Positions 1 to 64,000 of a stretch of 64,000 nt of DNA are shown here, piece by piece (the stretch's first letter is position 1; each line of letters starts with the position of its first letter). The position numbers were made by a program, and so were the translations under genes. The stretch covers positions 64,001 through 128,000 of the forward strand of contig JBMFRC010000009.1 in assembly GCA_049968235.1 (NCBI GenBank), given 5' to 3'. Under the pieces are notes generated by a model. That model saw nothing but the letters and a program-made list of their open reading frames with translations. It had not been told where the DNA came from and did not search any database. This DNA is from Candidatus Hydrogenedens sp. (GTDB lineage: Bacteria > Hydrogenedentota > Hydrogenedentia > Hydrogenedentales > Hydrogenedentaceae).

Positions 1-154
1 CAACAATTCCCTGTACGCCATGTTTTGCACCGAAAATATGAGTAATCTGTGTATATTTTCTCGCTTCGGTGATTACACCAACTAAACTTTGATTAATAAC
101 CGCAGTGGGACCACCACCTTGGGCTACAAGTAAGTTACCCTTTAATGTTGACAT
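1..154 (-). CDS. pfk: 6-phosphofructokinase (ATP- or PPi-dependent), N-terminal fragment running off the window
   Basis: The reverse strand from 154 translates to MSTLKGNLLVAQGGGPTAVINQSLVGVITEA.., the PFK N-terminal GGGP.AVIN motif. The listed plus ORF 105..287 is probably spurious. Confidence 0.6.
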   Translation of the reverse strand, partial: MSTLKGNLLVAQGGGPTAVINQSLVGVITEARKYTQITHIFGAKHGVQGIV

Positions 155-300
155 GGAACTTCTCCTATTACTATGTTTTGCTTTAATTATTTTCGTTGGC
201 TACAGAATAGGTTTATATTATGCCATGATTGGGACTAAAAATACAAAGAGACCAACGAGACGGTATCTCTTTATATGGTTGGAATAAATTATTTCAAGTC

Positions 301-1539
301 TTATGAAAGAACTTTATTTTCCTTTTGAAATTCATTTTCTAATTGTTCCAATGCATGAATACCAATTTCAAGGGCGTTTTTCTGCCGTTCGGTAATCACC
401 CCTAATTGCTCTTGTGACAACAGATGTAGAATATTTTTTAAGGTTGTTATATAAGTATAAATTTGGGCTGTATGTTGAAGTGATAAATCAGATTGTAGGT
501 CTTTTAATAACGATATTTTTTTATTAATTTCTTCCTCCCGTTTATGAAGTAATCGTGAAATTTCTTCTAATCTTTTATGCTCCCGTTTATCTATCATAAT
601 TCCGAAGAAATATTTTCTCTGATTTTGATAAAAAACCTGAATAATGAAATCAACCGGTATTTCCTCCCCTGTAGAAGAAAGAGCAATAGCATTGATAACA
701 ACATTACTTCTTGACCTCAAGGCTAAAAGGTATTCTCCTATTACCGTATCATCGAAAAATAAACTTCGAATACGCTGTCCTATAAGTTCTGAGGAATCCA
801 TCTGGAAAAACTGAGATGTATATGCATTGGTGTCTGTTATGATTTCCCTCTCATCAAATACTAAAATGGGACTCTGAATGCTATCTAAAATAGATTTTAT
901 TATTCCCTGAGTATATAAAAGTTCCTGTTGTACATAATAGGATTCTCTCCGTATCTGTTGAATGTAATTCAATAAGAAATAGCAAAAAATACCCGATAAT
1001 AAAATCATAAAATTCTTCCAAAATAGGTAATATGTAGCGAATTCAAGCCTTTCCCAGAACCATATTCCCATAATGGTAAAATCTAATACAATAACACATA
1101 TAAGAGTTACAAGTAATGGGTGAGGTCTTTTCTGAGCATATATTAAGTTTCCAAAGGTAAGCAGTGGATAGAAAAGTATCAATGGGCTATACTCTTTTTC
1201 TGTTACCACGACAGATGCTGTAATTGTAAGTAGGTGGAAGAAAAAATTCAGAGGATTGGAAAATAAATAATATTGTTTGAGATAGAAAATAATATGTGTA
1301 AAAAGGATATGCAAAATAATACATAGTAAAAAGATAGGAACAAAATATTGCTGTGAAAATGATTCTAATACATAACCTGTAATGACGATAATTAAGATTA
1401 AATATCTAAGGAACAGAGATAGACTTTCAATGGAGGTAATAATTTTTATATTAGGTTCATTAGACATTTCTTCTGGAACAGTTTCTGTTGTCCAGAAACT
1501 AAACATATTTTTTATATTTTTTATCGGTTTTTGAAGCAT
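301..1539 (-). CDS. Membrane sensor protein with about 8 N-terminal TM helices, a PAS-like domain and a C-terminal coiled coil; no kinase or other output domain is visible
   Basis: A hydrophobic N-terminal half, a PAS-like segment (ILVFDEREIITDTNAYTSQFFQMDSSELIGQRI) and a coiled-coil C-terminus. Confidence 0.5.
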   Translation of the reverse strand: MLQKPIKNIKNMFSFWTTETVPEEMSNEPNIKIITSIESLSLFLRYLILIIVITGYVLESFSQQYFVPIFLLCIILHILFTHIIFYLKQYYLFSNPLNFFFHLLTITASVVVTEKEYSPLILFYPLLTFGNLIYAQKRPHPLLVTLICVIVLDFTIMGIWFWERLEFATYYLFWKNFMILLSGIFCYFLLNYIQQIRRESYYVQQELLYTQGIIKSILDSIQSPILVFDEREIITDTNAYTSQFFQMDSSELIGQRIRSLFFDDTVIGEYLLALRSRSNVVINAIALSSTGEEIPVDFIIQVFYQNQRKYFFGIMIDKREHKRLEEISRLLHKREEEINKKISLLKDLQSDLSLQHTAQIYTYITTLKNILHLLSQEQLGVITERQKNALEIGIHALEQLENEFQKENKVLS

Positions 1540-1714
1540 TATCCATTAACAAGTGATATATATTTGTTTTAGGTGTTTATTATATACATTTTCATGAAAA
1601 ATATCATATCCTCCAGATGTTTGTAATTCAAAGAATATTTTTATACAAAGGTATTTATGTATAATAGCCATAGATGTATTTATTCATCACAATTAACGAT
1701 ATAGGAGACTTATT

Positions 1715-3151
1715 ATGCCTAAAATCGCAATGATAGGAGCAGGAAGTATTGTTTTTTGCAAAACTTTATTTATGGACCTCGTTTCTGTACCTGCTTTTCA
1801 AGATGCAGAATTTTGGTTCATGAGTCCTACCCGAAAGAAATTAGAACGGATGAAATCCTTTGCTGACCGTGTGGTAAAAGATAACGGATTAAAGGTGAAA
1901 AACTATATTACTCAGGACCGTAGAGAGGCACTAAATCAGGCAGATTATGTAATTGCAATGCTTCAGATAGGAGGTGTGAATGCATTTAAATATGATTATG
2001 AAATCCCATTAAAGTATGGTGTTGACCAATGTATCGGCGATACAATGGGTCCGGGTGGAATTTTTAGGGCATTGCGAACAATCCCGGTGATGATGGATCT
2101 CGCTCGTGATATGCAGGAACTTTGTCCGCAAGCATATCTATTAAATTATGTAAATCCTATGGCAATGGTATGCTGGGCTTTAGGGAAAATTCCAGGACTA
2201 AAGTTTGTAGGTCTCTGTCATGGTATTCAAACAACGCTTGATTTGATTTCAGGTTATGTAGAGGTTCCCAAAAATGAAATTGATTATCTAGTAGCAGGTA
2301 TTAATCACATGGCTTGGTTCCTGCGTATTGAACATAAAGGGAAGGATTTATATCCTCTATTTAAACTCCGTTGTGAACAACCAGAATATTATGTAAATGA
2401 GAAGGTTCGCATTGAGGTTATGCGTCATTTTGGTTATTTTATGACAGAGAGTACAGGACATTTATCGGAATATATACCGTGGTTTCGTAGCCATGAAAGG
2501 ACATTAAAAACATATTGTGATGAACCTTCCTTTGGCGGAGAGTCCGGTGCATATTACAAATGGTGCAGACTAATAGCCGACCGACTAGAAAATGAAGATT
2601 TGTTAGTAAATGAACCGACAAGAATCACTCATCGAAGTGTTGAATATTGCTCCTATATATTAGAAGCATTGCAAACAGGGAAAACTTTCAAGTTTCAAGG
2701 AAATGTACGGAATGACCACTACATTACCAATTTACCAGATGGCTGTTGTGTCGAAATCCCTGTTTTTGCAGATAAAATAGGACTTCATCCAACACATATA
2801 GGTGCATTACCTCCTCAATGTGCAGGATTAAATTTAACAAATGTGAATGTCCAAGGTTTAACAGTAGAATCTGCAATTCAAGGAGACCCGGAACTGGTTG
2901 TTTCTGCCTGTGCTTTGGACCCCCTAACTTCTGCGTGCTTGTCTTTGAAAGAAATTCGTGATTTGGTGGCGGAAATGTTAGAAGCAGAGCAATCATGGCT
3001 TCCCCAATTTGCAGGGAAATCTCTGAAACCAACTCCGATAATATCCATTCCTAAAGATGTGCAGAGGGCAAAAGTGCCTTTGGACCCGGCTCTGGCTGTA
3101 GTTCATCGTTTTGGTGAATTAGCAGACAAGGCAAGTAAAACTACATCATAA
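1715..3151 (+). CDS. Glycoside hydrolase family 4 (NAD/Mn-dependent alpha-galactosidase/alpha-glucosidase, MelA/AglA-like)
   Basis: N-terminal KIAMIGAGS.VF Rossmann motif and the GLCHG catalytic-region motif typical of GH4; 478 aa. Confidence 0.8.
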   Translation: MPKIAMIGAGSIVFCKTLFMDLVSVPAFQDAEFWFMSPTRKKLERMKSFADRVVKDNGLKVKNYITQDRREALNQADYVIAMLQIGGVNAFKYDYEIPLKYGVDQCIGDTMGPGGIFRALRTIPVMMDLARDMQELCPQAYLLNYVNPMAMVCWALGKIPGLKFVGLCHGIQTTLDLISGYVEVPKNEIDYLVAGINHMAWFLRIEHKGKDLYPLFKLRCEQPEYYVNEKVRIEVMRHFGYFMTESTGHLSEYIPWFRSHERTLKTYCDEPSFGGESGAYYKWCRLIADRLENEDLLVNEPTRITHRSVEYCSYILEALQTGKTFKFQGNVRNDHYITNLPDGCCVEIPVFADKIGLHPTHIGALPPQCAGLNLTNVNVQGLTVESAIQGDPELVVSACALDPLTSACLSLKEIRDLVAEMLEAEQSWLPQFAGKSLKPTPIISIPKDVQRAKVPLDPALAVVHRFGELADKASKTTS

Positions 3152-3165
3152 GAAACAAAACAGGA

Positions 3166-4476
3166 GTGATACATATGTCTAATAACCGAAACAATGAGGG
3201 ATTTAATAGAAGGAAATTCCTACAAAAAATATCAGGGCTTGCTTTATTAGGAAGTTCTACATATTTTTCAAAGGCATTTGCGGGAAATGTCGGCTTATCA
3301 GATGTAATACATATTGCTGTTATTGGAAATGGAGGTATGGGTACAAGACATATTGAAGCCCTGTCGGTAAACCCTAATTGCCACATAGTAGCCCTGTGTG
3401 ATGTTGCAAAAAGTCGATACTATACCGCTATTGAAACAGTAGAAAAATTAACTGGCAAAAAACCAGAAGGTTTTCAGGATTTTCGTTATCTGTTAGATAG
3501 AGATGATATTGATGCGGTATTTGTCGCAACGCCCGACCACTGGCATGCATTACTAACCATTATGTTTTGCCGTGCTGGAAAGGATGTGTATGTAGAAAAG
3601 CCCGTTTGCACTACAGTCCAGGAAGGGCGTGCAATGGTAGATACATCTCGAAGGTATGGACGCATTGTTCAGGCAGGAACACAACAGCGTTCTATGCCTG
3701 TTTTTCAACGTGCAATGCATATAATTCATTCCGGTGGAATAGGAACAATAACTTCAGCCCGTGCATGGGTTGGTGTAAATGAATGGATTCCCGGGGAAAA
3801 GATAGAACCTATTCCACGGGGATTGGATTGGGATTTATGGTTAGGTCCTGCTCCGTATGTCCCATTTTCCAGAGAACGATTTGGTGGTTTTATGGGCTTT
3901 TTTGATTACGCGAGAGGAGGACAATTAACCAATTGGGGAATACATCTATTAGATATTGTTCACTGGGGGATTCAGCAATCTGCACCTTTAACTATTCAAT
4001 CCGGTGGCGGTAGTTACCGTGTAGGTGCCGGTGCGGATAATTACGAAACGATAGAGTCTGTGATGGAATTTCCCGGGTGCCTTGTAACATGGGAACAAAG
4101 ACATGCCAATGTACATGGAAATAAAGGCTATGGAATTGCTTTTTATGGAACACAGGGTGCCTTGTTTGTAGATAGAAATTCTTTTGTTATCCGATATAAT
4201 GATGGCTCTCGTCCTCCTGAATTTATTGGAGAACCTGAACGTAGTTGGGCGAATACAGACCATCACAATAATTTCTTTGATTGTGTCCGTACTCGCTGTA
4301 AGCCCCATGCGGATATAGAGCAGGGTTTTCGTTCTACTACAACCGTGCTTCTTGCAGGCATATCTTTGCGATGCGGTAGAAAATTGGTATGGAATGCTGA
4401 GGAAGAAAAATTTATAAATGATGATGATGCGAATCGTTATCTTGCCCGAACCTATCGACCTCCATGGCATTTGTAA
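3166..4476 (+). CDS. Gfo/Idh/MocA-family NAD(P)-dependent oxidoreductase with a twin-arginine (Tat) signal
   Basis: RRKFLQKISGLALLGSS Tat motif, VIGNGGMGTRH Rossmann motif, family-typical length. Confidence 0.8.
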   Translation: MIHMSNNRNNEGFNRRKFLQKISGLALLGSSTYFSKAFAGNVGLSDVIHIAVIGNGGMGTRHIEALSVNPNCHIVALCDVAKSRYYTAIETVEKLTGKKPEGFQDFRYLLDRDDIDAVFVATPDHWHALLTIMFCRAGKDVYVEKPVCTTVQEGRAMVDTSRRYGRIVQAGTQQRSMPVFQRAMHIIHSGGIGTITSARAWVGVNEWIPGEKIEPIPRGLDWDLWLGPAPYVPFSRERFGGFMGFFDYARGGQLTNWGIHLLDIVHWGIQQSAPLTIQSGGGSYRVGAGADNYETIESVMEFPGCLVTWEQRHANVHGNKGYGIAFYGTQGALFVDRNSFVIRYNDGSRPPEFIGEPERSWANTDHHNNFFDCVRTRCKPHADIEQGFRSTTTVLLAGISLRCGRKLVWNAEEEKFINDDDANRYLARTYRPPWHL

Positions 4477-4491
4477 ATATGTAAGAAAGGA

Positions 4492-6609
4492 ATGGTAATC
4501 ATGATAACTCCCTTATTAACAGCATTTTTTGTTATTTCTGTAATTCATGCACCTGCAGATTTTGACAGGACATTATCCATTGAACAACTGGTAGGAAAAT
4601 TAAATTCAGATAGTCCGCAGGAACATGCAATAGCAAGACAATTATTGCCCTTGAAATCTCCTATGGAAGTTTTACCTAAAATTGTCCCTGCCTTAGGTTC
4701 TGATAATCCCGATATAAGTGGTACCGCAAAAAATATTTTGTTTGATATAACTAATCGTATGGCCAAAGCGGAACAAGCAGAAAAGATGCAATACATTAAT
4801 ATATTGTTAAATTATTTTGCGGATACTTCATTAAAAGATTTATCCCGAGAATATATTTTAAAATCACTATCTCTTATTATGGATGAAGAAACCCCTACTG
4901 AAATTCTCCAAAAATTTCTATTGGAACCTTTGTGGACGGAAAAGGTGCGAACCGCACTTGTTGAAAATGGAACACTGCTATCAGCAAAAATTTTATGCAA
5001 TAGTTTGAACATTCTTTCAGACGAAGGGAAAACCGCTATCCTTCTGGGGTTATATCAGATGGATAAAATTCCATGTATAGAAGAGGTAGTTTCACTTTTA
5101 GATAGTCCCATGATGTCTATAAAGGTTGCTTCCGCACGAGTAATTGCAAATACAGGATTACTGCTTTATGCACCTAAATTATTTGATGTATGCAAATCCA
5201 CTCCGGAAACAGAACCTTTATATCAGGAATTGTGGGACGCTTATATTCGTTTAGCAGAAAAATCCGCTTTGAATGGGGGAAACTGGGATTACACAATTTT
5301 TATGTATCGAAATGTTATTGAAAATTGCAAAATACCGGCAATTATAGAATCGGCTATTACAGGACTTGGGCGATATGGAGACGAAACCATTATACCTGAT
5401 TTAGAAACGATTCTCTTAAATTCGGATAAAGAAATGTTTCATCTGTCTGCATTTCACGCAATAAAAATGTTGAATATACCATCTACTGTCCAACCCGTAT
5501 TAGAGTTATGCTCTAAACTTACAAAAGAAAAACAATTATATTTGTTACCTTCCCTGGTTCAAATAAATGATGAAAGAGGGAAGACAATAGTTCAAAATTT
5601 GTTAGAAGAGTCAGGGAGCAATGGTAAGAGGATGTTATTAAATGCATTTTACGAAAATCCATCTTTGCTATATATTAATTATGTTCCAACAATAATGGGA
5701 AATCTTGAGGAGTCCGAAAAACAAAAATTGGTGGAATGTCTCTGGCGGGTTGTAGCCTCTTATCACGAAGTAGAGGATTCCGAAAAACAATTTATGGGAA
5801 AGGCGTATTTGTATCTATTTAAATTATGCCCTCCAGAAGAACGAGAAATAGTTATGGATAGGATAAAAAAGTTTCCTACCCCTGAAACTGTAGATGTATT
5901 ACTTCCTGAATTGGGCAAAGAAGACCCCAAAAACTTACCTTTCCCCTTACTTTTTGAATTATATAACACACTAACCGATGATAATAAAGAAAAGCGAAAC
6001 CAGATATATGAAATATTGAGAGAACAGTTGGCGACCGTCCCTTTGGAAAAAATTATCAGTAGCATAAGTAATTCAAAAAATCTACCTCAGTTTTGTTCCT
6101 TAGCCGGTTTTGTTAGTAAATGGAACTTACTGGGACCATTTCCATGGAATACACAGGAACCATTTGTTGAAAATTATGGCTTTCCTCAAACGATTTCAAT
6201 AGATACTCCCTATAAATATAAAGACAAAGGGTATGACTGGAAAAAAGATGTTTCAGTAGAAGGTTGGGGATATGTAGGATTGATGGGTTTATGTTCACAA
6301 TCTTCGATGGACTGTGAGAATATATGTGCCTTTGCATACACAAAAATTGATGTTTCTGAAGATACTTCTGCCTTTGCCTGTATAGGTTCTGATGACGGTT
6401 TCCGTCTATGGATAAATCAGGAAGAGATTGTAAATAAGCATGTGGACCGTGGTATGAAAGTAGATGAAGACAAAGCAGAGATTCATTTCAAGAAAGGAGA
6501 AAACACTATCTTGCTCCAAATAACCCAAATAAAAGGAGGATGGAATTTCTGTTTCAGGTTAACGGATGCTTCAGGAAAACCACTTATATTTAATATAAAA
6601 CCTTTTTAG
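4492..6609 (+). CDS. Secreted HEAT/ARM-repeat protein with a C-terminal PA14/galactose-binding-like beta-sandwich domain
   Basis: Signal peptide, long alpha-helical repeat region, and a C-terminal about 170 aa with GSDDGFRLWIN...GWNFCFRLTD, which looks like a beta-sandwich lectin-like domain. Ends with a TAG stop. Confidence 0.45.
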   Translation: MVIMITPLLTAFFVISVIHAPADFDRTLSIEQLVGKLNSDSPQEHAIARQLLPLKSPMEVLPKIVPALGSDNPDISGTAKNILFDITNRMAKAEQAEKMQYINILLNYFADTSLKDLSREYILKSLSLIMDEETPTEILQKFLLEPLWTEKVRTALVENGTLLSAKILCNSLNILSDEGKTAILLGLYQMDKIPCIEEVVSLLDSPMMSIKVASARVIANTGLLLYAPKLFDVCKSTPETEPLYQELWDAYIRLAEKSALNGGNWDYTIFMYRNVIENCKIPAIIESAITGLGRYGDETIIPDLETILLNSDKEMFHLSAFHAIKMLNIPSTVQPVLELCSKLTKEKQLYLLPSLVQINDERGKTIVQNLLEESGSNGKRMLLNAFYENPSLLYINYVPTIMGNLEESEKQKLVECLWRVVASYHEVEDSEKQFMGKAYLYLFKLCPPEEREIVMDRIKKFPTPETVDVLLPELGKEDPKNLPFPLLFELYNTLTDDNKEKRNQIYEILREQLATVPLEKIISSISNSKNLPQFCSLAGFVSKWNLLGPFPWNTQEPFVENYGFPQTISIDTPYKYKDKGYDWKKDVSVEGWGYVGLMGLCSQSSMDCENICAFAYTKIDVSEDTSAFACIGSDDGFRLWINQEEIVNKHVDRGMKVDEDKAEIHFKKGENTILLQITQIKGGWNFCFRLTDASGKPLIFNIKPF

Positions 6610-6619
6610 GAGAAAAGAA

Positions 6620-7780
6620 ATGTTATATATAGCCCTATTCATTATGTCCAGTACGACTGTACTTGGTATGGATGCTGAAAATTATTTGTTCTTCCAACGA
6701 GAACGAATCGGGGAAGGAATCTATGAGTCTGCATCTATTTTTGATGTAAATAACAATGGCATTCTGGATATTTACTCGGGAGAATTCTGGTATGAAGGTC
6801 CCGATTTCAAAAAGGCACATCGCGTATGCGTTTTACAGCCAGTAGACGATTATTATGACGACTTTTCCAATTATCCGATGGATGTAAACGGTGATGGCTA
6901 TATGGATGTTATTACAGGTGGATGGTGGGGGAAAACTTTACGATGGCGTGAAAATCCTCAAGGAAAAGATAAATTATGGACCACGCATGATATAGCAGAA
7001 GTAGGTAATATAGAGCGAGCTATTTTTTGCGATTTGGATAAGGATGGTATTGCAGAAATTATTCCTGTTACAAAGCCTGTATATATATTTAAATTAAAAA
7101 TTTCAGATGATGGGAAACCTGCGGGTGAATTTATTAAGTATGAAATAAAAACAGATGGAGCGGGAGGACATGGTGCAGGTTACGGAGATGTAGATGGTGA
7201 TGGTAATATAGACCTGTTGTACGCAGGAGGTTGGTTACAATCGCCATCGAATCCATTTGATATATCTTCATGGCAGTGGCACCCGGAGTGGAATTTCGGT
7301 TCTGCCAGTGTTCCTATTTTGACCTGTGATATTAATAAAGATGGAAAGAACGATATTTTGGTAGGTTCTGCACATGATTATGGTCTCTTCTGGTATGAAC
7401 AAAAGTGTTCTTCTAATGGGAAAAGGATATGGGGAAAGCATGTTATTGATGAACATCGTTCTCAATATCATGATATTCAACTACATGATATTGATAATGA
7501 TGGTGAATTGGAATTAGTTACCGGGAAACGTTATCGTGCTCATGCCTTCCATGACCCCGGTTCCAAAGACCCCTTAGGTGTATATTACTTCAAGATAATA
7601 AATGGAGAATTTCGTCGTTATACCGTTGATTATGGACCTGCAGGAAAAGCAAGTGGTGTTGGTATTTATTTCTGGATTGACGATGTTGACAAAAATGGGT
7701 GGAAAGACATCCTTGCCCCCGGTAAAGAAGGCGTTTTCTTATTCCGTAATTTCGGACCGATAAAATCTGTTAAAAAATAA
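6620..7780 (+). CDS. FG-GAP/VCBS repeat (integrin-alpha-like beta-propeller) protein, secreted
   Basis: Repeated D.N.DG..D Ca-binding FG-GAP motifs (DVNGDGYMDVITGG, DLDKDGIAEII, DVDGDGNIDLL, DINKDGKNDILVG, DIDNDGELELVTG). Confidence 0.65.
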   Translation: MLYIALFIMSSTTVLGMDAENYLFFQRERIGEGIYESASIFDVNNNGILDIYSGEFWYEGPDFKKAHRVCVLQPVDDYYDDFSNYPMDVNGDGYMDVITGGWWGKTLRWRENPQGKDKLWTTHDIAEVGNIERAIFCDLDKDGIAEIIPVTKPVYIFKLKISDDGKPAGEFIKYEIKTDGAGGHGAGYGDVDGDGNIDLLYAGGWLQSPSNPFDISSWQWHPEWNFGSASVPILTCDINKDGKNDILVGSAHDYGLFWYEQKCSSNGKRIWGKHVIDEHRSQYHDIQLHDIDNDGELELVTGKRYRAHAFHDPGSKDPLGVYYFKIINGEFRRYTVDYGPAGKASGVGIYFWIDDVDKNGWKDILAPGKEGVFLFRNFGPIKSVKK

Positions 7781-7787
7781 TCACAGA

Positions 7788-8195
7788 ATGCGTAAACTCA
7801 CGGAATCATTTTATAGACATAAAAGATTTGTAAAATTTATACTGGCGGTGATTGTTGCAATTCATTTAGGTCTGCTGGAATCTGCATGGACTACTCCAAC
7901 AGCACCGGGAGCCGTAAAAGCAGAATTGGGAAATTTTGCTATTGCAGTAATTATGGTGATTGTTTGTTTTCCATGGGTATGGTGGGCTTTCGGATTAAGT
8001 ATGCTGGAAGAATTTATTCAAGTGTGGATTGGCAATGAGGGCAGATGGGTTCCCAATTGGGATTGGCTATTTCATCATTGGTCAGCAGGCTATTTCGGTG
8101 TGAACCTCTATCCCGTCTTAACATTTCCTCTGGCGTCAATTCTTATAGAACGCGGTTATTGGATATTTATCAGATATTCAAAACATAAAGAATAA
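7788..8195 (+). CDS. Small integral membrane protein, hypothetical
   Basis: 135 aa with about 3 TM segments; no recognisable motif. Confidence 0.35.
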   Translation: MRKLTESFYRHKRFVKFILAVIVAIHLGLLESAWTTPTAPGAVKAELGNFAIAVIMVIVCFPWVWWAFGLSMLEEFIQVWIGNEGRWVPNWDWLFHHWSAGYFGVNLYPVLTFPLASILIERGYWIFIRYSKHKE

Positions 8196-8365
8196 CTAGG
8201 ATAAGTTACAAAAATGTTTGTTTCACAATTTCTTTGACTACTACAATGTAGATAATTAAACGCAAAAAATTATTTTCTATATCATATTAGATGTTGGCAT
8301 AAATTTTGTTCATAACTTTTCAGGTGTGAAGAAAATTAAATAACAAATAAAAAAGGAATGTATAA

Positions 8366-9931
8366 ATGATAAAAAAAATCCTTCTTACACTTTTTATAAT
8401 TTCTTTTTTAAGTGTTTTGTCCTATGGAGAATTGGTTTCTGTTGAAATTGGAGGAAAACTTGAGATTTATGGTTTGTATTACCATGGTTTTATTGAACCG
8501 TCTGACCGGGATAGGATTCCGTCATGGGCTTTATCAGGTAGGACCATAGGACCTGATGGAACATACTCCGCTTATAGGACAGGAAGCGATTCCACTGGAA
8601 GTTCGTATGTTGAACAGAGGACCCGTCTCCATACTCGTGCAATGATGACCGATAATGTTTCCGCTTTTATTGAATTAGATTCAATTGATTCATGGGGAGA
8701 AGATTTTCGTTCTCAAGACTATTTAACAGGAAGAGACAATAGAGGTAATACCATTGATGATATTGAATTATTTCAAGCATATATACAATGTAAAGATATA
8801 GGAACTGAGGGTTTGACACTTACTATAGGAAGGCAAGCCATTGACTTAGGTTCAGGTTGGCTGGTAGGTTCAGACCCGGGACCTAATCCATTTACAGGGC
8901 TAAGTTTTGACGCAATCAGATTACAATATGAACAGGAATCGTATATACTGGATGTTTTTTATGCAAAACTTCTTGAAAGTATGAATTCATTTAATCATAA
9001 CGATGTCGATTTTGCGGGTATGTATTTTACCTGGAAGGAAATTATTGAAGGTAGTAGTATTGACCTTTATTATTTTCTGCTAAGGGATAATCGAAAGAAT
9101 GAAGTGACCTATGGAGACATTTTCCTGGAAACATTTGAGCGAATTTTGGACAGAGATAATCCATCCACCACTTATATTAATACAATAGGCGTGCGATTTT
9201 TTGGTGAATACAACAGCTTTGATTATGAAGTAGAATTTGCATATCAATGGGGAGAAAGTTCTGCTTTTGGTAATTTGTATGTTCCGGTTGATGGAATTTA
9301 TGGCGATAGTGGTGCGGATTGGGCATTACCTGCGGGTCATTTCGAAGTAGGATATACTATAGACGAGAAAAAATGGACACCCCGAGTTTATATAGGAGGA
9401 TGTTATTATGGAGCAGAAGATAATCGTTCTTTCTCATTTGTAGATTGGTTAACGGGAATAGGTGTCGGAGAAGCCAGTCCTTCATTTAATCGCTTATTTA
9501 CAGCAACCCGTGAAGATAATTTCATTGATTTATCCGGTATGACAAACTTCTGGCAATTGTATTCTGGGATATCTGTTGCACCTATCGAAAAAGTAGAAGT
9601 CGGGTTTGAAGTCGCTTATTTGCAAACAGTATCTGCTTTTGATAGACCTTATTCTTTTACAATTGGCAATGCAGAGTTTTATCCACTGAGTCCATTCTCA
9701 TTTTTAACAAGAACGAATAGTAAAGATATCGGCTGGCAAACACTCCTCAGTCTAACATATCAATATAGTGAAAACCTAAGTTTTGAAACCGGCTGGTCTC
9801 ATTTCTTCATTGGCGATGGACTAGTAAAAGGAACCTTTCTGGATAATTACGCTACCTCCTTTGTTTCTACTGTTAATGATGACGATGCCGATTTCTTTTA
9901 TTTATCAACAACAATCGAGTTTAATACTTAA
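8366..9931 (+). CDS. Putative outer-membrane beta-barrel protein (porin/alginate-export-like)
   Basis: Signal peptide, alternating amphipathic beta-strand pattern, many aromatic girdle residues; 521 aa. Confidence 0.4.
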   Translation: MIKKILLTLFIISFLSVLSYGELVSVEIGGKLEIYGLYYHGFIEPSDRDRIPSWALSGRTIGPDGTYSAYRTGSDSTGSSYVEQRTRLHTRAMMTDNVSAFIELDSIDSWGEDFRSQDYLTGRDNRGNTIDDIELFQAYIQCKDIGTEGLTLTIGRQAIDLGSGWLVGSDPGPNPFTGLSFDAIRLQYEQESYILDVFYAKLLESMNSFNHNDVDFAGMYFTWKEIIEGSSIDLYYFLLRDNRKNEVTYGDIFLETFERILDRDNPSTTYINTIGVRFFGEYNSFDYEVEFAYQWGESSAFGNLYVPVDGIYGDSGADWALPAGHFEVGYTIDEKKWTPRVYIGGCYYGAEDNRSFSFVDWLTGIGVGEASPSFNRLFTATREDNFIDLSGMTNFWQLYSGISVAPIEKVEVGFEVAYLQTVSAFDRPYSFTIGNAEFYPLSPFSFLTRTNSKDIGWQTLLSLTYQYSENLSFETGWSHFFIGDGLVKGTFLDNYATSFVSTVNDDDADFFYLSTTIEFNT

Positions 9932-10530
9932 AACTTATCCTTAATAACAAATTCTTCATAGGGAAGTTGACCGGCACGAGGCCAGGCAGGTTTTATTGCT
10001 TTACCTACTGCGATCATCATAGCAATAACATGGTCAGGTGGAAGATTAATTAATTTACCCACAGCATCAAAGTCAAAACCTACCATCGGACAGGAGTCAT
10101 ATCCCATTGCTTTTGCGGAAAGCATTAATGTTTGCCCCGCTATTCCACAGGAACGCATTGCCTCATCTCTTTGAACAAGTTCTCGCCCACGATAATATTG
10201 GTCTATGGCTGGGATAACAAATTTTTGTATATCTTCAGGTGCATTTCTCCAGTATCGTTCAGGTTGCTTTTCCCATGATTTCACATCTGCACACAGCACA
10301 ACAAGCAGTGAAGCATCGGTTACCTGGGATTGATTCCATGCAACCTCGCGAATCTTCTTTCGTAATTCAGGGTTCTGCACCAATACAAAACGCCAATTCT
10401 GGATATTGAAGGAAGTCGGAGACAAAAGCACCAAAGACATCAACTTTTTTATCTCTTCTTCTGTCATTTTGTGATTTGGGTCAAAATGTTTTACTGCCCT
10501 TCGTTGTTCAATGGCTTCAAAAACATTCAT
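9928..10530 (-). CDS. NAD(P)H nitroreductase family protein
   Basis: MNVFEAIEQRRAVKHF... nitroreductase fold signature; 200 aa. Confidence 0.8.
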   Translation of the reverse strand: MNVFEAIEQRRAVKHFDPNHKMTEEEIKKLMSLVLLSPTSFNIQNWRFVLVQNPELRKKIREVAWNQSQVTDASLLVVLCADVKSWEKQPERYWRNAPEDIQKFVIPAIDQYYRGRELVQRDEAMRSCGIAGQTLMLSAKAMGYDSCPMVGFDFDAVGKLINLPPDHVIAMMIAVGKAIKPAWPRAGQLPYEEFVIKDKF

Positions 10531-10619
10531 TATTTATATTCCTTTTTATACAGTTATAATTTTTGCATTGTTATGGTCTGGATTTATAACAAAATAAAAA
10601 ATGTTTTTATTCAAAAAGG

Positions 10620-12308
10620 TCATTTCACAGTATTTTGAAAATAATCACAACATTTTTTGATTTTCTTTGTCATTAATGTTGAACGCTCATATCCGCCTCG
10701 ATAAATATTTAATGTCTGTTTTGCCAATTCCAGTGGATTACTTCCTTCCAGATTATCTCGTTCAAATTTCGTAACAAGGGTAATAGGTTTTAAATATGAA
10801 TTTAATTCCCCATAGATTCGTATTTGTTCGTCAATTTCGGATAATAATTTAACCTGTTCACGTGCTTTTATAATCTTGCTATCCGCTATAGTATTTTTTA
10901 ATTGTTCTGTAATATGAATTCCCTGTTTATATTTTCCCGCCAATTCCTCAAAAGAATTTCGAAATTCCTTGTTCCATACCGCAAGAGTTTTTGCATCGGG
11001 AGTATTATAAAATTGGAAAAATTTGTGAAGATTATCCGATTCTGTTTGTTTATGGGGATTCACATTAAGATGTTCCAGCCACATTAACCGATAGGCAAAG
11101 CGTAGAAAATCTTTCTCATCAATTTCTCGACGAATAACGGGATAAAATTGCAGACAACCATCGGGAGCAAATTCCGAGATATGAACATTTACATTATCCA
11201 TATCGGGTGTAAGTTCATGCTGAATTAATTGTTTCTTCTTACGCGTGGAGAAAAGCCAATCAATTGCTTTGAGGACCTGCTCAGGTTGTATCTTATCTAA
11301 AGGATGAACATCGGAAGACTTTGAAGAAATATCCATCTTAAAAGAACGTTCTCTCATTTCGATAGCACAATTTCCTACGCCATAGGGACCTGTTTCGCGA
11401 AAATGCACATAGCCAACAGACACAAGCATTACAGGACATTTTACTGCCGATGCAAGATGCATAGTGCCTGTATCATTGGTTACTAATAAATGGGAGCGTT
11501 TTAATAATCCTGCCAACTGTGGAATGGTCGTTTTACCAAAAAGCGGAATTGCCAGACCGGGAACTTCCTTTTGAAATCTTTGACCCAATTCCGCTTCTGA
11601 TGGAATACCTACAAGAAATATCCGTGCCCTGCACTTTTCATGTAACTTTTTCCCTAATTGTGCAAAATATTCCGCAGGCCAACGTTTATTCGTTTCACTG
11701 GCACCCAGTTGCATACATACAACAAAATCTTCGGGTGTAATATGATACTCCGCAAAGAGATGGTCTGTAAATTCCATTGCATTAGAATTCACCTCAAAGG
11801 TGAGTTCTTTTACAGGTTCGGGTATCGGTTCATAGAGTTTGAATATATCGCATAAGTTCAAATCATTATAATCCCGAGAAAGAACGCTGGTAAAGAAGTA
11901 AACCGTCCACGGTCCCCGTAATGTGAATTGCCAATCTTCGGATAAATGTGCCCCGATAACTTTAGGAATTTGTGCCAATTTTAATAACAAAGCGGAAGAT
12001 GTGCTGTGAGTTATGTTATAAGCAATATCAAAGTTCCGTTGTCGTAAATCAAGAATTAACTTTTCTACCTCTTTGTATGCATTTAAATATCGGTCTGAAT
12101 CTCTCGCAATCATATCGGAGAAAATGGGGTCTTCTTGATAAATAATATAATCATTTACATCCGTATTGGCTTTAATAACCTCTTCACTCATTGCCCGTAT
12201 CATAACAGTAATATGGGCATCTGGATATTTAATACGAATCTGACGGAATAGGGGGGTGGTCTGAATTGTATCGCCAATCCTTGCAGTTTGCAAAACAAGT
12301 ATTTTCAC
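10620..12308 (-). CDS. Glycosyltransferase family 9 (heptosyltransferase-like) with a C-terminal extension of about 220 aa
   Basis: MKILVLQTARIGDTIQTTPLFRQIR..HITVM is the classic GT9 N-terminus; the C-terminal domain is of unknown function. Confidence 0.75.
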   Translation of the reverse strand: MKILVLQTARIGDTIQTTPLFRQIRIKYPDAHITVMIRAMSEEVIKANTDVNDYIIYQEDPIFSDMIARDSDRYLNAYKEVEKLILDLRQRNFDIAYNITHSTSSALLLKLAQIPKVIGAHLSEDWQFTLRGPWTVYFFTSVLSRDYNDLNLCDIFKLYEPIPEPVKELTFEVNSNAMEFTDHLFAEYHITPEDFVVCMQLGASETNKRWPAEYFAQLGKKLHEKCRARIFLVGIPSEAELGQRFQKEVPGLAIPLFGKTTIPQLAGLLKRSHLLVTNDTGTMHLASAVKCPVMLVSVGYVHFRETGPYGVGNCAIEMRERSFKMDISSKSSDVHPLDKIQPEQVLKAIDWLFSTRKKKQLIQHELTPDMDNVNVHISEFAPDGCLQFYPVIRREIDEKDFLRFAYRLMWLEHLNVNPHKQTESDNLHKFFQFYNTPDAKTLAVWNKEFRNSFEELAGKYKQGIHITEQLKNTIADSKIIKAREQVKLLSEIDEQIRIYGELNSYLKPITLVTKFERDNLEGSNPLELAKQTLNIYRGGYERSTLMTKKIKKCCDYFQNTVK

Positions 12309-12310
12309 AG

Positions 12311-14095
12311 TTATTTCTCCCGTAGCAGATTTTCACCAAAAATACGAACTTCATTCAAATACCAGAATACCTGAACAGGTAATGGAACATTATCATCCAG
12401 AATAGGCAAATGTTTATTAATTTCCTCCTGTAAAAAGGGTATGTCCTGAGGTAGTTTTGCAAGCCATTGTCCCAGAGGGCTATCTTTTCCATATCGTTCG
12501 ATGATTTCTCCTACAGTTCTCTGTATACGCATTCCCTTCCTCATGATTTTTCCACCATAATATTCTTTAATATAATCCAACATTTGATTGGCACGGTGCT
12601 CATAAGTATGCTCTTTTAAAGCCCGTTTTTGTGCATTTTGGGCTATCTGCTTTCTTTCTTCTTCATGTTGCAAAAAATAGTCTATTTTATTCCGAAGTGT
12701 TTTTAAGTCTGTATAGGTAGGGATTTCATTTTGAGTATCAAATAAATTTTCTAATCCCTTACAGGGGTCGCAAAGTTGAAATCCACCTGCTGATGCAATT
12801 TCAAATACGCGGGGATTGATAGCATCAGCCTCCGGGTCAACTCCTTCATGAATGACACTGGAATGAAGGTTTAGGTTAATCTTTGACCCAGCCACAATTT
12901 TCATATATTCTTCTGTATTAAACCCTTTATTCCCTTCTACCACATGAGGGAGCAATTCTAATTCATTCCAGTTTACTCCCCATATTTTTAAGTTGTAATC
13001 AGTTAGTCCTTTTAACATCTTAATACGATTATAATATCCTGCCCCTGCAAAGGATAAATCACACCTGTATTTTTTCTCTTCGTCTGGACTTAAAGAGACA
13101 GGTGCATGAAGTTCCGGATCACATGCGGTAAATATAGGGAAATGGCAATTACAACCAATAGCATCCAATTTGTTATCAAACTCTCCGGGTTGAATATGAA
13201 AAAATAAATTATAAAAAGGTGCTATTTCTTTCCAGTAACTAAGGTGCCGCCAGTTCTCCACAAACCAGAATGCAGTTACAATTCCTCGTTCATTCAATCT
13301 TGAAACAAATAAGTTTGTAACGGGAGCCTGCGCCATAACAATACAAATCTCCGGCTGAAATTCTAATACTTGAGCCAGGCACCATTCAGAAAGAAACTTT
13401 GTATAGAAATCTTCAAGCGAATGAGCAATTCGGGTTGTTTTCAGAGTTTTGCCGATAGCATTAAAGACATTCCACGCTATTTCAGTATCTACAAGAAGTG
13501 TTTGATGACCCAATTTCCGAAAAGCCTGATTTAAATATCGAGTAATAGGAAGAGAACCTCCATACATAGGACCTACAATGGCAATGTTGAAGTGTTGTCG
13601 GTTGAAGCATTCCCGGGATATTCGTTTAATTAACATTTCGCAAAATTCAGGATAAATCCGACTTACAACAGGATGGAAAAAAGGTTGAGGTATTTTATCA
13701 AGATAATCATTGAAGAAAGAATCATTAAAAAGGCAATCTAATGTATCAGGAATGGCAAGTAATAGGTCATCAGGTAATAGATTATTTTGAATGGCTGTAA
13801 ATGCTACGTCTTTATCGGGTTCAATGACAATAATTTTATATTCTTTCTGAATGAGTTCCTGGATATGATAACCCAATCCCAGCCCAACAACAACTACAGG
13901 CCGCTTTTTATCCAGAGAAGAACCTTCTACTAATTTTTTGGCTTCCTCTATGGGATTGTATTGGCTGTGATAAAGAAGTCCTGTTATACGAATTGTTTTT
14001 ATACCTTTGCGTTTTTCGACCAATTCAACGCGTTCACTCCTATAATTTTCAGGAATTTCTTTTCTCCATTCTGCAATAGATTTAAACATCTTCAT
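12311..14095 (-). CDS. Maf-like (DUF115/MptE-like) protein fused to a CgeB-type glycosyltransferase domain
   Basis: The N-terminal region resembles motility-accessory-factor/DUF115 proteins; the C-terminal region resembles CgeB/Glyco_trans_1_2 (…KEHTYEHRANQMLDYI). Confidence 0.55.
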   Translation of the reverse strand: MKMFKSIAEWRKEIPENYRSERVELVEKRKGIKTIRITGLLYHSQYNPIEEAKKLVEGSSLDKKRPVVVVGLGLGYHIQELIQKEYKIIVIEPDKDVAFTAIQNNLLPDDLLLAIPDTLDCLFNDSFFNDYLDKIPQPFFHPVVSRIYPEFCEMLIKRISRECFNRQHFNIAIVGPMYGGSLPITRYLNQAFRKLGHQTLLVDTEIAWNVFNAIGKTLKTTRIAHSLEDFYTKFLSEWCLAQVLEFQPEICIVMAQAPVTNLFVSRLNERGIVTAFWFVENWRHLSYWKEIAPFYNLFFHIQPGEFDNKLDAIGCNCHFPIFTACDPELHAPVSLSPDEEKKYRCDLSFAGAGYYNRIKMLKGLTDYNLKIWGVNWNELELLPHVVEGNKGFNTEEYMKIVAGSKINLNLHSSVIHEGVDPEADAINPRVFEIASAGGFQLCDPCKGLENLFDTQNEIPTYTDLKTLRNKIDYFLQHEEERKQIAQNAQKRALKEHTYEHRANQMLDYIKEYYGGKIMRKGMRIQRTVGEIIERYGKDSPLGQWLAKLPQDIPFLQEEINKHLPILDDNVPLPVQVFWYLNEVRIFGENLLREK

Positions 14096-14120
14096 AAGAT
14101 ATGCCTCTTACTTCAATCTT

Positions 14121-17100
14121 TCATAATGATTCCAATCGTTTTAATTCCTTTCCCAGTACATTATCACTCCCAAATAACGCTATATGCTCCTTTATCATAT
14201 TTACTGCTTCCTTTACCCTGTGATGTTGAGATAGGAAAGTCGAATACTTCAGGATAAGTGAAACATCTCCGGGGTAGAAATCTATAAACGCTTTAATTGT
14301 TTGTTCCGCAGATTCGATATAGCCTAATTGTTCGCATACATAAATATATAGGTCAAGAATCCCCGGATAATCATAACTGTTCGAAAAGGCATAATTTAAG
14401 TGTTTATAAGATTCGTGCATATTCCCTGATTGTAAATATCCCTGTCCCATGGCAAGGTGCAGACGAATATTCTCAGGTTCTTCTTGGAATACTTTTCCCA
14501 ATAATTCTAACGCTGTTTGCGTTTGATTCATTGCTAATAATAGCAGTCCATAATCTATATGTAATTCATTATTTTTTTCAATTTCTAATGCTTTCAGATA
14601 ACATTCTTGTGCTTTTACAAGGTTACCCGTGTGAGCATACGCTTTCCCTTCAATACTGTATCGTTTCCATAGAGGCAAGTCGCTTTCTGTTTTTGCAAGT
14701 TCAAATAACAGGTCCGTTCTCCCTGCTTCCAATAATTTGCGAACCTGTTCATTGATTTCATTTATATCCGAAGGGAGTTTTTGTGCAATAACGATATATT
14801 GGAAGGTGCGGAACACCTCATATTCTTCGTCGCTGATTTTATCAATACAAATTTTACCCATGTGTAAATTCCCATTTTCATCACGGGGTATTATGTCCTC
14901 AGATGCTATGGAAAGAGGTCCAATAGCATTAATCAGGAGACCTGTTTTACGAATAAATTCTTGTAAAGTATCTCTCGTGTAAAATTTCAAATGAGTTATA
15001 TCCTGAATTCCGGAATCACGATAGTCCCACCTCCCAAGAGATAAACCAAAAATAACACCCCAATATTGGACATTAGGAATGCTGATGATAACATAACCAT
15101 ACGGTTTTAGATAACGAATTAAATTTCGCAATGCTTTCTCGGGGTGTTCTGTATGTTCTAATACATCACAACAGGTAATTACATCAAAATAATCATTTTC
15201 AAATGGGAAATCATCCTTCTCAATATTTCCAATAAAAACTTTATCTAAAACCTTTTTGGCAATTTCAGCAATGTCAGGTACAATTTCTATTCCTACCACT
15301 TCCTCCACACCCAATTCACGTTTCATTGCTAATCCAAAATTCCCTGTAGCACAGCCAATATCGAGAACCTTTTTTGTCCCATCGGGAATATATTTTAAGA
15401 CCTCTCTTCTCTCAGAAGAGTAATAGTTTATAGGTTTAATTTCCAATCGTTTCGCTTTTGTTGTATCAATCTTGAAAATTTCCTCTACCTTCTTAATAAT
15501 CTGTTGGCACCTATGGTAATAAGTATGACTCTCTAATACCTTTTGTTGTCCCTGCCTTGCGATTTGCTCTCGTTCCTCTTTATGCTCCAGATAATACCGA
15601 ATTTTTTCAATTAAGTCCTTTTCATTTTCATAAATAACAAGATCTTTACCATCCTCAAACAATTCCAGAATACTATCTGCAGGGTCTGTAACTAGTAAAG
15701 CACCTCCTGCCATACCTTCAAATACTCTCATGTTTAAATCGTAATTAATTGCAGAATTCACAACAATTTTACTTCTTGAATACACTTCCCCCATTTCAAG
15801 AGGCCATTTTTTACCAATATAATGATTTGGAAATATTTCGGCTACTTTCATTAATAACCTTCTTCTTTTATCTCCTTCATCAGGCGATAAACTACCTACA
15901 TAAGAAACATCTATGTCACGAGACAATTCTTTTTGGGGATATAGTTCAGGACAACATGCAAGAGGTAGCCAGAAGACATAACGGACACCCTGCTCCTTAA
16001 AAAGTTTGACATGACTTTGTTGAGCCAGAAACACAATGTCAAAATGCTTTGCTATTTCCAACCGTGTTTGAAAGTCCAGGTGGGTATCAATAAGATACGC
16101 CACACGAGGAATATTGAGCATGTCTATCATAGGGTCAACTGTTTTAAGACCGGAATCAACATAGATATAAAAATCTGATGGATATCCTGATGGAATACCT
16201 GCTAAAAGATTCTCTATGCGTTTATCGCCAAAGGAGGTAGGAATCCTTTGCGGAGGATATGGTGGAGGATTTTGAAATCCCCACTTATATAACAAATCTT
16301 CAGGACATCGAAAACCCGATGTTATAACATCATGGTCTTTTTCAAAGGCAAATTCAAAATATCGGGCTGTTGTGTGGGGTGAAGTTATATAATCTAATAT
16401 AATGCGATAGTGCTTTTTCGCTGTTGATGGTTTTGTTATCTGAATAGAAGTGGTTTCTTTTCCACTTTGTTTCAATATTATCTTCTGCCAATTATCAACA
16501 AATTGAGATATAGGAAATTTCTTTTGAACAGTTTCTCTACCTCGTGTTCCTATTTCCCTGGCTAAGTCCGGATTTCCTAAGAGGAGTTCCAGATATTTGC
16601 GTAGCTGTGCTGGGTCAAAAGAAGTAAAGCCATCTACTCCATTTGTAATAGGAGAAGAACGATTGTTTAGAGCAACCACTGGCATACCACAAGCCATTGC
16701 CTCTAATGTAGAAAGATTATATCCATCTTCAAATTCCTGACGGGTGATATGTAATAGACAGCGGTTCAAACGATATGCAGACAGCAATTCTTCAAAGTTT
16801 ATAGATGGCTTTGAATTTTCAACCCCCGGATTTTCTCCCACAATAATATTGGGTAATCCCTTGCAGAGAGCCTCCTGTAATGGGAAATCAAACATCCAGT
16901 TCCGCACCTGCATATAATTGCCTACTCGCAAAATTACTTCTTTACTCCCCGCATAGCCTCCATATTCTTCTATATCAATTCCGGGTAGAACCACATACCC
17001 CGGATAACCATAATCATCTCTTTTAGAAGGGGAAATAAATACGAAAGTGAATCGTTCAGATAGGATATTTATGACCTTCTCAAAATTATTAACAACAAAA

Positions 17101-17426
17101 ACATCGTTCTTTGGGAGTGTTGTTTTCAGATAGGTTTTTCTGTTATGACATACAAGAATTTTAGGGCAATTTGCTTCGCGAATATCCCAGGCATTTGTTT
17201 CATTATGTGCAATAACAATATCATAATAGCCTTTAAAAACTCGTTCCCGCCACTCATTTTCAGGGACTTCATGTAAATTTTCAGGTATAGGTCGAAATTC
17301 CGTTTTCCACTTTCGAGCAAGCAGTCCCTCGCTATATAACCCCAAATCCATCTCAAACCCTGTTTTTGCCATCAAACACATGTAAGGCTCATGAAAATTA
17401 AAGGTTAAGATTTTAAGTTGTCCCAT
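14121..17426 (-). CDS. 1101-aa multidomain protein: GT-B glycosyltransferase, CgeB-like glycosyltransferase, class I SAM methyltransferase and C-terminal TPR repeats
   Basis: GT4-like EAMACGMPVV motif; CgeB-like segment (VGSLSPDEGDKRRRLL..., ESHTYYHRCQQII); methyltransferase motif I VLDIGCATG; TPR-like helices at the C-terminus. Confidence 0.7.
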   Translation of the reverse strand: MGQLKILTFNFHEPYMCLMAKTGFEMDLGLYSEGLLARKWKTEFRPIPENLHEVPENEWRERVFKGYYDIVIAHNETNAWDIREANCPKILVCHNRKTYLKTTLPKNDVFVVNNFEKVINILSERFTFVFISPSKRDDYGYPGYVVLPGIDIEEYGGYAGSKEVILRVGNYMQVRNWMFDFPLQEALCKGLPNIIVGENPGVENSKPSINFEELLSAYRLNRCLLHITRQEFEDGYNLSTLEAMACGMPVVALNNRSSPITNGVDGFTSFDPAQLRKYLELLLGNPDLAREIGTRGRETVQKKFPISQFVDNWQKIILKQSGKETTSIQITKPSTAKKHYRIILDYITSPHTTARYFEFAFEKDHDVITSGFRCPEDLLYKWGFQNPPPYPPQRIPTSFGDKRIENLLAGIPSGYPSDFYIYVDSGLKTVDPMIDMLNIPRVAYLIDTHLDFQTRLEIAKHFDIVFLAQQSHVKLFKEQGVRYVFWLPLACCPELYPQKELSRDIDVSYVGSLSPDEGDKRRRLLMKVAEIFPNHYIGKKWPLEMGEVYSRSKIVVNSAINYDLNMRVFEGMAGGALLVTDPADSILELFEDGKDLVIYENEKDLIEKIRYYLEHKEEREQIARQGQQKVLESHTYYHRCQQIIKKVEEIFKIDTTKAKRLEIKPINYYSSERREVLKYIPDGTKKVLDIGCATGNFGLAMKRELGVEEVVGIEIVPDIAEIAKKVLDKVFIGNIEKDDFPFENDYFDVITCCDVLEHTEHPEKALRNLIRYLKPYGYVIISIPNVQYWGVIFGLSLGRWDYRDSGIQDITHLKFYTRDTLQEFIRKTGLLINAIGPLSIASEDIIPRDENGNLHMGKICIDKISDEEYEVFRTFQYIVIAQKLPSDINEINEQVRKLLEAGRTDLLFELAKTESDLPLWKRYSIEGKAYAHTGNLVKAQECYLKALEIEKNNELHIDYGLLLLAMNQTQTALELLGKVFQEEPENIRLHLAMGQGYLQSGNMHESYKHLNYAFSNSYDYPGILDLYIYVCEQLGYIESAEQTIKAFIDFYPGDVSLILKYSTFLSQHHRVKEAVNMIKEHIALFGSDNVLGKELKRLESL

Positions 17427-17465
17427 GTTTCCTTTCTATTCTTTTATCTATGAAAATTAAACATT

Positions 17466-18101
17466 TTAGGTTGTTTTAATAATATATTGGATTGCCAATT
17501 GTTTTAACTGACCCACGATTTCAGGTTCTTTTTCTGCAAGAGGAGCTAATTCATATTCCAGCAAGTCCCCAAGACCAATACAATCGTTATTTTCGAGAGA
17601 TTTATATGCTTCCTCAAGAACATGATTCAATTCGTCATGATGTTCTTTTATCTTCCTTATAATAGGATTCTCTTCCGTTACATGGGAACTCAATATATTG
17701 ATTATAAGTGCCTCTCTTTTTTTAATTTCACTCCATATCTCCGAAAGTTTCTGAAAAGGGTCAAATCCTTCATCCGGATTTTCACTCTGAAATACCCGAG
17801 CAATTTCACAACATAAATCACTTAATTCCGGTGAATATAATTCCAAATCCGCAATACCTTCCTCCACCAATTGGTAAATTGGATAGGTATTAATTTCTAA
17901 TGTCCGTATATTAGAGATATTCATTTCTTGAATAGATTCTAATGACCTACCGGGATATACTTCTTGCTCATTAACTCTTAACTTTACCATTGCCAGTTGT
18001 TGACTATTAAGAAAATTCATAATCTCGTTCAGAGCCGATTGAAGTGTATCCGGCGAATTGGAAAATTGAAATCCTTTTACTCCATCAATGAGCACTTCCA
18101 T
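17466..18101 (-). CDS. Hypothetical acidic protein translationally coupled to csrA (its start overlaps the csrA 3' end)
   Basis: An ATG at 18101 gives [10 protein letters not shown]...; 17 nt overlap with csrA; no recognisable domain. Confidence 0.4.
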
Positions 18102-18336
18102 CACGGGGGTCTCCTTTGTTGGGTTGGAAAACGGGAATATCCTTCGGGGGTTCTACCCGTGCTGCCTCTTCATTTTCCGCTTTGATTGATAGATATACCT
18201 CTTTCCGATGAACAGGAATAGAACGCGGTGCTTCTATCCCTATTTTGACCTGATTTTCCCGTAATTCAAGCACTTTGATTTCGATATTATCGCCAATCAT
18301 TATGCTTTCATCTTCCTTACGCGTAAGCACAAGCAT
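18085..18336 (-). CDS. csrA: Carbon storage regulator CsrA (RNA-binding)
   Basis: [48 protein letters not shown] matches the CsrA consensus. A GGAGG RBS sits inside the fliW 3' end, with one nt between the fliW stop and the csrA ATG. The listed ORF's N-terminal extension was rejected. Confidence 0.85.
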
Positions 18337-18337
18337 A

Positions 18338-18796
18338 TTAGACCTCCTGTCTATTAGTTGGTTGTTCATTTTGGGGTTGCGCAAGGAACCATTGAACAGG
18401 GTAATCCGTTCTGTCCAATACCATTTGCTTTGCTAACCTTGTTTTTGTATTTATTACAATGGGGGCTCTTAAATTTGTCCGGATTTTGGTCGGGTCTTCC
18501 GGAACCACAAGTAATGTATATATGGAAATCTCCTGAGGAGAATCGGCTTGTAATTCATGTAAATCCTGGGGAGTAAAAGAAACCTGATAATCTGGCAAAA
18601 CCTGCAAAGGTTCTAACAAAAGAAAAGCCAATGCACCATCTTCTATAGACTGAAGCCACCAAAGAGGGCTATCTTTAGGTCCTGGCAATAACATAAACTT
18701 CTGACAATTCTGAAATCCTAAAATAGGTTTTACAAATAGAAGAATTTGATTCTCATCAATTTCTATCTCACCGAATCGTGTTGTTTGTAGTTTCAT
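18338..18796 (-). CDS. fliW: Flagellar assembly factor FliW (CsrA antagonist)
   Basis: [23 protein letters not shown] matches the FliW N-terminal consensus. The start was taken at the internal ATG at 18796; the upstream extension of the listed ORF is AT-rich and hydrophobic and is likely not coding. Confidence 0.8.
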
Positions 18797-19076
18797 ATAA
18801 TTCTGTTCATTCCTTTTTGTTTTCAGTATGCAATATTTTATTTTACAATAACAACTCATTATTATAAAAATGTGTAATATCAAATAAACATTTGTAAAAT
18901 ATATCGATATATAATATAATTTACACTTAAATGTTAACATCAAGGAAGTAGTGTGTTTGGAGAAGAAAACCAGATATTGATAAAGGAGATGTTAAGATGC
19001 GACATACTGAAAAAGTAAATGATTAAAAAGAATATAATGCGTTTAAAGAACTTATAAAAGAAAACTTATCAAGGCA

Positions 19077-19367
19077 GTGGATGATGAGGATTATGAACGG
19101 TTGAAGTTCATATTCTCTATGTTAGAAATGCTTTTCCAGATAAAGGAAAGACTTAATATTTCAGAGAAAGAGAGCAATGAGTTTGATGAACAAGAATTAG
19201 AAGTGATAGAGACGGAAACAGGCAAAGATGTTAAAAAGAACAGAAAGAAAAGAAGTAAACCCTCAGAGGATAAAAAGGATGAAATTCAAGAAACGAAAGA
19301 AGATATGGGTAAAGAAAATATAATTGAAGAAGAGGAAGATGTAATTAAAAAAGAAGCGGTAACATAG
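19077..19367 (+). CDS. Small acidic/lysine-rich low-complexity protein; possibly the N-terminal part of the downstream gene, separated from it by an in-frame TAG
   Basis: GTG start; K/E-rich; the same reading frame continues through TAG(19365-67) into the Mrr_N-like ORF. Confidence 0.3.
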   Translation: MDDEDYERLKFIFSMLEMLFQIKERLNISEKESNEFDEQELEVIETETGKDVKKNRKKRSKPSEDKKDEIQETKEDMGKENIIEEEEDVIKKEAVT

Positions 19368-19460
19368 GAAGAGGAGAAATCATCAAAGAAAAAGCAATCT
19401 CCACCAGAGAAATTAGCTCGCGGTTTAAAAACACCTGAAAGAGCCTATGTCCTACCGGTA

Positions 19461-19868
19461 GTGGATTCCTTAATGGAATTTGGGGGAACTGCTCCTCGAA
19501 AAGAAGTTGTCACAAGGGTATTTGAAAAAATGAAACATATCTTAAAAGATTATGATTTAGAACCCATGTCATACAATAAATATGTCCCTCGCTGGAAAGA
19601 TACTTTACATTGGGTAAGATTACACTTACTTGAAAGGGGAATCCTTGAGAAAGGAACTGAAAAAGGTATTTGGACTTTAACAGAATATGGTAAAGCCTAT
19701 TACGCTATGCACAAAGATAGAACAGAAGAAAAGAAAGAGGTTGATATTCCTCCATACTCCGAAAAAAGTGAAGAAATGACTAGTGAAGGAACTTTTTCTG
19801 CTCCCGAAAAGCAGGAAGAAAATATAGAACATAACATTAGTGAACCAAGAGATATCTTAAATCAGTAG
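19461..19868 (+). CDS. Winged-helix protein with an Mrr_N-like (restriction-system N-terminal) domain
   Basis: …RWKDTLHWVRLHLLERGILEKGTEKGIWTLTEYGKAY resembles Mrr_N winged-helix domains. Domain-like sequence (AYVLPVVDSLMEFGG) begins upstream of the listed Met. Confidence 0.5.
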   Translation: MDSLMEFGGTAPRKEVVTRVFEKMKHILKDYDLEPMSYNKYVPRWKDTLHWVRLHLLERGILEKGTEKGIWTLTEYGKAYYAMHKDRTEEKKEVDIPPYSEKSEEMTSEGTFSAPEKQEENIEHNISEPRDILNQ

Positions 19869-19960
19869 ATAGAAATTATAGAATAAAAAATAAATCCCGA
19901 TAATTTTACCTCTTTCCCAGAAATACAATCCTTTATTGACATGAAAGTATATCCATAAAA

Positions 19961-19990
19961 AAGCCTCTCGTAAAAAGAGAGGCTTTTTTA
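19961..19990. terminator. Bidirectional rho-independent terminator hairpin
   Basis: aaaagcctctc-gtaaaaa-gagaggctttttta: a GC-rich stem with a T-run on both strands, lying between the convergent Mrr_N-like gene and tRNA-Leu. Confidence 0.7.
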
Positions 19991-20077
19991 TGGTGCCCGG
20001 GAGGAGAATTGAACTCCTACCCCATTTCTGGGACCAGATCCTTAGTCTGGCGCGTCTGCCATTTCCGCCACCCGGGC
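19991..20077 (-). tRNA. tRNA-Leu, type II (long variable arm); the anticodon loop CUAAGGA reads as anticodon AAG
   Basis: Manual fold of the reverse complement: acceptor GCCCGGG/CCCGGGC, D-arm GGCGGAAATGGCAGACGCG, anticodon stem CCAGA/TCTGG, 14-nt variable arm, T-arm AGGAG-TTCAATT-CTCCT, discriminator A, encoded CCA. Confidence 0.8.
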
Positions 20078-20185
20078 GCATATATTTGAAAAGTGTTTAA
20101 ATTCTATAACAAACAGCAGAAAAATTTAAAGTTAAGGTTCCTTTTAATGTCAGACCTATCGTACTCGTTAGTTTCGTCAGATTTA

Positions 20186-20440
20186 TCAAAGCATAGGTTC
20201 ATGTCTCCCTTTACCAGGACCATTCGGATGACGAAGACAGAAATTCGTAGTCATGCCGGCAATAGAACCGAACTTCTTCCCACAATATTTGCAAATATAT
20301 GTCTCTTTCTCCTCTCCCTCATAAGGTACATGTCTCCCCTTACCGGGACCATTCGGATATCTTATGCATGCGGAAGATGTTAAAGACTGGACACTGGTTG
20401 CTTGTTTCCCACAATATTTACAACGATAAATAGTAGTCAT
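20186..20440 (-). CDS. Small tandemly duplicated C2HC-type zinc-finger protein (two 40-aa repeats: Y.CKYCGK...C.R.PNGPGKGRH.P)
   Basis: 84 aa with an internal duplication that is also visible as a DNA direct repeat. It is co-oriented with tRNA-Leu and the upstream nucleotidyltransferase. The opposite-strand ORF 20093..20383 was judged spurious. Confidence 0.45.
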   Translation of the reverse strand: MTTIYRCKYCGKQATSVQSLTSSACIRYPNGPGKGRHVPYEGEEKETYICKYCGKKFGSIAGMTTNFCLRHPNGPGKGRHEPML

Positions 20441-20458
20441 AATTATCTTCCCTGTTAA

Positions 20459-21187
20459 TTAGAGTTTAATACCATGTTCTTTAGCAACGAGAATATTAGA
20501 ACGGAGCAGTGCTTCGAAACTACCACAATCTGCCCACCAACCTTCTAAAACTTCATAAGTCATTGTTCCCCGTCGAATATACTCATTATTTACATCTGTT
20601 ATTTCCAATTCACCACGTGCACTGGGTTTCAATGTCTTACAAATGTTAAACACATCCGCATCATACATATATATTCCGATGACTGCATAATGGGTCGGTG
20701 GAACTTTAGGTTTTTCTATAATCTCTTTCACTTTTCCATTCTCTACTATAGCAACCCCAAATTCCTGGGGATTGGGGACTTCTTTTAAAAAAATCTTTGC
20801 ACCGCAATCTTGTTTTTCAAAATCATCTACTGCATTCTTGATACTACCCTGCGTAAAGTTATCACCAAGGATAACTACCACTTTATCTCCACCAACAAAT
20901 GGTTCTGCAAGTTTAAGAGCATGAGCAATTCCCCCCTCTGTTTTCTGATAAGTATAATGAAGTTGATGTAATCCAAAATCTTCACCATTCCCTAATAACC
21001 GAAGAAAATCTCCCGCATTATTCCCACCTGTAACTATCATAATATCTTTAATACCCGCATCTACAAGTGTTTGTATAGGATAAAAAATCATAGGTTTGTT
21101 ATATACAGGCAATAAGTGCTTATTAGTTACGCGAGTTAATGGTAATAATCTTGTTCCTAAACCTCCAGCCAGGACAACACCTTTCAT
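20459..21187 (-). CDS. Sugar-1-phosphate nucleotidyltransferase (short RmlA/GlmU-N-like)
   Basis: MKGVVLAGGLGTRLLPLT..KHLLPV is the nucleotidyltransferase signature. Confidence 0.75.
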   Translation of the reverse strand: MKGVVLAGGLGTRLLPLTRVTNKHLLPVYNKPMIFYPIQTLVDAGIKDIMIVTGGNNAGDFLRLLGNGEDFGLHQLHYTYQKTEGGIAHALKLAEPFVGGDKVVVILGDNFTQGSIKNAVDDFEKQDCGAKIFLKEVPNPQEFGVAIVENGKVKEIIEKPKVPPTHYAVIGIYMYDADVFNICKTLKPSARGELEITDVNNEYIRRGTMTYEVLEGWWADCGSFEALLRSNILVAKEHGIKL

Positions 21188-21322
21188 TTAATTTCTCCTT
21201 ATATCTAATTTACAAATTGCATTGTATTTGTCTTATCATTATACAATCTTTTATCTGTATTTAAAACTAATGGTATTATTTATCTCAATTTGATAAAAAA
21301 AGAATCAATAGGAGAATAGAAA

Positions 21323-22045
21323 ATGAAGATGCTAAAAATTATCTTAACTTCTGTAATAATTCTTTTTATACTGACTACTTTTCTTACTTGCACTACAAAT
21401 GGCAGAGAAGAAATTCAAAAGCGAATACCTGTTGGTAAATGTACACCTCCACCCCGTGGTGATGGTTGGATAAATTTATTCTCAGCAGAAAACCAATCTA
21501 AATGGGAAAATGTAACATCCGACAACAAAAAAACAGGATTTGAATTTATGCCTGACAATATATTACATATTTTTGGTTCTAAATCAGGAGGTTATATTGC
21601 ATATATGGGTGAAGAAATAACCGATTTTGAGTTACATATTGAATTTCAATTAACACCAAAAGCGAACAGCGGTGTTTTTTTCCGTTCCGACCTAAAGGAC
21701 CCTGTTCAGAAAGGATTTGAAATACAGGTTTTGGAGGATTATGGACAATCTCCTAACAAACAAGGTTCCGGTTCTTTATACGATGTAGCCACCCCTATGT
21801 TTAATATGTGCTTACCTCCCGGTGAATGGAATTCTTATGATATTACTTGCAAGGGGAGTCATCTCATCGTAATAATGAATGGTTGGAAAGTTATTGATGT
21901 TGATATTTCTCTTATGACAATGCCAATCGGAAAATTTGATACACCCTTAGCGCAACTACCTCAAAAGGGATATTTACAACTTCAGGACCATGGCGGTGAA
22001 GTATGGTATCGAAACGCTTATTATAAAAATATTGCAGGTAATTAA
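21323..22045 (+). CDS. DUF1080 (3-keto-disaccharide hydrolase family) secreted protein
   Basis: Signal peptide; GWINLF..W, GFEIQVLEDYG, GEWNSYDI...G, GYLQLQDHGGEVWYRN are characteristic DUF1080 blocks. Confidence 0.75.
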   Translation: MKMLKIILTSVIILFILTTFLTCTTNGREEIQKRIPVGKCTPPPRGDGWINLFSAENQSKWENVTSDNKKTGFEFMPDNILHIFGSKSGGYIAYMGEEITDFELHIEFQLTPKANSGVFFRSDLKDPVQKGFEIQVLEDYGQSPNKQGSGSLYDVATPMFNMCLPPGEWNSYDITCKGSHLIVIMNGWKVIDVDISLMTMPIGKFDTPLAQLPQKGYLQLQDHGGEVWYRNAYYKNIAGN

Positions 22046-22059
22046 TACAGGAATTCGAG

Positions 22060-23295
22060 ATGTACTCTGGACAACAAAAATACTGGCTAACTCTATTTTT
22101 AATTCCGGGTATTGGTTCTACTACTTTTATTAAATTAATTGCCCGTTTTAGTTCCCCTTCTGAAGTCCTTACTGCATCTGAAAAAGCCCTATCCGAAGTA
22201 GTCGGGAAAACTTTAGCCCATAGAATAGCCCACTATCGGGAAGTTGTTGATGTGGATACCGAATTAAAATTAATAGAAAGTCATAATGTAAAAATTATTA
22301 CTTTAGATGACCCGGAATACCCCGTTTCATTAGCAGAAATTTATGAACCCCCTCTCGTTCTATATTGTAAGGGAAATCTACTCAGAAGAGACCAATATTC
22401 TATTTCCATTGTTGGGACGCGGAAATACAGCCCGTATGGGAGTAAAGCAACGCGATTTTTTGCGCAGGGATTGGTAAACGCAGGTTTTACTATTGTAAGC
22501 GGTCTTGCTTCCGGTATTGATACCATTGCCCATCAGACTGCGCTGGATAATGGGGGTAGAACCGTTGCCTTTTTAGGTTGTGGAATTGATGTGATATATC
22601 CTAAAGAAAACGCGGATTTATATGAGAGGATACAAAATCAAGGAGTAATAATATCTACTTTCCCTATGCGGACAAAACCCTTAGGAAATAATTTTCCAAT
22701 ACGCAATCGCTTTATTAGTGGATTTTCACTTGGAACAATCGTTACAGAAGCAACACAGAATAGTGGAGCATTGATTACCGCACAACATGCAGTTGAGCAA
22801 GGAAAAACCGTTTTCGCTGTTCCCGGTCCTATCGGTTCGTTAAATAGTCAGGGACCGCATGGATTAATTCGACAGGGAGCAAAACTGGCAGAAAAAATAT
22901 CTGATATTCTTGAAGAAATTCCTCAATATGCCCGTGAAAACATTACTGATGACCTCCCGAATATGGATAAAAAAATAACTCAGCCTGCTCATGAAACTGG
23001 AACAGAAAAAATCCAGTTCCCCTTGTCTATGGCAATAAAGCCTTCTGTGGAAACAACCCCTCCAGAACACGAGAGAGCAGAAAAGGTTCCACAACAAACC
23101 CATTTTAGCGAGGTTAGTTCACAAAGTCCACTAGAAGAGAAAATCCTATCTATTTTAAGTCCAGAGGGCTCGTATGTAGATGAGGTTGCCATCTCCTGTC
23201 AGATACCAATTTCCCAGGCACTTTCGACGCTGACCTTGATGGAAATGAAAGGTTGGGTTAAACAATTTTCTGGAAAAAGATTCGCGAAAGCATAA
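22060..23295 (+). CDS. dprA: DNA-processing protein DprA/Smf with a C-terminal extension
   Basis: VGTRKYSPYG...IVSGLASGIDTIAHQ...FLGCGIDVIYPKEN is the DprA Rossmann core. Confidence 0.8.
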   Translation: MYSGQQKYWLTLFLIPGIGSTTFIKLIARFSSPSEVLTASEKALSEVVGKTLAHRIAHYREVVDVDTELKLIESHNVKIITLDDPEYPVSLAEIYEPPLVLYCKGNLLRRDQYSISIVGTRKYSPYGSKATRFFAQGLVNAGFTIVSGLASGIDTIAHQTALDNGGRTVAFLGCGIDVIYPKENADLYERIQNQGVIISTFPMRTKPLGNNFPIRNRFISGFSLGTIVTEATQNSGALITAQHAVEQGKTVFAVPGPIGSLNSQGPHGLIRQGAKLAEKISDILEEIPQYARENITDDLPNMDKKITQPAHETGTEKIQFPLSMAIKPSVETTPPEHERAEKVPQQTHFSEVSSQSPLEEKILSILSPEGSYVDEVAISCQIPISQALSTLTLMEMKGWVKQFSGKRFAKA

Positions 23296-23308
23296 AAACG
23301 GAGTTGCT

Positions 23309-24043
23309 ATGATAAAAACAGAAAATTTGACCAAAAAATTCGGCGAAAAAACTGCTGTTAATAAACTCAATATTGAAGTTCCCCGCGGAACTTTTTTTTG
23401 TTTTTTAGGACCCAACGGAGCAGGTAAAACGACAACAATTAAAATGTTGACAGGTCTAATGCGTCCCACTGGTGGCAGAGCGTTTATAGCAGGAATTGAT
23501 ATTCAGCAGGACCCCGTAAAAGCTAAAAAATATATCGGATTTGTTCCCGACCATCCCTTCCTTTATGATAAATTAACAGGAAGAGAATTTCTAAAGTTTA
23601 TTGCAGGCTTGTATCAAATTTCAGAAAAAGAATTTAAAGAACGAACAGAAGAATTGGTCGGCTTATTTGGTTTAAATTCTGTCATAGACCAACTTATTGA
23701 AGATTACAGCCATGGCATGCGACAAAAATTGTCATTTACCGCTTGCTTTTTACATAAACCCGAAATCGTTATCGTAGATGAACCCTGGGTAGGTCTTGAC
23801 CCTAAAAATATAAGATTTGTAAAGGACTATCTCAAAGAAAAAACACGCAGAGAAGGAGTAACGGTCTTTATGTCTACACATACATTAAGTATTGCAGAAG
23901 AAATAGCAGATGTTATTGGCATTATCCATCAAGGAAAGTTATGTGCTTTTGGCTCTGTAAATGACATAAAGTCCCTTTCCAATACACCCGGGAATCTGGA
24001 AGATGTATTTTTAGAGTTAACCAGGGAAATGGATGAAGTATAA
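23309..24043 (+). CDS. ABC transporter ATP-binding protein (ABC-2 type)
   Basis: Walker A GPNGAGKTTT, LSGGMRQK-like signature HGMRQKLSF, Walker B VIVDEP. Confidence 0.8.
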   Translation: MIKTENLTKKFGEKTAVNKLNIEVPRGTFFCFLGPNGAGKTTTIKMLTGLMRPTGGRAFIAGIDIQQDPVKAKKYIGFVPDHPFLYDKLTGREFLKFIAGLYQISEKEFKERTEELVGLFGLNSVIDQLIEDYSHGMRQKLSFTACFLHKPEIVIVDEPWVGLDPKNIRFVKDYLKEKTRREGVTVFMSTHTLSIAEEIADVIGIIHQGKLCAFGSVNDIKSLSNTPGNLEDVFLELTREMDEV

Positions 24044-25742
24044 TAATATGAATCAAATTTCCGCTATCTTAGAAGCAAAACGGAATATCCTGAAACATCA
24101 AATATTAAGCATTCGAAAAGAATCAAAACTAAAAGTTACGGTAATCACATTCTCCGCTATTGCTATCTGGTTAGGAATTTTCTTCGGACTCTATGAAGGT
24201 TTTAACTGGCTATTAACATTCGGTTCACGAGCAGGGATAGAAGTAAACTTTGGTGAATTGCTCATGGCTCGGATGTTTATGATACTTATGAGTGCCGTTT
24301 TCCTGTTCCTTATATTTTCAAATATTCTCATAGCATTTTTTACTTTATATAAAGCCAAAGAAATTCATTTTCTTGTTCAAACGCCTATTCCTTTTCAACG
24401 TTTATTCCTTGTTCGTTTTGTTGAATGTATTGCGTTTAGTTCGTGGTCCGTTGCCTTCTTGGGTGTTCCTCTTATCCTCGCTTATGGATTGAGTCTGAGA
24501 ACCTCTATCTTTTTCTATGTTGCATCCATCATATTTTTTATACCATTTATTATCATACCGGCAAGTTGGGGTAATATTATCACTCAATTTTTAGTGCTTA
24601 TTTCCCCGAAAATAAAATTAAGAACGATGATTTTATTCGGTATTCTCGCAGTCATATTTCTATTCTGGTATCTAACCACGATGTTAAAAGGAACACGAAT
24701 TAATGAAGATACCATTCTACCTATATTTCTAAGTGCTACTTCCCGTGTTCAGTCTCCCATATTTCCACCTTATTGGTTTTCCGAAGGAGTGCTTAAATCC
24801 AAAGACGGATTATTTTCTGAAGTATTATTCTGGTTTTTGCTCCTTATGTCCAATGCATTATTTTTTACCTTTTTATCTTCGCTCATTGCTCAATGGATAT
24901 TTTATCCCGGTTTCTCAGGATTACAAGGTAGTGGACAAAGGAGAGTAAAACTTCCCAACAAAGGGATTTTAGGTCGGCTTGAATCTTTCTTAAATTTTAT
25001 TCCTTACCCTTACAAACCTTTAGTTGTAAAAGATATCCGAATGTTCTGGAGAGATGCCACTCAGTGGTCCCAGTTTATTATATTTTTCGGGATTATGGCG
25101 ATTTATATTGCAAACCTGCGTAATACTACAAAATACTTTGAGCAGGAAATGTGGCGTAGTTTTGTCGCCTGTATGAACATAGCATCATTAAGCCTTATCC
25201 TCGCTACCTTAACCAGCCGTTTCATTTTCCCGCTGATTAGTTTAGAGGGACATCGTTTCTGGATTATCGGTCTGGCTCCAATCACACTTCGACAGATACT
25301 CTGGCAAAAGTTTTGGCTCAGTGTAATGACTTCGGCACCCTTCACAGTGACCCTCGCTATTTTATCCGGATATATGCTTCAACTTGCTCCCCTCTATTAT
25401 GCTATGACGATTTTTAGTATTCTCCTAATGAATTTTGGGCTTTCAGGTCTTGCAGTGGGATTAGGTGCTCTCTACCCTAGTTTTGAGGAAGATAACCCCG
25501 CAAGGATTGTATCCGGATTGGGTGGGACATTGAACTTATTGTTAAGTATATTCTATATAGCTATAGTAGTTACAGCCCAAACAATAATTCTTCAATGGCG
25601 GGTGCTTGAACAGTTCACAAGCCCCGGTTATTTCTGGTTCGCATTGGTATTTGTAATAATTTTAATAGTAACATTAACAGGGATAACCATTGCTCTTCCT
25701 ATGTCTTTAGGATTAAAAAATTTGAAATCACTGGAGTACTGA
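24033..25742 (+). CDS. Large polytopic membrane protein, putative ABC-2 exporter permease partner
   Basis: 569 aa with more than 12 predicted TM helices; its start overlaps the stop of the ATPase gene. Confidence 0.55.
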   Translation: MKYNNMNQISAILEAKRNILKHQILSIRKESKLKVTVITFSAIAIWLGIFFGLYEGFNWLLTFGSRAGIEVNFGELLMARMFMILMSAVFLFLIFSNILIAFFTLYKAKEIHFLVQTPIPFQRLFLVRFVECIAFSSWSVAFLGVPLILAYGLSLRTSIFFYVASIIFFIPFIIIPASWGNIITQFLVLISPKIKLRTMILFGILAVIFLFWYLTTMLKGTRINEDTILPIFLSATSRVQSPIFPPYWFSEGVLKSKDGLFSEVLFWFLLLMSNALFFTFLSSLIAQWIFYPGFSGLQGSGQRRVKLPNKGILGRLESFLNFIPYPYKPLVVKDIRMFWRDATQWSQFIIFFGIMAIYIANLRNTTKYFEQEMWRSFVACMNIASLSLILATLTSRFIFPLISLEGHRFWIIGLAPITLRQILWQKFWLSVMTSAPFTVTLAILSGYMLQLAPLYYAMTIFSILLMNFGLSGLAVGLGALYPSFEEDNPARIVSGLGGTLNLLLSIFYIAIVVTAQTIILQWRVLEQFTSPGYFWFALVFVIILIVTLTGITIALPMSLGLKNLKSLEY

Positions 25743-25745
25743 GAA

Positions 25746-26144
25746 ATGAAAACATTCACAATTGCTACTTCAAAGCAAACTCAATTTATACCTTTAGATT
25801 CATATATTCAACAATTTGTTCATGAAACCGGTGTAAAAAATGGAATTGTTTGTGTTTATATCCCACATACCACGGCGGGAATTACTATCAATGAAAATGC
25901 AGACCCGGATGTATTACACGATATCGAACAAATACTGGATAAACTTGTTCCCTGGTATGGAAATTACAGACATGTAGAAGGCAATTCCTCCGCTCATGTA
26001 AAAGCATCTATTATGGGGTCATCTGTCCAGATAATTGTTCAGAATGAGAAATTAGTCTTAGGAACATGGCAATCTATCTTCTTTTGTGAATTTGATGGTC
26101 CTCGAACACGAAAATTTTTTGTCGAAATAATACCTGCCCCATAA
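25746..26144 (+). CDS. YjbQ/UPF0047 family protein (secondary thiamine-phosphate synthase-like)
   Basis: GIVCVYIPHTTAGITINENADPDV...SAHVKASIMGSS is diagnostic of the YjbQ family. Confidence 0.8.
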   Translation: MKTFTIATSKQTQFIPLDSYIQQFVHETGVKNGIVCVYIPHTTAGITINENADPDVLHDIEQILDKLVPWYGNYRHVEGNSSAHVKASIMGSSVQIIVQNEKLVLGTWQSIFFCEFDGPRTRKFFVEIIPAP

Positions 26145-26154
26145 GTCTTATTTT

Positions 26155-26364
26155 TTAAGAAAGATTTTTGGAGATTATTTGCTGATAGCAATCCTCACAT
26201 ATTGTATGTGTAAGAGAAGGAATCTGTGTCTGTGTTAGCAACCCATATTTATTAATAACTTGTTCTAATTCTTCCCACTCTGCATCCATTCTGATTCTTT
26301 TACACCATGAACACATTGAAATAAATTCAAAAGACCGCACCGCTTTGGGGTCATGGATATTCAT
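26155..26364 (-). CDS. Small Cys-containing (C-x2-C ... C-x2-C) hypothetical protein
   Basis: 69 aa with a possible zinc ribbon (CSWCKR...CEDCYQ). Confidence 0.3.
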   Translation of the reverse strand: MNIHDPKAVRSFEFISMCSWCKRIRMDAEWEELEQVINKYGLLTQTQIPSLTHTICEDCYQQIISKNLS

Positions 26365-26420
26365 ATAATTTTGTGGGACAATTTTTTTGCTTCAGAAATA
26401 AACTTTACAATATTACCATT

Positions 26421-26702
26421 TTAGGGTTTTATTGTCATTTTTAAAAACCTTTTGCATGTAGGGGCATCACAACGAAAGTCAATAGGAATTACATTACCTT
26501 TTCGAGCCTGGTTAATAATATCTAAATATATCTGTTTTACAGTCATATTTTGAATAAAATCAAATAAATTTTTGCCCAAAATCTTCTTGGATATAATTTC
26601 CTCCCCAAAATTATTTAAAGCGAAACGGTCCCATTCTTCATTGACAAAAATAATGTTTTTTTCTGTATCAATTTTATATTCAATTGGGTTCATGTTAGTC
26701 AT
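26421..26702 (-). CDS. Small hypothetical protein, PAS-like fragment
   Basis: Start re-assigned to MTNMNPIEYK because the listed 177-aa ORF's N-terminus overlaps two tRNA genes on the opposite strand. Confidence 0.3.
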   Translation of the reverse strand: MTNMNPIEYKIDTEKNIIFVNEEWDRFALNNFGEEIISKKILGKNLFDFIQNMTVKQIYLDIINQARKGNVIPIDFRCDAPTCKRFLKMTIKP

Positions 26703-26807
26703 CCTTTTATGGGTGTATAATACCCGGTTTATATAAATATTCTCTATATTTGAATTATGCCACCTTTTCTTTGTAAAATTAAACCACCATGATAATGGTG
26801 GCGGCAT

Positions 26808-26882
26808 GGCGGCATGGCCAAGTGGTAAGGCAGAAGCCTGCAAAGCTTCCATTCCCCGGTTCGAATCCGGGTGCCGCCTCCA
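26808..26882 (+). tRNA. tRNA-Cys (anticodon GCA), CCA encoded
   Basis: GGCGGCATGGCCAAGTGGTAAGGCAGAAGCCTGCAAAGCTTC...GGTTCGAATCCGGGTGCCGCCTCCA; anticodon loop CUGCAAA. Confidence 0.85.
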
Positions 26883-26895
26883 TCTATTTCGTCGT

Positions 26896-26979
26896 GGGCG
26901 AGTGGTGGAATAGGAATACACGACGGACTTAAAATCCGTTGGCCGTAAGGCCATGCGGGTTCGATTCCCGCCTCGCCCA
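26896..26979 (+). tRNA. tRNA-Leu (anticodon TAA), type II, CCA not encoded
   Basis: GGGCGAGTGGTGGAATAGG...ACGGACTTAAAATCCGT...GCGGGTTCGATTCCCGCCTCGCCCA followed by a T-run; anticodon loop CUUAAAA. Confidence 0.85.
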
Positions 26980-27072
26980 CTTTTTTATTTTTACCTCTCT
27001 TTTTATATAATCTTTGACAGAGGGTTTTCCCAGCCTAACATATAAAAATTAAGTCCAAAAGGATATACCGAA

Positions 27073-28470
27073 ATGGCAGTATGTTTTTTTAATACTATGA
27101 ACCGAAAATTAGAACCGTTTATCCCCTTAGAACCACCTAAAGTAAAACTTTATACATGTGGACCGACCGTTTATAATTTCGCTCATATTGGGAATTTTCG
27201 TGCGTACATCTTTGAGGATTTACTAAAACGTTATCTCAAATTTCGCGGCTATAATGTATTTCATGTTATGAATATTACGGATGTAGAAGATAAATTAATA
27301 CGCACATGTCGCGAAACAGGAAAGTCCCTCAAAGAGATTACGGATTTTTACATTGAAGCCTTTTTTAAAGACCTTGATACCCTTCAAATTGAAAGGGCAG
27401 ATATTTATCCGCGTGCTACGGAACATATACCGGAAATGGTAGCGATTATTAAAAAATTAAAAGAAAAGGGACATACCTACGAACATGAAGGAAGTATTTA
27501 TTTCCGTCTGAGTACTTTTCCAGAATACGGAAAATTAAGTCATATGAACATCGAAGAGTTAAAAGTCGGTGCTAGTGGCAGGGTAGATAGCGATGAATAT
27601 ACTATGGAAGATGCCCGTGATTTTGCACTCTGGAAAGCATGGGATGAAGAGGATGGCAATGTATTTTGGGAAACGGAACTTGGAAAAGGCAGGCCCGGCT
27701 GGCATATCGAGTGTTCTGCCATGAGTATGAAATATCTCGGAGAAAGTTTTGATATTCATTGTGGGGGTATAGATAATATGTTCCCCCATCACGAAAACGA
27801 AATAGCACAATCCGAATGTGCAACCGGGCAACCTTTTGTCAAATATTGGCTCCATTGTGCCCATCTGGTTGTTGATGGTAAAAAAATGTCAAAATCATTA
27901 GGGAACTTTTATACGCTACGAGACCTCCTGGAACGCGGTCTGGAACCTCTTGCTATTCGATGGGTACTCCTCGCTACACATTATCGCCAACCCAATAACT
28001 TTACCTTTGAAACGGTGGAATCTGCTTCCAGCAGTATTCGGCGAATACGCGATTTCCGTTTGCGTCTCAAAGAAATTAAGGGAAGTGGGGACGAACTAAT
28101 GGAAGAATGTTCCCAATGTGAGAAATTATTTATAGATGCACTGGATGATGACTTAAATATTTCATCTGCTCTTGGTGTTTTGTTCGATTTTATAAGAGAT
28201 GTTAATAAAAAAATAGATAACGGCGAAGTGGGGGAGAAGGGGGCTCATAACGCTATCAATCTTCTTAACAAGTTAAACCAGATAACAGGACTATTCAACC
28301 CAGATATGGAAGATGAAATTCCAGCTGAAGTATTGGAAAAAGTTATGCAGAGGCAACAAGCACGGAGAGAAAAAAACTTCACTCTGGCTGATACAATCCG
28401 CAATCAATTACTTGAACAGGGTTGGGTTATTGAAGATACACCTCAAGGTCCACGCGTAAAACGAAAATAA
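27073..28470 (+). CDS. cysS: Cysteine--tRNA ligase
   Basis: LYTCGPTVYNFAHIGN (HIGH region) and KMSKSLGN; the true start may be the internal Met at 27097. Confidence 0.9.
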   Translation: MAVCFFNTMNRKLEPFIPLEPPKVKLYTCGPTVYNFAHIGNFRAYIFEDLLKRYLKFRGYNVFHVMNITDVEDKLIRTCRETGKSLKEITDFYIEAFFKDLDTLQIERADIYPRATEHIPEMVAIIKKLKEKGHTYEHEGSIYFRLSTFPEYGKLSHMNIEELKVGASGRVDSDEYTMEDARDFALWKAWDEEDGNVFWETELGKGRPGWHIECSAMSMKYLGESFDIHCGGIDNMFPHHENEIAQSECATGQPFVKYWLHCAHLVVDGKKMSKSLGNFYTLRDLLERGLEPLAIRWVLLATHYRQPNNFTFETVESASSSIRRIRDFRLRLKEIKGSGDELMEECSQCEKLFIDALDDDLNISSALGVLFDFIRDVNKKIDNGEVGEKGAHNAINLLNKLNQITGLFNPDMEDEIPAEVLEKVMQRQQARREKNFTLADTIRNQLLEQGWVIEDTPQGPRVKRK

Positions 28471-28555
28471 ATACAAGACAGGTTCATATACCTCTTAAAG
28501 ATGGAACTTTGTTCATAGTAACAGTGTTTAATTTTATAAAAGGTAAATAAAAAGA

Positions 28556-29134
28556 ATGCGTTCCTTAGAGGATTGGGAATTGGTTGCATTAGCAAAACAA
28601 GGAAATCGTGAAGCGTTCCACAACCTTGTAGAACGATACAAATCCCCCATTTACACCCTTTGCCTCTATTTAACAAGAAATGTCCAGAATGCAGAAGACC
28701 TTGTGCAAGAAACATTTATCCGTCTATATAAAAATTTGAACCATATAGAACCTAAGGCTCAATTTAAAACATTTATCCTGGGGATTGCGAGAAATCTTGC
28801 TCTGAACCAGATTCGGAACGAAAAAAGAAAGAATAATTTTTTAGCACGGCTATTTAATAAAATAAATTCCAATTATGAGGAACAAGTAAATTATAAATCT
28901 GAAATGTGGCCTCCCGATGAAAAACAAGAATTTACCGCTGTTGTTCAGCAATGTATGTTAGAATTATCTACTGAACATCGAGAGATATTAATATTAAGAG
29001 AAACCCAGGGACTTGACTATGAAAGTATTGCTAAAATTCTGGGTTGCCGGGTAGGAACGGTTCGCAGTCGTTTAGCAAGAGCAAGAGCACAACTCCGAAA
29101 GATAATACTTGAGAAAGGGATAACAATACAATGA
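28556..29134 (+). CDS. ECF (sigma-70 family, sigma-24 type) RNA polymerase sigma factor
   Basis: Region 2 (…FHNLVERYKSPIYTLCLYLTRN..EDLVQETFIRLY) and region 4 (YESIAKILGCRVGTVRSRLARAR). Confidence 0.8.
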   Translation: MRSLEDWELVALAKQGNREAFHNLVERYKSPIYTLCLYLTRNVQNAEDLVQETFIRLYKNLNHIEPKAQFKTFILGIARNLALNQIRNEKRKNNFLARLFNKINSNYEEQVNYKSEMWPPDEKQEFTAVVQQCMLELSTEHREILILRETQGLDYESIAKILGCRVGTVRSRLARARAQLRKIILEKGITIQ

Positions 29135-29727
29135 CACATTTAACAGATGAACAAATTTCAGAATTACTGGATGGTTTCCGTGTCCTCAATCAGAAACAAC
29201 AAGAACATCTACAATCCTGTCCTGAATGTATGAAAAAATTAAAAGAATGGCGAAGCATTTCCCAATGTGTTCAAAATCTACCCCTTCCACAAGTATCTGA
29301 TGAATTTACATCTCGAATTAACTATAAAATAAATTCTATCCGGGAAGATACACCTAAAAGAGTTTTTCCATCAATCCAATGGAAATATACATTCCTTATC
29401 TCTTCTATTATGGCTATCCTACTTATTGTTTTTGGGAGTTTAATTATTAATTATAATAATTATGAAAATACAAACATATTAAATCATGGTAATGTTCAAC
29501 CTGCTTCTGCCGTAGGTCCGATTGCTAGTAATAATGGTACATCCACGAATAACCTTGCTATAACAGAAGAAATTCCTGGTGAAGAAAATATATTAAATAG
29601 CATTAGCGAACAATACATCAATTCAGAACCTTTTGATGAAGAATTACATAACATTACTATCTCAGAGTTGCTTTTGTCCCTCGCAGAAGAGACAGAAGAG
29701 TATAATATTTCAGATGTATCTCTTTAA
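29131..29727 (+). CDS. Anti-sigma factor (zinc-finger N-terminus, single TM)
   Basis: Overlaps the sigma-factor stop; H..C..C motif (HLQSCPECMKK); TM helix near residue 90. Confidence 0.6.
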   Translation: MTHLTDEQISELLDGFRVLNQKQQEHLQSCPECMKKLKEWRSISQCVQNLPLPQVSDEFTSRINYKINSIREDTPKRVFPSIQWKYTFLISSIMAILLIVFGSLIINYNNYENTNILNHGNVQPASAVGPIASNNGTSTNNLAITEEIPGEENILNSISEQYINSEPFDEELHNITISELLLSLAEETEEYNISDVSL

Positions 29728-29745
29728 TGCGAACAAATATACATA

Positions 29746-30471
29746 TTGGAGAATGATTTTATGAAAAAATGTATAACAATAATCCTTTTTCTGATTGTGC
29801 TTTTATCCTATTCCAATATAGCAACAGCACAACCTCCTGACACAATGCGTCCTGATTTAGTAAACCCACCTCATCCGGAGGGCTTTCAGCAAGGTATACC
29901 TGCCCCACCTGGGGATAGGAATCCTCCACCACTACCAGGTCCTGGTATATATCCTGAACCCATAGGACCGCCTCCAGAAGGAGATTTACCTGCTCGGGAA
30001 ATACTGGAACAAGTGCTTTTAGCAAAAGTAGCGAAGCAACTAAATCTCAATGATGAACAAACAGTTATACTCGTTCGGAGATTTTACGAGCAGAAAGAAG
30101 TCTTATCCGAAAAAATTCAGCAACGAAACAATTTAGCAAATGAATTACATAAACTAATCCGTGATAAAACGAAAGGGAATCCTAAAGAGTTAGAAGAAAA
30201 ATTCTCCCGTCTCCTAAAAATGGATATGGAATTAGCAGAGTTAAGACAGAAATGGATTGATAATATTTCTATGGAATTACCTTTAGAGTCCAAAATCCAG
30301 TTATATCTACTTATTTCCGATTTCGAGAACGAAGTACGTAAATTTCTCCGTAAAGCCTACGATTGGAAACAAAATAGATTTCCAGATAATAGAGGTGGTT
30401 TAATGCCTCCGGAACAACGTCGCAGTAGGTCTCAAAAACCCAACAATAATCCCGATACAGAAAGTCAATAA
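29746..30471 (+). CDS. Periplasmic Pro-rich protein with LTXXQ-like motifs (Spy/CpxP-like)
   Basis: Signal peptide, Pro-rich linker, helical region with LNLNDEQ / LSEKIQQ repeats resembling Spy/CpxP-family LTXXQ motifs. Confidence 0.4.
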   Translation: MENDFMKKCITIILFLIVLLSYSNIATAQPPDTMRPDLVNPPHPEGFQQGIPAPPGDRNPPPLPGPGIYPEPIGPPPEGDLPAREILEQVLLAKVAKQLNLNDEQTVILVRRFYEQKEVLSEKIQQRNNLANELHKLIRDKTKGNPKELEEKFSRLLKMDMELAELRQKWIDNISMELPLESKIQLYLLISDFENEVRKFLRKAYDWKQNRFPDNRGGLMPPEQRRSRSQKPNNNPDTESQ

Positions 30472-30793
30472 CTATACACAGTTTTTTTACGATTAAAAGG
30501 TAGCATAATTTTAATGGTCTGAATTACAGAACTTAAGATTTACCTTCTAATTTATTCTTTAGTGTCGTAAACACAATCAACCTATAAACACTGGAAACTA
30601 AAAGAACGGCTACTGTAATTCTTGTATCCAGAAGAAAAAAGTTTCCTACATTCATTTCTTTATTAAAATATTTTTTATATCCGAATTAATTATATAGACA
30701 ATGATATACAGGGATATACAGGATAAAATCGGACCCGAAGTGGCATAAATAGTTTTTCTGGATTTCACTGAATATTAAGAAATTAGTAAATCT

Positions 30794-32263
30794 TTATCTA
30801 CTATGTCGAAGGTCATCAAGACTGGAATCTTTGATAGCATTGTGATTACGAGGCGGAATATTGTAATCAAGAGGAGTCGGTGTCGGATAGTTGTTATCAA
30901 AACATGCAGTACAAAAATGTCGTTTGTCACCAAAAGTTGCTTCGAGAATAGCAGGAATTGTTAGATACGCAAGAGAATCCACACCCAGGTACTTCCGAAT
31001 CTTTTCCACATCTACTTGATTATCTTGCTTCGACATCTTATAAGCAACTAATCGTTCACGATTCGGCGTATCAATCCCGTAATAACAGGAATTTATAATT
31101 GGGGGAGATGCAACCCGGTAATGGATTTCTTTTACCTTGCACCGTCGAAGCATTTTTATAATCTTACGGGAGGTTGTCCCACGAACGATACTATCATCTA
31201 CCAGTACAATCCTTTTTCCTTTTACCGTATCCTTTGACGGATTTAGTTTTATCTTAACGCCAAAATCACGCATCTTTTGGTCGGGTTCGATAAATGTCCT
31301 ACCCACATAGTGATTGCGAATAAATCCCATATCAAAAGGCAAGCCTGATTCATGAGCATATCCTAATGCTGCTGGATTGGATGAATCAGGAACAGCCATC
31401 ACAAAATCTGCTTCAATAGGTGCTATCCTTGCAAGGGCTCTACCTAACTCTTTCCGGACCAAATCAACACTTTTGCCGAAGATTACACTATCCGGTCGTG
31501 CCACATATATATATTCAAATATACATTGTTTCGGAATAACTTTGCGGAAAGGGAAAAAACTTGTTATTTGGTTATTGGCTATATGAACTACTTCCCCGGG
31601 TTCAACTTCACGAATCCATTTGGCTTCTACTAAATCCAGTGCACAGGTTTCACTGGCAAAAACATAAGACCTCCCCTTTTTCCCTATCCATAAAGGACGA
31701 AAACCGTAAGGGTCACGAACAGCAATTAATTCATTATGATTCATTACAAGGACACAAAATGCCCCTTTTACCTGTTTCAAAGCATCAATTACCGATTCAA
31801 CAAAGGTCTTCTTACCAGAACGGGCAATTAAATGAATAATTACCTCTGTATCTGAAGAAGATTGGAAAATGGCTCCTTTTTGTTCCAGTTCATACCGTAA
31901 ATATGCAGCATTTACCAGATTCCCGTTATGACAAACAGCAAGGGAGCCGTTTACATAATTTACTAAAAAAGGTTGAACATTTCGTAAATTACTGGAACCA
32001 AAAGTAGAATATCGCACATGTCCAATACCAATATGTCCCTGAACACGTGCAAGTTTATGAGCAGGGAATACATCATTTACCAGCCCTACACCTCGATGAG
32101 CTGTTAATGTTGCTCCATCGGAACATACAATTCCCGCCCCTTCCTGTCCACGATGTTGTAGGGCATACAACCCTAAATATATCCAATTTGGGGCAGATTT
32201 ATGATTATATATACCAAAGATACCACATTCTTCATGAAATTTATCTAATGTAAAGTTAAACAT
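30794..32263 (-). CDS. purF: Amidophosphoribosyltransferase
   Basis: N-terminal nucleophile MCGIFG equivalent (ECGIFGIY), a PRPP-binding motif and a C-terminal 4Fe-4S Cys cluster. Confidence 0.9.
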   Translation of the reverse strand: MFNFTLDKFHEECGIFGIYNHKSAPNWIYLGLYALQHRGQEGAGIVCSDGATLTAHRGVGLVNDVFPAHKLARVQGHIGIGHVRYSTFGSSNLRNVQPFLVNYVNGSLAVCHNGNLVNAAYLRYELEQKGAIFQSSSDTEVIIHLIARSGKKTFVESVIDALKQVKGAFCVLVMNHNELIAVRDPYGFRPLWIGKKGRSYVFASETCALDLVEAKWIREVEPGEVVHIANNQITSFFPFRKVIPKQCIFEYIYVARPDSVIFGKSVDLVRKELGRALARIAPIEADFVMAVPDSSNPAALGYAHESGLPFDMGFIRNHYVGRTFIEPDQKMRDFGVKIKLNPSKDTVKGKRIVLVDDSIVRGTTSRKIIKMLRRCKVKEIHYRVASPPIINSCYYGIDTPNRERLVAYKMSKQDNQVDVEKIRKYLGVDSLAYLTIPAILEATFGDKRHFCTACFDNNYPTPTPLDYNIPPRNHNAIKDSSLDDLRHSR

Positions 32264-32320
32264 ATTCCTTATAGTACTTCCTAACCAATTTTAGATTTTG
32301 ATATTCAAAATTCTACAAAT

Positions 32321-33208
32321 TTATGGAAGATTTCTTCCTGTTAACCGTGTAAATGCTTCAAGATATTTTTCTCGTGTTTTCGCTACAATATCCGGTGGTA
32401 ATGGTGGCGGAGGAGAATTTTTATCCCAGTTTACCGATTCTAAGTAATCACGAATAAACTGTTTATCAAAACTGGGCTGACTTTTTCCGGGTTCATACTG
32501 GTCTGCAGGCCAGAACCGTGATGAGTCCGGTGTCAATATCTCATCTGCCAGCACTAATTCACCATCCAGTAAACCAAATTCAAACTTGGTATCACATAAA
32601 ATAATTCCCTTTGTTATAGCATATTCATTGGCTCGTTTGTATATTTCGATAGCGATATTTCCTGCTTTCTGATTCAGTTCTTCCCCGATAATTTTTCCTG
32701 CCTCTTCCGACGATATATTTATATCATGTCCCACTTCTGCTTTTGTACTAGGAGTATAAATAGGTTCAGGTAATTTACTTCCTTCCACGAGACCCGATGG
32801 TAGTGAAATACCACAAACAGTTCCCTTTTCCTTATACTCTTTCAGTCCACTTCCGGCTAAATATCCACGGACAATAAATTCAACTGGCAACATTTTACAT
32901 TTACGCACATACATAGATCGGTCTTTGAACATCTCAGGATGATTACGAAATTCCACAGGGAAATCTTCCAATTGTGCCGATATCAAATGGTTGGGGATGA
33001 TATCTTTCATCATTTCAAACCAGAACAGGGACAACTGAGTTAATATTTTACCCTTATCGGGTATAGGTGTCGGATTTACCCAGTCAAATGCGGAGATTCT
33101 GTCTGTCGCGACTAAAAGAAGTTTATCTCCTAAATCATAAATATCTCTTACTTTTCCTCTACGGGTGGGTTCTTTCCCGTTTAAATTTGTCTCCGATAAT
33201 GAGTTCAT
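32321..33208 (-). CDS. purC: Phosphoribosylaminoimidazole-succinocarboxamide synthase (SAICAR synthetase)
   Basis: RGKVRDIYDLGDKLLLVATDRISAFD is the SAICAR synthetase signature. Confidence 0.9.
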   Translation of the reverse strand: MNSLSETNLNGKEPTRRGKVRDIYDLGDKLLLVATDRISAFDWVNPTPIPDKGKILTQLSLFWFEMMKDIIPNHLISAQLEDFPVEFRNHPEMFKDRSMYVRKCKMLPVEFIVRGYLAGSGLKEYKEKGTVCGISLPSGLVEGSKLPEPIYTPSTKAEVGHDINISSEEAGKIIGEELNQKAGNIAIEIYKRANEYAITKGIILCDTKFEFGLLDGELVLADEILTPDSSRFWPADQYEPGKSQPSFDKQFIRDYLESVNWDKNSPPPPLPPDIVAKTREKYLEAFTRLTGRNLP

Positions 33209-33237
33209 AAATTTTTTCCTTTTTTGATTTTAATTTT

Positions 33238-34530
33238 TTATTTATTGAAAAAATTTTTTAAATAAGGTTTATTTATTTCCAGAAGTTCATTTAATAATTC
33301 CCTGCATTTTTTTGCATCCGGCATTAAGGGATGACTTAATAAGGCTTGAAAAGCAAGTTCACGGTCTCCCTTTACTGCAGAATGGACAGTTAAAGTTTCG
33401 TAAGCCTTAATAATCTGCATCAAACCCCGAATCGAATGCTCCGGGTGCGATTGAGGAATAGAATGAGCACCATCTTTATCTATAATGGCAGGAATTTCAA
33501 CAGATACATCATCATCAAAAGTGGGAATGGCTCCATTATTTCTGCAACATACAATTTGCCGCGATTTTTTGTCATTTTCTATAGCATCGATTACCATTAG
33601 TGCCGCAGTTGAATAGTGAGCACCACCTCTCTTACTCAATTCTTCCGGTTTCTCTTTCAATTCAGGATTGGAATATTTATCAAACAATTTTTTCTCAATC
33701 TCCAACACTTCTTCTCCCCGTGTCTTTTCTTTTTTCTTTAACTGATTCAAAACAGATTCTGTCGAATAGTAGTATTGAAGGTAGTAATTACAAAACATAT
33801 TCAAACTTTTCATTGCTTCCAACATATTATTACGGGTTGTTTCGTCCTCCCACTCTTCTTCTGCATGCTCCCAGAATTTCTGTAATACTTCTTGAGTAAT
33901 ATCAACTCCCTGTTTTTTAAATTTACGGACCCATGATAAATGGTTCAATCCAACATAATCCAACTCAATTTCTTCCGGCTCTCCTCCTATATACTTTACT
34001 ATCTCCATTATCATACCTATAGGCACATTGCATAGACCAATTGTCCGAATTTTGCTATATTTAATTACTGCTTCCGTATTAATCCCTGCTGGATTTGTAA
34101 AATTAATGAGGAAAGCATTCGGACATAATTGTTCCATTTTTTGAGCTATCTCTAAAATTACAGGAATAGTTCGTAAGGCGCAGGCAAATCCACCAATTCC
34201 TGTTGTCTCCTGTCCTATAATTCCATATTTCAGCCCCAATTTTTCATCATTTATCCGAGCCTGCATCTGACCAACCCGTATTTGCGTTAATACATAGCGT
34301 GCATCTTTTACTGCATCAGCAATATGTGTCGTCTTATATATCTTACAGGACGAACTATAACGCTGTGCCAATCTCTCCGAAAAAGAATGATTAATCTCCA
34401 ATCTCTGTTCGTTTGTGTCCATCAACCAAATTTCATCAAATAAAAATTTGCCTTCTCTTGCAAATATTCCATCAATTAATTCCGGGGTATATGAACTACC
34501 ACCACCAATTACTGCAAATTTCATATCCAA
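33238..34530 (-). CDS. Glycoside hydrolase family 4 (6-phospho-beta-glucosidase CelF/LicH-like)
   Basis: MKFAVIGGGSSYTPELI Rossmann motif and the GLCNVP GH4 motif. Confidence 0.8.
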   Translation of the reverse strand: MDMKFAVIGGGSSYTPELIDGIFAREGKFLFDEIWLMDTNEQRLEINHSFSERLAQRYSSSCKIYKTTHIADAVKDARYVLTQIRVGQMQARINDEKLGLKYGIIGQETTGIGGFACALRTIPVILEIAQKMEQLCPNAFLINFTNPAGINTEAVIKYSKIRTIGLCNVPIGMIMEIVKYIGGEPEEIELDYVGLNHLSWVRKFKKQGVDITQEVLQKFWEHAEEEWEDETTRNNMLEAMKSLNMFCNYYLQYYYSTESVLNQLKKKEKTRGEEVLEIEKKLFDKYSNPELKEKPEELSKRGGAHYSTAALMVIDAIENDKKSRQIVCCRNNGAIPTFDDDVSVEIPAIIDKDGAHSIPQSHPEHSIRGLMQIIKAYETLTVHSAVKGDRELAFQALLSHPLMPDAKKCRELLNELLEINKPYLKNFFNK

Positions 34531-34672
34531 TACCTTTACTTCTTAATAATTAAAAATATTAATGCCCGATTATAACTATTGAGTAAATTTTAGAATATAA
34601 TATCGAATATGATGAGTTGGTTTAAAATATGACGCTCATAAAACAAATTGTATTATAAAAAGATAAAATTAG

Positions 34673-35611
34673 ATGACAGAACAGGAATTTATTTTCAATC
34701 TACAATGGGACACATCCGATATTATCAGTATCCTTTTATTAAGTTTCCTGTTTTTTTGGGGTGTGTTCCTGTTATATCAAAAATGGATAAAAAACTACGA
34801 TTATCCTCTCTGGCTAGACCTGCTATCCCTTATTATCATGTTTCTCGTCCTTGCGATTGAACTACTTCAATTCAAAGACTGGCTTCAAAATTACCCTCTC
34901 CTTTATGTCCTTTCAGCATTGGGACTGTTTATCACTGCATCTGCTCTCTACTCTCAGAGTTTTATTTCACTACTTACATTAATATTCTTAAGCATTATCC
35001 ACCCCGGAGAAGAATCCTCACCTGATGTCCCTCGTTTTGGACCTGCAGAAATATTAGAACGACAAAACGATTGGAAAGGTGCGTTAAATGAATATTTCGT
35101 CCTTGCCCGGATTTATCCCCACCATCCATCTGTTCATCTGCGGATTGCAAATGCCTATATAAAAATGAAACAACCTGAGGAAGCATTACACTGGCTAAAA
35201 AAATCATTACAATACCTTAAAAAAGAAGAGGATACCTATCTAATTATAGCCCGATATTGTGATATTGCACACGATATAGGCGATATACCATCGGCAAAAG
35301 AGATGATAGACTATTTTTTGAATCAATATCCAGAATCCACGCATTCGCAGTCAATTTTAGAAAGAAAAAAACGAATGAAGGTAGATAGTCCAAAAGAAAA
35401 ATCAATATTACTGGTCTCAATGGAAGATGTTCTACTGAATAGTAATGATATACAAGAAGATGAAAATGAGAAAAAAGGAAAGAAATTAATTTTAGAAAAA
35501 ATTAATGAAGACCCCATTACAGGTAACTCTGCAGAACCAGAACAGTTGAACAACAATGACGAAAATAAAGAGGATAAAAAATCAACAATATCCCGCCTGG
35601 AACCCATGTAA
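34673..35611 (+). CDS. Membrane protein (3-4 TM) with a C-terminal TPR-like domain and an acidic tail
   Basis: Hydrophobic N-terminus and TPR-like helices (ARIYPHHPSVHLRIANAYIKMKQPEEALHWLKKS). Confidence 0.45.
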   Translation: MTEQEFIFNLQWDTSDIISILLLSFLFFWGVFLLYQKWIKNYDYPLWLDLLSLIIMFLVLAIELLQFKDWLQNYPLLYVLSALGLFITASALYSQSFISLLTLIFLSIIHPGEESSPDVPRFGPAEILERQNDWKGALNEYFVLARIYPHHPSVHLRIANAYIKMKQPEEALHWLKKSLQYLKKEEDTYLIIARYCDIAHDIGDIPSAKEMIDYFLNQYPESTHSQSILERKKRMKVDSPKEKSILLVSMEDVLLNSNDIQEDENEKKGKKLILEKINEDPITGNSAEPEQLNNNDENKEDKKSTISRLEPM

Positions 35612-35625
35612 TATTTTATTGTATT

Positions 35626-36090
35626 CTAATTATCATTCCCCGTCATTGTTGATATATCTTTTTCGGGGACAGTTGCTATTGTGAGACCGGAATACCCTAA
35701 TTGTAAAGCAAGGTCAAATACCTTAACCGTGATACGGAAAGGAACCTCTGCATCAGATTCTAAAATAAGTGTGGCAGAAGGATTCTTCTCCTTTATTTCT
35801 TTAAGCCTTTTTTCTAACTCTTCTATTGTTATATGTGTGGGACTTCCACTTTCTTTTTCTGCAATAAAAATATTCCCTTTGCTATCAATAATAACCCTAT
35901 ATATATTTATATCTTTTATTTCATCCGTTGTTTTACTCTCCGGCAGTTGCAACGAAAGCCCTAAATGAGGATTAAATGTCGTTGTAATAACTAAAAAAAT
36001 AAGCAATAGAAACATCACATCAATTAGTGATGTAATATTTAAGAAAGGGAAGTCATTTTTGACAGGTTTTCCAAAAGGACCTTCACGCAT
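35626..36090 (-). CDS. exbD: Biopolymer transport protein ExbD/TolR
   Basis: N-terminal LNITSLIDVMFLLLIFLVIT TM anchor typical of ExbD/TolR; 154 aa; TAG stop. No exbB/tonB lies adjacent. Confidence 0.7.
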   Translation of the reverse strand: MREGPFGKPVKNDFPFLNITSLIDVMFLLLIFLVITTTFNPHLGLSLQLPESKTTDEIKDINIYRVIIDSKGNIFIAEKESGSPTHITIEELEKRLKEIKEKNPSATLILESDAEVPFRITVKVFDLALQLGYSGLTIATVPEKDISTMTGNDN

Positions 36091-36266
36091 AAAAAATTAT
36101 CTCGCACTTCAAGAATTCCCAATATAACACCGTTTTATAGATAGAATCAAAAATTTAGTAAAGAATACAGATTAAAATTAAAAAATTTGGCAAAAATTTA
36201 ATTTTTCTGGTAAACTTATAACGAAAGAGTGATGGAGGTAAGAAGTTTGACGTGAACGAGGTGTAA

Positions 36267-37217
36267 ATGAAGAACATTAGAGTTTGTGTCGCAGACGATA
36301 ATAAGGATGAAGTCCTTATATTATGCGAAAGTCTAAAATTACATAACTATGAAGCAATCCCTGCTTTTTGTGGAATGGAAGTGATTGATTTATGTAAGAG
36401 CAAGAATGTAGATTTGTTGTTATTAGACATAGGACTTCCCGATATAGATGGTATTGAAGTATGCAGAAGATTAAAAGCAGACTCTGATACCCATGATATT
36501 CCTGTAATTTTTGTAACAGCCAGAGGTTCCTCGCAAGATGTTGCTTTAGGGCATGATTTAGGTGCGGTTGATTATATCGCAAAACCTTATAATCTACCCA
36601 TGGTCCTCGTTGTAGTGGAAATGGCTTTACGAACCCTGCATACCTCCGCTTATGTGGATAGCCCGGTCGAGTTCTGGGATGACCCTATCTATACAGACCC
36701 GTTAACAGGGCTGAGAAATTATCGTTATTTAATGGAACGATTGGAAGAGGAAATTGTCCGAACAGACCGACACAAAACACCTCTCAGTTGTATCGTTATG
36801 GATTTTGCCGACTACAATATTGACGAAGAAGAAACTACAGAACGAACAGAATTGATAGAAAGCGAATCATTCCTGCAAGATGTTGCCTTAGCATTAAAAC
36901 AAAATTCCCGTAGTTGCGATATTTTGACAAGGTTCGAAGCATCAAAATTTGTCATTGTGCTCCCCAATCAAAATCTTGAAAGAGCAATAAAATACGTACA
37001 AAAAATATCACGAGAAGTTGAAAAAAACTTTTTAGAAGATGAAAAAACAGTTTCTTTACAATCAAAATTTGGGATTGTAAGTTGTAAAGATAAATGTATC
37101 CCCTCCGGAGAAGAACTTTTAGGTATTGCTATGAAAAATCTATTAAGAGCTTTTACCCGCCCCGGAATTAACATCGTAGGAAAAGACCTCACAGAGAAAA
37201 AAGAAGTTTTTCTCTAA
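36267..37217 (+). CDS. Response regulator: receiver domain plus a degenerate GGDEF domain
   Basis: REC (phospho-acceptor Asp in LLLLDIGLPDIDG); a GGDEF-fold C-terminal region (DPLTGL.N.R) in which the GG(D/E)EF motif is replaced by RFEASKF, so it is predicted to be catalytically inactive. Confidence 0.65.
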   Translation: MKNIRVCVADDNKDEVLILCESLKLHNYEAIPAFCGMEVIDLCKSKNVDLLLLDIGLPDIDGIEVCRRLKADSDTHDIPVIFVTARGSSQDVALGHDLGAVDYIAKPYNLPMVLVVVEMALRTLHTSAYVDSPVEFWDDPIYTDPLTGLRNYRYLMERLEEEIVRTDRHKTPLSCIVMDFADYNIDEEETTERTELIESESFLQDVALALKQNSRSCDILTRFEASKFVIVLPNQNLERAIKYVQKISREVEKNFLEDEKTVSLQSKFGIVSCKDKCIPSGEELLGIAMKNLLRAFTRPGINIVGKDLTEKKEVFL

Positions 37218-37380
37218 TTCTCACCCCAAATTATTTTGTTAGTTATCAAACAGTTCGTTATCTTACATTTGGTAATTCTGTAACTCATTGATATAATTCT
37301 ACTTAATGATTTAATAAAATAAAACCTATTAAAACCAATAAAAGTCTAATAAGCGAAGTAAAAACTTTTTAAGTCAAACA

Positions 37381-38238
37381 TTGAGGTGGATTTTTATGTT
37401 AAGAAAAAAATATTTCATTTCCATTCTTATCGTTGTTATTTTACTTAGTTTTATCCTCCCTTTATCTGCATTTGCAAAGACTCCAAGGATTTTAATGGTA
37501 GGTGATAGTTGGGCATGGTTTATGTATTTGAACCGTTCCCTGCGCGATGCTCTGGAAGATATGGGATTAGGTGAGTATGAAGAAATCGGTATTTTTACTA
37601 CTGTGCCCGGGAGTAAAGCCTACCAATGGGTAAATTCAAAATGGTTAGAACAAGTAAAAAAAGAATTAGATAATTATCCTACAATTGACATTATTCATTT
37701 AAGTATTGGTGGTAATGATTTTCTAAATAACTGGAGGATTGATATGCCACCTGAAGCCAAAGAAGCATTATTCCAACAGGTTGTCCGTGATACAGAAACG
37801 GTCATTCGTGCTTTACTGGATATGAAACCCAATCTTCATGTGGCTCTTATTGAATATGATTTTATCAATAAAGGTAAAGGAAAAGCCCGTTGTCAGGAAT
37901 TAAATATGGCAGGAGTGGAATTATCTCGCAGGCGAATGGAAATGTGTAAAAATATAGATAGATGCAGATATATTCAAACATATGGATTAATGCAATATAA
38001 ATTTGGAGTAGCAAATGATATTCCCCCCCAAACAGTACCTCTTCCAGGACAATATCCTGATTACAAACCTTTTCCCGGTGGAAATCCTGATTATTGTAAT
38101 GATGCAAAAGCCATGATGGATAATGTTCATCTAAGTAGTGAGGGATATTATCATTTGGCAAGATATTGCATCGAAGTAATTTATAAAGAATGGCTTACGA
38201 ATACAAATACTCAGTTGACTATTAGCAAAAAACAATAA
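37381..38238 (+). CDS. Secreted SGNH/GDSL-family hydrolase
   Basis: Signal peptide; block I ILMVGDSW (GDS), and a catalytic D..H near the C-terminus (DNVHLS). Confidence 0.6.
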   Translation: MRWIFMLRKKYFISILIVVILLSFILPLSAFAKTPRILMVGDSWAWFMYLNRSLRDALEDMGLGEYEEIGIFTTVPGSKAYQWVNSKWLEQVKKELDNYPTIDIIHLSIGGNDFLNNWRIDMPPEAKEALFQQVVRDTETVIRALLDMKPNLHVALIEYDFINKGKGKARCQELNMAGVELSRRRMEMCKNIDRCRYIQTYGLMQYKFGVANDIPPQTVPLPGQYPDYKPFPGGNPDYCNDAKAMMDNVHLSSEGYYHLARYCIEVIYKEWLTNTNTQLTISKKQ

Positions 38239-38250
38239 CAAAAAGTGCAA

Positions 38251-39018
38251 TTATTTTGAGAAAGGTCCTGGATTGTAATTATCCTCTCCGTTTACATCCA
38301 GATGATAACTTCCGCCCGGAAAATTAAAAAATTGGATTATGCGGAGTAATTCATTTAATCGTATTTTCCAGTCTTGAGGATTATAATCAGACTTATGAGA
38401 TGAACAATTTTTATTTCCTTCAAAAGGAGCATACCCATCTTCTGTTCCCGATTCACAATGATACTCCCGTGCATTGTACAATTGAACTACACGGAGAACT
38501 TCTGAAAGGCTGATACTCCAATCTTTGTTCGTATCGGCACTATGATAGTCATTATTATTCTTTACGGTTATTTTCCCTGCATTGACGGATACATTCTGAG
38601 TGAGTGCTTTATTATCTGCTCCTTCTGCACTTACTCCTGTTATCTGAATTTCTAAATTATCGGCTAATCGGGTTGTGCTTTGTGCGACTAAATTTCCTAA
38701 CAAGCCATTGGGAATAGGTTGTGTACCTCCATAAATAATAATGTTTATCTGAGAACCTGTTACCGAATACATTAATTTTTTCTCTGCACCTAAAGTTGAA
38801 GAGGGTTCTACTTCCAGCGGGAAAATATTGGATATATTGCAATTCCATTGTATTATCAATGTGCTTATATTTGAATTATTGCCATTCCAATTCAAAGATA
38901 ACTGGAATACTCCAGGAGTGGCTGTCTCAACATCAGAGATGGTTAAAACTCCATCTGCAAAAATACTGAAAGATATAATTACACATGTTGAGAAAATAAA
39001 AATAAAATTCCGCACCAT
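38251..39018 (-). CDS. Secreted hypothetical protein with two C-terminal dockerin-like repeats
   Basis: Signal peptide; repeats DTNKDWSISLSEVLRVVQLYN / NPQDWKIRLNELLRIIQFFN. Confidence 0.35.
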   Translation of the reverse strand: MVRNFIFIFSTCVIISFSIFADGVLTISDVETATPGVFQLSLNWNGNNSNISTLIIQWNCNISNIFPLEVEPSSTLGAEKKLMYSVTGSQINIIIYGGTQPIPNGLLGNLVAQSTTRLADNLEIQITGVSAEGADNKALTQNVSVNAGKITVKNNNDYHSADTNKDWSISLSEVLRVVQLYNAREYHCESGTEDGYAPFEGNKNCSSHKSDYNPQDWKIRLNELLRIIQFFNFPGGSYHLDVNGEDNYNPGPFSK

Positions 39019-39107
39019 AACATTTTCCTTTACCTATATTTTTTTTATAAGATAATAATACCTTAAAATTTCTTAATAAAATCAAATAAATAACTCAAAA
39101 TTTAATA

Positions 39108-39872
39108 ATGCGTGAACGACTGGATGTCCTTTTACAAAAACGAATGAATCTAACACGAGCACAGGCTCAATCTCTTATTCGTTCAGGAAAAGTATTTGAT
39201 AAAAACGGTACATGCCTTGATAAACCCGGAACAAAACTTCCCGAAAATATTGAGTTAAAAGTGATACAGGATAATCGTTTTGTAAGTCGTGGAGGAATTA
39301 AATTAGAACATGCATTAAATCATTTCAGGATAGATGTTCAGTCGGTCATCGCTATAGATATAGGTGCTTCTACAGGAGGATTTACGGATTGCTTATTACA
39401 ATACGGTGCAAAAAAAGTCTATGCTATTGATGTGGGATACGGTCAACTGGCATGGGCAATAAGAAATAATTCTCGTGTCATTGTCATGGAACGATGCAAT
39501 ATTCGATACTTAGACCCTGCTCAATTATCGGAAAAACCCAATTTTTTTACTGTAGACTGTTCCTTTATCTCTCTAAAATTAATTTTACCTAAAATAGTAG
39601 AACTTGTAGATAATCAATCCTGTGGGGTAATATTAATCAAACCTCAGTTTGAAGCAGGACGCGAACATGTAGAAAAAGGCGGAGTTGTTAAAGATAATAT
39701 GATTATTAAAAAAACGATTCATGAAGTATTAAACGAAGCAGAAAAACTTGGATTTGAAATTCAGGGAGTAGTTCCGTCTCCTATTAAAGGTCCTGCTGGT
39801 AATCAGGAATATCTGGCATATCTGACTTTAACAAAAAAGACAGAAGCACAGGATGGAAGTAATTCATGTTAG
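39108..39872 (+). CDS. tlyA: TlyA-family rRNA 2'-O-methyltransferase (hemolysin A-like)
   Basis: S4 domain at the N-terminus (RLDVLLQKR..LTRAQAQSLIRSGKV) plus an FtsJ-like MTase (IDIGASTGGFTD); TAG stop overlapping the recN start. Confidence 0.8.
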   Translation: MRERLDVLLQKRMNLTRAQAQSLIRSGKVFDKNGTCLDKPGTKLPENIELKVIQDNRFVSRGGIKLEHALNHFRIDVQSVIAIDIGASTGGFTDCLLQYGAKKVYAIDVGYGQLAWAIRNNSRVIVMERCNIRYLDPAQLSEKPNFFTVDCSFISLKLILPKIVELVDNQSCGVILIKPQFEAGREHVEKGGVVKDNMIIKKTIHEVLNEAEKLGFEIQGVVPSPIKGPAGNQEYLAYLTLTKKTEAQDGSNSC

Positions 39873-41554
39873 AAACCTTGTATATCAAAGATTTTGCACT
39901 TATTGATGAACTCGAAATTACTTTTTCATCAGGATTGAATATCCTGTCAGGGGAAACGGGTGCGGGCAAATCTATTATTGTTGAATCCCTACAAATGGCG
40001 TTAGGGGAGAGGGCATCCACAGAATTTATCAGAACAGGTGCCGAAAAAGCACGAGTAGATGCCGTATTTCATATCTCTAATGTGTCCCAATCTATACAAC
40101 AGATACTGAATGAATATGAAATTGAATTAGATGATGACAGAATTATCCTTTCCCGTCTTATATCTTCCGATGGGAGAAGCAAAGCATGGGTTTCGGGAAG
40201 ACCTGTGCCTGTCAGTGTCCTCTTAAATCTGGGCAATCAACTTGTAGATTTTCATGGACAACACGAACATCAATCTGTATTAAAATCCTCATGTCAGTTG
40301 GAATTATTAGATACCTTTGCAGATGCTATTACTCTTTGTGAAGATGTGCGGAAGAAGTTTCATGCTATTAAGGAGATAGAGGAAGAAATAACATCCCTTG
40401 AGGAGATGGTTCAACGACAGAACCGCGAGTTAGATTTATTAAAACATGAATTAAACGAGATTGAACAGGTAGCCCCATCTATTGGGGAGGATGAAAGCCT
40501 ACGAAATCAACTATCTTATGCTATGAATCTTGATAATATCAGGAAGAATGCAAAAGAAATCTCCGAATTACTTTCCGGTTCAGAATTTAGTGTGATTGTT
40601 TTTTTACATCGTATACAATCTATGTTGGGTGAACTACAAAAACATGATACAACCTTTGAACCATTTTTTAATCGCCTTGAAGAAATTCAATGCGAACTGC
40701 AAGAACTATCCCGAGAATGTGAACGATGCTGTAGTCTGGTAGAAATTAGTGAAGAAGAAATTGAACGGTTAAATCAAAGACTTAACCAGATAAACCGATT
40801 GAAACATAAATACGGGAATACAATTGAGGAAGTATTGGAATATGCACAAAAAGCACGTTCCGTCCTGGATAAGGTTGTAAACAGTGAACAGCAGTTAGAA
40901 GAATTAAATAAACAAAAAAATAAACTCTACAAAGAAATCATGCAATCCGCAGAAGAATTATCCGAACGAAGGCAGAAAGCAGGAGAAACACTTTCCTCAC
41001 AGGTAACACAATCACTTAAAGATTTAGCAATGAAAGATGCTACTTTCCATGTAGCAATAGAAAGATGTCCATTATATTCAAACGGTATAGATAAAGTTGA
41101 TTTTTTACTAACTTCCAATATTGGCGAAATCGAAAAACCCTTACGACAAATTGCCTCCGGTGGTGAAATGTCTCGAATTATGCTCGCATTAAAAACAGAA
41201 CTGGCTCGTGCTGACCAGATTCCTACCTTAATATTTGATGAAATTGATGCAGGCGTAGGCGGTATGGTCGCACGAAAAGTAGCCGAAAAGTTGGCAGAAT
41301 TAGCCCGGCATCATCAGGTTCTTGTTATAACGCATATCCCACAGATTGCCATTTTCGGGGTTTCCCATTTCCAGATATGGAAAGAAAATGTAGATAACCG
41401 AACTGTAGTCCGTATTAAACATCTAAAAGGGGAAGAAAGAATTAAAGAAATTGCCCGCATGCTCGACGGCTCTGTTTCTGAAATTAGTTTGAAACATGCC
41501 AATGAATTATTAAAAGAAGTAAAACAGCAGAAAGGAGTAAAAACGAATGGATAA
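39866..41554 (+). CDS. recN: DNA repair protein RecN
   Basis: [38 protein letters not shown] (Walker A) and a C-terminal SMC signature [12 protein letters not shown]. Confidence 0.9.
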   Translation: [562 protein letters not shown]

Positions 41555-42125
41555 ACCCAAAATTAAAATCGGTGTTATGGGCTCTGCTGGTGGAGAAATT
41601 TTACCAGAAGTAGCACAAAAATGCAGAATTTTAGGAGAAACAATTGCAGAATTGGGCTGTGTAATATTAACAGGAGGCTGTCCTGGTTTACCTCACGAAG
41701 CAGTCAAAGGATGTAAGTCCAGAGGCGGTTTAACAGTCGGAGTTTCTCCCGCATTAAGCGAGTATGAACATGTCCATGTCTACGGAAGTCCTCTCGACCA
41801 TATTGACATTATGATATACACAGGCTCGGGCCTGATGGGTCGTGAAGTAATAGGTGTACGCAGTTGCGATATTATCATTATAGTAGGAGGTCGTTCCGGC
41901 ACATTAGGCGAATTTTCCATTGCTTACGATGAAGGAAGACCTATCGGTGTCCTGATGGGTACAGGAGGTATTGCGGACCATGTCGATGATATTCTCCCTG
42001 TTATCGAGAAAAAAACAGGTTCAAATATTGTTTTTGACAGGGACCCAAAACGGCTTGTTGAGCGTTGTGTAGAATGGTTTAAAGCACATCCACCGGTTAT
42101 AAGAAACAGGGAGTCCGCCTCATGA
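41547..42125 (+). CDS. TIGR00725/LOG-like Rossmann-fold nucleotide-binding protein
   Basis: GVMGSAGGE...LTGGCPGLPHE...GGRSGTLGEF pattern of the LOG/SLOG-type fold; overlaps the recN stop and the next gene's start. Confidence 0.55.
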   Translation: MDKPKIKIGVMGSAGGEILPEVAQKCRILGETIAELGCVILTGGCPGLPHEAVKGCKSRGGLTVGVSPALSEYEHVHVYGSPLDHIDIMIYTGSGLMGREVIGVRSCDIIIIVGGRSGTLGEFSIAYDEGRPIGVLMGTGGIADHVDDILPVIEKKTGSNIVFDRDPKRLVERCVEWFKAHPPVIRNRESAS

Positions 42126-43501
42126 AAATTACATCCTATGGTGCTGCACAAGAAGTAACAGGAAGTAAACACCTCTTAGAAATAAATGGCAATAAAATTT
42201 TACTGGATTGTGGACTTTTTCAGGGAAGACGAACCGAAGCTGACCAAAAAAACCGTCAGAATTCTCTCGACATACAGAAGATTAATAGCATCATACTTAG
42301 CCATGCACACATAGACCATAGCGGTCTATTACCATTGTTCGGTAAAAAAGGATATAGAGGACCCATCTACGCAACACCTGCTACACGAGATTTATGTTCC
42401 ATTATGTTAATGGATAGTGCCCATATTCAACAGAAAGATGCCCAATGGCTGTCCAAAAAGCACCTGACCTTTATACCACCTCTTTACACTTCAGATGATG
42501 TCCATGAAATTATGAAACGTTTTATATCTATTCCTTATGAAATGCGGATACAGGTCGGAAATGATGTCTTCCTGACATTCCACGACGCAGGACATGTATT
42601 AGGTTCCGCAATGGTCGAATTAGAATATCGAGAAACGTCGAAGTGGAAACGGTTCATCTTTTCAGGAGATATTGGTCGAAAAAATATGCCCATACTTGCA
42701 GACCCATGGGAACCCCCTCTTTGTGATACCCTGATTATGGAATCCACCTATGGTGACCGTGACCATGGTAATGTAGAACAGATGGATGCTAAATTAGAAG
42801 AGATAATAAAAGAGGCAGTTGCACAGGATGGCAAAATTATTGTCCCCAGTTTCGCATTAGAACGAACACAAGAATTTATTTACGCTCTACACCGATTGGA
42901 AACACAAAACCGAATTCCCGATATTCCTGTGTATGTAGATAGTCCTCTCACTGTGGACATTACAGAAGTATTTCGATTGCATATGGAATCCTTTGACGAG
43001 GAATTTAAAAAACAACTACGCGAAGCAGGCAATCCCTTTGACCTGAAACGAATCCGATATGTTCGTTCCCAGACCGAGTCTATGGAATTAAATAGTTTAA
43101 AAGGTCCTGCTATTATTATCTCTGCATCCGGAATGTGTGAATATGGTAGAATTTTGCACCATCTCCGAAACAATATCTCAGACCCACGCAATACCATTCT
43201 TATCATTGGTTTCCAGGCTGAATATACATTGGGTCGCAAGATTGTTGAAAAACAAAAACAGGTAAAAATTTTAGGTGTTATGTTGGAGTTAAAAGCACGC
43301 GTTCGAGTTATGAACGAATTTAGTGCACACGCAGGTAGGGCTGAACTCATTGATTTTGGTGCCAGATACGCAAATACAGATACAAAAGTTTTTCTGGTAC
43401 ATGGCGAAACAAAAGCAATGCAGGCTCTATACTCAGCACTTGAAGAAAAAGGAGTTAAAAATCTATCCATTCTTAAATTCTGCGAAACCGTAGAAATCTA
43501 A
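42122..43501 (+). CDS. MBL-fold beta-CASP ribonuclease-like metallo-hydrolase
   Basis: HAHIDHSG metallo-beta-lactamase motif, beta-CASP-length C-terminal region (459 aa). Confidence 0.7.
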   Translation: MKITSYGAAQEVTGSKHLLEINGNKILLDCGLFQGRRTEADQKNRQNSLDIQKINSIILSHAHIDHSGLLPLFGKKGYRGPIYATPATRDLCSIMLMDSAHIQQKDAQWLSKKHLTFIPPLYTSDDVHEIMKRFISIPYEMRIQVGNDVFLTFHDAGHVLGSAMVELEYRETSKWKRFIFSGDIGRKNMPILADPWEPPLCDTLIMESTYGDRDHGNVEQMDAKLEEIIKEAVAQDGKIIVPSFALERTQEFIYALHRLETQNRIPDIPVYVDSPLTVDITEVFRLHMESFDEEFKKQLREAGNPFDLKRIRYVRSQTESMELNSLKGPAIIISASGMCEYGRILHHLRNNISDPRNTILIIGFQAEYTLGRKIVEKQKQVKILGVMLELKARVRVMNEFSAHAGRAELIDFGARYANTDTKVFLVHGETKAMQALYSALEEKGVKNLSILKFCETVEI

Positions 43502-43647
43502 AGTATCACCAAATGTTCAATTACTTTATAATCATATTTTATCCTAATGTAGGGCGGAATATTTTTCGCATTTTAAATGTAGTGTTATTTATAATTATAA
43601 TTATGTGTATAAATTTATATAGAATAATCTAATATAAGGGTTTTGTT

Positions 43648-44079
43648 ATGAAAAAAATCTTTTTATTAATGGTATTGGTTCTCGGTCTTGTGTCTCTTTC
43701 CGGTTGTAATCCAGACACTCGTTTGAATGGTGTTTGGGAAGGTTCACAGTGGGAAAATGGTAAAGAGATGGAAAATAGTCAAATTACAATTGAATTTAAA
43801 AGTGGTTCTTTGAAAATTTCGCAGAATGTAGGTGCTATTAGTTTCAATTATCAGGGCTCGTATGCAACATATATCGAAAAGTTCCCTAATCAAATATTTT
43901 TTACAATTAATATAGACAATAATATAGCTATTATACGCAAAGGTATTTATCGTTTTAATCTTCCCATGTTTGGTAAAACACTCTATCTATCTGTAACACA
44001 ATCCGATGAAGAGAACTATCCTCCCAAAGAGAGATTAAATCCCGATGTAGGACCTGTGTATGTACTGAAAAAGAAGTAA
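43648..44079 (+). CDS. Lipoprotein, hypothetical
   Basis: Signal peptide with a lipobox LSGC; 143 aa. Confidence 0.45.
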   Translation: MKKIFLLMVLVLGLVSLSGCNPDTRLNGVWEGSQWENGKEMENSQITIEFKSGSLKISQNVGAISFNYQGSYATYIEKFPNQIFFTINIDNNIAIIRKGIYRFNLPMFGKTLYLSVTQSDEENYPPKERLNPDVGPVYVLKKK

Positions 44080-44089
44080 GGAACTCATC

Positions 44090-45241
44090 TTAAAAAGAAG
44101 CCAGGGGATTAATAGGCTTTTTATGTGTTTTATGTTCAATAAAACAACATCCGGGACAGGTTGCCCAAAGATGATTTTTACATGCCTGTCGGAATTGACG
44201 CATAACCGGATTATTCCATAATTCTTTTAAGGATGCGTTTTTGATATTTCCAATTTTACATATCCAGCAAGGATATACATCGCCTGTTCGTCCAATGAAT
44301 AAAGTATTCCATGCATTTCTACATTCAAAATCATTTAAATCAATTCCTATTGTATAGTAGTCAATAATCGAAGAAATAGGCATTCGAGGAAGACGCAGTT
44401 GTATCCCTAATTTTGTCGCTTCTGTAATCGTTTCTGTTAACGATATTGTCAATTTATCTCTATCAATTTTGGGATACTGAATATGTTCCGCTTTATATAC
44501 CGAAGGGTCTACATCCCCCAAACCGGGAAGGTCAAGAGATCTACTTTCTGTTACTAAATTCAGGACATCTGCCCCTAATTCCTTTATCAAAGCAGGCATT
44601 TGAGGTAAAATCTCCACATTATCCTGCTGAATAACGGTTGTTATATGTATCAATGGACACTGTTTTTTCGCCTTCTCACGATATTCTCGTAAAAATTTAA
44701 TCCCTGTGATAGTTCGTTCAAAAGCCCCTTTCATCTTACGGATATTATCATGTTTTTCTCCGGGTGCTTCAATAGATGTCCCTGCAAAATTAAGTCCTTT
44801 CCCTCCCAACCTTCTGGGTGCTAATTCTACCAGTTCTTCTGCTCTTTCCTCCGTAATCATTGTCCCATTTGAAATAAAATGTGTTCTTGCTCTTCTACTT
44901 GCATAGGAGAACAATTCCATAAAATCCTTGCGTACAAAAGGTTCTCCACCGGTAAATGTAATCAAACTCCATGAATGTATTTGTGAAATTACATTTTTCC
45001 ATTCTTCTGTAGTTAACTCTCCTTCCATTTGCTGTTTAATAGGGACATTTTCCAGCCAATCAATATATTGGCACATTTTACAACGAAGGTTGCAACGACG
45101 GGTAAGTTCGATATAGTAATGCCATGCAGGAAATGAATAACCGCTTTTAAAATAATTATATGGAATAGAACTATAAAAGCGTTGAAGTATATCGTAAAGT
45201 GAGGCAATACCCCAGCGTAATACTGAATTTTTACATTCCAT
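44090..45241 (-). CDS. Radical SAM protein with a C-terminal SPASM/twitch Cys-rich domain
   Basis: CNLRCKMCQY (C-x3-C-x2-C) plus C-terminal Cys clusters (CWICK...CKNHLWATCPGCCF). Confidence 0.75.
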   Translation of the reverse strand: MECKNSVLRWGIASLYDILQRFYSSIPYNYFKSGYSFPAWHYYIELTRRCNLRCKMCQYIDWLENVPIKQQMEGELTTEEWKNVISQIHSWSLITFTGGEPFVRKDFMELFSYASRRARTHFISNGTMITEERAEELVELAPRRLGGKGLNFAGTSIEAPGEKHDNIRKMKGAFERTITGIKFLREYREKAKKQCPLIHITTVIQQDNVEILPQMPALIKELGADVLNLVTESRSLDLPGLGDVDPSVYKAEHIQYPKIDRDKLTISLTETITEATKLGIQLRLPRMPISSIIDYYTIGIDLNDFECRNAWNTLFIGRTGDVYPCWICKIGNIKNASLKELWNNPVMRQFRQACKNHLWATCPGCCFIEHKTHKKPINPLASF

Positions 45242-45317
45242 AGTATTTCTCTTTTTTTTCTATTGTAACAAAGTATCCACAGACATTATTTCAATTGTCT
45301 ATTGTAAACAAATAGAA

Positions 45318-46103
45318 TTACTCAAATGAAAATATTTTCTTTGCATTTTGGTTTGTGGAATGAATTATATCCGTTATACGAACCTTTTTTATCTCTGCTA
45401 TTTTTTCTGCTGTATAAAGTAAAAATTCTGGAACACATCTTTTCCCTCGAACAGGTTGTGGTGCAAGATATGGAGCATCTGTTTCGATAAGTAAAAATTC
45501 CAGGGGTACCCGTTCCACACAATTTTGTAATTCAATGGCTTTGGGGTATGTTATGTTTCCTGCAAAAGATATATAACAATTTAGTTGCAGAAATGGTTCC
45601 ACCATATCCATATCACCTCCGTAACAATGCAGAATTATAGAAGGGACATTTTTATAATAATCGCATAGAATTTCGTAAGTATCCTTTTCTGCATTTCTGC
45701 TGTGTATTACTATCGGAAGGTTATGCTGATGTGCAAATTCAATTTGCTGAACGAATGCTTTTTTTTGAATATCCTTTGGTACTTTACAATGATAATAATC
45801 CAGTCCTATTTCACCAATAGCACGAATATACCCAGTATGTAAAAATGAACTTAGTGTTTCTAAATTCCCTTCAATAACTTTTTCTGAATAATACGGATGA
45901 TAACCTACTGCATATCTTATTTTAGGGTGTTTTATTAAAGATAATGAAGAAATATTAAAAGGTTCCTCAATAATAATAACTAAACCCTCTAACATTTCAA
46001 GAGAAGCAGTAATTATCTTCTCTCTGTCCTCATTAAATTTTTCATCAAATAGATGACAATGACTATCTATGGGTTTTATTTGTATGTTATTCTGAACTGG
46101 CAT
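45318..46103 (-). CDS. tatD: TatD-family metal-dependent DNase/hydrolase
   Basis: IDSHCHL N-terminal motif; 261 aa. Confidence 0.8.
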   Translation of the reverse strand: MPVQNNIQIKPIDSHCHLFDEKFNEDREKIITASLEMLEGLVIIIEEPFNISSLSLIKHPKIRYAVGYHPYYSEKVIEGNLETLSSFLHTGYIRAIGEIGLDYYHCKVPKDIQKKAFVQQIEFAHQHNLPIVIHSRNAEKDTYEILCDYYKNVPSIILHCYGGDMDMVEPFLQLNCYISFAGNITYPKAIELQNCVERVPLEFLLIETDAPYLAPQPVRGKRCVPEFLLYTAEKIAEIKKVRITDIIHSTNQNAKKIFSFE

Positions 46104-46121
46104 GGATAGTAAAAATATCTG

Positions 46122-46883
46122 TTAGGAATCTTTATTGGTGGGGTCAAGGGGTTCATCTTCAAGTTCTTTTAACAACTTTATTTCTTCCTGGTCTAATTCT
46201 TCATCAATATCTGCCTCATCATCCCTGAAATATTTCAAAGGAGGATACATTTCATTTTCGTAGGATAAGCAACAGAGAAGGCGACCACATTGCCCACTAA
46301 TTTTTGTTGGATTTAAGGATAGATTCTGCCTCTTTGCCATTCGCATAGAAATAGGTATAAATTGTTCAAGCCACTGAGCACAACAAAGTTTTAATCCACA
46401 ATTACCAATTCCCCCGACCAATTTGGCTTGGTCGCGAATTTGTATATGTCTCAATTCAATTCGTGTGCGAAATTCCTGCGCAAGGTCTTTGACTAATTCA
46501 CGAAAGTCAACCCGTCGGTCTGCTGTAAAATAAAAAGTAAGGCGATGTTTATCAAAAGTATATTCCGCATCAGCCAGACGCATAGGCAAATTGTGCTTGT
46601 TAACATACTTCTGACAGGTTACCAATGCTTTTTTTTCTTCTTGCACGATTTCTTTTAATGTTTTATGGTCATTATTATGCGCCCGACGAATCACCTTAAA
46701 AGCACTATGACGTTCTATTTCCACAGAACACGGTTCCGGAGGAAGAACACAGATGCCCCATTCCTGCCCACGGTCAGTTTGCACAATACAGGGGTCATCT
46801 CTTTTAATAATAATCTGTTCACTGCAAAGTACCTGTAATACTCGTCTCGGTTTTCTCATGCGTATTCTGGCTATATTTTGCAT
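46122..46883 (-). CDS. ricT: PSP1 C-terminal domain protein (RicT/YaaT-like)
   Basis: Conserved position after holB-tmk as in Bacillus yaaT; Cys-containing PSP1 domain. Confidence 0.7.
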   Translation of the reverse strand: MQNIARIRMRKPRRVLQVLCSEQIIIKRDDPCIVQTDRGQEWGICVLPPEPCSVEIERHSAFKVIRRAHNNDHKTLKEIVQEEKKALVTCQKYVNKHNLPMRLADAEYTFDKHRLTFYFTADRRVDFRELVKDLAQEFRTRIELRHIQIRDQAKLVGGIGNCGLKLCCAQWLEQFIPISMRMAKRQNLSLNPTKISGQCGRLLCCLSYENEMYPPLKYFRDDEADIDEELDQEEIKLLKELEDEPLDPTNKDS

Positions 46884-46897
46884 ATATAACTACCTCT

Positions 46898-48028
46898 TCA
46901 AATTTTCGGTGATAAAGCAAAAAACAAATCTCGAACAACTTTTTCACGGCTTATGTTCCGTAACAAATAAGAACGAACTTTTCCCACAAAGTTTAGTCCT
47001 GCCTCTGCGTGCTGTTGATTCCATGACTTAAATTCTGAAATCATTTCAGGAAAATATAGCATATCAGAATTCTGAGTGTTAATATAAACCAGCACGTCAC
47101 GCAAAAAACAAGTTATCAAATACAAACAAGATTCAAACTCATTAGCAACCTGTGCCTCTATTTCCGCATTTATTAATTGCTGTAGTGCATTTTGTTCGGC
47201 AGGGGTTAACTCTTTCTTATCTATATTTTCCGTTTTACTTGCCTCCTTTTCAATTTTCTTCCGTATCCCTGTAAGAAACTGTTCAAATTCTACGGTAAGT
47301 AGTAAAGGGTCCCTACCTTGTGCTAACTGCCGGAACAATTCCATTATTAAAGTCCGTTTATCGGAATCCAATATTTCTATGCTTTTAGATATCTGCCCTT
47401 GAGATAACATAGCAACAAGATAAGCAGTTTTTTCCGGAATTTCCTTGATTTGGTTTATAATTTTTGTGACGGTTTCCAGTCTCAGCCTTTGAAAACGAAT
47501 GGGCTGGCACCGGGAGCGAATGGTTGGAAGTATTAACCCCGGATTCGAACTGAGTAGAATAAAAGTTGTTTCAGAAACAGGTTCTTCAAGTGTCTTTAAA
47601 AAGTGATTTTGAGCCGGTATCCCTATTCTCTCCGCATCTTCAAAAATAATAAATCGTCGACTACTCTCATAGGCTCTATACAGGGCTATCTTATTAACCT
47701 CTTCTATTGTATCTACACTAATAAGTCTTGTTTTCCCCATTGGTCGGATTATCATTACATCCGGATGAATGTCTCTTTCAATACGAGAACAAATAGAACA
47801 GTCTCCACACCCTTTTACTTCTGTATTTTGACATAAAACTGATTGAGCAAACGCCTTTGCAGTAACTTTCTTCCCAACTCCATCAGGTCCCCAGAAGAGA
47901 TATGCATGAGAAATGCGATTGTTTTGGATAGAATTAGTTAAGATACGAATAGCAGTATTCTGGTCTTTTATTTTTTGAAAAACCGGAGGTATGCGTTTCT
48001 CAATATGATTACTTATTATTTCTGGCAT
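46898..48028 (-). CDS. holB: DNA polymerase III delta-prime subunit
   Basis: HAYLFWGPDGVGK Walker A of the AAA+ clamp-loader subunit, followed by the zinc module CGDCSIC. Confidence 0.85.
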   Translation of the reverse strand: MPEIISNHIEKRIPPVFQKIKDQNTAIRILTNSIQNNRISHAYLFWGPDGVGKKVTAKAFAQSVLCQNTEVKGCGDCSICSRIERDIHPDVMIIRPMGKTRLISVDTIEEVNKIALYRAYESSRRFIIFEDAERIGIPAQNHFLKTLEEPVSETTFILLSSNPGLILPTIRSRCQPIRFQRLRLETVTKIINQIKEIPEKTAYLVAMLSQGQISKSIEILDSDKRTLIMELFRQLAQGRDPLLLTVEFEQFLTGIRKKIEKEASKTENIDKKELTPAEQNALQQLINAEIEAQVANEFESCLYLITCFLRDVLVYINTQNSDMLYFPEMISEFKSWNQQHAEAGLNFVGKVRSYLLRNISREKVVRDLFFALSPKI

Positions 48029-48648
48029 AGTTCCCTTAAATCGTTTTGTATGATTAAAGCAATTGCATCTTCAGATTGCATCGCATCAATTATCATAACC
48101 CTCTGAGGATTCTCCTGTGCAATCCGAAGAAAACAATCACGGATTCTTTGGTGAAATTCCATATTTTCTGTTTCTAAACGGTCTAAGGTATTTCCGCGTT
48201 TACTTATCCGTTGTATTCCTACCTCAACAGGTAAATCAAATAAATAAGTTCTTGTAGGATAAATTCCTAATGTAGCAATCTTATGTATTTGATGTATAAG
48301 TTCAAAATCTAAACCTCGTCCTCCACCTTGATACGCCGTCGTTGAGTCAATATACCTATCGCATATTACAGTAATTCCTTGTTCTAAAGCAGGCAGAATA
48401 ACCTCTCGCAGATGTTGAGTTCTATCCGCAGAAAATAATAACAGTTCCGCAATGGGATGCAATGGAATAGGATTATCATTTTTTTCGAGAAGAATTCGCC
48501 GAATATATTCACCTGCTTGTGTAGCCCCCGGTTCGTAAGTTCGCAAAACAGGATACCTTAATGATTTAAGATATTCTTCTGCTCTCTTTGCTTGCGTTGT
48601 TTTACCACAACCTTCAATACCTTCAAATGTAATGAAATGTGCCATCAT
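48016..48648 (-). CDS. tmk: Thymidylate kinase
   Basis: ITFEGIEGCGKTTQ P-loop, DRY motif (CDRYIDS). Confidence 0.9.
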   Translation of the reverse strand: MMAHFITFEGIEGCGKTTQAKRAEEYLKSLRYPVLRTYEPGATQAGEYIRRILLEKNDNPIPLHPIAELLLFSADRTQHLREVILPALEQGITVICDRYIDSTTAYQGGGRGLDFELIHQIHKIATLGIYPTRTYLFDLPVEVGIQRISKRGNTLDRLETENMEFHQRIRDCFLRIAQENPQRVMIIDAMQSEDAIALIIQNDLRELCQK

Positions 48649-49520
48649 TTGTTAAATAACCGTTGTCGTGAGTCGTTCCCTTGTTTAAAGAAATCCATTA
48701 TCCGGTCAACCTCATTGTTTTGGAGAGATAACTTGAACTCTTCTAATTTTTTTTGAATCCCTTCAATGCCTGAAAGGATATTTTTTTGATTAGTTAAAAT
48801 TATATCTTTCCATATTTCGGGTCGGCTCTCTGCAATCCGTGTAGTATCTCGAAAACCACCACCGATAAAATGATTAGGAGATTTCGTTTCCTCCGTAACT
48901 TGAGCCAATGCAGATGCTATAACATGCGGAAGATGACTTGTATATGCCATAAAAAAGTCATGTTCCTCCATATCCACTTCGATAACCTTTGTCCCCAAAG
49001 TATTCCAAAAATCCCATACGGTTTTTTTTACTTCTGTTCGGGCATTGGTCCCCTTTTCTAAAAGACAAATCGTATTATCATAGAAATCTGCTCTTGCATA
49101 CTCCGGTCCATATTTTTCTGAGCCCGCAAGGGGATGACTACCTATAAATGGACTATTCTTATGCCAGATGGATTGTGCACACTTACATATATCTACTTTT
49201 GTGCTACATACATCTGTTATTATAGCCTTTTCAGAAGAAATATATTGGCCAATGGACTGGAGAATCTTTATGGCTGATTGGACAGGGGTACAAAGGATGA
49301 TAAAATCTGCATTACTAATAGAAGGAAATAATTCTGTAGAGAAATTATCAATAGCCCCTTTTTGTAATGCTTTTTCTAAAGTAGAAATATTCCGCCCTAT
49401 ACCCATTACTTCATCAGCTAATTTTTTATTACGGATTGCCATCCCTAACGAGGCACCCAAAAGTCCTACTCCAATAATGGCAACTTTCCCGAAATGTAAC
49501 TCCACTATTTGTTTCTCCAA
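48645..49520 (-). CDS. tyrA: Prephenate/arogenate dehydrogenase
   Basis: VAIIGVGLLGASLG Rossmann motif; TyrA length and architecture. Confidence 0.8.
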   Translation of the reverse strand: MEKQIVELHFGKVAIIGVGLLGASLGMAIRNKKLADEVMGIGRNISTLEKALQKGAIDNFSTELFPSISNADFIILCTPVQSAIKILQSIGQYISSEKAIITDVCSTKVDICKCAQSIWHKNSPFIGSHPLAGSEKYGPEYARADFYDNTICLLEKGTNARTEVKKTVWDFWNTLGTKVIEVDMEEHDFFMAYTSHLPHVIASALAQVTEETKSPNHFIGGGFRDTTRIAESRPEIWKDIILTNQKNILSGIEGIQKKLEEFKLSLQNNEVDRIMDFFKQGNDSRQRLFNK

Positions 49521-49523
49521 TTA

Positions 49524-50249
49524 TTAGGAACCAAGTATCTGTTTCGCTTCTTTTATCGAAAACTTCTTTAAGTATAACGCTCTGCCAACAATAATCTCAT
49601 CTACGCCGAAGGGCTGTAATAATTTTGCTTTCTGTATATCTTCCAGAGAGGATACACCTCCCGACATGGTAACGGGAATATGAACGGACTGGGCTATTTG
49701 TTGTGTAACTATAAAATTGGGGCCTTTCATCATACCATCCGAAAGAATATCTGTATATATTATACGAATAGCACCATACTCTTGTGCCTTTTGTGCAATT
49801 TCTATTGCAGAGAGGTTCGTTTCTTCTATCCAACCTTCAAGAGCGATTTTCCCATTTTTGGCATCAATGGCTACAACTATTTTGTCTTTCCATTTTAAAG
49901 TGGCTATTTGTAATAAATCGGGATTTTTAACCATCCCTGTCCCAATAATTACCCGTGAAGCACCTGCAGAAATAATTTTCTCTATTGTATCTACCGTCCG
50001 TATCCCCCCACCTACCTCATATGGAATCCCATTTTCCCCTAATTTTTCAAGAAAAGGTAAAATTTCACATCTCCCCGATTTAGCTCCATCTAAATCAACA
50101 ATGTGAAGTATCCCTTCTTGAAGTTCGTTCCACCAGATTTTTGCTTGTTCGAGAGGGTCATCAGAAAAAACAGTTTCCTTCCCATAATCCCCTTGAACCA
50201 GATTGACACACTTTCCCCCTCGTATATCAACTGCAGGCACGATACGCAT
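49524..50249 (-). CDS. hisA: ProFAR isomerase HisA (or bifunctional PriA-type)
   Basis: MRIVPAVDIRGGKCVNLVQGDY...; (beta/alpha)8 His-pathway isomerase signature. Confidence 0.8.
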   Translation of the reverse strand: MRIVPAVDIRGGKCVNLVQGDYGKETVFSDDPLEQAKIWWNELQEGILHIVDLDGAKSGRCEILPFLEKLGENGIPYEVGGGIRTVDTIEKIISAGASRVIIGTGMVKNPDLLQIATLKWKDKIVVAIDAKNGKIALEGWIEETNLSAIEIAQKAQEYGAIRIIYTDILSDGMMKGPNFIVTQQIAQSVHIPVTMSGGVSSLEDIQKAKLLQPFGVDEIIVGRALYLKKFSIKEAKQILGS

Positions 50250-50266
50250 TTAATATTTGCCTGTTT

Positions 50267-50692
50267 TTAGGATGAAGTATCTACTTCAGAAATATCAACT
50301 GGTTCAGAATCTTTTTCATCTTGAGGAATGGATTCGCCTGCAATCGCAGATTTTGCAATCTCAACCAATTTGGCGAAGGCTTCCTCATCTTTTACCGCAA
50401 GGTCTGCCAGCATTTTACGGTCTGCATTCATTCCCGCCTTATGTAGACCAAATACAAGACGGTTATAACTCATACCATAATTGCGTGCCGCCGCATTAAT
50501 TCGGGCTATCCACAAAGCACGAATTTCTCTTTTCTTGGATTTGCGGTCACGATAGGCATATTGTCCGGCATGGTCAACCGCTTGTTTGGCTGTTTTGAAA
50601 AGGCGATGATGGCTTCCACGATATCCTTCGGCTTGTTTTAATACTTTGCGTCTGCGGTCACGGGAAGCAGGATTGTTTGTTGCTCGTGGCAT
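50267..50692 (-). CDS. rplT: 50S ribosomal protein L20
   Basis: MPRATNNPASRDRRRKVLKQAEGYRG...RALWIARINAA. Confidence 0.9.
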   Translation of the reverse strand: MPRATNNPASRDRRRKVLKQAEGYRGSHHRLFKTAKQAVDHAGQYAYRDRKSKKREIRALWIARINAAARNYGMSYNRLVFGLHKAGMNADRKMLADLAVKDEEAFAKLVEIAKSAIAGESIPQDEKDSEPVDISEVDTSS

Positions 50693-50794
50693 TGCTCTTT
50701 CTCCTATTTTGTAAAATGTTATGTTTATGTTCCGGAGGCATCTTCCGGATACATGAACACGAATTTATTAATTAAAACAAAAAAAATCCCTCTT

Positions 50795-50992
50795 TTATGC
50801 GTAAGGAAGCATCACTTTTACATTTTTTGCTTCTACAGATGAGACCAGTGTAGTCTTTCTCAGGTGTCTCTTCTTCTTTGCTGATTTGGTCGTTTTTAAA
50901 TGCCTATTATAGGCTTTCTTTCTCAAAACCTTCCCGTTTTTAGTAACCTTAAATCTTTTTGATGCACTCTTATTCGTTTTTAATTTTGTCAT
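50795..50992 (-). CDS. rpmI: 50S ribosomal protein L35
   Basis: MTKLKTNKSASKRFKVTKNGKVLRKKAYNRHL. Confidence 0.9.
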   Translation of the reverse strand: MTKLKTNKSASKRFKVTKNGKVLRKKAYNRHLKTTKSAKKKRHLRKTTLVSSVEAKNVKVMLPYA

Positions 50993-51071
50993 GGATTAAC
51001 TCCTTTTTATTTAAACGTATTACAATTAATACATTTCTGGATAAAGAAGTTCCTTTTAGATTTGTCGTCGT

Positions 51072-51608
51072 TTAATTTGATTTGCCCGGACTGAGAGTAA
51101 TAGTTAACGACCTATCCTCAGGACGACAATGTTCGAGCGAGTATGTTTCTGAGCAAAGGTCCTTTGTAGATTCAATAATATTCTTTAGAACTTCGTAGGC
51201 AAATTCGGGGTGTTCATATTCACGACCTCGAAATACCACTGAGACCTTCACCTTATTTCCTTCTTCAAGGAACTCTCGTATATGTTTTAGTTTATATTCG
51301 AAATCATGTTTATCAATTTTCGGTCTTAGTTTTATTTCCTTCAGCACAATTACATGCTGTTTCCTTTTTGCTTCGCGGGCTCTTCTTTTCTGTTCATAAC
51401 GGTATTTACCATAATCCATTATTCTACATACTGGCGGGGTAGCATTGGGTGCTACTTCTACGAGGTCCAGTTCACGCATTTCGGCTTCCCTCAGAGCATC
51501 TCTTTTGCTCATGATACCTAACTGAACCCCTTTATCATCAATTACTCTTACCTGCGGAGCCCTGATTTCTTCATTCACCCGCACCGTGTCTTCAGACGGC
51601 TTTGCTAT
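51072..51608 (-). CDS. infC: Translation initiation factor IF-3, start re-assigned to AUA
   Basis: IF-3 consensus throughout (PVCRIMDYGKY...). An AAGGAG RBS lies 7 nt upstream of an in-frame ATA at 51608; the listed GTG start lies 8 codons inside. Rare AUU/AUA starts are the established autoregulatory feature of infC. Confidence 0.85.
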   Translation of the reverse strand: MAKPSEDTVRVNEEIRAPQVRVIDDKGVQLGIMSKRDALREAEMRELDLVEVAPNATPPVCRIMDYGKYRYEQKRRAREAKRKQHVIVLKEIKLRPKIDKHDFEYKLKHIREFLEEGNKVKVSVVFRGREYEHPEFAYEVLKNIIESTKDLCSETYSLEHCRPEDRSLTITLSPGKSN

Positions 51609-51786
51609 CGTTGTTCTCCTTAATTTATAGTTTTATTTGCCTCAACTTTTGATAAAATTATACTTTAACAGTATACATTTTATCAAATTGAAATTGATAC
51701 TTTGTAATAAGACCGACCAGTCAGACCTGTAACTTGTTTATCCCGGCTGACTTGTCCAACACAAAAACAAAGAAAAGGAGGCCATT

Positions 51787-52887
51787 ATGAAAATATGTGT
51801 TTTAGGTGGATGTGGGGATATGGCAAAAGTCGCCCTCGAATTACTTGCAAAAGAAACAGATGCTACTTCCGTTACCATTGCTGACATCAACATAGAAAAA
51901 GCGAAGCAAATTGCGGAGAATCTCGGAAGCAAGTTCTCCGCAAAATTTGTTAATGCAAAAGACAAATCCTCTATTATAGATGCAGTGAAAGAACATGATG
52001 CCACATTGGGATTTATTGGTCCTTTTTACCTATTTGAAAAAGATATTATTCAAGCATGTCTCGATGCTAAAGTTCCCTATGTTAGTATTTGCGACGATTA
52101 TGATGCGTATCTTTCTGCAATAACCCTGGATAACATTGCAAAAGAGAAAGGCATTACAGTTATTGCCGGATTAGGAAATTCCCCGGGAATAACCAATCTT
52201 TTAGCGAAAAAAGGCTATCTTTCTATGGACAAACCTGAACGCATTGAAATCAACTGGGCGGGCGGTTCTGATGAAGATATTGGACCAGCAAATGTAAAGC
52301 ATGTATTGCATATCTTCAGTGGATATACACTACAATGGCGAGATGGAAAAGAAGTAAGAATTAAAACGGGCACAGAACGGAAAGTAGTGGACTTCCCTGA
52401 ACCTATGGGAAAATTACCGGTCTATATCACGGGACATGCAGAGTCTGTTTCTGTTCCACGCAATTTACCCGGCTTAAAATATGTTTCACTTCACGGAGGA
52501 ATTCACCCACCTTATATTGCCCGATTAGCCACATTTTTAGGTAAACTCGGATTAACAAATACTCCTCAAAAACGAGAAAAACTCACAAAAATTTTACTGC
52601 CTCTTGTTAATATGGGTATTTTCTCTAAAGGCGGTATTGACCAGTCTGTATTTCGCATCGATGTTTACGGTGAAAAAGAGGGAAAAACTGCACACCATTA
52701 TTATTCAGGAGTAGGGCATATCGCTGATATAACAAGCATCCCTGCCGTTGAAGGAGCCCTTATGATAGCCAGAGGAGAACTAAATAAACCCGGCGTTCAT
52801 TCCGCTGAATCAGCTATTGATGATGTAGATGATTTCTTAAATCGTCTTCAGAATCGTGGCGTAAAACTCTTCTATCACGAAGAATAA
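51787..52887 (+). CDS. Saccharopine dehydrogenase-like NAD(P)-binding oxidoreductase
   Basis: MKICVLGGCGDMAKV Rossmann N-terminus; family-typical 366 aa. Confidence 0.65.
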   Translation: MKICVLGGCGDMAKVALELLAKETDATSVTIADINIEKAKQIAENLGSKFSAKFVNAKDKSSIIDAVKEHDATLGFIGPFYLFEKDIIQACLDAKVPYVSICDDYDAYLSAITLDNIAKEKGITVIAGLGNSPGITNLLAKKGYLSMDKPERIEINWAGGSDEDIGPANVKHVLHIFSGYTLQWRDGKEVRIKTGTERKVVDFPEPMGKLPVYITGHAESVSVPRNLPGLKYVSLHGGIHPPYIARLATFLGKLGLTNTPQKREKLTKILLPLVNMGIFSKGGIDQSVFRIDVYGEKEGKTAHHYYSGVGHIADITSIPAVEGALMIARGELNKPGVHSAESAIDDVDDFLNRLQNRGVKLFYHEE

Positions 52888-52964
52888 CATTAAAATTTAT
52901 CTATTCAATGGGTCAAACATATCCAACCTGTCCAACCCATCGAATGTGCTTTATCCGATATTCT

Positions 52965-53648
52965 CTACCTTTCCAATTTTTTATGGGAGAACCACCAATC
53001 GAAACATTCATAACCACCTTCTTTTGCTTTAGATAAACGTTCTTTGGCACTATGGGTATCCGTTGGTGGTGGTATAATCACGCGGTCCTTAATCAATTCA
53101 TTGTTAGGCCAATTTTCAGGCATGGCAACCTTATACTTGTCCGCAATTTGTAACGCCTCTACAATTCGGACAACTTCGTCAATATTTCTACCTACCTCTT
53201 GCGGATAATAAATAATCAACCGTATCCTGGCTTTGTCATCCACAACAAATACTGCACGAACTGTATTCGTACCTTTTCCCGGATGGACCAATCCAAGAGT
53301 ATTAGCAATGGCTCCATTATCTGCAATAATAGGAAATTGAATATCAATTCCTAACTTCTCCCGTATCCATTCTTCCCACTTTATATGTGAGAACACCTGG
53401 TCCATACTTAGACCTATCAATTCGCAATTTAACGTCTTAAACTTATCATACCGTTTTTGAAATGCAACAAACTCTGTGGTGCATACAGGCGTAAAATCCG
53501 CTGGGTGGCTGAACAGAACAAACCACTTTCCTGCAAATGCCTTTGGCAATTCCATTTTCCCATGTGTTGTCATTACATTCATCGCAGGGAACTCATCTCC
53601 TAATAATGGAATCCCTTGTTTTGTCCCTTCAGAACTATTCATAGACAC
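52965..53648 (-). CDS. Peroxiredoxin (1-Cys Prx/Prx6 type)
   Basis: [12 protein letters not shown] peroxidatic-Cys motif. Confidence 0.85.
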
Positions 53649-53698
53649 TCTCCTTTCCTGAAAATAAAGTTAAATGTTACATAACACAATGAAAAATT

Positions 53699-54467
53699 AT
53701 ATGAGACCTCTGAATAAGTCATTCGAGTTAGCTAGTATGTATAAAGATATTATATACGAGAGGGGGTGAAAAAAAAATGAAACGAGATAAGAGAGAAAAG
53801 TGCTATAAATATAGCAGAAGTATTTTGGGTTAAATAACAAAGCAAGGGAAAAATAAAAATGAAGGAAAATCAACGTAGTATGGTAAAAAAGATAGAGCAA
53901 ACAAGTTTTATAGATTACGAGATGTTCCATCAGAAACCGCCTCGTCGTAGATGTTCTTTGAGGCAGATGCAAGAAGTAATACTATGGAAGGAACTTGGGT
54001 AGAGGGCGTATAGGGAGGAGTATATAAGGTGAACAGGGGAGAACGAAGACTTACGTCCTTACTATTTTATGCATTATTGAGCAGTGCGTGATAATGTCTA
54101 TGTGCTTTTGTGGCTATTACATCCAAATCTTTACCTTTTCTTTTCTCAGTATTTTCTTTGGTTGATTATATTTTTTCCCCACTACCAAAGAACACGGAGG
54201 TGCATGGAGGATACGGTGGGGTACAGTGAGACATAGGGAGAGGAGTATATCATTTCTTCTGAATGACTAAATATATTTGAAATGGATGTATGATTAGAGG
54301 TATGCATAGATACAAAAAGATAGAAAACGGACAGAAAAAACAAAATAAATTGATAAAAGTAGAAATACAGACTTTTGTATTTTAATTTCTCATCGGGATT
54401 TTATCTCGTAAAAATATATATAATTTATACCATTACCTCTTACACCACTTTTTCAGAGGTCTCATAT
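53699..54467. other. 769-bp non-coding element bounded by perfect 16-bp terminal inverted repeats (ATATGAGACCTCTGAA / TTCAGAGGTCTCATAT): candidate MITE or large structured ncRNA
   Basis: Left inverted repeat at 53699-53714, right at 54452-54467. No ORF of 60 aa or more on the plus strand. Internal direct repeat TAGGGAG(A)GGAGTATAT at 54011-26 and 54234-50. Confidence 0.5.
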
Positions 54468-55415
54468 CTTTTTTTGGTCCCTCAATGTATTCCGTTCCCA
54501 GAATACTCCATCCACATAGCCTTGAATTGTTCTATCAGAGTTGGCTAATTCTAATCGTTTTTCTGCTAAACAGCAATAAGTTTCGTCGATTTCTACCCCG
54601 CAATATTGCCTTCCTAATTTTTTAGCCACAACACATGTAGTCCCTACACCCGAAAACGGGTCAAATATAAAATCACCTTCTTTTGAACTGGCAAGGATAA
54701 TTTTCGCTACGAGTTTCTCCGGTTTTTGTGTTGGATGGTCTGTATTCTCAGGCATAGACCAGAACGGCACAGTTATATCTGTCCATAAATTAGAAGGATA
54801 TGTAAGCCGATAATTGCCATCGGTTTCTACTTTCCAATCTTTAGGGTTACCTGTTTCATCACGATAAGGTGCAATTACTTTCCGTTTCAGCATTACCGCT
54901 TTGCTATTAAAATAAAATTTATTTGAGACCGTTCCAAACCATATATCTTCCGAACAATTTTTCCAGTTATTCTTCGCACCTCTACCTTTTTCCCGTTCCC
55001 ATGTAATTCGATTTCGCACCTTAAAATATTTTGACATAACTCGATAAATAGCGGAGGAAGATTTCCAATCTCCACAGATATAAATAGAACCTGTCTGCTT
55101 TAATATCTTTCTCAACGGTTTTAACCAGGAATCCATCCATATTTCATACTCTTCCGAAGACATTTCACGAAATTTATTCGAATTAAAGTCTTTATGCAAA
55201 TTATAAGGGGGGTCTATAAATAACAAATCAACAAATGATTCAGGTAAAAAGTCAATAACTTCAAACAAATCTTGATGAAGAATTTTGTTGGTTATCTTCT
55301 CAACCGATACAGGATGGTTAATTCGTAAAATCTGTTTCGTATAAATCGATACTTCTTGTTTTGAGAGGGTTGTTGTCCTATTCCGTCCTGCTTTAAGATG
55401 TTTATCTACTGACAT
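54462..55415 (-). CDS. Orphan beta-class N6-adenine/N4-cytosine DNA methyltransferase
   Basis: DPPY (motif IV) near the N-terminus precedes FDPFSGVGTT (motif I), which is the beta-class order. No adjacent restriction endonuclease; lies 53 bp downstream of the ssrA 3' end. Confidence 0.8.
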   Translation of the reverse strand: MSVDKHLKAGRNRTTTLSKQEVSIYTKQILRINHPVSVEKITNKILHQDLFEVIDFLPESFVDLLFIDPPYNLHKDFNSNKFREMSSEEYEIWMDSWLKPLRKILKQTGSIYICGDWKSSSAIYRVMSKYFKVRNRITWEREKGRGAKNNWKNCSEDIWFGTVSNKFYFNSKAVMLKRKVIAPYRDETGNPKDWKVETDGNYRLTYPSNLWTDITVPFWSMPENTDHPTQKPEKLVAKIILASSKEGDFIFDPFSGVGTTCVVAKKLGRQYCGVEIDETYCCLAEKRLELANSDRTIQGYVDGVFWERNTLRDQKKI

Positions 55416-55468
55416 ACCTACTTTTTTGTAGTCGTATTATATACGAGCAAATCCTTTTTAATAAATAA

Positions 55469-55827
55469 TGGTGGAGGCGGCGGGAATCGAACCCGCGTCC
55501 GAAGATGTTTCAGTGCGGACCTACTACATGCTTAGCCCATCCTTTATAGATTCGCCATTGCGGAGCGCCTCAGGGCGGGCTCACCACAACCGCTATGCGG
55601 GATAGTTACTGCCTTTCAGGCACCGCAAATCCCAAAAGGACAGACCTGCTGGTTGACGCCCCAGTCCGTTAGCAGGCAATCACGGGTGGGACGCGCTGCG
55701 CGTATTAGGCAGCGAGGGCCAATTCTTGATTGGCAGTTGTTTGCGACCGGCTTTTAACGAGGCCAACCGGTCAACCTCGGCATGCATTCCACACCTCAAC
55801 CATCCCCGTCGAAACCTTTTCGCCCCC
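55469..55827 (-). ncRNA. ssrA: tmRNA (ssrA), one-piece; encoded tag ANQELALAA followed by UAA
   Basis: 5' GGGGGCGAAAAGGUUUCGACGGGG..GCAUGCCGAGG..UUGGCCUCGUUAAAAGCCGGUCGCAAAC.., tag ORF GCC AAU CAA GAA UUG GCC CUC GCU GCC UAA, 3' tRNA-like end GGGUUCGAUUCCCGCCGCCUCCACCA. Confidence 0.9.
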
Positions 55828-55970
55828 AGCAACATCCTATTATTCAATTGTTGTATTATATTATACGATATTTGATATCTAAAAATTTACAATAAAGATA
55901 AATTTTTTCAATAATATATTATTCTATTACTTATGTTGTCCCTATCTTTCTGGCTAAGATAAAATTAGAC

Positions 55971-57631
55971 ATGTCGAGAGGAAGTGAAGTAATGAAAAAT
56001 TTCTTCTCAAAAAAATCCTGCAAATCAATCTACTACCCTTTTGGATTCATTTTTTCTATCGTGCTAATTAATACGATTGCAAATAGTGAAGGAAATCAAC
56101 CAACATCTTTATCTACAACAATAGACCCCATTACTCGTTATATTCACATTTCATATACAGTCCCTGCAGGTACACCCGGAGAAAAACAATCTTATGCTCA
56201 TGATCTCCTATGGACAGACAACACATAGTCCTGAAACAAACCCATTACTACACAGGTTATACCGAAAGTAGAATTGATTATATTAAGTTAGTCCCCTTAT
56301 CCACAGAACAGGTACAAATGTTAGAAAGCCAATTTGGAACACCCGACAAAATCGTTGCAGGCTATTTTGAACCTTACTCATGGGCATTCTTCGAGGATAT
56401 ACAGGAAAGCCTGCAACATCGAGAACCTATTTCCACATATAAGGAAGCACGAGTTAATATCGTAGACATCCAGGTGGGTCGCTTCGGCATGAAAGTCGTT
56501 TATGAATCACGCTTAACCGACCAATTTCTTTACAACACTATCGGCGACCCTATCGGCGGTGTTATCCCCCATACAAGTAATGTCGGAAAAATGCAACAAA
56601 TGACCAACACATTACAAACCGAACTCCAATATGCCCACGAATTAGGCTTAACCGCACACGCCAACTTCGGAGCGACCTACTGCTATCCCGACACACCATT
56701 ACAAAGTGATTTTTCAAAACAACACCCCGATTGGATGACGGACGGATTATTGAGATATGACATACCCGAAGTTCGTCAATATATCTTATCCTTACTAAAA
56801 GAGACGCTTGAAATTGGTGCAGATGGCATCTCCATAGATTTTTGTAGGTATCCCGGTGGTATTGACAAACCTGAAACTTGCAATCAATTCCTGCGAGAAC
56901 TCAAAGCACTACGCGAAGAATTTGCAAAAAAACGTGATAAATCCATACCCTTATTACTCCGTTTCCCGGCGGAAGGTGTAAGTCTCTGGAAAAATTTCGA
57001 CTACAACACATGGATTCATGAAGGATTAGTTGATTACCTCTGCCCAAGCAACATCTAGGGCAGACATATGCACTTCGACATCACCCCATACAGCAACGCC
57101 GTTCGTGGCTCAACATGCAAACTACTCCCCGTCATTGATGGATTAAGTTGGGGACTCGAAATACCCGCCCTATTCCTATGGCGTATCCATCAACTCTACC
57201 AGGCAGGCACCGACGGCATTTATGTATACCAATCCGACGCACGCATCTGCACCAATAAACGACCAGAAGACAGACGCTGTATACGACTCATTTCCAGTAG
57301 CGAAGCAGTTCATAACTGGTGGCAACGATACAACAAACAAAATCAACAATTTAGCAAACGCATCTGGATACAACCCTCCGAAGACGGAGACCTCGAATAC
57401 CATAACTGGGAACGCTGTCGAATCTGGGTAGAAGGAATTACCCCTAACGAGGTCCAAATCCTCCTCGATGGACAACTCACCAATACTTATACTCAACCTC
57501 CCTAAATACTTGGCGGAGAAGATTACACCTACGATAACCTTATCACCCCCGGCACACACACCCTCACCATCCACGCCAAAACACAAGACACCACTCTATC
57601 CCAAACTTTCACCATCTCCGGCACAAAATAA
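55971..57631 (+). pseudogene. Disrupted glycoside-hydrolase-like family 10 (GHL10/DUF187) gene: one frameshift (about 56204-56228) and in-frame stops TAG (57056-58) and TAA (57503-05)
   Basis: Four consecutive ORF pieces that together read as one secreted protein (signal peptide ... GADGISIDFCRYPGG ... beta-sandwich C-terminus). Confidence 0.6.
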
Positions 57632-57704
57632 TAAGAACATTTATATTTCCGAACATCTTTCTCCCTTTTAAGAGATGAAACATTTTTTGTTCCTAAATTT
57701 TGTT

Positions 57705-57968
57705 TTATAAGGATAGAATTACACTATTAGAATCTACCCCATATTTATTGAAATATTGGTTTATATCCTTATAATGTTTTATTCGGTGAGGGTCCAAATA
57801 ATACAATTCCCAATGGCTAAGACTATTTATTATATAGTCCATGATTCTTTCATATTCTCTTTCATTCCGAATCACGTGTTCGTAATAATTCCTTTGCCAT
57901 GACTTCCTGTTTTCGTTTTCCAATCCAAAATTCTTATCCCCACATATATAGCCATTTGTTGTCATCAT
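57705..57968 (-). pseudogene. C-terminal fragment of an IS200/IS605-type Y1 (HuH) transposase (RAYT-like)
   Basis: SWQRNYYEHVIRNEREYERIMDYI matches the Y1-transposase C-terminal block (WQ.RFYDHVIRDE....YI.NNP). The HuH/Tyr N-terminal part is absent: only 99 bp remain before the next gene. Confidence 0.55.
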
Positions 57969-58067
57969 CTTAAATCACTGTAATACTTTTGACAGTAATA
58001 CCTACGATGATACTTGTATTGGCAAATCCATGTGTTCACTTTAAATATTAATAACATCTACAGAATT

Positions 58068-59387
58068 TCAAAACTCGAATTTCAGTACCCAGGCGTGTTG
58101 GCATGGGATTTGGGCAGGGGAGACGCAAGGTGTAGTTATAACTATTTGCCCGTATTGGTCTTCCGCATTTACCGGAATGTCTGTGCCGAGTAAGGTTACT
58201 TTGGGCACGGTCTGGAACTCAGCTGGTTTGGGGATGGTCCATGTCTCGGGGGGCCATTTCAACGCTATGGCATATATTGCATTCCCTTTGCGTGTGAAAC
58301 GGAAATTCTCCATCTTCGGTGCATCTTTCCATACATCCGTTCCGTAGATAGCATCACCGTTAACTTCTAACCATTTGCCCATCTCCAACAACCGTTCCTG
58401 CATTATCTCCGGTATGCGTCCATCTGCGGATGGACCTATGTCCAATAGTAGGTTACCACCCCGTGAGACATTATCTATGAGCAGGTGAAGCAATTCCGCG
58501 GTGCTACGGTAATTTTCCGCCGTCTCATTTCGGTTATAACCAAATGACCGACCCATACCCTGGCACTCTTCAAACAGTCCCTTTTCCATCAACGGACCCT
58601 CGGGGATATGTCCATACTCAGGTGTTGCAAAACCTCCATGTATATTACGACAATCTTTGCCCCAGCGGTCATTTACAACGATATCCTTTGGTGCGGGCGA
58701 TTCATTAAACAGCCAAGCTAAAAACTCCGTGCTCCGCCAGACAGAACTCGGATGGTCCCACTCCCCATCAGACCAGAACACATCCGGTTGATAGCGAATA
58801 ATTAAGTCTTTCATCTGCGGTAACATATGTTCCTCTACATAGCGATGTACATCCTGTTTATACAGCGGGTTGAACCATTCATATAATGAGTAGTAAAACC
58901 CGGCTTTAAGTCCAGCATTCTTTACTGCACTGATAAGGTCGCCTGCGAGGTCTCGATGCGGTCCGATGTCCATTGCGTTCCAATTCCAACTTTGCATACT
59001 GGGCCACATACAAAAGCCATCGTGATGTTTGGATGTCAAAACGACATATTTCGCACCCGACCTTTTAAATATATCTGCCCATTGGTTCGGGTCATATAAT
59101 TCTGCTTTGAACATTGGTGCAAAGTCCTGATATTGGAATTTTTCACCATATTTCTCAACATGGAATTTCCATGTGGCACCCTCTTTATTTTGCATGTGAT
59201 TCCAATACCATTCCGAATAAGTTTCCTTGGGTGCCCATGACGGGACGGAATATACCCCCCAGTGAATAAAAATACCAAATTTGGCATCTTCAAACCATTG
59301 CGGATTAGGTCGCTGGTCCAATGATTCCCATGTGGGCTCATAAGCAGTGGCAATAGCGGTCGCAATAACAAAGGATGTTAATAACAT
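58068..59387 (-). CDS. Alpha-L-fucosidase, GH29
   Basis: FGIFIHWGVYSVPSW and EWYWNHM blocks typical of GH29. Confidence 0.8.
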   Translation of the reverse strand: MLLTSFVIATAIATAYEPTWESLDQRPNPQWFEDAKFGIFIHWGVYSVPSWAPKETYSEWYWNHMQNKEGATWKFHVEKYGEKFQYQDFAPMFKAELYDPNQWADIFKRSGAKYVVLTSKHHDGFCMWPSMQSWNWNAMDIGPHRDLAGDLISAVKNAGLKAGFYYSLYEWFNPLYKQDVHRYVEEHMLPQMKDLIIRYQPDVFWSDGEWDHPSSVWRSTEFLAWLFNESPAPKDIVVNDRWGKDCRNIHGGFATPEYGHIPEGPLMEKGLFEECQGMGRSFGYNRNETAENYRSTAELLHLLIDNVSRGGNLLLDIGPSADGRIPEIMQERLLEMGKWLEVNGDAIYGTDVWKDAPKMENFRFTRKGNAIYAIALKWPPETWTIPKPAEFQTVPKVTLLGTDIPVNAEDQYGQIVITTPCVSPAQIPCQHAWVLKFEF

Positions 59388-59412
59388 AAGATATGCTCCT
59401 ATCGTTTAAAAT

Positions 59413-61779
59413 TTATTTTACTTTTAATTCTGTTATAACAATGCTATATGGTGGAATTTCCATTTCAGGGAAGGCTTTCTTATTGATTTTTTCTTCCTTC
59501 AGCCAGACGCCAGGTTCAGTATCAGGCAGGTTAATGGACATTGGGTCTTTGCCCGTGAGTATCCATGCGGTTTTCGGTGGTGTCACCTCCTTGCCTGCTA
59601 CACCTACATGGATATTAATTGCCCTATCCATGGGGTTTACCACAGAGAGAGTTAATATCCCCTCTTGCCCATCTTTCCAGGCAGAGAAAACATCAATTGG
59701 TACCATAGATACCCCTGCCTGATTGCTATCGGATAGCGGTTTTACCTCGACAGCTACAGGCACAGAACCGAAATGCTGACGGTACAGCATCAGGGTAAGC
59801 CCTGTCGTATCAAAGAAAGCAGTTGTTTTGGTAGTTTTAATGGCAGATATTACATTTACAGTCTGGGCATAATTTGCCATCGTTATTACATCACTATTGC
59901 GGAAAAATTCATGCAGACCAATAGCCACGCCTAAGGCATCTTTCAGGTGGTAAACACAACCTAACTCACCATAGACATGGTCGCCATACCAATAGTTCCA
60001 TTCGTCCATTGCAATGGGCACAAATTTCTCCTTTAAAGCAGGTATCGTTTCCAAATAACCTTTATGATTTTTAACTTTGGCTTTTATTCTCTCGGCTAAC
60101 TGGTAAACATGTTCAAGCACATCCTTTTTTTCTCCACAATAAAAGTGTTCACTTATAAAATCCATATTATTTGCACAATTTTCCAGCATTTTCTGGCTCC
60201 AGATACCCATATTTTCGCCTACACCCACTAACTTAATATTCGGGTCAACTGCTTTCATTGCTTGCGCAAATTCATTATGCCTCTTAACATAGTCATCCAC
60301 AGGGATATGTCCCAATTGCCACTCGCCATACATTTCATTGCCAACGCCCCAGTAGGTAATTTTGTATGGTTCGGGGTTGCCATTATCGGCACGCCATTTG
60401 CCCATAGGAGTATCAACTGAGCCATTAGCATATTCGACCATATCACGTGCTAACTGCACATCGCCCAGACCTGTATTAACCACCGCCAACGGTTCTGTTC
60501 CTATTTCTCTACAGAATTGGATAAATTCGTCTATACCAAAATCATTGGTATCAATACCTCCCCAGGCTGGGTTCTTGCGTGTTGGACGTTTATCCGGGTC
60601 TCCAATGCCGTCTTTCCAGTTATAACCACTGACGAAATTGCCACCAGGCCAGCGATAAATGGGCGAATTAAGTTGTCTAAGCAAGGTTAATGTATCCGCT
60701 CTCATCCCTTTGATATTATCTCCAGGCATAAGTGAGACCGCACCAATGAATAGGTTACCCTGCCCTGTAGCAAGAATAGCAAATTGAGCAGGTTTGCCAT
60801 CTTTATCCACTTTCAATCGGAATGTATATTTCTGATAATCCTGTGAAATATTTTGGATAATAGCGGGTTCGCCCAATAAAGTGTCGCCAGAACGAAGGAC
60901 AATTTTAACTATAACATCCGTATGCGTCGATTTTAGCACAATCCTACCCACATATTCCTTACCTGCAACCACTTCTAATCCATCCTGCACCAGCCCCCGT
61001 TCATGCCTCTGATTTAGCAGTATAACAGGCGAATACCAACTCGTATATGGATGAATCTGATCAATAAAGAGCATCATGTCCGATGGGAACAATTTCCATG
61101 GGGAATCGTTGGTGTTGATGAGGTAGAAGAACTTGCGGTCTTCCAGCGTTTCTGCCCAGATACCACCATAAATACAGCGACCTAAATGTTCGATAAATTG
61201 ACCGTAGATAAATGGATGTATCGGAGTGCCTTTCTTTGAGGGGTCGATAGAAATGTTCATATCACCTATCACCATATCTGATATTTTTTCTAATTTTATA
61301 TCATCAAATATGGCGGAACCTTTCGCCAAACCCCAACCCCCAAAAAGGCAATTCACCATAATTCGTGTTTGTGAACCGACAAAAAAGGTAGATTCAACAT
61401 ATTTCCAATCATTCGTTCCGGATAATGCTTCTGTGCGAGCACCATCAATTCCATGAACATTGAGTAATGCACCCACACCATTTTCTAATTGAATGTTATC
61501 TGTTTTAATCCAGCCGGAGAGTTTGTATTGGGCAAATGGGTCAACATCAATTTCATTGAACCAGGATAAATCACCACCTTCGGTGGAAGAAATCTGGACT
61601 GCATTGCCACTTTTCCCCGGTACGGGATATTGGAATTCACCTTTACCCTGCCAGACCCTTGTCTGCCAGTTATCAGGGGCAGTTGAGCCCTGTTCGAAGG
61701 CTTCTTCAAACATGATTTGAGCAAAAACAAAAGGGGTTAAAAGGATAAACATTACGAATATGACTGAGTTTGGTTTCAT
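59413..61779 (-). CDS. GH51 alpha-L-arabinofuranosidase with an N-terminal CBM/galactose-binding-like domain, secreted
   Basis: YRWPGGNFVSGYNWKDGIG is the GH51 signature; signal peptide; N-terminal beta-sandwich of about 170 aa. Confidence 0.75.
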   Translation of the reverse strand: MKPNSVIFVMFILLTPFVFAQIMFEEAFEQGSTAPDNWQTRVWQGKGEFQYPVPGKSGNAVQISSTEGGDLSWFNEIDVDPFAQYKLSGWIKTDNIQLENGVGALLNVHGIDGARTEALSGTNDWKYVESTFFVGSQTRIMVNCLFGGWGLAKGSAIFDDIKLEKISDMVIGDMNISIDPSKKGTPIHPFIYGQFIEHLGRCIYGGIWAETLEDRKFFYLINTNDSPWKLFPSDMMLFIDQIHPYTSWYSPVILLNQRHERGLVQDGLEVVAGKEYVGRIVLKSTHTDVIVKIVLRSGDTLLGEPAIIQNISQDYQKYTFRLKVDKDGKPAQFAILATGQGNLFIGAVSLMPGDNIKGMRADTLTLLRQLNSPIYRWPGGNFVSGYNWKDGIGDPDKRPTRKNPAWGGIDTNDFGIDEFIQFCREIGTEPLAVVNTGLGDVQLARDMVEYANGSVDTPMGKWRADNGNPEPYKITYWGVGNEMYGEWQLGHIPVDDYVKRHNEFAQAMKAVDPNIKLVGVGENMGIWSQKMLENCANNMDFISEHFYCGEKKDVLEHVYQLAERIKAKVKNHKGYLETIPALKEKFVPIAMDEWNYWYGDHVYGELGCVYHLKDALGVAIGLHEFFRNSDVITMANYAQTVNVISAIKTTKTTAFFDTTGLTLMLYRQHFGSVPVAVEVKPLSDSNQAGVSMVPIDVFSAWKDGQEGILTLSVVNPMDRAINIHVGVAGKEVTPPKTAWILTGKDPMSINLPDTEPGVWLKEEKINKKAFPEMEIPPYSIVITELKVK

Positions 61780-61854
61780 ATTTGTTTCTCCATGTTTGGA
61801 TTTAATAATTGTTATGGCAAAAAAGGAAAGATAAATGCAAATAAAGTTGGGGGA

Positions 61855-61884
61855 GAATCGGACGGGTCGGACGGGTCAGACGGG
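61855..61884. repeat. Tandem 9-bp repeat array A (GAATCGGAC GGGTCGGAC GGGTCAGAC...) immediately 5' of tRNA-Pro
   Basis: Visible 9-mer periodicity NRGTCRGAC. Confidence 0.7.
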
Positions 61885-61936
61885 GTGATGGTGAAATTGC
61901 TATTTTTGAGGTAGAATAGATATAATAGTGTTGTTT

Positions 61937-62014
61937 CGGGGCGTAGCGCAGTCCGGCTAGCGCACTTGGTTTGGGTCCAAGGGGTCGCCGGTTCAAATCC
62001 GGCCGCCCCGACCA
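61937..62014 (+). tRNA. tRNA-Pro (anticodon TGG), CCA encoded
   Basis: CGGGGCGTAGCGCAGTCCGGCTAGCGCACTTGGTTTGGGTCCAAGGGGTCGCCGGTTCAAATCCGGCCGCCCCGACCA; anticodon loop UUUGGGU. Confidence 0.85.
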
Positions 62015-62024
62015 TGAAGTTAAA

Positions 62025-62078
62025 GGGTCAGACAAGTCAGACGGGTCGGACAGGTCAGACAAGTCGGACAAGTCGGAC
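62025..62078. repeat. Tandem 9-bp repeat array B (6 copies of NRGTCRGAC) immediately 3' of tRNA-Pro
   Basis: GGGTCAGAC AAGTCAGAC GGGTCGGAC AGGTCAGAC AAGTCGGAC AAGTCGGAC. Confidence 0.75.
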
Positions 62079-62107
62079 GAAAAAACACAAAATAGAAAGG
62101 AAGGGTT

Positions 62108-62698
62108 ATGTCTGATGGGAGGTTAATTCCTCCACATGGGGGCTATCGGAGATTGCGGAGTTTTCAAGTAGCACAGGAGATATATGACGCGACGGTATTG
62201 TTTTGTTAGCGGTTTATTGATAAGAAGTCAAGAACATATGACCAGATGATTCAGGCGAGCAGGAGTGGGGTTCAAAATATTGCAGAAGGGAGTGTGGCGT
62301 CTGCGACATCAAAGAAGATGGAGATTAAGTTGACAGGTGTGGCAAAGGCAAGTTTGGAGGAGTTGTTGCGGGATTATGAGGATTATTTGAGACAACATGG
62401 TTTGAAACAATGGGGTAAGGATTCGCCGGAGGCAGGAAGGATAAGGGAGATGTATAAGTCGGACAGGTTGGACAAGTTAGACGAGGTGGACCCGTCAGAC
62501 AAGTCGGATATTTATGGGATAAGGACAGCGTCGGCAGAGGTTGCGGGGAATACGGTGATTTGTTTGATTCATCAGGCGACATATTTGTTGAGGAAGCAGT
62601 TAGAACGTTTGGAACGGGAGTTTTTGGAGAAGGGTGGTTTTACGGAGCGGATGTATTGGGAACGAAAACGTTGGCGAGAGAGAGAGAAGAAAGAGTAG
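62108..62698 (+). pseudogene. Four-helix-bundle protein (23S rRNA intervening-sequence protein family) with an in-frame TAG at 62207-09 and an in-frame insertion of 9-bp repeats (array C)
   Basis: N-terminus MSDGRLIPPHGGYRRLRSFQVAQEIYDATVLFC-TAG-...SRSGVQNIAEGSVAS...VAKASLEELL matches the 4HB-family blocks (Q..RA..SI..NIAEG, A.GSL.EL). Residues SDRLDKLDEVDPSDKSD are encoded by degenerate GTCGGAC 9-mers. Confidence 0.6.
62456..62509. repeat. 9-bp repeat array C, inside the 4HB coding sequence and in frame
   Basis: AAGTCGGAC AGGTTGGAC AAGTTAGAC GAGGTGGAC CCGTCAGAC AAGTCGGAT. Confidence 0.65.
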
Positions 62699-62733
62699 AG
62701 TCGGACGGGTCGGACGGGTCGGACAAGTCGGAC
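62698..62733. repeat. 9-bp repeat array D at the 3' end of the 4HB gene
   Basis: GAGTCGGAC GGGTCGGAC GGGTCGGAC AAGTCGGAC. Confidence 0.75.
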
Positions 62734-62870
62734 ATTTAAAACAGATAAAAATGAAAAAAAATAAACGAATCAAATTGAAGGCTATACCTCCCGTTAATTT
62801 GCCAGGATAATCCTTCCTATTTTACTATTTGAGTATTCTAATTTTATGAAATTAATAGAAAGGGATTGTC

Positions 62871-64000
62871 ATGGAAAGAAACATTTGTCATTTCATTACG
62901 AATCATGAACAAAAAAGTCTTCGGGAACGTATAAGAGAACTTATTACTATCAGCAAAGAACTTAAAATTTTAGTGGGTTTCTTCTATTTTTCCGGGATAA
63001 CAGAGTTGTATGAAAGTTTACAAAAAAATCCTAACATTGTGATTAAAGTGCTTATAGGTATGGATGTCGATAAATTAATTAATAAGTTGATTGAATATGC
63101 CAATCCAGACACCTCATTAACTGATAAAGATAGAATTGACTATTTTTTTAAATCATTAAAAACGGCTCTTACTTCCGAAGATATGGACCGTCCCGAGCCC
63201 TACCGACAGATTTCTTATTTCCTGAAACTCATCCAGGAAAATCGTATTATCATCCGAAAAACAAGAAAACCCAATCATTCAAAACTTTATATCTTCAAAA
63301 TATCAGAAGGGCAGGATTTAATTCGCGATACGCTATTCATCACGGGAAGTAGCAATTTGACACACGCAGGTCTATCGGGACAGGGCGAGTTCAATGTTGA
63401 AATAAGTGATTATGGAACAAAAGAAGCGGAAGCGTTTTTTGACGATTTATGGGATGATGCAGTGAAAATCACAGAAACAGAGGAAACAAAAAAGAAACTA
63501 ATCCAGATTATCAATACGGAAACAATGTTTGCATCGATAAAACCTTTTGAGGCTTATACCCTGGTCCTGAAATCCTACCTTGATGCAAATAGTATGAAAG
63601 AGGTTAGTTTAGAGTCCCTTAAAGAAACTATGGAGAAAAAAGGATATGTGCCTTATAAATATCAGATGGACGCTGTTCAATTAGCTTTATCTATTATCAA
63701 TGCTTATGACGGCGTTATTATTGCCGACGTGGTCGGTTTGGGCAAAACGATTATTGCCTGTGCCGTAGCCCGACTTTTAAGAAAACGCGGAATTGTCATC
63801 TCTCCACCGGGGATTATGGGCGATGAGTTGAGGCAATATGGTTGGCGTAAGTATATCGAAGAATTTGGTCTCTATGACTGGGAGGTTTTTTCCAGCGGGA
63901 AACTTGATACCATATTGAAAACAGTTCGTAGATGTGAAGATATTGAGGTGATTATCATTGATGAAGCACATAAATACCGCAATCAGGATACAGAAAGTTA
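62871..64000 (+). CDS. PLD-family nuclease domain fused to an SNF2-family helicase (partial; continues beyond the window end)
   Basis: Single HKD motif (NHSKLYIFK...DTLFITGSSNLTHAGL) followed by SNF2 motif I (IIADVVGLGKTIIA) and motif II (IIIDEAHKYRN). The ORF is open to the window edge and is absent from the ORF track. Confidence 0.7.
   Translation, partial: MERNICHFITNHEQKSLRERIRELITISKELKILVGFFYFSGITELYESLQKNPNIVIKVLIGMDVDKLINKLIEYANPDTSLTDKDRIDYFFKSLKTALTSEDMDRPEPYRQISYFLKLIQENRIIIRKTRKPNHSKLYIFKISEGQDLIRDTLFITGSSNLTHAGLSGQGEFNVEISDYGTKEAEAFFDDLWDDAVKITETEETKKKLIQIINTETMFASIKPFEAYTLVLKSYLDANSMKEVSLESLKETMEKKGYVPYKYQMDAVQLALSIINAYDGVIIADVVGLGKTIIACAVARLLRKRGIVISPPGIMGDELRQYGWRKYIEEFGLYDWEVFSSGKLDTILKTVRRCEDIEVIIIDEAHKYRNQDTES

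What the first reader, a model, noticed from the sequence alone, without database searches (positions are those of the whole stretch)
61855..62733. Tandem 9-bp GTCGGAC-type repeat arrays flank tRNA-Pro and a four-helix-bundle gene, and one array is inserted in frame inside that gene
Four arrays of the nonamer NRGTCRGAC, with 3-6 copies each, occur within 900 bp. Two bracket tRNA-Pro(TGG), one sits at the 3' end of a 23S-IVS-type four-helix-bundle protein gene, and one lies inside its coding sequence. The internal array is 54 bp long, so it adds 18 residues (SDRLDKLDEVDPSDKSDI) without breaking the reading frame. Elsewhere in the gene the family-typical sequence blocks are intact. An in-frame minisatellite insertion into a CDS, next to copies of the same repeat around a tRNA, points to a locally expanding and proliferating repeat family. 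Four-helix-bundle genes are themselves suspected selfish passengers.
Basis: seen in the sequence. Interest (0 to 1): 0.6.

Follow-up and report, generated by a model that had tools for sequence, protein, structure and literature searches.

The report
Palindromic 9-bp repeats in defence cassette
Four runs of a 9-base repeat built around the small palindrome GTCNGAC surround and run through a broken copy of a small defence-island gene; the run inside the gene is a trademark of the whole gene family and is conserved at the DNA level, not a recent insertion, and the same repeat also sits in-frame inside unrelated housekeeping genes of other bacteria.

Summary
The arrays, tRNA-Pro(TGG) and the four-helix-bundle gene are real. 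Two points in the finding are wrong. The gene has an in-frame TAG at codon 34, kept in two near-identical MAGs, so it is a probable pseudogene. The 18-residue "insert" aligns with an SDx repeat loop found throughout the TIGR04258 family, so it is not a local insertion.

New findings:
- The loop is constrained as DNA. Ser is TCN in 160/160 codons, Asp is GAC in 90%, and the preceding codon ends in G in 91%. This preserves GTCNGAC at 9-bp phase.
- The same arrays lie in noncoding DNA next to the start and stop of the gene in many phyla.
- A second subfamily carries a different palindromic 9-mer (TAGGNCCTA) both in its loop and in its flanks. The two classes never mix.
- The gene behaves as a ~550-bp horizontally exchanged cassette inside type I R-M, CRISPR-Cas and Hma operons.
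- All four arrays differ in copy number between orthologous loci. Homology to the orthologue ends exactly at the last array, after which the defence genes differ.
- GTCNGAC arrays also occur in-frame in MutS, topoisomerase I, GyrA, UvrB and others.

What maintains the cores is unknown. I infer a sequence-specific factor. I found no prior description.

The parts
61855..61881 (+). Array 1: 3 units of NNGTCRGAC (GA-ATCGGAC, GG-GTCGGAC, GG-GTCAGAC), noncoding, upstream of tRNA-Pro
   Evidence: (period 9, score 47). The orthologous loci L083/L084 have about 13 units here and L086 has none.
61937..62014 (+). tRNA-Pro(TGG), bracketed by arrays 1 and 2
   Evidence: ARAGORN. Rfam RF00005 at 64.7 bits. 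Identical in the orthologous loci.
62025..62078 (+). Array 2: 6 perfect units, noncoding, ending 29 bp before the start codon of the gene
   Evidence: (period 9, 18 and 27; scores 62-85). There are 5 units in L083/L084 and about 7 degenerate units in L086. Homologues in other phyla have arrays at the same position.
62108..62698 (+). Four-helix-bundle suffix-domain gene (TIGR04258 / TIGR02436 family), 196 codons, probable pseudogene
   Evidence: The intact orthologues P0001 and P0003 lie in syntenic loci. GC is 47% with GC skew about +0.5, against 37% GC for the window.
62207..62209 (+). In-frame TAG at codon 34 (GAG Glu in orthologue L083)
   Evidence: Conserved in L001 and L002. TAG ends 4 of 44 long ORFs in the window.
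62456..62509 (+). Array 3: 6 units in frame (AAGTCGGAC AGGTTGGAC AAGTTAGAC GAGGTGGAC CCGTCAGAC AAGTCGGAT). It encodes the SDx loop between helix 3 and helix 4 and is partly decayed.
   Evidence: It aligns with the family-wide SDx repeat. That segment is disordered in the model of the orthologue. There are 4 perfect units in L083 and 7 units in L086.
62700..62733 (+). Array 4: 4 perfect units starting 2 bp after the stop codon. Its last base is the end of homology with the orthologous locus.
   Evidence: score 54. blastn homology to L083/L084 (89-91%) ends at 62733. L083 has 5 units plus a degenerate tract of about 200 bp, and L086 has at least 9 units.
62871..64000 (+). Downstream defence-type gene, cut by the window end: PLD (NgoFVII-like) nuclease domain plus SNF2/ResIII helicase. 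It replaces the HmaA-HmaB genes of the orthologous loci.
   Evidence: Pfam, PADLOC, and no DNA homology to L083/L086.

Best explanation
The four arrays are copies of a DNA-level 9-bp minisatellite whose core is the interrupted palindrome GTCNGAC. The repeat is a built-in feature of the TIGR04258 'four-helix-bundle suffix' gene.

Shown:
- One array encodes the disordered loop between helix 3 and helix 4 of the protein. Its 9-bp period keeps the reading frame.
- Further arrays lie just outside the start and stop codons.
- The gene is a discrete cassette of about 550 bp, exchanged between phyla. It sits inside defence operons: before hsdR in type I R-M systems, between cas7 and cas4 in CRISPR-Cas loci, and before hmaA in Hma systems.
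- In this window the cassette lies between tRNA-Pro and a defence island, and it has been inactivated by a nonsense codon.
- The arrays gain and lose units between species, in multiples of 9 bp. This is minisatellite behaviour.
- The outermost array coincides with a recombination junction, beyond which the defence genes have been swapped.

Inferred:
- The six core bases stay fixed while the central base and the 2-bp spacer drift, and this holds in coding and noncoding copies alike. Protein-level selection cannot explain that, so a sequence-specific process must maintain the cores.
- My preferred version is recognition of the palindrome by a dimeric DNA-binding factor tied to the cassette, possibly its own protein. 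The reason is that the repeat motif follows the protein subfamily (GTCNGAC or TAGGNCCTA) and not the host phylum.
- Unit gain and loss would occur by replication slippage or unequal exchange.
For: Family-wide loop: alignments of homologues from many phyla carry an SDx repeat of variable length at this position.

DNA-level constraint:
- In SD linkers, Ser is TCN in 160/160 codons, against 53% elsewhere in the same genes. Asp is GAC in 90% against 62%. The preceding codon ends in G in 91% against 32%. The central N is free.
- In the second subfamily, Tyr is TAT in 93/93 codons against 56% elsewhere, and Arg is AGG in 42/44 against 14%.

Flank arrays:
- GTCNGAC density is 4.3 per kb in the 150-bp flanks against 0.29 per kb further away. 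For TAGGNCCTA the figures are 4.0 and 0.024 per kb.
- Internal and flank classes are strictly concordant: A/A 10, B/B 6, A/B 0, B/A 0.
- Both classes occur within the same phyla.
- Eleven metagenome loci show the same up/internal/down layout.

Other points:
- Structure: the repeat is the only disordered internal segment, lying between helices 107-117 and 137-169. The fold matches 2GSC and 2RLD.
- Copy-number change in all four arrays between orthologous loci.
- Homology ends at 62733, and the downstream genes are HmaA/HmaB in the orthologues against a PLD-helicase here.
- Cassette behaviour: 80-85% nucleotide identity between phyla, confined to the gene plus or minus about 30 bp.
- Defence context of tight same-strand neighbours: Cas7 10, HsdS 4 and HsdM 3 upstream; HSDR_N 8, SNF2/ResIII 7 and Cas4 7 downstream. 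Zhang & Ye 2013 (PMC3936711) reported PF05635 genes in cas loci next to cas4/cas6.
- Flank arrays share the strand asymmetry of the internal array, so they are direct copies.
Against: - There is no direct evidence for any binding factor. The protein has no PADLOC hit and no recognisable DNA-binding domain.
- Only about a third of loci have flank arrays, so the arrays are not essential to the cassette.
- GTCNGAC arrays also occur far from any such gene, inside MutS, TopA, GyrA, UvrB, GH2 and others. Whatever maintains the cores therefore does not need a cassette nearby.
- In this window the gene is a pseudogene, yet the three noncoding arrays are 12/13 perfect while the coding array has decayed. 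That does not fit maintenance by this copy's own product, although another copy in the genome cannot be excluded.
- A drive-type mutational process could mimic selection on the cores.
- The junction at array 4 is a single observation.
Confidence: 0.6

Rival explanations
1. A locally proliferating minisatellite recently inserted 54 bp in frame into an otherwise ordinary four-helix-bundle gene, and copies also landed around the neighbouring tRNA.
For: Array 1 is present in the window and in L083/L084 but absent from the more distant orthologue L086, so new arrays do arise locally. The same repeat type is a lineage-specific acquisition in a verrucomicrobial MutS and occurs in other unrelated genes.
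Against: Homologues in more than 15 phyla have the same protein length and an SDx repeat at the same loop. Orthologues P0001 and P0003 have it too. A sister subfamily has a different 9-bp repeat at exactly the same position.
Confidence: 0.08
2. A purely selfish or neutral minisatellite. Slippage, unequal exchange and biased gene conversion, or preferential duplication of intact units, keep the palindromic cores. No trans-acting factor is involved and the arrays have no function. Flank arrays are spill-over copies of the internal array.
For: Higher-order 18-, 27- and 36-bp periodicities show that the arrays grow in blocks. Imperfect units are co-amplified in L083 array 1. Flank arrays are direct copies that share strand bias with the internal array. 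Only about a third of loci have flank arrays. Arrays exist without the cassette. The repeat is stop-free in most frames on both strands, so it is tolerated in coding DNA (read from the sequence).
Against: The same six core bases are conserved across more than 15 phyla while three positions drift. Neutral turnover should let the consensus wander. It also does not explain why two different palindromic 9-mers occupy the identical loop in two subfamilies.
Confidence: 0.25
3. RNA-level element. Palindromic arrays upstream of, inside and downstream of the gene pair in the transcript to form long stems. This would resemble the RNase III-processed stems that flank four-helix-bundle ORFs in 23S rRNA intervening sequences, and would excise or regulate the cistron within defence operons.
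For: The broader family was first found inside 23S rRNA intervening sequences (Ralph & McClelland 1993, cited in PMC3936711). The cores are self-complementary. The cassette sits inside operons.
Against: In this window every central N and nearly every spacer base is a purine on the coding strand, so arrays could pair only through 3-bp helices. Across loci, flank and internal arrays share strand bias, so they are direct copies and not complements. Many loci have a single array or none in the flanks. No Rfam family matched apart from the tRNA.
Confidence: 0.04
4. Protein-level explanation. The family needs an acidic Ser-Asp-rich flexible loop, for example as a DNA mimic or a phosphorylation site, and the flanking arrays are remnants of decayed gene copies.
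For: The loop is disordered and acidic in the SD subfamily.
Against: Synonymous positions are constrained: x3 is G, Asp is GAC, and Ser is never AGY. The sister subfamily has a basic and aromatic loop (RSYxTYKTY) at the same place, with equally constrained codons. Flank arrays are noncoding and carry no other remnant of the gene. The repeat occurs in all three reading frames in other proteins.
Confidence: 0.03
5. Transposition footprints. The 9-bp unit is the duplicated target site of a transposase with a palindromic 9-bp target preference (compare the IS10 target NGCTNAGCN, from my own knowledge). Repeated insertion and excision would build arrays of target-site copies.
For: The unit length of 9 bp and the interrupted-palindrome core resemble known target-site duplications (own knowledge, not tested). 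Arrays are dispersed at 0.02-0.04 extra tracts per kb in array-bearing contigs.
Against: No recurrent gene family, and no transposase, was found within 400 bp of 118 independent arrays. This model does not explain the fixed position in the loop of the gene or the match between linker and flank motifs. Neighbouring units differ at N and spacer positions, which fresh duplications would not.
Confidence: 0.04

Closest known systems
TIGR04258 'four helix bundle suffix domain' / TIGR02436 / Pfam PF05635 (23S rRNA-intervening-sequence protein, 'S23 ribosomal protein' family; structures 2GSC Xcc0516 and 2RLD BT_0352)
   Same: The window gene scores above the NCBIfam cutoffs for both models. The model of its orthologue superposes on 2GSC and 2RLD. 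More than 8000 close homologues were found. The family's occurrence in cas loci next to cas4 is published (PMC3936711).
   Different: The window copy carries a nonsense codon. The database names and the papers I could search say nothing about a 9-bp DNA repeat in the loop or in the flanks.
Avd, the accessory variability determinant of diversity-generating retroelements
   Same: A homologous four-helix-bundle fold. PF05635 is reported to resemble Avd (PMC10053308). Both are small basic accessory proteins of mobile or defence-type systems.
   Different: No reverse transcriptase is called in the orthologous loci. The variable positions of the repeat (N and spacer) are not the adenine positions an adenine-specific mutagenesis would hit, because the A of GAC is invariant.
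Rickettsia palindromic elements (RPE) and similar selfish repeats that insert in frame into protein-coding genes
   Same: A palindromic DNA repeat found in-frame in loops of unrelated, functional housekeeping proteins: MutS, topoisomerase I, GyrA/ParC, UvrB, FGGY kinase. It shows presence/absence between close relatives.
   Different: RPEs are single elements of about 100-150 bp (own knowledge; reviewed in PMC10969869, listed but not read). Here the element is a tandem array of 9-bp units with degenerate spacer and centre. It is an integral, ancient part of one gene family.
Bacterial minisatellites / VNTRs (for example MIRU) and simple-sequence contingency loci of restriction-modification systems
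   Same: Tandem units whose number differs between related strains or species, in and between genes of operons. Repeats in type I R-M loci are known to cause phase variation (PMC7383803, listed but not read).
   Different: The unit is a multiple of three, so copy-number change cannot switch the frame on and off. The cores are conserved across phyla, unlike ordinary VNTRs. The motif co-varies with the protein subfamily.
tRNA-linked defence islands
   Same: The cassette lies directly 3' of tRNA-Pro. Beyond it the defence genes differ between close relatives: Hma system against PLD-helicase.
   Different: No integrase or attachment-site repeat was seen in the sequence available. The junction coincides with a minisatellite array and not with the tRNA 3' end.

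Membership tests
TIGR04258 / TIGR02436 four-helix-bundle suffix protein | HMM score above the curated cutoff | tested here: met
   TIGR04258 scored 73.1 bits (cutoff 40) and TIGR02436 scored 33.8 bits (cutoff 24). Pfam PF05635 scored 28.8 bits, below its gathering score of 33.8, but it is precomputed for nearly all homologues.
TIGR04258 / TIGR02436 four-helix-bundle suffix protein | Four-helix-bundle fold | tested here: met
   AlphaFold model of orthologue P0001: pLDDT 84, pTM 0.79. The best PDB matches are 2GSC (TM to target 0.84) and 2RLD.
TIGR04258 / TIGR02436 four-helix-bundle suffix protein | Intact open reading frame (a functional member) | tested here: not met
   In-frame TAG at codon 34, shared by L001 and L002. 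Orthologues have GAG.
Minisatellite / VNTR | Head-to-tail units whose copy number varies between related genomes | tested here: met
   All four arrays differ between the window, L083/L084 and L086. No difference was seen among MAGs 98.4-99.9% identical.
   The SDx repeat is present at the same loop in homologues of many phyla.
In-frame selfish palindromic repeats (RPE-like) | The same repeat inside unrelated functional genes, with presence/absence between close relatives | tested here: met
   Pfam-verified MutS, Topoisom_bac, DNA_topoisoIV, PSCyt2, FGGY, DUF4831, DnaB_C, GH2, GH94 and UvrB. The MutS loop polymorphism is shown.
In-frame selfish palindromic repeats (RPE-like) | A single long (~100-150 bp) palindromic element able to fold as a hairpin | tested here: not met
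   The units are 9 bp in tandem, and the strand-biased spacers prevent long hairpins.
Diversity-generating retroelement (Avd-type accessory gene) | Adjacent reverse transcriptase and template/variable repeat pair with adenine-specific differences | tested here: not met
   No RVT domain appears among the called genes of L083, L084 and L086. The invariant A in GAC is inconsistent with adenine mutagenesis. The whole window was not scanned for a reverse transcriptase.
tRNA-linked genomic island | Integrase and a direct repeat of the tRNA 3' end at the far border | not tested
   The island runs off the window end at 64000, and only 1.1 kb of it is visible.
Operator or centromere-like protein-binding repeat array | Specific binding by a cognate protein | not testable with these tools
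   Only indirect evidence: the motif follows the protein subfamily and not the host. GTCNGAC is known as a FadR/LldR-type operator core (papers listed).
Phase-variable contingency repeat | Unit length not divisible by three, or placement between the promoter hexamers | tested here: not met
   The unit is 9 bp. The promoter-like matches are at chance level and lie outside the arrays.

The most novel reading that the evidence does not exclude
The TIGR04258 cassette would be a self-marking element: a small, horizontally mobile defence-operon gene whose protein, or a partner, recognises an interrupted-palindrome 9-mer. The gene carries that 9-mer as arrays inside its own coding loop and at its borders, and protein subfamily and DNA motif co-evolve (GTCNGAC against TAGGNCCTA). 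The same recognition or copying process would seed arrays in-frame into housekeeping genes, producing a previously undescribed dispersed repeat family in many environmental phyla.
Probability: 0.2. Interest if true: 0.85.

Novelty: new variant of a known kind. Interest (0 to 1): 0.62.

Why it matters
Four-helix-bundle (PF05635) genes are among the most common unexplained passengers of R-M, CRISPR-Cas and DGR loci. Here a large subfamily turns out to carry a DNA-level signature: a palindromic 9-bp array in its own coding loop and at its borders, matched to the protein subfamily. That gives a concrete, testable handle on what these proteins recognise and how the cassette moves.

It is also a clear case of a coding sequence shaped by a constraint on the DNA itself. 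And it points to a dispersed repeat that colonises loops of essential proteins in uncultured phyla.

On the practical side, the arrays break assemblies and mislead gene callers, which produce spurious N-terminal extensions and split genes.

Tried and rejected
- Stop-codon reassignment for the TAG: rejected. TAG ends 4 of 44 long ORFs.
- RNA pairing between arrays: rejected on strand bias. Rfam found only the tRNA.
- Exact look-up of the 150-aa ORF2 product found nothing. It later appeared as P0002.
- My first gene-boundary script absorbed upstream arrays into the ORFs and under-counted flank arrays. I redid it with homology-anchored boundaries.
- Literature searches for TIGR04258, 'four helix bundle suffix', GTCNGAC and TAGGNCCTA found no description of the repeats. 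A search combining hsdR and type I restriction terms returned only generic papers.
- PDB sequence search with the family profile gave no hit. Fold search was needed.
- PADLOC gave no hit for the protein.
- Clustering ORFs around 118 independent arrays found no recurrent neighbour, so no transposase or other associated gene.
- Class B pattern in viral contigs returned only collagen-like Gly-Pro-Ile repeats. Likewise, the homogeneous 'GPT' hits of the class A pattern are coincidental.
- Promoter and terminator scan: counts were at chance level.
- Similarity between the DNA after array 4 and the DNA after the internal array (ATTTA...GATAA) was too weak to call a gene remnant.
Full report
**1. The observation**

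Reading 61500-63200 shows four tracts of the unit NNGTCRGAC:
- 61855-61881: 3 units, the first with an ATCGGAC core.
- 62025-62078: 6 perfect units.
- 62456-62509: 6 units, in the coding sequence.
- 62700-62733: 4 perfect units.

Tandem Repeats Finder reports the three noncoding tracts (period 9, scores 47-62, with 18- and 27-bp higher-order periods up to score 85). It does not report the internal tract, which is degenerate. A regular-expression scan recovers it in two pieces.

GTCRGAC occurs 17 times in the 64-kb window against 5.2 +/- 2.3 in shuffles, and 14 of the 17 lie in 61866-62733, all in 9-bp register. tRNA-Pro(TGG) is at 61937-62014.

The reading frame 62108-62698 matches TIGR04258 (four helix bundle suffix domain, 73 bits against a cutoff of 40) and TIGR02436 (33.8 bits against 24). 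Pfam PF05635 scores 28.8 bits, just under its gathering score.

**2.

The frame contains TAG at codon 34 (62207-62209). The ORF finder therefore splits the gene into 33-aa and 150-aa pieces in the same frame. Homologues have Asp, Glu or Gly at that position, and the orthologue has GAG.

TAG ends 4 of 44 long ORFs in the window, so nothing suggests reassignment. Two MAG contigs that are 98.4% and 99.9% identical to the window carry the same TAG and identical arrays. The gene is therefore most simply a pseudogene. Read-through cannot be excluded from sequence alone.

**3. The 'insert' is a family trait**

A protein search returned 8000 hits (the cap) at about 65-72% identity, with lengths close to the 196 codons found here. 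In the alignment, the 18 residues line up with an SDxSDx repeat of variable length (about 4-14 units) present in homologues from many phyla.

A scan of one genome per species found 578 encoding stretches. The 80 kept come from Armatimonadota, Kiritimatiellia, Bacteroidota, Planctomycetota, Acidobacteriota, Nitrospirota, Chloroflexota, Verrucomicrobiota, Desulfobacterota, Omnitrophota, WOR-3 and others.

An AlphaFold model of the intact orthologue (pLDDT 84, pTM 0.79) has helices at 17-36, 42-64, 69-96, 107-117, 137-169 and 172-189. The repeat (118-136) is the only disordered internal segment. The fold matches the family structures 2GSC and 2RLD.

**4. The loop is constrained as DNA**

In 41 loci with an SD linker:

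| Feature | In the linker | Elsewhere in the same genes |
|---|---|---|
| Ser encoded by TCN | 160 of 160 | 53% |
| Asp encoded by GAC | 90% | 62% |
| Preceding codon ends in G | 91% | 32% |

The central base is free (C 53, G 43, A 35, T 29). Together these rules preserve the interrupted palindrome GTCNGAC every 9 bp. The residues at x are essentially those that have an NNG codon.

**5. The same arrays lie outside the gene in other phyla, and a second subfamily has a second motif**

Printing the flanks of all 80 loci shows NNGTCNGAC arrays 10-60 bp upstream of the start or 1-30 bp downstream of the stop in many unrelated genomes.

About half of the loci belong to a sister subfamily whose loop reads K[ND]RSYxTYKTYIE. 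Their flanks carry arrays of a different 9-mer, TAGGNCCTA, which is also an interrupted palindrome. Their loop is encoded by the same unit (…AGG TCC TAT AAG ACC TAT…).

Quantified:
- Each motif is enriched in the 150-bp flanks: 4.3 against 0.29 per kb for GTCNGAC, and 4.0 against 0.024 per kb for TAGGNCCTA.
- The class of the flank arrays always equals the class of the internal array: 10 A/A, 6 B/B, none mixed.

Class B shows the same kind of codon constraint. Tyr is TAT in 93/93 codons against 56% elsewhere, and Arg is AGG in 42/44 against 14%. Both classes occur within the same phyla, so the motif follows the protein subfamily and not the host. Eleven metagenome loci containing the gene repeat the up/internal/down layout, two of them with four arrays as here.

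**6. The local history**

P0001 and P0003 are orthologues in syntenic Hydrogenedentes loci with the gene order glycosidase, tRNA-Pro, cassette, helicase, methylase.

Copy numbers in the DNA alignment:

| Array | Window | L083/L084 | L086 |
|---|---|---|---|
| 1 | 3 | ~13 | 0 |
| 2 | 6 | 5 | ~7 (degenerate) |
| Internal | 6 | 4 | 7 |
| 4 | 4 | 5, plus a ~200-bp degenerate tract | >=9 |

The arrays therefore behave as minisatellites, and array 1 is a recent local gain. Among MAGs 98.4-99.9% identical, arrays 1-3 do not differ (those contigs end before array 4).

Homology between the window and L083/L084 (89-91%) ends exactly at 62733, the last base of array 4. Beyond that point the orthologues encode HmaA (E = 4e-205) and HmaB (E = 3e-118). 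The window encodes an unrelated PLD-nuclease/SNF2-helicase protein. The cassette thus marks the tRNA-proximal edge of a defence island whose genes have been exchanged.

**7. What the cassette is**

Tightly adjacent same-strand neighbours in the 80 loci are dominated by defence genes:
- Upstream: Cas7 (10), HsdS (4), HsdM (3).
- Downstream: HsdR N-terminus (8), SNF2/ResIII (7), Cas4 (7), HsdS (3).

This agrees with the published observation that PF05635 genes occur in cas loci next to cas4/cas6 (PMC3936711). PF05635 is also reported to resemble the DGR accessory protein Avd (PMC10053308).

All-against-all blastn shows many inter-phylum pairs with 80-85% nucleotide identity that begins and ends within about 30 bp of the gene, for example L008/L009, L061/L069 and L044/L052. 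This is the signature of a discrete, horizontally exchanged cassette of about 550 bp.

A tRNA lies within 350 bp in 5 of 60 loci, and in metagenome locus L120. This is roughly tenfold more than I would expect from my own rough estimate of tRNA gene density, but it is not the rule.

**8. The repeat is not confined to this gene**

Only 11 contain the gene.

Homogeneous hits are coincidental collagen-like Gly-Pro-Thr repeats. The heterogeneous ones, with variable N and spacer as in this window, lie in-frame in Pfam-verified proteins:
- As SDx: MutS, topoisomerase I, GyrA/ParC, DUF1549, FGGY kinase, DUF4831 and a viral DnaB-like helicase.
- In the other two frames: a GH2 and a GH94 enzyme (V-G/R-x) and the UvrB inter-domain linker (x-P/L/R-T).
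- Just upstream of genes, and next to tRNAs that have no cassette nearby.

In a Chthoniobacter-like MutS, the array is present in two close relatives. It is absent from others that are 84-86% identical, where the same loop has unrelated sequence.

No recurrent gene accompanies the independent arrays. Contigs with one heterogeneous array have another separate tract every 30-50 kb, which implies dozens of arrays per genome.

The class B pattern found only collagen-like Gly-Pro-Ile repeats in viral contigs. Its independent spread is untested.

**9. Mechanism**

Shown:
- The arrays change by multiples of 9 bp, and sometimes in 18-36-bp blocks.
- Flank arrays are direct copies that share the strand asymmetry of the internal array. 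In this window every central N and nearly every spacer base is a purine on the coding strand.
- These two points rule out RNA or DNA pairing between arrays.
- Protein-level selection cannot explain the constraints at synonymous sites, the noncoding copies, or the use of all three frames.

Inferred: a sequence-specific process keeps the six core bases intact while three positions drift. The candidates are a dimeric factor that binds the palindrome, biased gene conversion or preferential duplication of intact units, or an enzyme that adds units.

I favour a factor linked to the cassette, because the motif tracks the protein subfamily across phyla. There is no direct evidence for this. The independent arrays, and the well-kept noncoding arrays around a dead gene in this window, argue against dependence on the local copy.

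The only literature context for GTCNGAC is as the core of FadR/LldR-type operators. That shows such a compact palindrome can be a protein site, and no more than that.

**10. Novelty and verdict**

The searchable literature holds no description of TIGR04258, of its repeat loop, or of GTCNGAC or TAGGNCCTA arrays. The library is incomplete, so this is absence of evidence only.

The closest known kinds are bacterial minisatellites (VNTRs) and in-frame selfish palindromic repeats such as the Rickettsia palindromic elements. The differences are the 9-bp tandem unit with a conserved interrupted palindrome, its fixed place in one gene family, and the match between coding and flanking motifs. I therefore class the finding as a new variant of a known kind.

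The specific locus in this window is a decayed copy at a defence-island border. The wider interest lies in the family-wide architecture that it reveals.

Noticed in passing
window 61800-62750: The cassette is compositionally foreign: about 46-51% GC against 37% for the window, with a very strong G>C skew (+0.44 to +0.57) on the coding strand. This is consistent with horizontal origin. Whether the skew is a family trait was not examined.
   Followed up: partly
window 52921-52947 (- strand): A degenerate three-unit tract (GG-GTTGGAC, AG-GTTGGAT, AT-GTTTGAC) lies about 20-25 bp past the stop of the gene at 52965-53669 (-). It may be a decayed array with the same GTC->GTT changes seen in the internal array, or it may be chance.
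   Followed up: partly
L001 and L002 (window 62569 and 62242): Contigs of two near-identical MAGs (GCA_049969095.1, GCA_049971155.1) both end inside the four-helix-bundle gene, not at an array. This hints that the gene is multi-copy in those genomes or that assembly is troublesome there.
   Followed up: no
window 55469-59405; L084 1-692; L086 629-1501: Between the tmRNA gene (55469-55827) and the fucosidase gene (58068-59405), the window has an ORF at 56204-57058 (+). The syntenic loci L084/L086 carry an AbiJ_NTD3-TIR_2 gene there, and no nucleotide homology was detected. This looks like a second variable, defence-type spot, next to tmRNA.
   Followed up: no
L083 4575-10339; L086 6574-12552: The orthologous loci carry the helicase and methylase of an Hma system (HmaA 4e-205, HmaB 3e-118) directly after the cassette. 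In L086 the downstream array appears to fill the 21-bp gap and run on into the called 5' end of hmaA.
   Followed up: partly
P0112, P0115; L027, L030, L039: Gene callers, and my own first script, extend the ORF upstream through the 5' array. This gives spurious N-terminal extensions such as 'SDKSDRSDRSD'. Arrays can also be read as C-terminal tails of upstream genes, as in L033.
   Followed up: partly
L047, L050, L052, L054, L059, L060, L066, L069, L072-L074, L078, L080: Class B cassettes sit between cas7 and cas4 of type I CRISPR-Cas operons. TAGGNCCTA units often lie between the cassette stop and the cas4 start, and some can be read as an N-terminal extension of Cas4 (L074: NRSYVTYPTYMTNMTYK...).
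   Followed up: partly
L033 4500-4535; L184; L174: In some class A loci, further arrays lie 600-1400 bp from the cassette, apparently inside neighbouring defence genes.
   Followed up: no
L078 (Candidatus Brocadia): The cassette appears disrupted or duplicated. Sequence encoding the middle of the protein (...LEELLLDFQDYLRQKGLKLWGKEH...) reappears downstream of a stop codon.
   Followed up: no
MutS homologues P0126-P0131, P0149, P0151: Many verrucomicrobial MutS entries in the protein collection are fragments of 200-480 aa even on very long contigs. Two close relatives break near the array-bearing loop, which may be gene calls split at the repeat.
   Followed up: no
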